This document shows positions 1 through 24,908 of a DNA stretch of 24,908 bases, one piece after another. Each line of letters begins with the position of its first letter. Position 1 is the stretch's first letter. The stretch is taken from NCBI GenBank assembly GCA_018238625.1, contig JABCSY010000057.1, positions 1-24,908 of the forward strand, in the 5' to 3' direction. The notes under the pieces were generated by a model. The model was given only the letters and a program-made list of their open reading frames with translations. It was not told where the DNA came from and searched no databases. The position numbers and the translations under genes were made by a program. This stretch comes from Promethearchaeota archaeon. Its GTDB lineage: Archaea > Asgardarchaeota > Lokiarchaeia > Sigyniarchaeales > SOKP01.

Positions 1-341
1 ATTGCGTTTCCATATCCTCTATTTTCTTTATGATGAATTATTTTAAAGTTTTTATGATTTGTTACCTTTCTAATTTCGTTTAAGCTATTATCAGACGAAT
101 TATCGTCAATGATGATGATTTCAACCAAATTATTAGAAGGTAAATTTTCCAATATTGACCGAATTGTGTTTTCTTCGTTATATAAAGGCAGAATGATCGA
201 AATTAGAGCCGTTTCGTTATTATTTTCAAATTTTCTCAAATAGTTGTATAACTCTTGATAATCTGAAACACGAGTGTTGGTTTTAACACTATTGATATTT
301 AAAGAAGCTTTACATGCGGTTATATTATTAAATAGCTTCAA
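1..341 (-). CDS. GT2 family glycosyltransferase, N-terminal part (runs off the window edge); paralog of 510..1424
   Basis: Not in the ORF track. Manual translation gives ...DYQELYNYLRKFENNNETALISIILPLYNEENTIRSILENLPSNNLVEIIIIDDNSSDNSLNEI...HHKENRGYGNA, with the GT2 motifs PxYNEE, IIDDxSxD and NxGYG. Likely TTG start at 341-339 after an AAGGT SD-like motif; start uncertain. Confidence 0.85.
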   Translation of the reverse strand, partial: MKLFNNITACKASLNINSVKTNTRVSDYQELYNYLRKFENNNETALISIILPLYNEENTIRSILENLPSNNLVEIIIIDDNSSDNSLNEIRKVTNHKNFKIIHHKENRGYGNA

Positions 342-509
342 ATTAAAACCTTTTAGACGTGTAATTTAAAAGATAATAGAAAATTCAATACAAATAAGTT
401 ATATAAGTATGGGTATAATACAATTTAAATTTAATTGTATAATTTGTGCTTAAGAAACTCGTTCATTTGCTTATTCCGATAAAATTTAAGACAAATTTGG
501 CAAAAATCT

Positions 510-1424
510 TTATTTCATTGGAACTAAAGGCGAGATTCGCTCGATAAAAAATACAGGGTTAGCAGTTTTTATATCATTAGTATATTTAAGATGCGCGTAG
601 ATTCTACTTTTTTTTACGGACTTTTCGTAAATTTGTATCTGACCAGTACTTAATCTTTTAAATATCGTTATTTTTAATCTAATGAGGTAATACTGAAGTA
701 TACATGAAAAAAGGTTTGCGGCTAATTTAGTTAAAATGATGTTCGAAGCACCAAATTTACGATCGTACACTTTAATGGGGCATTCTTTAATTCTAAATCC
801 TTTTAGTGTAGCTTTAATTATCTGTTCGGTGCAAAAAGCGTATCCTTCGTATTTAACTTCGTCAAAAATAGGAATTATTTTTCGATTGAAAGCTCTAAAG
901 CCATTTTGATTATTCATAATCCTTTTTCCAAAGAAGATTAGAATTAATTTTTCGATAAGAACTTCACCTAATCTTGTCGAAACGGGTAATTTATAGAAAT
1001 AAGACCCTAAATATCTCGAGCCAATTGTATAATCGGCTTCGTTATCAAATACGGGTTTAACCATCGTCAAGATGTCGTATGGACTGTGCTGCCCATCAGA
1101 ATCCATTGTAACGATTACTCTGCCACGAGCGCGTTTTATTCCTGAAAGGATCGAAGCGCCATATCCTTTGTTTATTTTGTGATGTATTACTTCAATTTCA
1201 TTGTTTTCGTTTACCATTTCGATTTCTTGTAAACTGTTGTCTGTGGAATGATCATCAACAACGATTATTTGAATTGAATTTTCTCTAGGTAAATTTCCTA
1301 AAACTTTCCCGATTGTATGTTCTTCGTTATACATTGGTAATACGATTGTTAAAAGAACTTCATTATTATTGGTTTTGAAATTACTAATGTAATCGTACAA
1401 CTCAAGAAAGGGGTCGTCGCTCAT
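510..1424 (-). CDS. GT2 glycosyltransferase, DPM1/polyprenol-phosphate glycosyltransferase-like
   Basis: PMYNEE, VVDDHSTD, NKGYG, MDSDGQH (DxD), GSRY and GFRAF motifs. Confidence 0.92.
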   Translation of the reverse strand: MSDDPFLELYDYISNFKTNNNEVLLTIVLPMYNEEHTIGKVLGNLPRENSIQIIVVDDHSTDNSLQEIEMVNENNEIEVIHHKINKGYGASILSGIKRARGRVIVTMDSDGQHSPYDILTMVKPVFDNEADYTIGSRYLGSYFYKLPVSTRLGEVLIEKLILIFFGKRIMNNQNGFRAFNRKIIPIFDEVKYEGYAFCTEQIIKATLKGFRIKECPIKVYDRKFGASNIILTKLAANLFSCILQYYLIRLKITIFKRLSTGQIQIYEKSVKKSRIYAHLKYTNDIKTANPVFFIERISPLVPMK

Positions 1425-1607
1425 ATCTGTTTGTTTTACTCCTTCTAATAAGGTTAACGCGTTTTGTTTAGAATATAAAGCTTTTAATTAAAAACTCCTT
1501 ATAATTCCTTCTATAAATTTAATTTTTTATTGAGTATTTACTACCTTTCTATAATAACACTCTGAAATATAAATTTATTACTTTAGAAATAAAATTAACG
1601 TAATTTT

Positions 1608-2579
1608 TTATAGATTATTGAAATAATTTTTTTGCCATTCGTATTGATTCCTCAACCCGACATCAATAATAACCTCGGGGGTAAAATCTAGGATTTTCTT
1701 GGCTTTTGATATGTCTGAATGGGTAATATTAACGTCTCCTTTTTGTTTTTCTATATATCTTATTTTTTTTTCTGCTTTTACAAGATTATACATTTTATCA
1801 ACTAATTGGTTGACAGTTACTGGGTTGGAACCTCCTAAGTTGAATACTTCTCCAATTGCGCCGTTTTTCTCGCTAGCTAAAATTAACCCGTTTACGATGT
1901 CTGAAACGTAGGTAAAATCTCGTTGTTGAGTTCCATCACCATATAGTAATATCTCTTTGTTTTGGAACATAAGATTAAAAAATTTCTTTATTGCCATGTC
2001 AGGACGACCCCGAGGTCCGTAAACGGTATAAAATCTCAATGATGTAGTAGGGAGATTATTTTCCTTATAGTATAAATTAGCGTAAATCTCCCCGCATAAT
2101 TTTGAAACTGCATATGGAGATATGGGATTTTTAGGGTGATTTTCATCTACGGGAGTGTATATAGGGTTGCCGTAAACTGAAGAGGAAGAAGCGTTTATGA
2201 CTCTTTTAATTGAAGAGTTTTTTAAAGCGTATTCGAAAACATTTACCGTGCTAACGAGGTTGTTATATGTTACTTCAGACGCGTGATCAATCGAATATCT
2301 TACCCCTGCTTGAGCGGCTAAGTGGAAAATATAATCAGGTTCGTGTTCAACTTGTTTGAGGGTTGACTCGTCAACAAGGTTTCCCTTGATTAATACGTAA
2401 TCGATATTTTGCTTGTAATTACTTATTATAGCGTTTAGTTGCTTCTCCTTTCCCGCGTAATAATCGTTAAAGTTATCGATCAAAATAAGAAAATTATCGC
2501 CTTTCAATAAAGTCTCGGTCAAATGCGAACCAATAAAACCAGCTGCACCAGTTATCATGACATTTTTATTTTTAATCAT
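1608..2579 (-). CDS. NAD-dependent nucleotide-sugar epimerase/dehydratase (extended SDR, UDP-glucuronate/UDP-glucose 4-epimerase-like)
   Basis: TGAAGFIG Rossmann motif, HLAAQAGVRYS, SSSSVYG, catalytic YAVSK (YxxxK), RFYTVYGPRGRPDMA, RDFTYV. Confidence 0.95.
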   Translation of the reverse strand: MIKNKNVMITGAAGFIGSHLTETLLKGDNFLILIDNFNDYYAGKEKQLNAIISNYKQNIDYVLIKGNLVDESTLKQVEHEPDYIFHLAAQAGVRYSIDHASEVTYNNLVSTVNVFEYALKNSSIKRVINASSSSVYGNPIYTPVDENHPKNPISPYAVSKLCGEIYANLYYKENNLPTTSLRFYTVYGPRGRPDMAIKKFFNLMFQNKEILLYGDGTQQRDFTYVSDIVNGLILASEKNGAIGEVFNLGGSNPVTVNQLVDKMYNLVKAEKKIRYIEKQKGDVNITHSDISKAKKILDFTPEVIIDVGLRNQYEWQKNYFNNL

Positions 2580-2662
2580 ACTATAATGAAAAAAAAATAC
2601 TAATAAGAATTTTTCTTATTTGTAAATACAGAGTAAAAATTTAAAATAACGCTTAATTATCG

Positions 2663-4966
2663 TTGAATAGTACGATTATTATGTATAATATTAAAATTAA
2701 GTTCATTAAATCAATTTTTCACGTGCGTATTCACATTCATTTCTATTTATTTCTCGTGTCTTTAATCTCTATTACATTACAGAGTTTAAAGTTGATGAAT
2801 CTGGATGCTATTTTAGGTTCAGAAGTTAATTTGCCTTTAAATATGTTTTTACGATTTCTATGGATAGGGTCCTCGATATTTGTTATGTTATTTTTGCCTT
2901 CTTATCCCTTCTTTTTTAAGATTTATAAAAGCGTAAGATTCAACGTTCTAGAAAAGTTTTGTTTGACATCAGTGTTTAATTTGAGTTTCTACGCAATTTT
3001 AGGCTACATTGGTAATAGTTTAGGTTTTGCTTTAAATGCGTTTTATTTTTTTTCGTTTCTAGTCGTGTTCTATTTTTCTCTAATTATTATAATTTTAATA
3101 TTAAAATTTAAGCGCAAAGAAAAAGTTTGGTTTAAAACTACAACGAATACCGAAGAATTCTTGATAAAATACGATAAATTTTCGTTTTACGATTATATTA
3201 AGAAGAAGATCTCTTGGAACGGAATATTATTAATAATTTTTATGATTTTATTTATAATTCTATTCTATTTGAATGTAGATATTTTCGTTGGAACTGATGC
3301 GTGGTACCATGTTTTACTTATTAAAATCATAACAAATGCTAATTCTTTGCCTTTAAACGAGTATTTTGGCGCTATGGGGTTCCATATTATTGGAGCAGTA
3401 TTTTATTATTTTTCTGCCATAGATATAATTGTGATCCCAAATGTCTTCCTATTTATAACTCTTCCAATAACATCGCTAATTCTATATAATATCACGATGA
3501 GGATATTTTCAAACAAATCGTTAGCAATATTTGGCATATATCTTTTATTAATTACTACATTAGGGTTTAAAAGTTTGACATTAGCTTTTTGGCCATCTAG
3601 CATTGTTTTTATTCAAGGATTGACAATTTTTTTTCTGCTATACGTTAGATTAAGAAATTTCGTTAAGGAAGAAAAGCCCAATTGGAGGGCAATTCGAGCG
3701 AATATGGCGTTTAACTATCTATTTATAACGTTTGTTTTCATCGCGTTATACCTTTCTCATTCTCTTATTGCGTTAGTTTTTCTGTTCTCCTTTATATGGG
3801 TGCTTTTGATTTATTTAATTAAGTCTGCAATCAGAGGTTTCGATTTTGTCTTGATGGTGATCCTATTTTGCATTTTCTTAGTTTTCTACACGTTTAACGT
3901 TAGCTCGGGCCATCTGGTGGCATTTACATATATTTTTACTTTGCCGTGGACTTATCTGTTATTTGGTGCAATTTTTATTGCGATAATTGGAGGCGCTATA
4001 GTTTTATGGTTACGAACTCAAATTACTTTTAAAGAAGGGAGGTTTAATTTGATTTTAATGGGCAAGAAATTTAGGTTTTATACGGTAATTGAGAAAATAG
4101 TTATACCTCTTGTCGTTACTTTAACCGTTCTATTTAGTACTGGCTATTTCGTTGCAAATCTATTGTTGTTTAATTTAAATATAATCAGTGTCTTTGTTGG
4201 TTTTGAAATTATAATAGTTGTAATTTTTGCGATGTGGGGGTTAGTTGTATTTCAAAATAAGCCAAAAGGAAAACCTTTATATTTATGGTTAATATATTTC
4301 TTATTTTTAGTGTTAGGTGGCTTTATTTTTGATATAATGCGAGGGAATCTTAGTTTTTTCTCGAGATTGTTTTATCTTGCCTCTCCAATTATGGCGATTG
4401 GGTTTATCTCGTATATATACAAATTGATTAAAATTGGCAAAATTAATTTAATCCATGTAAAATCATTTTTAATTATTTTTATATGTTTTTCTTCGACAGC
4501 ATCGCTTTTAGAATTTTACACATCGTTAGATTTTTATAGCGTTAATGACAACGAATTAAGTGCTGTGAGTTGGTATCTTCAAAACTCAGATGACAAAAAC
4601 GTGTTAGTTTTGGAATTTGGATGGAGCCCTGTATTTGCTTATTACGATTATCCCTATAACGAAAAAAATAGTTCACTACCTCTAACAACAACGCAATATT
4701 ATGTTACATTCAATGGTTCAATAATTAATCCAGACAATCACATCGATGAAAGTGGTAAAAATGTTTTAAAGGAATTAAAAAAGAATTACAACGCGGATAT
4801 ATTCATATTATTGTCAAAATACTACCTTACAACAACAGAAATGGGATTTATTGGAGAACTGACTGAAGAACAAGTTGAAAGGTATTATTCTTTAACTTAT
4901 TTGAATAGAATTTTCTCAGTTAAAAGCGAAAACGGAGATAGTATACCGTATTATTGGGTTATTTAA
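2663..4966 (+). CDS. Polytopic membrane protein, probable GT-C-fold glycosyltransferase
   Basis: Many hydrophobic TM segments, a GTDAWYH motif in an early loop (resembles the GT-C/STT3 DxWYH motif), a soluble C-terminal domain, and location next to GT2/epimerase genes. Start may be ATG at 2681. Confidence 0.6.
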   Translation: MNSTIIMYNIKIKFIKSIFHVRIHIHFYLFLVSLISITLQSLKLMNLDAILGSEVNLPLNMFLRFLWIGSSIFVMLFLPSYPFFFKIYKSVRFNVLEKFCLTSVFNLSFYAILGYIGNSLGFALNAFYFFSFLVVFYFSLIIIILILKFKRKEKVWFKTTTNTEEFLIKYDKFSFYDYIKKKISWNGILLIIFMILFIILFYLNVDIFVGTDAWYHVLLIKIITNANSLPLNEYFGAMGFHIIGAVFYYFSAIDIIVIPNVFLFITLPITSLILYNITMRIFSNKSLAIFGIYLLLITTLGFKSLTLAFWPSSIVFIQGLTIFFLLYVRLRNFVKEEKPNWRAIRANMAFNYLFITFVFIALYLSHSLIALVFLFSFIWVLLIYLIKSAIRGFDFVLMVILFCIFLVFYTFNVSSGHLVAFTYIFTLPWTYLLFGAIFIAIIGGAIVLWLRTQITFKEGRFNLILMGKKFRFYTVIEKIVIPLVVTLTVLFSTGYFVANLLLFNLNIISVFVGFEIIIVVIFAMWGLVVFQNKPKGKPLYLWLIYFLFLVLGGFIFDIMRGNLSFFSRLFYLASPIMAIGFISYIYKLIKIGKINLIHVKSFLIIFICFSSTASLLEFYTSLDFYSVNDNELSAVSWYLQNSDDKNVLVLEFGWSPVFAYYDYPYNEKNSSLPLTTTQYYVTFNGSIINPDNHIDESGKNVLKELKKNYNADIFILLSKYYLTTTEMGFIGELTEEQVERYYSLTYLNRIFSVKSENGDSIPYYWVI

Positions 4967-5747
4967 AGACTTCATATTTTCCGGGAAATAATCCTTCAAA
5001 TTTATTTTTTAAAACAATATTTTTATCGCCCTCAATTTTAAAGATCTTTGGTAGTTTTCCAACTTGACCAATTTTATTATCTCGGGATATAAAAGCACCA
5101 AAAACGCCTTCAATATCTTCGACGGCGTCTAAAGCGTTTTTTATAGATTTTTCAACGTCCGCTCCTTTGACTAAATTAGCAATTCTAGTTGCAGCTCCAT
5201 CTGCCAGCGTTGCATTTCTACCAAATATTGTCACTGCGTCTGCTTGTCCGAGGCTTATAGCATGACCTATTGTAGCGGAACTTGTTCCTATGCCGATAGG
5301 ACAATTCCTTTTTTCGATCAAGAAGCCAATGTTCAAATTTAATTCGTTGTATCCCGCAAATAGCGCGATTTTCATCTCTTTTTCGGAGTCTACGGCTATT
5401 TCGCCACCGTTTTCAACTAAAGCAATTTTTGCAGGGAGAATATTTTGGTCGTCTTCCTCTTTCATTAGGTCCATCATTATGTCAGCAAATGCCCCTGCTA
5501 CCGTTGCCATTGGACCAACCTCACATAAAATAGATGCTTCGCTCATCAAATTAACGATTTCAAATTCAGATTTAATCCTAATTGGCGAAAAAGACTTAAG
5601 AAATTTGTTATTATGTGTAATGAACTTTTCAAAAATTTTGCGATGGCGAAAAAACCCTTCTTGAGCTTTTAAAATTGCTCTTTTCGATTCTGAGATTATT
5701 GTAATGTCTGATTCTTTTTCTATAAAATGATATTTATATATTTTCAA
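4959..5747 (-). CDS. UPF0280 / ApbE-superfamily protein
   Basis: VGPMATVAGA, VENGGEIA, GTSSATIGHAISLGQADAVTI and ADGAATRIAN motifs typical of UPF0280. Confidence 0.9.
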   Translation of the reverse strand: MKIYKYHFIEKESDITIISESKRAILKAQEGFFRHRKIFEKFITHNNKFLKSFSPIRIKSEFEIVNLMSEASILCEVGPMATVAGAFADIMMDLMKEEDDQNILPAKIALVENGGEIAVDSEKEMKIALFAGYNELNLNIGFLIEKRNCPIGIGTSSATIGHAISLGQADAVTIFGRNATLADGAATRIANLVKGADVEKSIKNALDAVEDIEGVFGAFISRDNKIGQVGKLPKIFKIEGDKNIVLKNKFEGLFPGKYEVFK

Positions 5748-5836
5748 TTTTAGTATTAAATTTAAGATTTTAATTTAATTAAATATAAATAAATTAGATT
5801 TTATTAATTATTCAAAAAATTTAAAAATTCAACATA

Positions 5837-6328
5837 ATGAGCCAAATTAATTACGACAAAATTATCTCACAATTGAAAACGGAGTTAAATTCTGAATGTG
5901 CAATAGCAAGCAGATATGGAATTATATTAGGATCGACTATAAAAGGATTTGCTAAAGGAAAAGTTATCCCTCATAAAATCCTTTCGGTTATCGCTAATTC
6001 GAAAGACATAGCTGACGAATTGAATTTAGCTAAAATAAATTCCTTTGCGTTAGAGGCTCAAGAGTATAACTACCTTTTTACATTCACGACCGAATTAATT
6101 TTGATATCAAAGTTAAGCTTAGATATGAATTTGGCAAAGTACATGCCCAGTATTAGCGTGTTTTTGAAGAAATTGAGCGAGAGTTTTACGGCTCAAGAAA
6201 TAAGCGATTTTTCAGTTTTTGATTTTTCTAAAGAAATTCAAAAAATTGAAGAAACTTTTAAGAAAAAGAAAGGAAAAGATAAGAAATATTCAATAATTAA
6301 AGATCTTGTGAAATATGTAGCGAAATAA
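5837..6328 (+). CDS. Roadblock/LC7-like small protein
   Basis: Helix followed by CAIASRYGIILGSTI (roadblock-like beta hairpin), small size, directly upstream of a small-GTPase gene. Confidence 0.6.
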   Translation: MSQINYDKIISQLKTELNSECAIASRYGIILGSTIKGFAKGKVIPHKILSVIANSKDIADELNLAKINSFALEAQEYNYLFTFTTELILISKLSLDMNLAKYMPSISVFLKKLSESFTAQEISDFSVFDFSKEIQKIEETFKKKKGKDKKYSIIKDLVKYVAK

Positions 6329-6367
6329 AGAAGTTTTTATGTATAAATAATTAATTTAGTATGTATT

Positions 6368-6373
6368 AGGTGA
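6368..6373 (+). promoter_or_regulatory. Shine-Dalgarno-like motif AGGTGA
   Basis: Archaeal SD consensus (GGTGA) 3-6 nt before in-frame ATT/ATC codons of the GTPase gene. Confidence 0.55.
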
Positions 6374-6376
6374 AAT

Positions 6377-8494
6377 ATTATCTTAAGAGCAGTTTATATT
6401 TATAATCAGGGTAAATTGTTATATCATCGGCATTTTGGAAAAGCCCTTAAGGATGACGTTTTCAATTCTTTAGTAGTAGATCTAATGAAGGAAGCTTTCG
6501 CTAAAAGAGGTAAAAGCGTAGAATATCACGATTACTACAAATACCGAATATCCTACATTACAAAAAAAGATTCGGAATTAATGTTTTTATTCGTTACAGG
6601 TTTAACTGATAATTTCGAGAATATCAAAAAAGAACTAATTAAATGCAAAAAAGAATTTTTAAACCTGTTTGAAGACCTACTAGATCATAAAATTGACGAT
6701 AAAACATTTGAAATATTCGATCCAACTATAGATGCGGTTCATAGAAATTTAAGACCAAAAATATCGCTCATAGGATTTTCTGGCGTTGGAAAAACTACGA
6801 TAACGCGACTAATTAAAGCAGAGGAAATCCCCATGCAACACATCCCAACTATTACTGGAGACATAGCTACAATTAAAATCGGGAAATTACATTTTCATTT
6901 GTGGGATTTTGCTGGACAAGAGCAATTTAGTTATTTGTGGAACAATTTTATTAAGGGAAGCGATGCTGTTTTATTAATCACCGATTCTAGTTTAGAGAAC
7001 GTAGAAAAAAGCAAGTTTTTCTTGGAACTAATAAAAGAACAAGCTCCTCAAGCACATACGTCTGTTATTGGCAATAAACAAGACCTAGACAATGCAATGA
7101 AACCAGAACAAATTGAAAAAATAATAGGATTAAAAACATATTCTATGATTGCTAAAGATAGCAACAATCGGGATAAAATGATAACTATTATTGCTGATGT
7201 ATTAGAAATGAGCGCTGAGGTTTCGCCTCTATTAAAACCATTACTGGAAAGAGATACATTTATGGAAGAAGCGGCAAAAGCATTGGAAAACGCAGAGTTT
7301 GGTAAAGCTGCTACATTTTTCGATAAAATTAGCTATTTATGTATAGAGCTAGGAGATGATTCTTTAGGCAAAGAATTTTATGAAAAATCTCAAAAAATTA
7401 AAAGTATGCTCCAAAAACTTAGCGCTCCTCAACCGGTACCTCAAGAAAAACCTAAAATCGCTGAATCGTCAGCACCATCAGAAGAGCCTACTAAACCCGT
7501 AGAGGAAATTAAAGTAAACAAGCCAATTATTCCTGAACCCAAAAAACTTGAAGAACAAGAAAAACCAAAGGTACCAATAGCTGTTCCCCCTCCTCCTCCT
7601 CCTCCTCCACCACCTCTTGGACCTTCTAAAATACCAGAAGCATCAAAAAACGAAATGGGTCTTAAAAAACCGTCTATACCGCCAGCGCCGAGAACAATAA
7701 AAAAGCCAAAGTTCATTGAAAAAACTGTTGTTCCTCCACATCCCGAAAAGTCAGCACCACCAAAAATTCCAAAAACTAAAGAACCAGAACCCGAAAAAGC
7801 GGGTTTTAAAAAAATCGAAGAAGAAAAAGAAACATCCGAACCTGAAGCGTTGATCAAGCCTAATATTCCACAAGAAAAAGTGGAATTAGCCTTAAACCCA
7901 GAAGACTTTATGGTAAAACCACGCCCGAAAACGGTAACAATTGTTCCTAAAGACGCTAAAAACAAATTAAGAACTTCGCCTTTTGCCCAAGTTACTAACC
8001 CAACGAAATCTAATATACCCGTTCCAGTTTCGCCAACAAAATTAATAAAAGCTAAACCACCTGGTAGTTTTACTCCAACTAAAAAAATTAATGCGCCTTC
8101 AAAAGATTTTGGTGTCCCGAAAGAGACTACGCACCCGCCTACTCCAGTTAGTCCAACAGAACTTATAAAACCTAAAGCTAAAGTTGCTGCAGTAACACCT
8201 TCAAAAACACTAAACATCGAGACCTCTACAACGACGCAAAAAACAGCGGAACCTACAGTTCAAGCTACTTCTACCGCGATTTCTATAGAACAAAAGGCCA
8301 ATTTAGAAAAATCTTTGATGGACTTAAAAATTAAAAAAGCTAATATTTCTAAGATGTCGTTGGACTTCGACATGAAAGAACTGACGGGAGAGATTACAAG
8401 CGAAGAACTTGAAGAGAAAAAGAGTAAAATGGAAGCGATCAAAGCAGACCTCAACCAACAAATTAAAGAATTGGAACAACTTTTAAAGGAATAA
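6377..8494 (+). CDS. Longin-like domain + Arf-like small GTPase + helical region + proline-rich linker + C-terminal coiled coil
   Basis: G1 GFSGVGKTT, G2 IPTI, G3 WDFAGQEQFSYLW (Arf-like), G4 NKQD. N-terminus (I)LRAVYIYNQGKLLYHRHF is longin beta1-beta2-like; the frame is open from 6374, upstream of the tracked TTG at 6416. Contains a P10 tract. Start coordinate uncertain. Confidence 0.85.
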   Translation: MILRAVYIYNQGKLLYHRHFGKALKDDVFNSLVVDLMKEAFAKRGKSVEYHDYYKYRISYITKKDSELMFLFVTGLTDNFENIKKELIKCKKEFLNLFEDLLDHKIDDKTFEIFDPTIDAVHRNLRPKISLIGFSGVGKTTITRLIKAEEIPMQHIPTITGDIATIKIGKLHFHLWDFAGQEQFSYLWNNFIKGSDAVLLITDSSLENVEKSKFFLELIKEQAPQAHTSVIGNKQDLDNAMKPEQIEKIIGLKTYSMIAKDSNNRDKMITIIADVLEMSAEVSPLLKPLLERDTFMEEAAKALENAEFGKAATFFDKISYLCIELGDDSLGKEFYEKSQKIKSMLQKLSAPQPVPQEKPKIAESSAPSEEPTKPVEEIKVNKPIIPEPKKLEEQEKPKVPIAVPPPPPPPPPPLGPSKIPEASKNEMGLKKPSIPPAPRTIKKPKFIEKTVVPPHPEKSAPPKIPKTKEPEPEKAGFKKIEEEKETSEPEALIKPNIPQEKVELALNPEDFMVKPRPKTVTIVPKDAKNKLRTSPFAQVTNPTKSNIPVPVSPTKLIKAKPPGSFTPTKKINAPSKDFGVPKETTHPPTPVSPTELIKPKAKVAAVTPSKTLNIETSTTTQKTAEPTVQATSTAISIEQKANLEKSLMDLKIKKANISKMSLDFDMKELTGEITSEELEEKKSKMEAIKADLNQQIKELEQLLKE
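7586..7615 (+). repeat. (CCN)10 triplet repeat encoding 10 prolines
   Basis: ccc (cct)6 cca cca cct, in frame. Confidence 0.95.
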
Positions 8495-8627
8495 AACAAC
8501 CTTACAGCTTTTTCTATTTGAATTTGTTGAGAAATTCAAAAAATAACATTTTCTCAAAAAATTTTTTATTCATATTTACTTAAACGATTTAAGGTTATTC
8601 AAGAAAAACATTTTAAAGGTTAAAGAA

Positions 8628-10061
8628 TTGAGTCCTACGGTAATTATGAAGTTCGGTGGAAGTTGCTTAGTAGATAGAAGCGCTTTTAAGAAAATTCTCA
8701 AGATATTAGAATTATATAAAGACGAAAAAAAAATAGTTGTAGCTTCGGCGTTTAGTGGGATAACAGAACTACTATTAAGCACTGCCCAAAATGTAAATAA
8801 TTCGAGAATTATTGAGGACAACGTAGCAATCTTAGAGAAAAAGCATTTTAGTATGATTGAGCAAATTTTCAAGGCAGATACTGAGTATTATATAAAAGCT
8901 AAAGACTGGGTTGATGAAAAGCTCAGCGATTTGGAAGATGCATTTGCTGATATCAAAGAATTTGGGTTAGAACCATATTATCAGGATTTAATCCTAAGTT
9001 TTGGTGAAATTTTGTCGACATACATTTTAAACCAGTACATATTGAGTAAGGGTTTAGAATCCGTATACATCCCGGCAAATAAGGTAATAATCACGAACGA
9101 CGAGTTTAACAACGCTTATCCTTTTTACAAATTAACGAACGAGCGAACGAGGAGACTTATAATTCCTCTCTTAGAAAACCCTAAAAAAGACGTAATAATT
9201 TGTATAACGGGATTTATTGGAAGGAATAAAATAGGTTATACTACTACCCTAGGAAGAGGTGGTTCAGATTACACCGCAACGATTTTAGCCCGTTCGATAT
9301 ACGAAGTAGGGATAGATAAAAATATAACAGTTATTCTATGGAAAGACGTTGATGGGTTACTAACTATTAACCCTAAATACGTTCCACAATCAACTCTTAT
9401 TAGAAATTTAGATTACAACGAAGCGAAACACATCGCGAATTTTGGGGCGAAAATTCTCCACCCTAAATGTCTTGAAGCGATCGAAAAAAAGAACATACCA
9501 TTAGAGCTTAGGAATTTTAACAAACCTTTACAAAAAGTCGACTTTACAAAAATTTCGGTACTTACAGATAAAAACGAAATCAAAGGAATTTCTACGGTAG
9601 AAGATGCTGTAATTATAACCGTTATTTCAGGAAGTTTAGTTGACGTTCCAGGAGTTCTAGCAAAGATTTTTAAAGTTATGAGTAAAAACAGCATTAGCGT
9701 ATCTTTAGTTGCTCAGAGTGCTTCTGAAATTAGTACATCTTTTATTGTAAAAGGACCTGAAGCTCAAAAAGCTGTGGACGCTTTAAACAGTTCGGGTTAT
9801 TTTTCTGATTTTTTCGAAATCAAATTTGAAGACGTAGCAATCATCAACATAACAGGATTTAAAATATTAGAAAACACAACGAAAGCCATTATTTTTCAAG
9901 CTTTAGAAAAGAAGAATATCCGCGTAAAAGCCTTGACTCAGAGTACTGAAGAATTAAACCTTTCGTTGGTAATTGAGAGAGAAGACCTCGTGGACGCGAT
10001 TAAAGTTATTCACGATGATTTATGTGAAGATTTTGAAGCTGAAAAACTCGATAAAAACTAA
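8628..10061 (+). CDS. lysC: Aspartate kinase with two C-terminal ACT domains
   Basis: MKFGGS, VVASAFSGIT, SFGEILS, TTLGRGGSDYTA, WKDVDG, FGAKILHP, ACT motif PGVLAKIF...SASEIS. Confidence 0.95.
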   Translation: MSPTVIMKFGGSCLVDRSAFKKILKILELYKDEKKIVVASAFSGITELLLSTAQNVNNSRIIEDNVAILEKKHFSMIEQIFKADTEYYIKAKDWVDEKLSDLEDAFADIKEFGLEPYYQDLILSFGEILSTYILNQYILSKGLESVYIPANKVIITNDEFNNAYPFYKLTNERTRRLIIPLLENPKKDVIICITGFIGRNKIGYTTTLGRGGSDYTATILARSIYEVGIDKNITVILWKDVDGLLTINPKYVPQSTLIRNLDYNEAKHIANFGAKILHPKCLEAIEKKNIPLELRNFNKPLQKVDFTKISVLTDKNEIKGISTVEDAVIITVISGSLVDVPGVLAKIFKVMSKNSISVSLVAQSASEISTSFIVKGPEAQKAVDALNSSGYFSDFFEIKFEDVAIINITGFKILENTTKAIIFQALEKKNIRVKALTQSTEELNLSLVIEREDLVDAIKVIHDDLCEDFEAEKLDKN

Positions 10062-10071
10062 TAACTTCGAT

Positions 10072-10156
10072 CCAAAATTGTTGAATGTTTAAAATCATTA
10101 AGTTAAATTCAACATCTTTGGTAAGAATATCTACACCCACAGTTAGTTTGTGTGTG
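10072..10156. terminator. Two imperfect hairpins between convergent lysC and Rab-like genes (possible terminator/stability elements)
   Basis: CCAAA..TGTTGAAT / ATTCAACA..TTTGG (10072-10121) and CACCCACAG / TTGTGTGTG (10134-10156). Confidence 0.35.
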
Positions 10157-10208
10157 CGAAATTTTATTTTAACAATAATAAATTGGTTAGAAATAGAATA
10201 AACTCGAC

Positions 10209-10736
10209 TTATTGAGTTCTTTTCTCGATAATTCTACGAGTAAGCTCAGTAAAAGCCTCATCTACGTTAATACCTGTTTTAGCTGAGGTTTCAATGTATA
10301 TGCTACCCTCGCTTTCGGCTAACGCTCTCGCCTCGTCCCGATCGATAACTTCGCCAACATCCTTCAGTAGGTCGTGTTTATTTCCAATTAGTACAAACGG
10401 TATGTCTTGACCAGCAAACTGACGGATTTCTGTTAACCACTTTCTTACCTCAATGTAGGTTTGTTCTCTTGTTAAATCAAAAACTAGCAAAGCTCCTGCG
10501 GCGCCTTTATAAAATGTCGAACGTATGAACTCAAATCGTTGTTGTCCGCCGATATCCCATATTGAAAGGGTTGCAACTTCGCTGGGCTTGAACTCAACGT
10601 CTTTGGTTAGGATATCTACTCCAACGGTGAGCTTGTAGTTAGCCGCAAAACGATTCTTGATAAATCTCTGAACGAGACTTGTCTTTCCGACAGCGGCGGC
10701 GCCAGTTAGCAATACTTTTAATTTAAAACTTGACAT
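10209..10736 (-). CDS. Rab-like small GTPase (Ras superfamily)
   Basis: GAAAVGKTS, TVGVDI, WDIGGQQRF, FYKGAAGALLVFD, GNKHD, ETSAKTG. No C-terminal Cys prenylation motif. Confidence 0.95.
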   Translation of the reverse strand: MSSFKLKVLLTGAAAVGKTSLVQRFIKNRFAANYKLTVGVDILTKDVEFKPSEVATLSIWDIGGQQRFEFIRSTFYKGAAGALLVFDLTREQTYIEVRKWLTEIRQFAGQDIPFVLIGNKHDLLKDVGEVIDRDEARALAESEGSIYIETSAKTGINVDEAFTELTRRIIEKRTQ

Positions 10737-10964
10737 GCTATAAATTACACCACAAATTATACGAAAATAAATTTCTTAATTATTATTTTAATAAATTTAT
10801 TATCTTAATATTAAATTTTGTTTATTTAATTCTTTTTATTTAAAATTGATTTATTTCTTAAATACTTTTATGCTCCTTTAAGTTTAAAATCTACAAAATA
10901 GTCCTTTGTCTAATTTTGAACTAACTTTACATTTGTAATAAAGAAAGTAAGTCTAAAAGATCAT

Positions 10965-12932
10965 TTATCTTTTAGGAATGTTTTTGTATTCTTTTAAATT
11001 AGGAAAAAGTTCTAGATTATGGTGAGGAAAATACATGGCTTCGGCGTATTGTCTTTGGAAATCCTTTTCTATTGCGATTTCAACATAGGCTATTTTATTT
11101 AGCAATTTGCTAGCTTTTTCTCTTAAATTTGTATTTAGCAAACAGTTTTGAGCTCCAGTTCCAGCAGCGTTTCCAATTTGATAAATTTTTTCGTCTGAAA
11201 TATCAGGAATCATTCCAATAAATTTTGCGTTATTTTTATTTATATAATTGCCAAAAGCTCCAGCCAAATAGATTTGTTTAATTTCGATTTTGGTGTTTAT
11301 AGTTCGATTTATATGGTTTAAAAGCAATTGAGCTCCAGAAAAGAACGCTCCTTTGGCCATTTGTAATTCTCTAACGTCTTTTTGCGAAATTATAATGTCT
11401 CTTTTATTTGCAGTTTCATCCTTCTTTACAATAATAAACGCTAAGCTTTTATCGTTTTTTAGAATTCTCTCGTGATCAATAATTTGTTTGTTGAAACCAC
11501 CACTTCTGGTAATAATTTTAGCTTTTAGCATTTCTGCTACGGCGTCAATTATTCCAGAACCACAAATTCCAAGCGGTTTTTTGTTGTTTATCGTCGTATA
11601 CTCAACTGTTAAATCGTCGGGGTTAATTTTGATTGTGTCGATCGCTCCAGCTGCGGCTCTCATTCCATCTTTTACGTGTGCCCCCTCTAAAGCAGACCCG
11701 GCTGCGCACGAGGCAGTTGTCAACATATCCCTATTACCAAGAACTATCTCGCCATTCGTCCCTACATCAATTGCTAAAGTTAACTCTGACTCTTTATCTA
11801 TTTCTGAAGATAGGATTACGCCTATTGTGTCTGCCCCAACGAACCCCGCTATCAAAGGAAGCACATATACTTTTCCTCCTCGAGAGATATTAAGATTTAA
11901 ATCTTTAGAATTTAGATTTAATCCTCGTTTAACTGCCGGCACATACGGACTTAAACCGATAGCCGTAGGATCTATATTTAAAAACATATGGTGCATAACA
12001 GAATTACCAACAACGGTGACTTCACGTATATCCGAAGGTTTAATTTTAGCTTTTGCGCAATTTTTATTTATTATATCATTTAAAGCGTCTACAACAGCAG
12101 AGTTTAGTTTTAGAAGTCCATCTTCGTTGTCTTTAACATATGTAATCCGAGTAATAACATCTTCTCCATAGGCAGTTTGTGGGTTAAGTGCTGAGGCGAC
12201 AGAATAAACTTTTCCGTCGTTTAAGTTTATTAAATAACCTACTAAAGTAGTAGTTCCAATATCAAAGGCAATTCCGTAATTTTTATCAACTTTATTACCC
12301 GCTTCAAAATCGATGATTTTATTGTTGTCGTATAGAGTTAGTGTAATGCGATGGTTTTCTTCTCTTAAAATTTTAGGTAATTTCTTTATAGCTTCAAATT
12401 CTACTAAAAGCGAGTTAATATCATTTTTAATATTGGATTTAGAAGAGAGGGAAATTAGTACTCTTTCCAAATCTGGAACGGGATCGTCTAAATTTGGTTT
12501 GTTAACTTCTACAAACACTTTCTTAACGTTTGGATTTAGGCTAACTCCATTATTTATACCTGAAGTTAAAATCTTAAAATCTTCAACTAAGAGCTCTTGA
12601 GGTAAAAATATTCTAATTTGAGGTGGTTGCAGTGTTTCCAAGAGTGGAATCTGGTTTTCCGCGATCCTACATTGGCACGCTAAGCGCCAGCTTTCGTTGA
12701 GCTCTGCTGTAGTTAAAAAAGTCTTCTCTGAATCTGTAGGCGAATTTAAATATTTATTTCCTTTTTGAACCATAATTTTGCACTTACCGCACGTTCCAAG
12801 GCCACCACATAGTGATCTAACGCGGATACCTGAATTAATCAACAATTTGTAAAGATTCTCGTCTTTTGCGTAGTATAGTCTTCTTGAGATCGGTTCAAAA
12901 TCAATTGTTATTTTAAAATTGTTATTATTCAT
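10965..12932 (-). CDS. RACo/AcsV-type ATP-dependent reductive activator of corrinoid proteins (2Fe-2S ferredoxin + ASKHA/DUF4445)
   Basis: N-terminal CGGLGTCGKC...RLACQ [2Fe-2S] motif; DIGTTT, YGEDVITRI, GFVGAD, DVGTNGE, GICGSG, LAGAFG, GNAAGTGA. Confidence 0.93.
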   Translation of the reverse strand: MNNNNFKITIDFEPISRRLYYAKDENLYKLLINSGIRVRSLCGGLGTCGKCKIMVQKGNKYLNSPTDSEKTFLTTAELNESWRLACQCRIAENQIPLLETLQPPQIRIFLPQELLVEDFKILTSGINNGVSLNPNVKKVFVEVNKPNLDDPVPDLERVLISLSSKSNIKNDINSLLVEFEAIKKLPKILREENHRITLTLYDNNKIIDFEAGNKVDKNYGIAFDIGTTTLVGYLINLNDGKVYSVASALNPQTAYGEDVITRITYVKDNEDGLLKLNSAVVDALNDIINKNCAKAKIKPSDIREVTVVGNSVMHHMFLNIDPTAIGLSPYVPAVKRGLNLNSKDLNLNISRGGKVYVLPLIAGFVGADTIGVILSSEIDKESELTLAIDVGTNGEIVLGNRDMLTTASCAAGSALEGAHVKDGMRAAAGAIDTIKINPDDLTVEYTTINNKKPLGICGSGIIDAVAEMLKAKIITRSGGFNKQIIDHERILKNDKSLAFIIVKKDETANKRDIIISQKDVRELQMAKGAFFSGAQLLLNHINRTINTKIEIKQIYLAGAFGNYINKNNAKFIGMIPDISDEKIYQIGNAAGTGAQNCLLNTNLREKASKLLNKIAYVEIAIEKDFQRQYAEAMYFPHHNLELFPNLKEYKNIPKR

Positions 12933-13153
12933 GGAGTATACTCACATATATTAAATACAGAAATAAAGAATAATCATCAAAAAAGGCACGAAAATGACTT
13001 TTAACGGTTATTTTTTGTTAGTAAGGTTAATCATTAAAATATAAAAAGTTTAATTAATAAATCGGTTTAATTTATTGTAAGAAATAAGAATGATTTCACT
13101 CTAATCTTATTATCAATTCAATTTAAATTGAAAAACAAAGAGTTAGTTTTAAA

Positions 13154-16100
13154 ATGGAGAATAATGAAGCGTTAGCTCAAGAAGCTGTAAGATACTTAAG
13201 CTTAGCCCAGAGATTTGAACAGGAAGGTCAAATAGAAAAGGCTATAGAACATTATGGGGTTGCTGCGGAATATCTTAAAAATAGCGGGTACTTGATGCAG
13301 AGAATTGATGAGATTTATTCTCGAATTGAGGAATTAAAAAGGTTCGTTAAGCAAGAGATTTTCTATCGCCAAGAGCATTCCAGAGCTCAAGTTGAACAAA
13401 TACAAGAACAAGCGTTTTCTTTATTAGATGGAGCTCAAAAATTAGAATCTGATGGATTTCTTGAAGACGCAATTGGCCAATATATGTCAGCAATTAAATT
13501 ATTGGTTCAATCCGGATGGACTGAAACTCAATTAGAGAATTTGAAGAGTAAAATATCTGTTCTCGCGGGAAATTTGGAACGGCAAAAAAGAATTCAAACA
13601 CAAAAAGTAATTGAACCTCAACAATTAGAAACTGAACCTCAACAATTAGAAACTGAGCCTCAGGTTGTTGGCGCGTTTGGCAAAAAGAAAATTGCTTCAA
13701 AAGCAGAAGAACTGAAAAGATATAGAGAAGCCAAACAACGAGAAGAACAGATTGAAACCGATGCTTTTGCGTTTATTGACAATGCAAAGTTTTTCGAAAA
13801 AGACAATAAATTTGATGAAGCGATAGAGAACTACGAAAATGCCATTGAACTATTAAACTTAATAGGATGGCAAACCCAGACGCAAAATATAGCGCTAATA
13901 GTTCAAAAATTAAGAAAGGACAAAAAAGAATTTGAAATGATTAAGACACAGAAGCCTTTAGAACGAAGATTAATAAAAGGGGAAGTTGAAATTAAAGGAT
14001 TCGATGAATTAGAGCTCGAAGAGTTTAAAAAGGACGAAGAAAAGATTCAAATAAACGCGTTCAACCTAATAGATATAGGAAAAAAGCTAGAGCGAGAAAA
14101 AAAATACGATAAAGCAATAGCTAAGTACGAAAAAGCAATAGAATTACTTAAATCCATAGAATGGGATTCTTACATTCAACCTGTCGTTAATTTTATTAAA
14201 AGCATAGAAGAGAAACAAAGATATGAGGAAAAAACTGAAAGTCTGAAACTAAAGAGAGAAACCGATTTAAAAAGTCTACAAGACAAAATCTTCTTAAAAG
14301 AAAGAGAAGAGATTGTACAAACAGCAAAAGAGTTAGAACAAAAAAGATTACAATTTGAACAAAAAAGAAGAAAAGAAACAAGAAAAGAGAACGAATTTTT
14401 CACGACTCTAGATAATGCCGATAAGATTTTAAAGGAAACTAACGATTTTAATAAATCTATTGTAGAATATCAAAAAGCTTTAGAACTTTTAAAAGGTTTA
14501 GGAGCGGGTTGGGGATCGTATGCGGGAACAATTAAAGCTACAATATCTAGTATCAACACACTAAAAGAAACTCAGATAGAGAAAGAATTGGAACAACAAA
14601 AGAAATCAGAGCGGCGAAGTAAAGCTGATCTAGAATTCCAACAACAAATATCAATAGAATTAGCAAAGGAACGAGAGAGTATTAAACAAAGGGCAATTGC
14701 GTTAGATTTAAAAAGAGACGAAATAGAATATAGAGAACAACGTAAAGACGCTGCTTTTAAGGCTTTAGAAGAAGCAGAAGAATACATAAATCAATCTAAG
14801 CTAGATAACGCGATATTAGCTTATCAAACGGCTGGTAACATATTTGCGGGCATCCACTGGGACGAAGAACTACATTTAATTGAAGACTCCATAAGAAATC
14901 TTGAAAGTAGGAAAAGAGAGCAATCCTTTAGGAAGCAAAAGGATTTACAGAGATCTATTGATAGATATAAAACAGAGCAATCGTTTCAGAAAAAAATATC
15001 CAAGCAATTACGAGAAGAGCGTGAGAGATTAAGTAAAAGAGAGATAAATATAAGAGAACGAGATGCAGAATTAGAACATCGAGAAAGGAGAAAGGAAGAA
15101 GCTTTTAAAGTGTTAGGCGAAGCGCAGAAGTTATTAGAAAAAGGAAATTACGAAAAAGTTATAGAATTATATCAATTAGCAACAAATATTTTTGCAGAAA
15201 TTCAATGGTATGATGAAGTTGAAAAAATAGGAAATGCTATTGTTGAGATAGAAAATAAAAAGCATGAGACTATAATTAAAAAGCAAAGGGAAACCTTAGC
15301 TCTCATTGAAAAAGAAAGAGAGGATAGAGCGTTCCAAGAGAGTACAATTAAAGAAATGAAAGCTCAAAGAGAAAAGCTAAAACAAAAAGAGATTATCTTC
15401 AGAGAACGCGAAAACGAAGTCCTGTTTAGAGAAAAGCGAAAAGAAGAAGCTTTTAAAATACTAGAAGAAGCGCAGAATTTTCTTTCTTTAGGGGAGTTTG
15501 ATATGGCAATTGAAAGCTATAGAAATGTAAGCGAAATCTTTGCTCAAATTCAATGGGTAGAAGAACTACCGTTGATTAAACAAGCTATTAGCGATATAGA
15601 AATAAAAAAGAAAGAGAAAGAACTATGGAAACAAAAAGCGTTTCAAGAAGCGATAAAAAAAGAAACAGATAACAGGCAATTTCTTGACCACATCAAACGT
15701 CAACGAGAAATTGAAAAAATTAAAATACAAAAAAAGAAGGAATTATTTGTAGAAAAGAAAGAATTAATTGCAGAAACCGTATCAAAAGAGAAAGAGGCAT
15801 TCAGGATTATTGACGAAGCTGACATTTTATTAAGACAAGAAAGCTTTGACGAAGCTTTACGATCTTATGATAACGCTCTTAGCTTATTAAATCACATTGG
15901 ATGGACAGGGAGTTATATGACCTTATTAGAAGATACGATTCGATTAATCCAGTTTAAAAAGAAAGAAAAAGATCAGAGAATTAAACGAGAAAAGGAACAT
16001 TTAAAAAAACAAATAGACGACGAAAGAGATTTCGAGAGAAATATAGCTGAGCGTCTTCAAAGTGAAAAAGACAGGATGATATCGAAGAAAATTGAGCTTC

Positions 16101-18100
16101 GAAAAAGGGAAGATTTAGTAAAATATATGGAACTACGTAAATTAGAAGCTTTTAAAATTATGGATAAAGCAGAAACATTATTAAAGCAAGGGTTATATGA
16201 GCGCGCTATAGACATGTATTATCAAGCAGAGTTAATTTTAACTCAAATTCAATTCCCAACGGATACAATTAAAGAAATGATTCGTAAGGTTCAAGAGAAA
16301 AAGCGCAAAGATGATTTAGCAAAACAACACAAATTTGAGCTCACATTAAAAAAAACTGAGGAAGAAAAACATTTTCAACAAACTATTGTTGAAAGCATGA
16401 AGTACGAAGAAGAAAAAATGAAAGCGAAACAAATCAAACTTAAAGAACGAGAAGATTTAAAAATCTATATGGAAAAGCGTAAAGACATTGCCTTTGAAAT
16501 ATTTGATGAAGCCAATGCCTTTATAAAACAAGGAAAATACGATAAAGCGCTTGAATATTATAGAAGTGCGGAATTAATATTAAACGAAATCCAATTTCCA
16601 ACAGACTCAATTAAGGAATTAATCGCTAAAGTCAACGAGAAAAAACGAGAACATGAATTGCAAAAACAAAAAGGATTGGAATTTAAAGTTCAAAAGGAGC
16701 GCGAAGAAATCGAGTTTCAAAAGAAAGTTGCTGATGATATAAGAAAAAAAAAAGAGCGCCTAAAATTAAAACAGATCGAAGTTGGAAATTTAGAATTATT
16801 ACAAGCCAAACTTGAAAAGAGAAAAGATGAGGCTTTTCTGGTTTTAGAAAAAGCAGAGCATTATATTAATAGATTAGAGTATGATCTAGCTATTGTAAGC
16901 TATAGAAAAGCAATGCTAATTTTGAACGAAATCCAATTTCCAACAGATTCTATTAACAACATGATTGAAAAAGTAATCAATCTTAAAAAGCAAAAAGATC
17001 TTAACGAACAACATAAATTACAAAGAGAATTAGAAAGGCTTAAAGAAGAGAAACATTTACAAGAAATATTAGAAGAGAGAAAAAATCAAGAAAAAGAGAA
17101 AAAGATTGCGCAACAGTTAGCTCTTCAACAAAGGGAAAGAGTTGTGCAAGATCAATTAACTAACAGAGAGGCCGCTTATTCCCTCCTTGAAGAAGGTGTA
17201 GAATATCTTAAGAGAGGAGTTCCTAATTTTGACAAAGCAATATCGTTGTATATTCAAGCAAGAGATTTACTATCCGAAAAGATTGGTTGGGAACCTGAAA
17301 TTAATAATTTAAATCTATTGATAAAAGATCTCATTCAACAGAAAGCAGATTATGTGGAAAAGAAAAGATTGGAAGCAGAGACTAAAATTAAGAGGCAGCG
17401 AGAGTATGAAGTTTTTAGAGAAGAGATTCAAAAACAACGTATGGAATACGAAATAAAAAAAAGACAGCAACAACTAAAGGTAAAAAGATTATTCGAATCT
17501 AAACGAGATGCGGAGATAACTAAAGAGAAGGGTTTAAGGCTAATAGACGAGGGAAAACAGGCTGCAATCATATATGACTTTAAAGAAGCATATAAAAAGT
17601 TCAACGGAGCAATTGAAAAGTTTAAACAGATTGGATGGATTGAACAAATAAAATATATTCAAAAAGAGATTGAAAATACTCGACTCCTTGAACAAAGAAC
17701 AAAAGAAGAAGATTTGAAAATCCAAAAAATTCGCAAAGATTTAGAAATTCAAAGAAGAAAGAAAGAGCGCCAAGTAAAAGAAGAAGAAATAAAATTAAAA
17801 GCGGTAGTTGGAGAAGTTAGCGGTTTATCTGTTGAAATTTCGAAGTTAATTGAAATTAAAAAGCAAAAAGATGAGTTGAAAGCCCAACATAAAAGTAAAC
17901 AAATCGTATCCGAGTCAAAAGAATTTCGAAAGGATATGAGTGAATTTCTTGATTTGAAGCAGGATCTTATGAAAGAATTATCGAAATCAAAAGATGATAC
18001 AGAGAAGAGAAAAGAAAAGCTCAAATTAGATAAAGATAAAGAAAAAGCGGACGAAATTAAGAAAATGCTTAGGGAAATATCGAAAAAAGAAAAAAAATAA
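13154..18100 (+). CDS. Giant helical repeat protein: 14 MIT/TPR-like helical modules separated by E/K/R-rich helical linkers
   Basis: Motif AFxxLxxAxxxxxxxxYxxAIxxYxxAxxLLxxIxW/F recurs 14 times; central period about 116 aa (e.g. gct codons at 14753, 15101, 15449). Confidence 0.85.
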   Translation: MENNEALAQEAVRYLSLAQRFEQEGQIEKAIEHYGVAAEYLKNSGYLMQRIDEIYSRIEELKRFVKQEIFYRQEHSRAQVEQIQEQAFSLLDGAQKLESDGFLEDAIGQYMSAIKLLVQSGWTETQLENLKSKISVLAGNLERQKRIQTQKVIEPQQLETEPQQLETEPQVVGAFGKKKIASKAEELKRYREAKQREEQIETDAFAFIDNAKFFEKDNKFDEAIENYENAIELLNLIGWQTQTQNIALIVQKLRKDKKEFEMIKTQKPLERRLIKGEVEIKGFDELELEEFKKDEEKIQINAFNLIDIGKKLEREKKYDKAIAKYEKAIELLKSIEWDSYIQPVVNFIKSIEEKQRYEEKTESLKLKRETDLKSLQDKIFLKEREEIVQTAKELEQKRLQFEQKRRKETRKENEFFTTLDNADKILKETNDFNKSIVEYQKALELLKGLGAGWGSYAGTIKATISSINTLKETQIEKELEQQKKSERRSKADLEFQQQISIELAKERESIKQRAIALDLKRDEIEYREQRKDAAFKALEEAEEYINQSKLDNAILAYQTAGNIFAGIHWDEELHLIEDSIRNLESRKREQSFRKQKDLQRSIDRYKTEQSFQKKISKQLREERERLSKREINIRERDAELEHRERRKEEAFKVLGEAQKLLEKGNYEKVIELYQLATNIFAEIQWYDEVEKIGNAIVEIENKKHETIIKKQRETLALIEKEREDRAFQESTIKEMKAQREKLKQKEIIFRERENEVLFREKRKEEAFKILEEAQNFLSLGEFDMAIESYRNVSEIFAQIQWVEELPLIKQAISDIEIKKKEKELWKQKAFQEAIKKETDNRQFLDHIKRQREIEKIKIQKKKELFVEKKELIAETVSKEKEAFRIIDEADILLRQESFDEALRSYDNALSLLNHIGWTGSYMTLLEDTIRLIQFKKKEKDQRIKREKEHLKKQIDDERDFERNIAERLQSEKDRMISKKIELRKREDLVKYMELRKLEAFKIMDKAETLLKQGLYERAIDMYYQAELILTQIQFPTDTIKEMIRKVQEKKRKDDLAKQHKFELTLKKTEEEKHFQQTIVESMKYEEEKMKAKQIKLKEREDLKIYMEKRKDIAFEIFDEANAFIKQGKYDKALEYYRSAELILNEIQFPTDSIKELIAKVNEKKREHELQKQKGLEFKVQKEREEIEFQKKVADDIRKKKERLKLKQIEVGNLELLQAKLEKRKDEAFLVLEKAEHYINRLEYDLAIVSYRKAMLILNEIQFPTDSINNMIEKVINLKKQKDLNEQHKLQRELERLKEEKHLQEILEERKNQEKEKKIAQQLALQQRERVVQDQLTNREAAYSLLEEGVEYLKRGVPNFDKAISLYIQARDLLSEKIGWEPEINNLNLLIKDLIQQKADYVEKKRLEAETKIKRQREYEVFREEIQKQRMEYEIKKRQQQLKVKRLFESKRDAEITKEKGLRLIDEGKQAAIIYDFKEAYKKFNGAIEKFKQIGWIEQIKYIQKEIENTRLLEQRTKEEDLKIQKIRKDLEIQRRKKERQVKEEEIKLKAVVGEVSGLSVEISKLIEIKKQKDELKAQHKSKQIVSESKEFRKDMSEFLDLKQDLMKELSKSKDDTEKRKEKLKLDKDKEKADEIKKMLREISKKEKK
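13613..13663 (+). repeat. 21-bp tandem repeat (about 2.4 copies) encoding EPQQLET
   Basis: gaacctcaacaattagaaact x2, followed by gagcctcag. Confidence 0.95.
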
Positions 18101-18107
18101 GTCCTTA

Positions 18108-19643
18108 TTAATCTATACGATCTCTTTTTTTAAAACTTAAAGATAATTTTCTGATGTAAATCAGACCAATAACATTAATTCCTAATAAGATTATAAATGC
18201 TATATTTCTATATTCAAACACTAATCGTATTAAAAAGCTTCCTGAAGCGCTCTGAACTAATTTTACCACCAAATAGTAATTTTGAACTTCACTCGCGAAA
18301 ACGCCCATTCTTTTGTCAAGATTATCCGGGAACAGTTGGTTTATGGTGTGAGATATTAGAATTGGAGAACCGTATTCGTTAGGATCCATGTTAAATAAAT
18401 ACATTTCAGCCCGTGCCGATCCAAGTTGATTTAATTCAAAAAAATAATGATTTGGTTTAAGTTTAATCGGTAGACAATAGACGCTTACGTTTTGGTTTAG
18501 AGAAAACCCAATTTCCGTACTTTCATTGATTAAAATTGAGGTATTTAAGGCGTCTAAGGCGGCGTAACCTTGTATAATCCCCCACCCTTGTACATTATCT
18601 TGAATCACTCGTGGATTGACCGTCTTAAATGAAGTTAATGAGATTATGCTTTTTAGTTGTATTGGAGTTAAAGTTGCTTCTTTTTCCAACATCAACGCTG
18701 CTAATCCAGCAACGAAAGGAGTTGCTCCAGAAGTACCGGTTCTGTAGCTATAGTCATCTTGAAAACCTTTTTCAGCGCCAATTACTCCAACAGCTGGAGC
18801 GCACACATCTGGTTTAATTACGCCTTCAAAAGTCGGACCTTTTGCGCTACTTGAATACATGTTTCCGACGTAATCTACGCCCCCAACAGCAAGGACCGCC
18901 TTGTCTGAAGCGGGAGCGTTAATAGTCCCATCTCCATAATCTTTAGAAGGGTCCCCGTCATTACCTCCCGCTGCAACGACTAATATTCCGTTGTCAAAAA
19001 GTGTTCTAGTTAAGCTCTGAAGATGAGCAATGTCGTTGAGATTATCAGGTTCTGGTTTTGCTCCAAAACTCATACTAACTATTTTTATATCGTAAACATC
19101 TTTATTTTGAACGACCCAACTAATCGCATTTTCCAATATAGAAGCGTTAGTTTCTCCAGTACTATCGAAAATTTTTAATATTGCCAAATTTATATCTGGT
19201 GCTACACCTTGATAGTCGCTACAATTTCCACCTAAAATTGATGTTGCCCACGTTCCGTGACCGTGGTCGTCTCGTGGAACACCTGATTGATTTGCAATCA
19301 CGTCGTAGAAGCTAACAATTCTTTCAAACCAATCTAATTTACCATCATTTGTAAACGCGCTATGATTAGCAAAAATTCCTGTGTCTAATACCGCAACAGT
19401 TATGTTTTTTCCCGTTAATCCATTGTCCCAAAGACTATCTTGAAGGCCAATATGATCTTGTGCGTTGTACGTAGAACTAATTTTTATTTTACTTGATGAA
19501 ATATGGAAAGTATTATCAACATTCGAACATTTCAAGCGAGAGTCGATTATTTGAGGAAACTCATAATCGTTTATTCCTAAAACGAAAAATTGGGCTATTG
19601 GAAGCGTTAAAACGATTACTATTACTATAAATTGCTTTTTCAA
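18108..19643 (-). CDS. S8 (subtilisin-like) serine peptidase, exported and C-terminally membrane-anchored
   Basis: Catalytic motifs VLDTG, HGHGT, AAGGN (oxyanion) and GTSGATP; hydrophobic N-terminal signal; C-terminal TM helix followed by a basic tail. Confidence 0.93.
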   Translation of the reverse strand: MKKQFIVIVIVLTLPIAQFFVLGINDYEFPQIIDSRLKCSNVDNTFHISSSKIKISSTYNAQDHIGLQDSLWDNGLTGKNITVAVLDTGIFANHSAFTNDGKLDWFERIVSFYDVIANQSGVPRDDHGHGTWATSILGGNCSDYQGVAPDINLAILKIFDSTGETNASILENAISWVVQNKDVYDIKIVSMSFGAKPEPDNLNDIAHLQSLTRTLFDNGILVVAAGGNDGDPSKDYGDGTINAPASDKAVLAVGGVDYVGNMYSSSAKGPTFEGVIKPDVCAPAVGVIGAEKGFQDDYSYRTGTSGATPFVAGLAALMLEKEATLTPIQLKSIISLTSFKTVNPRVIQDNVQGWGIIQGYAALDALNTSILINESTEIGFSLNQNVSVYCLPIKLKPNHYFFELNQLGSARAEMYLFNMDPNEYGSPILISHTINQLFPDNLDKRMGVFASEVQNYYLVVKLVQSASGSFLIRLVFEYRNIAFIILLGINVIGLIYIRKLSLSFKKRDRID

Positions 19644-19720
19644 TAAGACGCACTAAAAGAATTTATATTTCTATGAAAAATTAATAATATATATTATTAT
19701 AAAAATTTAGGATATTTATA

Positions 19721-21298
19721 ATGACGGTAAACAAGGAAGATATCAAAAAATCGCGAATGTACGCGAGACAGCAATTAATTGACGGGTGGGACCAAGAGAT
19801 CGTTAGCAAAGGTTGCGTTATGATTGTTGGAGTTGGGGCTTTGGGTTGTGAAATAGCAAAAGACTTTGCCTTAATGGGAATTGGGAAAATAGTATTGGTA
19901 GATTTAGATACTATTGAAACGTCAAATCTTTCCCGTCAAATGTTGTTCAAGCCAGGCGATGAAGGTCGTCCTAAAGCAGAAGTAGCCGCAGAAAGGTTAA
20001 AGGAAATGAATCCTTTTTTAAACGTCGATTTTTACTTTGAAAAGCTCCAAAAATTAGAAATGTCGGTCTATGAAGAATGCGATGTTATTATTGCCGCTTT
20101 GGATAACTTTAACGCAAGGTTAGATTTGAATAAAATATCTTTAAGAATAAAAAAACCTATGGTAGAGGGAGGAACCGTAGGATTTGAAGGACACGTACAT
20201 ATTGTTATTCCAGAAGGTTCTGGTCTTCAATATAAAAAGAGAGAAATCGAGATCGAAAAAATTGTCGACAGTAAAATGTGGGAATTTGACAATCCGGAGT
20301 ACTTAGAAGCACAAAAGGAAATAGAGCAATTAGAATATTTAATTGATAGGTTAAAGCAAGAGAAACTTGAACCTTTTAGAAGATTAGTTAGAAAAAAAGT
20401 TGAAGAAGAATTTGATAAAAAATACGCTGGTAAAGTTTTGGATTTAACTCCTTGTTATCGTTGTATGGTTCCTATTCCACCTGCAGACGATAAATTGGTC
20501 GCAGCGTGTACTCTAAAAGGACTTCCTAGAAATAGGAATCACTGCGTTATAAAAGCAGAAGTACTATTCGAAAAAGAATACGGCTTTAAACCTGATATGA
20601 ACGTGGACGATGACGTAGTAAAACTGAAGGTTTTTGCTCAGAAAGAATTGATAGACTTAAGAAAGAGAGTGTTTGACGAAAATGTTTCTCCCGAAAAGTT
20701 AGAAAGCTTATCTCCTGAAGAAATTCAAGAATGGAAAGATAATATTAAAGATACTTTCGGATCTGATTATAAGTTCGAAGAAATGGAAAATATATTAGGG
20801 AATAAAATTGCAGCAATTCAATCCGTAAGTTCTATTATTTCTAGCATACAATCCCAAGAAGCGTTAAAATTGTTATTTCGAATGCATGGAAGAAATATTG
20901 GTCCTCCAATGGACCCTCCTTACATCAATTATAATGGGGTGTATGGACAATTCGACCATTTAGAGGTAATTAAAAGGGAAGATTGCCTTGCTTGTGGAGA
21001 CATTGAAGGAGAAGAAAATGTTCAAATCGTTGTCCCATTTGACGCAAACGTAGGTTATATTTTCAAAGCTATGAGAATAAGCGGGCATAATTTAGAACCT
21101 ATCCTATGGTTGATTACTAATGCAGTGAACAAAGATATGCTTTGGAATCCTTACATGAGCGGTGAGTTTAAAGACCCAACTATAAAATTGACAGCTCTAA
21201 AAATCAAAAATAACGATATTCTTACTCTCACTCCTCTAGGAAAGGCAAAAGTAGAATCAGAGATTAAAAAATACAATGTCGTAATTACCTACATGTAA
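19721..21298 (+). CDS. Ubiquitin-like activating enzyme E1 (ThiF family, Uba2/Uba3-like)
   Basis: YARQ, GVGALG, DLDTIETSNLSRQMLF, ALDNFNAR; Zn motifs CYRC and CLAC; catalytic-Cys region AACTLKGLPRNRNHC (Cys codon 20507-20509); C-terminal extension compatible with a ubiquitin-fold domain. Confidence 0.92.
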   Translation: MTVNKEDIKKSRMYARQQLIDGWDQEIVSKGCVMIVGVGALGCEIAKDFALMGIGKIVLVDLDTIETSNLSRQMLFKPGDEGRPKAEVAAERLKEMNPFLNVDFYFEKLQKLEMSVYEECDVIIAALDNFNARLDLNKISLRIKKPMVEGGTVGFEGHVHIVIPEGSGLQYKKREIEIEKIVDSKMWEFDNPEYLEAQKEIEQLEYLIDRLKQEKLEPFRRLVRKKVEEEFDKKYAGKVLDLTPCYRCMVPIPPADDKLVAACTLKGLPRNRNHCVIKAEVLFEKEYGFKPDMNVDDDVVKLKVFAQKELIDLRKRVFDENVSPEKLESLSPEEIQEWKDNIKDTFGSDYKFEEMENILGNKIAAIQSVSSIISSIQSQEALKLLFRMHGRNIGPPMDPPYINYNGVYGQFDHLEVIKREDCLACGDIEGEENVQIVVPFDANVGYIFKAMRISGHNLEPILWLITNAVNKDMLWNPYMSGEFKDPTIKLTALKIKNNDILTLTPLGKAKVESEIKKYNVVITYM

Positions 21299-21381
21299 TT
21301 TATTCATATTAATTACTTTTTCTAACCTTCAAAATGGCTAAAAATATAATATTTGAATTTAATTTAATGGAGGAATTAAAT

Positions 21382-21882
21382 ATGAAACCATTTCATGAAT
21401 ATATGAATGAATATAGAAAACAGATGGAGAAAGGAGACATAAAAGAAGCATATAAAGGATTGATGGAATATATTATGAAATTGAGATTGTATTTTAAAAA
21501 AAAATATCCTGATTATTTCGTATCTGGGAGTATTTATTATGGATATATGGATATGTCGTATTTTTCCTTCTTCCCAGAGTCATTAAAACTTCGAAAATTG
21601 AAAGTTGCGATAGTTTTTATTCATGACACATTTAGATTTGAAGTTTGGTTAGCGGGATATAATAAACAGGTTCAAACAAAATACTGGAAATTGGTTAAAG
21701 AAAGTGATTGGAATAAATACCACATTCCATCAACGATAAAAGGTGTTGATTCTATTATAGAGTATATTTTAGTTGAAAATCCAGATTTTAGTGATTTAGA
21801 TACGTTAACAAAGCAAATAGAGAGAGGGACATTGAAATTTATTAAGGATGTTGAGAACTTCTTATCTAAACATTCTAAATAG
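21382..21882 (+). CDS. Conserved hypothetical protein (DUF7000-like)
   Basis: GYMDMSYFSFFP and FEVWLAGYNKQVQ motifs recalled from this family. ATG at 21382 follows a GGAGG SD and is preferred over the track start at 21334. Confidence 0.65.
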   Translation: MKPFHEYMNEYRKQMEKGDIKEAYKGLMEYIMKLRLYFKKKYPDYFVSGSIYYGYMDMSYFSFFPESLKLRKLKVAIVFIHDTFRFEVWLAGYNKQVQTKYWKLVKESDWNKYHIPSTIKGVDSIIEYILVENPDFSDLDTLTKQIERGTLKFIKDVENFLSKHSK

Positions 21883-21899
21883 AATAGAAATTAGTCAAT

Positions 21900-22523
21900 T
21901 CATTCATTTTTACAACTTTTAACAAGATTTATGAGAGCGTCAATGTAATGAGCTTCAATTCCCGCGTTAGCACCAGTCGCTAAATCTTTTTCTAAATCAC
22001 CGAAATAAATTATGTCTTCTTTGTTGACCTTGTAATGTTCCATAATTCTTAGTAATCCTTCTGGTTCGGGTTTCCAGCTTCTTACGTCTTCTCTTCCTAA
22101 AATAAAGTCAAATTTATCGCCTATTCCCGCTAATTCTAAGGATTTCTTAATGGTTCGTCTTGTATTTAAGGATAAAATGGCTAGTTTAGTCCCCCTTTTT
22201 ACGCCAAATAATTTTGTGTTATTGATAAAATAGATTGTCTCTTCAATAGGTTCGTTCTTTTCTATGTTATCAAGTTCGTATTGCTTAATGACGTCAAAAT
22301 TATGGTGTAATTCCGTTTCGTCCCCTTTTTCGACAATTTCACTAAGGAGAGCAGAAATGCTAGTAAATTGATGGTCATCTTGAAAATGTTCAGAATAACG
22401 ATCGTTTAATACCTTTTTTAACGAAGGCCAATCTGCCGCTAATCTAACGATCGTACCGTCTAAATCGAACACAATTACTTTCTTATCCTTAAATTGAAGC
22501 ATTTCATTTTTCTTCTCTGGCAT
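21900..22523 (-). CDS. HAD-superfamily hydrolase (phosphoglycolate phosphatase-like)
   Basis: FDLDGT motif I, SLN motif II, KPEPEG motif III, GDLEKD motif IV. Confidence 0.92.
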   Translation of the reverse strand: MPEKKNEMLQFKDKKVIVFDLDGTIVRLAADWPSLKKVLNDRYSEHFQDDHQFTSISALLSEIVEKGDETELHHNFDVIKQYELDNIEKNEPIEETIYFINNTKLFGVKRGTKLAILSLNTRRTIKKSLELAGIGDKFDFILGREDVRSWKPEPEGLLRIMEHYKVNKEDIIYFGDLEKDLATGANAGIEAHYIDALINLVKSCKNE

Positions 22524-22605
22524 GTTTCAAAATCAACAAGATTAATGAATATTTAAGATAATTTTACTTAGAAAATAAGTTTTCGTCATAAATTTTCAAA
22601 TCAAT

Positions 22606-23487
22606 TTATAAACGCGCATAATACATCGCTTGATACCCAATTTTGTGAAACGGACATTCTTTTATACAAATAGAACATCCAGTAGTTTCGTAAAAGTATT
22701 CGATACATTTTTCTCCATCAATTCTAGTTTTTATACCGTTTTCCTTGATAATTGGATCGTAGTAAATCGCGTTTACGGGGCACATTTGAACGCATCTTTT
22801 GCATTTCTTACAATACTCGTCTATCTCAAAATTTTCTTGAGAAACCTCAGGAAGAGGGGCTGCGTTCACAGAAATCATGGATAATCTCTGCCTTGGACCG
22901 AATTTTTTAGTTATTAAAATACCTTGCGTTCCAATTTTCCCCAACCCTGCTTTTACTGCCATCGCGGGTAAAAGAATTGGACCGCCAAGTGGATGACACG
23001 CAATTGCTCTATAACCTTTAGATCGGATAAAATCTGCTAATTTATTTGTCGCCTCACCTAACTCTGCGTATATGTTTAACGATTCCAACCCTGCTGGAGG
23101 TCCAGGAGCCTGATCTATAGCTTCGTAATCCATTTCCATTGCTAAAACAATTCCATTCTCGTATAGAAATTCGATTCCGCCTACATAATCGTTCTTAAAA
23201 ATAAAATTTTCGTCCACAGGCGCAAATCCTATAAGATCAATTCCTAAAATCTTCGCTTGCTCGATAACTTCTTCCCAAAATTCTTTAGGTGCGGATTGAG
23301 GTTTGTCAGGGAGGTCTTTCATCTCTCTTTTGTAATCTGTTTTTGCCCTTTGAACAGTTTTGAAGAGCTTCGGAACTACAATTTTAGCTTTGTCAGACAA
23401 TAGTCCCTTAAATTCTCTTATATCAAATTTGTTCAACTCAATTAGTCTGGAATTTAACCCTTTTGATTTTTTTAGCAATTTTATCAC
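22606..23487 (-). CDS. Cobalamin/2x[4Fe-4S] protein of the reductive dehalogenase / epoxyqueuosine reductase (QueG) superfamily
   Basis: GIDLIGFA, GYRA, AVKAGLGKIG...FGPRQRL, CKKCKRCVQMCPVNAI and C...CSICIKECP. No Tat signal. Confidence 0.85.
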   Translation of the reverse strand: MIKLLKKSKGLNSRLIELNKFDIREFKGLLSDKAKIVVPKLFKTVQRAKTDYKREMKDLPDKPQSAPKEFWEEVIEQAKILGIDLIGFAPVDENFIFKNDYVGGIEFLYENGIVLAMEMDYEAIDQAPGPPAGLESLNIYAELGEATNKLADFIRSKGYRAIACHPLGGPILLPAMAVKAGLGKIGTQGILITKKFGPRQRLSMISVNAAPLPEVSQENFEIDEYCKKCKRCVQMCPVNAIYYDPIIKENGIKTRIDGEKCIEYFYETTGCSICIKECPFHKIGYQAMYYARL

Positions 23488-23759
23488 TCAAAAATTAATT
23501 ATTTGCTTTAATCCAGTTAGTTTTATAAATATTTTTGTTATAAAAATTGAAGAAATAATCTTAATATCACTCTATTATTGATTAGTCTCAAAAAATAAGG
23601 GATAAATTTTTAAAAAGAAAATTAGACACAGATATGAATTGGTTAGAGATTAAGAGCTTTCTCTTAACAAAGAAATTACCTTAATATCCATTATATAGGT
23701 GAATTATTTTTTACCCTATTTAAATGTTTAAAGTAGGTTATTCTATAAAAAATAAGATT

Positions 23760-23767
23760 AAAAAAAA
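23760..23767 (-). terminator. Oligo-U (U8) archaeal terminator candidate after the spliced E2 stop codon
   Basis: Run of 8 A on + strand, 11 nt past the TAA at 23779-23781. Confidence 0.4.
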
Positions 23768-23778
23768 TATTATTTGTA

Positions 23779-24326
23779 TTAATCCATGGCGTATTTTTTT
23801 GTCCAAGAGGCTGCTTTAGCTTGAAACTTTTTTAGAGCTCTAAAGTATTGTTCCCCTGCTTCATGGTTCAAAGGATCTCCTGGATTAAAAAAGGGCGGTT
23901 TTACGCATTATTACAAAGTGTAATTAATTCTACGTGCATCATGCCCTTTAAAGCCTCTATTATATTAGTTAGAGTCTTGCTCGGAGTCCAACCTGACGCC
24001 CCTGTCGAAGCGTCCACCTTTCCTACTAAATCGGGATTAATTAAATCTAAACAAATATTAAGCTTCCCGGGAGGTATGCTACTATCGATGTTTGGATGCC
24101 ACATCAATGTGACTGCGTAAGCGTAGGGAGGGGCAAACGGGTAATTCTCAGGGAACTTAATTTCGAAAATAAACTTTCCTTTATAATAAGGCGTTCCGTC
24201 TTTTCCGATGATTGTAAGCCGAAGGTGATCGATACTACGACCCCATGGTTCGATGATTATGTTACTATCGTCTTTGTACGATTCGATGGCTTCAGTATAA
24301 TCAGTTTCTTCTCTCATAATACTCAC
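23779..24326 (-). CDS. Ubiquitin-conjugating enzyme E2, split gene: join(complement 23930..24326, 23779..23900), 172 aa from GTG (169 aa from ATG 24317)
   Basis: GTPY..G.F..EIKFPENYPFAPP, HPNI, catalytic ICLDLI, GWTPS. After removing 23901-23929 the frame continues HVE-PPFFNPGDPLNHEAGEQYFRALKKFQAKAASWTKKYAMD*, the canonical E2 C-terminus (DPLN.EA...W...YA). Confidence 0.93.
23901..23929 (-). other. Putative 29-nt bulge-helix-bulge/loop (tRNA-type) intron in E2 mRNA
   Basis: Intron AAUUAAUUACACUUUGUAAUAAUGCGUAA. 4-bp helix ACGU/GCGU, 3-nt bulge AG^A, second site AA^A, inner stem AUU-AUUACA/UGUAAU-AAU, outer exon-exon stem AAAGGGC/GCCCUUU. Excision restores the reading frame. Confidence 0.8.
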
Positions 24327-24769
24327 TTTTTTTTTAAAAATTATAACAATATTAAATATCTAGTTAGGGTTTTCTTTAAAAAATATTGTGTAAATTTCGA
24401 TTTTTGTTATAAATCGGATAAATTACAAAATTTAGCAAGATTCAAAAGTTTTGTTTTTACAGATTATAAAAATCCCTCTATTCGCATTATTTCCGTTAAA
24501 AATCGCAAAAATTTTATTTATTTCTCATATTGAAATAGAGGTTTTAATAGTTTTAATGATCAATAGAATTATATTTTCTTAAAAATGGGAGTTCCGAAGA
24601 TTCTTCGTTTTTTTATTATGATGATCGAAAATAATTCGTTAGATTTATTATCTATGATTTTTATATTTAAATTGTATCTATTTAATTAGATCAATTTACT
24701 AATAAATATACTGATAAAAGTTAAAATTGAATTTTATTCGGATAAATTAAAAATTATAAATAAAAAAAG

Positions 24770-24908
24770 GTGAAGATTATTTATAAAAAACTTGTAGTTT
24801 TAACCGAAGAAGTTGAGGATTTAGAAATTAAGGAGAGTACCAAACCGGATAAGAATCCATTTGAAATGGCAAAAATGCAATTTGACATAGTTGCTGAAAA
24901 GATGGGTT
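24770..24908 (+). CDS. gdhA: Glu/Leu/Phe/Val dehydrogenase (glutamate dehydrogenase), N-terminal part, runs off the window
   Basis: Not in the ORF track. Open frame from GTG 24770: VKIIYKKLVVLTEEVEDLEIKESTKPDKNPFEMAKMQFDIVAEKMG. NPFEMA..QFD..A..MG resembles the GDH N-terminal helix. Only about 46 codons are visible; start uncertain. Confidence 0.7.
   Translation, partial: MKIIYKKLVVLTEEVEDLEIKESTKPDKNPFEMAKMQFDIVAEKMG

Follow-up and report, generated by a model that had tools for sequence, protein, structure and literature searches.

A gene for a ubiquitin-conjugating enzyme (E2) in a Lokiarchaeia/Promethearchaeia archaeon (genome G000) carries a 29-nt insertion that is probably a tRNA-type intron in mRNA, kept and spread by homing. 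The gene lies in the window, the whole 24,908-nt stretch of contig C185 that we analysed. What can be read in the DNA is the insert with its geometry and the covariation that links it to the exons, an intact exon 2, genes for EndA and RtcB, and the remnant of a nuclease gene beside E2. An earlier note on this stretch had proposed the intron; its account of the locus holds for the intron and had missed the nuclease remnant, the further E2 sites and the signs of horizontal spread.

The interrupted E2 gene and its probable splice register

As the earlier note had stated, the E2 open reading frame stops early: it runs from ATG 24317 (minus strand) to a premature stop at 23901–23903, and the conserved E2 C-terminus continues in another frame to the stop at 23779–23781 (minus strand). 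Deleting 23901–23929 restores the frame, also as claimed there, and gives a 169-residue protein that matches intron-less orthologues. Close homologues of the window ORF are E2 enzymes named Lokiarchaeota or Promethearchaeota, mostly of 169 residues. Exon 1 matches only positions 14–108 of the 140 in the Pfam model UQ_con, and its residues 1–130 are 95% identical to protein P0001, while exon 2 is 88% identical to residues 129–169 of the same protein (Table 1). The ORF finder places the start at GTG 24326 (minus strand) and orthologues point to ATG 24317; the GTG is part of a ribosome-binding-like element (24317–24326, minus strand).

Table 1. Features of the E2 locus, in positions of the window
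Feature	Position	Strand	Remarks
E2 exon 1	23930..24317	-	388 nt; codons 1–129 plus one base; contains the catalytic Cys motif
29-nt bulge-helix-loop intron (putative)	23901..23929	-	CDS nt 388/389, within the Glu130 codon; nine more alleles at this site
E2 exon 2	23779..23900	-	122 nt including stop; C-terminal part of the UBC fold
Central helix, exon strand (H)	23932..23935	-	
Central helix, intron strand (H')	23903..23906	-	Both-side changes in 2 of 4 pairs, 10 alleles
Outer exon-exon stem, 5' arm	23943..23949	-	7/7 pairs in 9/10 site-388 versus 5/100 intron-less alleles
Outer exon-exon stem, 3' arm	23890..23896	-	Pairs with 23943–23949
GIY-YIG gene, 3' remnant	23604..23684	+	Last 26 codons plus stop; free-standing, convergent to E2, downstream

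Four other genes of the window were noted. A ThiF/E1-family gene at 19721–21298 (plus strand), with a long insertion in its domain, lies 2.5 kb from E2 and is often near E2 in relatives; the others encode a small-GTPase-domain protein with a long proline-rich tail (6416–8494, named by eye), a Rab-like GTPase (10209–10736, named by eye) and a 1648-residue repeat-rich helical protein (13154–18100), whose in-frame 21-nt tandem duplication at 13631–13651 is absent from genome G016.

An assembly artefact might be suspected in a genome of 201 contigs with 7.6% contamination and two copies of the E2 region. Against this, genome G026 has the same insert with a single change (28/29 identical), genome G097 has a near-identical one (27/30), and a gap-free contig of the independent run X1 (probably DNA) crosses the insertion. 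Because of the G026 insert and the X1 contig the insertion is no assembly error, and we regard the probability of an artefact as negligible.

Homology alone allows three equivalent 29-nt deletions, starting at 23899, 23900 or 23901. Among 11 registers compared, a 4/4 central helix forms only in 23901–23929, and this register was picked because the helix rule selects among the homology-equivalent deletions. This refines the earlier contention that the structure-predicted cuts and the homology-required deletion coincide independently. Outer stem, central helix and intron hairpin all lie where that note had placed them; the 3' site sits in an internal loop, which makes the motif a bulge-helix-loop (BHL) and not a strict BHB. 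The drawn bulge structure fared less well as a single fold: in the window allele its central helix has pair probabilities of 0.88–0.94 and its bulge-closing pairs 0.24–0.47, and at -13.9 kcal/mol it lies 0.6 kcal/mol above the minimum-free-energy fold (-14.5 kcal/mol). The window fold gave a modest z of -2.0 against shuffles, 7 of 200 being equally good. Given this energy gap and the modest z, a single sequence could not settle the fold, and the strength of the case lies in the comparison of alleles.

Across the 10 alleles with an intron at CDS nt 388 (site 388), 97.1% of 140 cells are paired, compared with 40–66% in slid registers. Double-sided changes occur in 7 of the 14 pairs (20 cells) against 0 of 500 shuffles, in a control that keeps relatedness in. 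The first base of the 3' outer-stem arm is a synonymous G in 8/10 site-388 alleles and in 0/100 intron-less ones. Two other classes of element were tried and rejected: GT...AG ends within 3 nt of the junction occur in 2/29 insertions only, unlike a spliceosomal intron, and a target-site duplication or flank copy spans only 0–2 nt in 27/29, unlike a transposon footprint or tandem duplication. On all the features that could be tested, the insert is a BHL intron resembling that of cbf5.

Among the 10 site-388 alleles, from five genera, the pN/pS of exon 2 is 0.13, close to the 0.11 of 25 sampled intron-less alleles. Past the intron sites the joined frames remain intact. To judge from these ratios exon 2 stays under purifying selection, and the relaxed selection that the earlier note had named as a countersign is not seen. 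These results bear on the possibility that the insert is not removed, so that E2 is a pseudogene or a truncated E2 is made. Such a product would keep the catalytic Cys, which lies within exon 1, and an E2 orthologue was not found in five genomes rated 92–100% complete (G017, G035, G110, G139 and G156), where a DNA search also found no heavily interrupted E2 copy; because these five gave no orthologue, we do not claim that E2 is essential. The low pN/pS over five genera and the intact downstream frames nevertheless argue against a dead or shortened gene, as does the interruption of both E2 copies in G000, and compensatory pairing would make no sense in a pseudogene. We therefore hold this reading to be very unlikely.

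Ribosomes are known to bypass inserts during translation in T4 gene 60 and mitochondrial byps. A ribosome hopping over the insert, or frameshifting, would fit its similar size and hairpin, and 29 nt downstream the window allele offers a Val codon that matches. However, the hop in the window would make residue 130 a Lys, whereas this position is Glu in 93 and Asp in 7 of 100 intron-less alleles. Codon pairs that match occur in 5/29 inserts and are compatible with homology in 2/29, the window allele not among them. Bypassing also makes no prediction of an exon-intron helix fixed two bases from each junction, and appears extremely improbable.

G000 encodes two EndA paralogues, located on C58 and C7 (loci L039 and L040), and RtcB. 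Crenarchaeal alpha subunits are the nearest relatives of the catalytic paralogue, EndA alpha, whose alignment with Aeropyrum-type chains extends to the lysine in the loop (3p1z_B, E 8e-35). Crenarchaeal-type EndA loops have been tied to relaxed substrates, BHL motifs included (PMC12397907), and we infer a broad-specificity two-subunit EndA with such a loop. In the proposed pathway, the pre-mRNA would fold into the bulge-helix-loop, the two-subunit EndA would cut at 23930/23929 and 23901/23900, and ligation of the exons by RtcB would yield full-length E2. The register, the covariation, the conservation of exon 2, the machinery and the failing rivals together support the EndA/RtcB reading of the earlier note, and splicing of the E2 pre-mRNA by these enzymes is very probable. 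Zero coverage of the E2 region was found in the RNA runs X2–X4, which says nothing on expression.

Putative introns at other E2 sites and in other genes

An E2 orthologue was found in 115 of 135 family genomes, uninterrupted in 98, interrupted in 16 (17 copies) and cut at a contig end in one; viral contigs yielded no E2 relative. We analysed 130 E2 loci, including metagenome loci taken as the best 80 of 178 matches, a choice that favours uninterrupted genes; genome and metagenome loci may overlap. Seven duplicate loci were removed, and three spurious gaps, caused by contig ends or by flank without homology (L029, L070), were excluded before scoring. In L070 (G092:C201:1-310) E2 is without its first ~30 codons and the end of an unrelated ORF precedes it, owing either to chimeric assembly or to insertion. 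Insertions interrupt 24 of the 130 loci (metagenome part, best 80 of 178): 32 insertions of 29–39 nt at eight sites, CDS nt 169, 171, 193, 222, 380, 388, 436 and 480, with at most three per copy. The site-388 alleles come from nine genomes of five genera and one metagenome locus.

The splice geometry recurs across these sites. Scoring covered 29 distinct insertions and excludes L152 and L154, both of which were in the intron-less profile used for register scoring. The full 4/4 central helix in a homology-compatible register is present in 23 of the 29, against a mean of 0.86 (maximum 4 in 2000) for shuffled introns and 6 on the opposite strand under generous scoring. Other offsets give 0–3 of 29, a comparison in which offset 0 is favoured since it was picked as the best homology-compatible register; where homology alone fixes the register, 6 of 11 insertions have the 4/4 helix. 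All 26 frame-breaking or stop-carrying insertions have at least 3/4 of the central helix, the 3-nt bulge is closed by an intron helix with at least 5/6 closing pairs in 23/29, and the 3' bulge starts with A in 29/29. In an alignment of orthologues the earlier note had expected intron-less alleles alongside variable introns that keep the helix. The nt-380 family (three distinct sequences, in frame and stop-free) has a canonical helix of 1/4. In this 30-nt insert (L031, L146, L148, L149) the canonical helix is broken and the hairpin kept; its splice motif may be relaxed, or the intron may be on its way to being kept as 10 additional residues.

Both E2 copies in G000 are interrupted, the second (C91:7604-8200; L031) by three 30-nt introns at sites other than that of the window. 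Contigs C91 and C185 are 86–92% identical where they overlap; G000 probably mixes two populations, C91 belonging to the co-binned one.

The spread of sites bears on whether the intron is kept as a regulatory switch coupling ubiquitin conjugation to EndA/RtcB activity. The Ire1-spliced XBP1/HAC1 intron uses the same ligase family and is of similar size, and this likeness and the marginal stability of the window allele lend the idea some appeal. A switch should be conserved, whereas the orthologue is uninterrupted in 98/115 family genomes and the sites vary and are scattered on the tree. We consider a regulatory role highly improbable.

The same 4/4 design recurs in a tRNA gene on C91, whose T-loop holds a 29-nt insert; ARAGORN calls the tRNA only after removal of this insert. 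This gene (probably Tyr, ~13204-13360, T-loop insert 13317-13345) has two inserts in all, the other an anticodon intron of uncertain extent, and was missed by ARAGORN and Rfam; Rfam gave no match in three loci, the interrupted tRNA among them. ARAGORN finds 19 tRNAs only in G000, which is 98% complete, and more may be hidden. The gene for this tRNA stands directly upstream of E2 in many relatives.

For protein genes G000 was set against 1.02 Mb of G016 and 0.72 Mb of G023, with a counterpart for 752 of 3524 G000 ORFs; this census recovered 117 of 150 planted inserts. The intron-like inserts that it found in G000 were confined to E2 and a thiolase-like gene, two genes that also carry such inserts in G023. 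The G000 thiolase-like gene (named by eye) has one 30-nt stop-bearing BHL intron (G000:C71:40540-40569, plus strand), and that of G023 (L237 ~7200-7271) two inserts (~28 and ~31 nt) at sites unlike those in G000. Three of 458 genes in G016 carry intron-like inserts, each a frameshifting BHL-like intron on the minus strand within a conserved motif: a Rad51/RadA-like gene (L176:7501-7531), a 4Fe-4S ferredoxin-domain gene (L181:3304-3332) and an NAD-dependent sugar epimerase gene (L175:7169-7199). LAGLIDADG-like fragments (motif by eye; no Pfam hit) lie upstream of the ferredoxin-gene intron, and the intron-less G000 orthologue is without them.

The introns are gene-specific hot spots and not genome-wide. 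The overlooked class of tiny introns suggested by the earlier note does extend to six other genes of the family, but it is rare per genome, at ~0.3–0.7% of compared genes (roughly 10–30 genes per genome by extrapolation), and piled up in hot-spot genes. That note had also suggested scanning the genome for the same motif; a de novo scan of G000 gave 950 hits, 168 of them frame-breaking, mostly A+T-rich noise, and recovered just one of the known E2 introns.

A GIY-YIG nuclease beside E2 and signs of horizontal spread

The nuclease remnant downstream of E2 (Table 1) is 84% identical to residues 474–498 of a 499-aa ORF on G000:C91, and an X1 contig extends beyond 23604 into what, read by eye, are the preceding nuclease codons. 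On C91 this intact GIY-YIG ORF (6010–7509) is convergent to E2, and beyond it comes a displaced copy of the E2 3' end, the two together occupying 5904–7509 (L235). Mobile ORF elements of fungal mitochondria replace the 3' end of their host gene, without an intron, and the C91 nuclease similarly lies between a recoded E2 3' end and the displaced copy. Relatives occupy the equivalent place in G157 and four metagenome loci, one of them cut by a contig end and one decayed.

The nuclease was identified from a domain model, PHROGs and weak Atlas/BFVD leads; Pfam, sequence searches against solved structures and Foldseek with a full-length low-confidence model did not identify it. The domain model (pLDDT 85) best matches I-TevI (Z 10.4, rmsd 2.0, 89 residues aligned), the next match having Z 6.9, and 7 of 12 members match a PHROG homing-endonuclease family. 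The family keeps the Tyr, Tyr-Gly, Glu and Asn positions that we take to be those of the GIY-YIG motif. A single-sequence nuclease query against the genome contigs found none, and the nuclease profile matched 11 of 135 genomes: three at E2, three beside a small membrane-protein gene and five with no intron detected beside them. Further nuclease-like genes occur in G000 on C12, C177 and C69. A GIY-YIG domain of the same family lies near the end of giant ORFs in L258 (G007) and L262 (G141), with open frames of 1364 and 1557 aa, and in L260 (G092) and L261 (G064) a GIY-YIG gene stands at the 5' end of a uppP-like gene (by eye), in opposite relative orientations, with no intron seen.

A nuclease or remnant lies within 1.5 kb of E2 at 9 of the 24 loci with introns and at 1 of the 106 without (metagenome part, best 80 of 178), with flanks of similar length. 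The nine include a more distant GIY-YIG and an HNH-like ORF (motif by eye), both upstream of E2. The Fisher P of 5e-7 overstates the association, since the nine positive loci are not independent, being related and falling into three nuclease families rather than nine events; the nuclease queries were also taken from the same E2 flanks in which they were counted. Of 81 flank clusters, 58 and about 10 more were run through Pfam and the rest judged by eye; of the 58, 28 gave no Pfam match. Each of the seven alleles that have the downstream GIY-YIG family carries an intron at either nt 380 or nt 388, and none carries both; the two with an upstream nuclease have introns at nt 171 and 222. We place the putative nuclease target in the nt 380/388 region because alleles with the downstream family always carry one of those introns.

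A second gene was found from the nuclease search alone, with introns in 7 of 30 loci. It encodes a 105-aa membrane protein and has 31–32 nt introns at up to four positions near its 3' end (7/30 genus loci, L269–L298); an intron-less form is G000:C123:29801-30118, and a larger GIY-YIG stands beside the gene in three loci. The nuclease adjoins three of the seven intron-bearing loci, one remnant occurs among the 23 others, and all three full-length nucleases at this gene adjoin introns.

The exon sequence around the intron has a history of its own. Compared with its genus-mate G016, the window E2 differs at 17 of 112 synonymous codons over nt 0–360 (flanking genes, 12–15%) but at 13 of 25 near the intron; compared with G026, 29 of 111 differ in the first stretch and 1 of 25 in the second. 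The window intron is 27/30 identical to that of G097, from another genus, where CDS identity is 73%, and presence at site 388 requires eight changes for 10 alleles on the gene tree. These patterns suggest that the intron travels with foreign exon sequence, by co-conversion and horizontal spread. Selection on the outer stem may explain part of the shared synonymous exon bases, and the E2 gene is mosaic elsewhere too, beyond the surroundings of the intron.

In the homing mechanism that we propose, a free-standing GIY-YIG nuclease would cut intron-less E2 alleles at about CDS nt 375–400 when the DNA of two cells meets. An intron would split the target and protect its own allele, and repair of the break would carry the nuclease, the intron and adjoining exon sequence over to the recipient, a process known as collaborative homing. 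With its targets exhausted the nuclease would decay, as in the window, and the intron would persist since it would be spliced out; several nucleases striking the conserved E2 could have produced the eight intron sites.

Alternatively, the intron may be a true EndA substrate with which the nuclease is not partnered. Introns would then arise at pre-existing mRNA stems and move by reverse splicing or ordinary recombination, and nucleases would merely share the hot spot or be displaced, once intron-encoded enzymes. Consistent with this, 15 of the 24 E2 loci with introns lack a nuclease within 1.5 kb; the thiolase, radA-like and epimerase introns have no nuclease-like neighbour (ORF lists, by eye), and many introns are framed by long exon-exon stems. 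Against homing also speak one LAGLIDADG gene next to an intron-less E2 and the 5 of 11 GIY-YIG family members for which no nearby intron was detected. Introns in cbf5 may derive by deletion from ORF-bearing introns (PMC2738675), and nuclease turnover has been offered as an origin (PMC10448857). Yet at all sites in the 130 loci (metagenome part, best 80 of 178) the introns are 29–39 nt only, with no long ORF-bearing form; intron position tracks the side on which the nuclease lies, and full-length nucleases at the second gene adjoin introns in every case. A search of G000 with 16-mer seeds also found no intron copies elsewhere except three A+T-rich hits. On this balance an unpartnered nuclease seems unlikely, if far from negligible. 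Given splicing, we judge collaborative homing with the nuclease to be rather likely; taken overall, the evidence moderately favours an intron that is protected from, and spreads with, the nuclease.

Known systems and implications for Lokiarchaeia

The closest precedent is the cbf5 pre-mRNA intron of Desulfurococcales and Sulfolobales (16–44 nt), which likewise lies in coding sequence, has a relaxed BHB motif and is cut after the second bulge base by a hetero-oligomeric EndA (PMC2738675); it is the only coding-region BHB intron named in the open literature searched (PMC7714728). It differs in having one ancient site, vertical inheritance with losses and cDNA-proven splicing (PMC2738675), whereas the E2 introns, known from sequence, fall at eight sites within 510 nt, with as many as three in one copy, and are patchy, apparently cross-genus and nuclease-linked. 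Archaeal rRNA BHB introns are also EndA-spliced and are made mobile by a homing nuclease, but they carry that nuclease inside the intron and their host gene is rRNA (PMC2738675, PMC6125680).

In its arrangement the locus resembles the collaborative homing of F-CphI and an ORF-less group I intron in psbA of cyanophage S-PM2, where a free-standing nuclease gene adjoins a conserved gene and a nuclease-less intron occupies the presumed target (PMC6083498, PMC10448857). The S-PM2 intron is a self-splicing ribozyme in a phage, with cleavage and protection assayed (PMC6083498, PMC10448857), whereas E2 would have a 29-nt host-spliced hairpin on an apparently archaeal chromosome and a GIY-YIG enzyme that is predicted to cut. 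Asgard non-canonical tRNA introns share short BHB-type structure, repeated gain, absence from annotation and two EndA paralogues (bioRxiv 10.64898/2026.10.13.758758; PMC11291895). The available text of these works treats tRNA genes, and 'mRNA' occurs 0 times in the main text of the preprint (bioRxiv 10.64898/2026.10.13.758758; PMC11291895), which reports no general arrival route (bioRxiv 10.64898/2026.10.13.758758); in E2 the host is an mRNA and an arrival route is proposed. How such introns originate and spread is treated as an open question in PMC2738675 and bioRxiv 10.64898/2026.10.13.758758. In the main texts of the open literature we found no account of mRNA introns in Asgard archaea, nor of BHB mini-introns that have free-standing nucleases as partners.

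What the E2 locus contributes is the eight sites in one eukaryotic-signature gene, the 130-locus contrast (metagenome part, best 80 of 178), the conversion tracts, the second intron gene found from the nuclease side and the predicted nuclease target. The locus lends itself to a precise test, since it pairs a single small nuclease with a target predicted at ~25 bp and with natural introns at two sites 8 nt from each other: the site-380 and site-388 introns should each block the nuclease if the homing reading is true.

Asgard eukaryotic-signature genes called truncated or pseudogenes may be intact, which would affect inventories of the ubiquitin system. We suggest, tentatively and with slightly less than even confidence, that conserved protein genes of Lokiarchaeia come under repeated attack from free-standing homing nucleases, and that cells escape through 30-nt hairpins that are removed by the tRNA-splicing machinery and spread between genera with the nuclease. 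This could amount to an ongoing proliferation of introns with neither ribozyme nor spliceosome, perhaps in 10–30 mis-called genes per genome. The E2 introns are not thereby ancestors of spliceosomal introns, since the chemistry differs. If true, the finding would mean that introns proliferate in coding genes of close prokaryotic relatives of eukaryotes.

Follow-up and report, generated by a model that had tools for sequence, protein, structure and literature searches.

The window (the whole stretch of Promethearchaeota archaeon DNA that was analysed, 24,908 nt long) carries on its minus strand a UQ_con-type E2 gene that is interrupted by a 29-nt hairpin (Table 1). As it stands, the minus-strand ORF 24326-23901 is a UQ_con E2 with an early stop; its frame joins a 39-codon tail once the 29 nt at 23929-23901 are deleted (the excision register is ambiguous by 2 nt, the alternative being 23927-23899). 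In most relatives this exon 2 tail is contiguous with exon 1, with no gap, and in alignments it corresponds to the C-terminal portion of solved E2 structures (1fxt, for example), in agreement with a first-pass annotation which had held that the missing tail comprises the C-terminal helices and that the truncated product keeps its catalytic Cys (codon 24053-24051, in exon 1). The same annotation had described an intron whose length is not a multiple of 3 and whose last three nucleotides are an in-frame UAA, and the frame analysis bears this out for the 29-nt insert. The insert is real: contigs from three studies (runs X2, X3 and X20) cross it with zero gaps (31, 1 and 10 letters differing from the window, respectively; one of these runs may be the window's own source), which rules out an assembly error as its origin. 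Separate translation of exon 2 was considered and rejected, its frame having no start codon ahead of the conserved part.

Because 22 of 100 distinct E2 alleles have a stop within codons 1–3 (counted from GTG 24326), we prefer ATG 24317 as the probable E2 start; the alternative GTG 24326 overlaps an SD-like GTGAG, and codon 4 is ATG, ATC, ATT, GTG or TTG in 96/100 alleles. A start at ATG 24317 would give E2 products of 138 aa unspliced and 169 aa spliced, such that the truncation anticipated by the first-pass annotation stands and its lengths of 141 and 172 aa are likely to be wrong. ATC or ATT occupies the likely start codon in 49/100 alleles (about half of the relatives). An unbroken E2 paralog is present on contig C50 of the window's own genome (designated G000, other G-numbers being relatives); a search of that genome returned no second copy of the 29-nt intron sequence. 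An Rfam search of the region yielded a chance match only, and a promoter and terminator scan stayed at background level. Near E2, eukaryote-like genes occupy window positions 5837-8494, 10209-10736 and 13154-18100: an Arf/Roc-type GTPase with a proline-rich tail, a Rab-like GTPase and a 1648-aa MIT/TPR repeat protein.

Table 1. Features of the interrupted E2 locus and of interrupted genes elsewhere (window positions unless a contig or locus is named).
Feature	Position	Strand	Remarks
E2 (UQ_con) exon 1	23930..24317	-	PF00179, E 2.8e-20; HPN motif and catalytic Cys inside
Catalytic Cys codon	24051..24053	-	alignment to 1fxt; within exon 1
Exon-exon helix, 5′ arm (7 bp)	23943..23949	-	pairing comparison
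Central helix, 5′ strand (4 bp, ACGU)	23932..23935	-	followed by 3-nt bulge with 5′ cut
29-nt AU-rich hairpin intron (probable)	23901..23929	-	3′ end GCGU-AA; final 3 bases are the in-frame TAA
Central helix, 3′ strand (GCGU)	23903..23906	-	pairing comparison
Exon-exon helix, 3′ arm	23890..23896	-	uses Pro CCG codon
E2 exon 2	23779..23900	-	39 full codons and stop; PN/DPLN loop, C-terminal helices
Remnant of GIY-YIG homing-endonuclease-like gene	23604..23684	+	last ~27 codons; E 7.2e-6, 81% identity
E1-like ThiF-family gene (context)	19721..21298	+	PF00899, E 2.2e-55
PIG-P-like small membrane-protein loci	L199, L200, L201, L236-L243; own copy G000:C123:29801-30118		
Interrupted histone-fold genes	L097 ~644 (G023); L295, L297, L298, L299		
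Own NifU-like insert	G000:C11 ~770-800	-	L263; 31-nt BHB starting TAA, just after CxxC motif

At the 5′ site the insert presents a strict 3-nt bulge (AGA) adjoining the 4-bp central helix (ACGU/GCGU), and each junction lies 2 nt 3′ of a strand of this helix. The 3′ site is a 7x6 internal loop closed by the 7-bp exon-exon helix, and is hence the relaxed bulge-helix-loop, rather than strict BHB, that the first-pass annotation had recognized. Folding of the single sequence gives a weak signal (z = -2.0, with 12/200 shuffles equally stable and the BHB-register conformer 0.6 kcal/mol above the minimum-energy fold), and it is the comparison across alleles that makes the case a strong one. Central-helix pairing is seen in 9/9 alleles interrupted at this site, formed each time from 4 nt of exon and 4 nt of intron that end 2 nt before their junctions. 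Across the alignment of these nine alleles a 14-pair structure is paired in 99.2% of 126 cells, with two-sided changes in 7/14 pairs; this level is reached by 0/500 shuffles and compares with 40–68% in slid controls, over which the structure has the advantage of having been derived from the same nine sequences. The exon-exon helix is complete (7/7) in 9/9 intron alleles versus 7/91 others, and 8/9 intron alleles, versus 0/91 alleles without this intron, have the Pro codon CCG by which it is completed. The covariation of the helices shows exon codons to form part of the pre-mRNA bulge-helix-loop. When all E2 inserts are taken together, the exact cut register of the 4-bp helix recurs in 20/22, and 4/4 central-helix pairing is found in 20 of the 21 scored (2000 shuffles gave a mean of 1.6 and at most 6), the 22nd (C91 nt-389) having been removed by a filter and left unscored (1/4 of its pairs form, or 4 if a base is bulged). 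In nuclease-linked alleles (described below), the insert at nt 389 makes 1/4 pairs in strict register (4 bp with one base bulged), and is in-frame without a stop.

The enzymes that would be needed to remove such an insert are encoded in the window's own genome. Determining the EndA subunit type and the presence of RtcB, as the first-pass annotation had proposed, brought to light an EndA α subunit with a CSL loop, a β-like subunit without the catalytic His, RtcB and archease; the best PDB match of the α subunit is 3p1z_B, in an alignment that runs through the specificity (CSL) loop, and by sequence the EndA is of the broad-specificity type. According to the accessible text of PMC5829648, Asgard archaea have the EndA type with a CSL loop, and this loop is tied to relaxed motifs. 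An exon-joined form is absent from the contigs of X1, X2, X3 and X20 (contigs being silent on expression); the X20 contig retains the insert and its run, labeled RNA-Seq, was judged to be probably DNA. The 29-nt insert is, in our view, very probably a spliced tRNA-type intron, and its character looks that of a selfish passenger rather than of a stress switch. In the same genome ARAGORN returned 37 tRNA hits only, many of them spurious, which fits heavily interrupted tRNA genes.

Interruption of this gene is the exception. Among 161 genomes of the class an E2 ortholog was found in 135 (and in 39/40 high-quality genomes), and an insert of 29–32 nt at exactly this phase-1 site in nine of the 135, spread over five genera and scattered over the gene tree; the positional conservation across the lineage that the first-pass annotation had suggested checking is thus not seen. 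Over the whole gene we count 22 inserts at six positions in 17 alleles (16 genomes plus a co-binned second copy on contig C91), with up to three per gene, and no insert in 119/135 genomes (~88%). All carriers belong to the window's family: E2 showed no break in 20 genomes outside it (judged by frame length and coordinates). Seven loci suspected of being interrupted (G061, G066, G074, G123, G155, G156 and G160) showed no insert. The length is a multiple of 3 in 3/9 inserts at this site and in 12/22 over the whole gene, and most E2 inserts split a codon. An in-frame stop lies within 20/22, a count to be read with the bias of insert detection toward stop-bearing inserts; all nine at this site give one, such that unspliced RNA would always be truncated, and the tails of the truncated products differ among the nine alleles. 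Exon 2 is intact in 9/9 alleles and for every pair of them synonymous codon differences (8–22) outnumber replacements (2–10); on these comparisons it stays under purifying selection. E2 alleles with three inserts likewise keep every exon open.

Contig C91, binned with the window's genome, is syntenic with the window at 86–92% identity and carries a second, three-intron E2 copy. We set aside the reading of this copy as a paralog, in view of that synteny and identity; it probably derives from a co-binned sister population (contamination 7.6%). At ~22447 C91 has in addition a 32-nt, GC-richer hairpin insert, apparently outside long ORFs and absent from G016 and G026.

The nuclease remnant of the window stands tail-to-tail with E2, the remainder of the gene having been deleted there, and loose ends of the X1 and X20 contigs run on into the nuclease ORF at this point. 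(The surrounding region, window 23603-23745, is strain-variable, with X1 and X3 contigs differing in sequence.) On C91 the three-intron E2 adjoins, tail-to-tail, a 499-aa ORF, beyond which the E2 3′ end is present a second time; in G159, whose insert is at the window's site, an ORF 47% identical to it is arranged likewise, down to the repeated E2 3′ end. Tyr, Tyr, Gly, Glu and Asn columns are invariant in the nuclease family, in what we take to be the order of the GIY-YIG motif. A model of the nuclease core (pLDDT 71.5) has as its top structural match the I-TevI catalytic domain (Z 9.0, rmsd 2.3, 87/92 residues), with other GIY-YIG domains next. Foldseek also puts the GIY-YIG fold first for the core, without E-value significance, and Pfam calls GIY-YIG in 1/8 family members (E 0.051); no family name came from Pfam, PHROGs, a PDB profile search or a Foldseek search with the model of the whole protein, and an atlas match (0.84) serves as a lead only. 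Going by the modeled core, the E2-adjacent ORF has the homing-endonuclease fold and catalytic residues found in I-TevI.

This nuclease keeps close company with interrupted E2 genes. A metagenome search with the ORF recovered seven loci, five of them with a whole tail-to-tail E2 and all five of these interrupted; the other two comprise one with an E2 fragment only and one without E2. Altogether, 8/8 nuclease- or remnant-linked E2 alleles (G000, the C91 copy, G159, L256, L257, L260, L261 and L262) are interrupted either at nt 389 or at nt 397, two sites within an 8-nt stretch, and never at both, over a background of 11/136 class-search E2 alleles with an insert at either position; five of the eight were recovered via the nuclease query and not the intron query, L256 and L257 are near-duplicates, and kin among the linked alleles are not independent. 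In eight of those 11 class-search alleles, neither a nuclease gene nor a coding remnant of one was found in the nearby DNA examined (G026 has at the nuclease position a 63-nt spacer only). The nuclease can be seen decaying in the window, L261 and L262, none of which is among those eight; such decay would explain intron alleles without this neighbor. The 3′ end of E2 seems to be an insertion hotspot. Homologs of the nuclease in G066, G093 and G094 adjoin genes with no insert seen. Two further arrangements were recorded: the same nuclease domain sits at the C-terminus of 1200–1360-aa proteins at L258, L259 and L203, one in a provirus-like setting, and at L083 (G015:C14:32686-32799) a duplicate of the E2 3′ part lies ~3 kb downstream of an intron-less E2 with two unrelated ORFs between.

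The evidence points to lateral spread of the E2 intron, because the histories of intron and exon, as reconstructed from these sequences, disagree. On the distal exon the nine carriers do not form one clade (monophyly rejected, p-AU 7e-15). Introns are 83% similar between G000 and G099 and 73% similar between G023 and G100, the genera differing within each pair, and on exon 1 (the distal exon) both groupings are rejected (p-AU 1.6e-7 and 0.004, respectively; the tree groups tested were named after the first tree seen). Around the intron, 22 codons are identical between G000 and G026, as against 29% differing elsewhere (permutation P 0.007), an identity that could partly reflect selection on RNA structure. 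That the adjoining GIY-YIG nuclease mobilized the intron is, in our judgment, likely.

Similar inserts occur in three other genes, for which only broken-looking loci were retrieved and the register is the best nearby slide: inserts of the same build in a PIG-P-like gene (a weak Pfam hit) in 11/147 genomes, at nt 248 and nt 274 with two each in G013 and G006; histone inserts in 5/109 genomes, at nt 166 (G023, G028, G144, G125 and G004); and NifU inserts in 6/114 genomes, the window's own included, with that of G109 at the own-genome site and those of G126, G108, G068 and G086 at nt 60. Three PIG-P-like alleles have a related GIY-YIG gene in tail-to-tail position, and 3/3 of them are interrupted; the nuclease was within 1.5 kb of 0/30 intact PIG-P-like loci. 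The own histone gene (C148:53480-53704) is intron-less, and a GIY-YIG-like ORF of 795 aa comes after it (Pfam E 0.06), as does a homolog of this ORF after the interrupted histone copy of G004. No nuclease was seen near the NifU inserts at the interrupted loci examined. Much hairpin sequence is common to the own NifU insert (L263) and the G023 histone insert (L097), a likeness that suggests copying between genes. The idea of a genome saturated with introns was rejected by a coding-insert census and a reference-free scan. Outside E2, BHB-like coding inserts numbered 1 per ~90 kb aligned for G023, none in ~140 kb for G016 (bar a weak repeat-region match on the own side) and one doubtful repeat-region match in ~40 kb for G026; the scan returned 17 candidates versus 12–20 in slid-register nulls and missed known inserts.

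The best explanation of these observations, to which we give a probability of roughly 0.65, is a constitutively spliced mini-intron that is spread by collaborative homing. The pre-mRNA would fold, partly from exon codons, into a relaxed bulge-helix-loop; heterotetrameric EndA would cut 2 nt 3′ of each central-helix strand; and RtcB with archease, both present in the genome, would ligate the exons into the full 169-aa E2, splicing being presumably a near-constitutive housekeeping toll that involves no sensor. At the DNA level, the intron would move laterally together with the free-standing GIY-YIG gene that is found tail-to-tail with E2, and which would duplicate the E2 3′ end upon insertion. 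In E2 genes without an intron the nuclease probably cleaves around codons 128–135, a target that an intron at gene nt 389 or 397 would break, protecting the donor, and repair would then copy intron, flanks and nuclease together (co-conversion). Later the nuclease may decay, as in the window, and the intron remain.

Several other readings were weighed against this one. An unspliced insertion that inactivates E2, its function covered by the C50 paralog, would be consistent with the unbroken state of that paralog and with contigs devoid of a joined form; the intact, synonymous-biased exon 2 of nine diverged alleles, the covarying pairing and the open exons of three-insert alleles all speak against it and make it highly improbable. 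Least probable of all is that translational bypassing (of the gene 60/byp type) or frameshifting replaces splicing, a thought prompted by the shortness of the hairpin insert and by its in-frame stop. Bypassing calls for matched take-off and landing codons and for a stop immediately after take-off; here take-off GAA and landing AAA mismatch, no stop comes right after take-off, most inserts split a codon, and covariation resides in an exon–intron helix that only a nuclease could read. The first-pass annotation had speculated about a regulated switch after the fashion of HAC1/XBP1, in which conditional splicing gates E2 output, and such a role could exist as a local exaptation in carriers. In-frame stops in 20/22 inserts are compatible with it, and the truncated E2 might fold, given that UEV domains are without the same C-terminal helices; the relaxed 3′ site needs a CSL-type EndA (PMC5829648, as far as its accessible text goes), and the available text of PMC2738675 records an earlier proposal that the cbf5 intron serves in down-regulation. 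Against this, about 88% of the genomes with the gene (119/135) are insert-free; the position (six sites), length and frame of the insert all vary (3/9 in-frame at this site, 12/22 over the gene); truncated tails are unconserved and detection favored stop-bearing inserts; unrelated genes are hit; and EndA is a housekeeping tRNA enzyme. HAC1/XBP1 and the E2 insert are alike in being short and non-spliceosomal, in the use of a tRNA ligase (RtcB in metazoans) and in the change of a C-terminus, and they differ in that the former has the IRE1 stress sensor, two 7-nt loops that IRE1 cuts and that the E2 motif does not resemble, cross-kingdom conservation and a transcription factor as product, such that, by what we could consult of PMC4891664, the ligase is all that the two have in common. 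The IRE1 RNase profile PF06479 was not found in the own genome and matched no control genome either. We consider a switch very unlikely.

A spliced intron without any tie to the nuclease (old and randomly kept or lost, or transposed at the RNA level, with the neighboring ORF a coincidence) shares the splicing half of our account and would be compatible with the nuclease-free surroundings of most intron alleles and of the NifU inserts, and with the alike hairpins of own NifU and G023 histone, which suggest gene-to-gene copying. It has to contend with the interruption of 8/8 nuclease-linked E2 alleles and 3/3 PIG-P-like alleles, with the conflict between intron and exon histories, and with CCG in 0/91 intron-less alleles, by which recent loss has left no footprint; we hold it to be unlikely, if less so than the readings above. 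To the collaborative-homing account belongs a broader claim, on which we are evenly divided: that free-standing GIY-YIG nucleases drive an ongoing invasion of E2, histone, NifU and PIG-P-like genes by EndA-spliced 30-nt introns within one Loki-type family, the introns (up to three per gene) serving as cleavage armor.

Known systems come close to this one in several respects. The BHB intron of crenarchaeal cbf5 pre-mRNA, which is cut between bulge residues 2 and 3 (Yokobori 2009, PMC2738675, in its accessible text), is likewise short (16–44 nt), ORF-less, located in coding sequence and often of relaxed motif, and resembles the E2 inserts in cut register, in a hetero-oligomeric EndA and in being sometimes in-frame. 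It differs, as far as the text consulted goes, in having one old position with losses and proof from cDNA; the E2 inserts occupy six positions, with up to three in one gene, are known from DNA, show a lateral spread that is patchy, and stand apart also through the nuclease linked to them and an Asgard ubiquitin-system host. Collaborative (trans) homing in phages, as set out in the available part of PMC2988022, similarly pairs an endonuclease-less intron with a free-standing homing endonuclease that acts some hundreds of bases off its own gene, the enzyme being a GIY-YIG of I-TevI type; there the intron is a self-splicing group I intron of a phage, whereas that of E2 would be a protein-spliced 30-nt hairpin in a cellular chromosome, with cleavage presumed. 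Asgard tRNA introns share motif, enzyme and repeated independent gains with the E2 inserts and, in the preprint that describes them (bioRxiv 10.64898/2026.10.13.758758), concern tRNA genes only, the word "mRNA" being absent from its main text; the part available to us reports that no general arrival route was found for them. The arrival of BHB introns is called an open problem in the consulted portions of both that preprint and PMC2738675. By the accessible text of PMC7714728, cbf5 is the only earlier archaeal mRNA BHB case, together with one in a 5′ UTR, and PMC12397907, so far as its text could be consulted, adds nothing on mRNA introns. Our literature search, through mostly open papers without their supplements, found no report of Asgard mRNA introns or of nuclease-moved BHB introns; the supplements of PMC2738675 or of the tRNA preprint may list further coding introns.

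If the account is true, this family would offer a living, testable model of how introns colonize eukaryote-like genes without a spliceosome, and the closest prokaryotic relatives of eukaryotes would have multi-intron protein genes, ubiquitin-system and histone genes among them. Interrupted genes of this kind will be labeled truncated or pseudogenes by gene callers. The link to a nuclease would provide introns with an arrival route, at least in mRNA, and a candidate mobilizer whose predicted target is a few codons wide makes intron gain testable in vitro. The case may thus show how introns enter protein genes in the closest relatives of eukaryotes.
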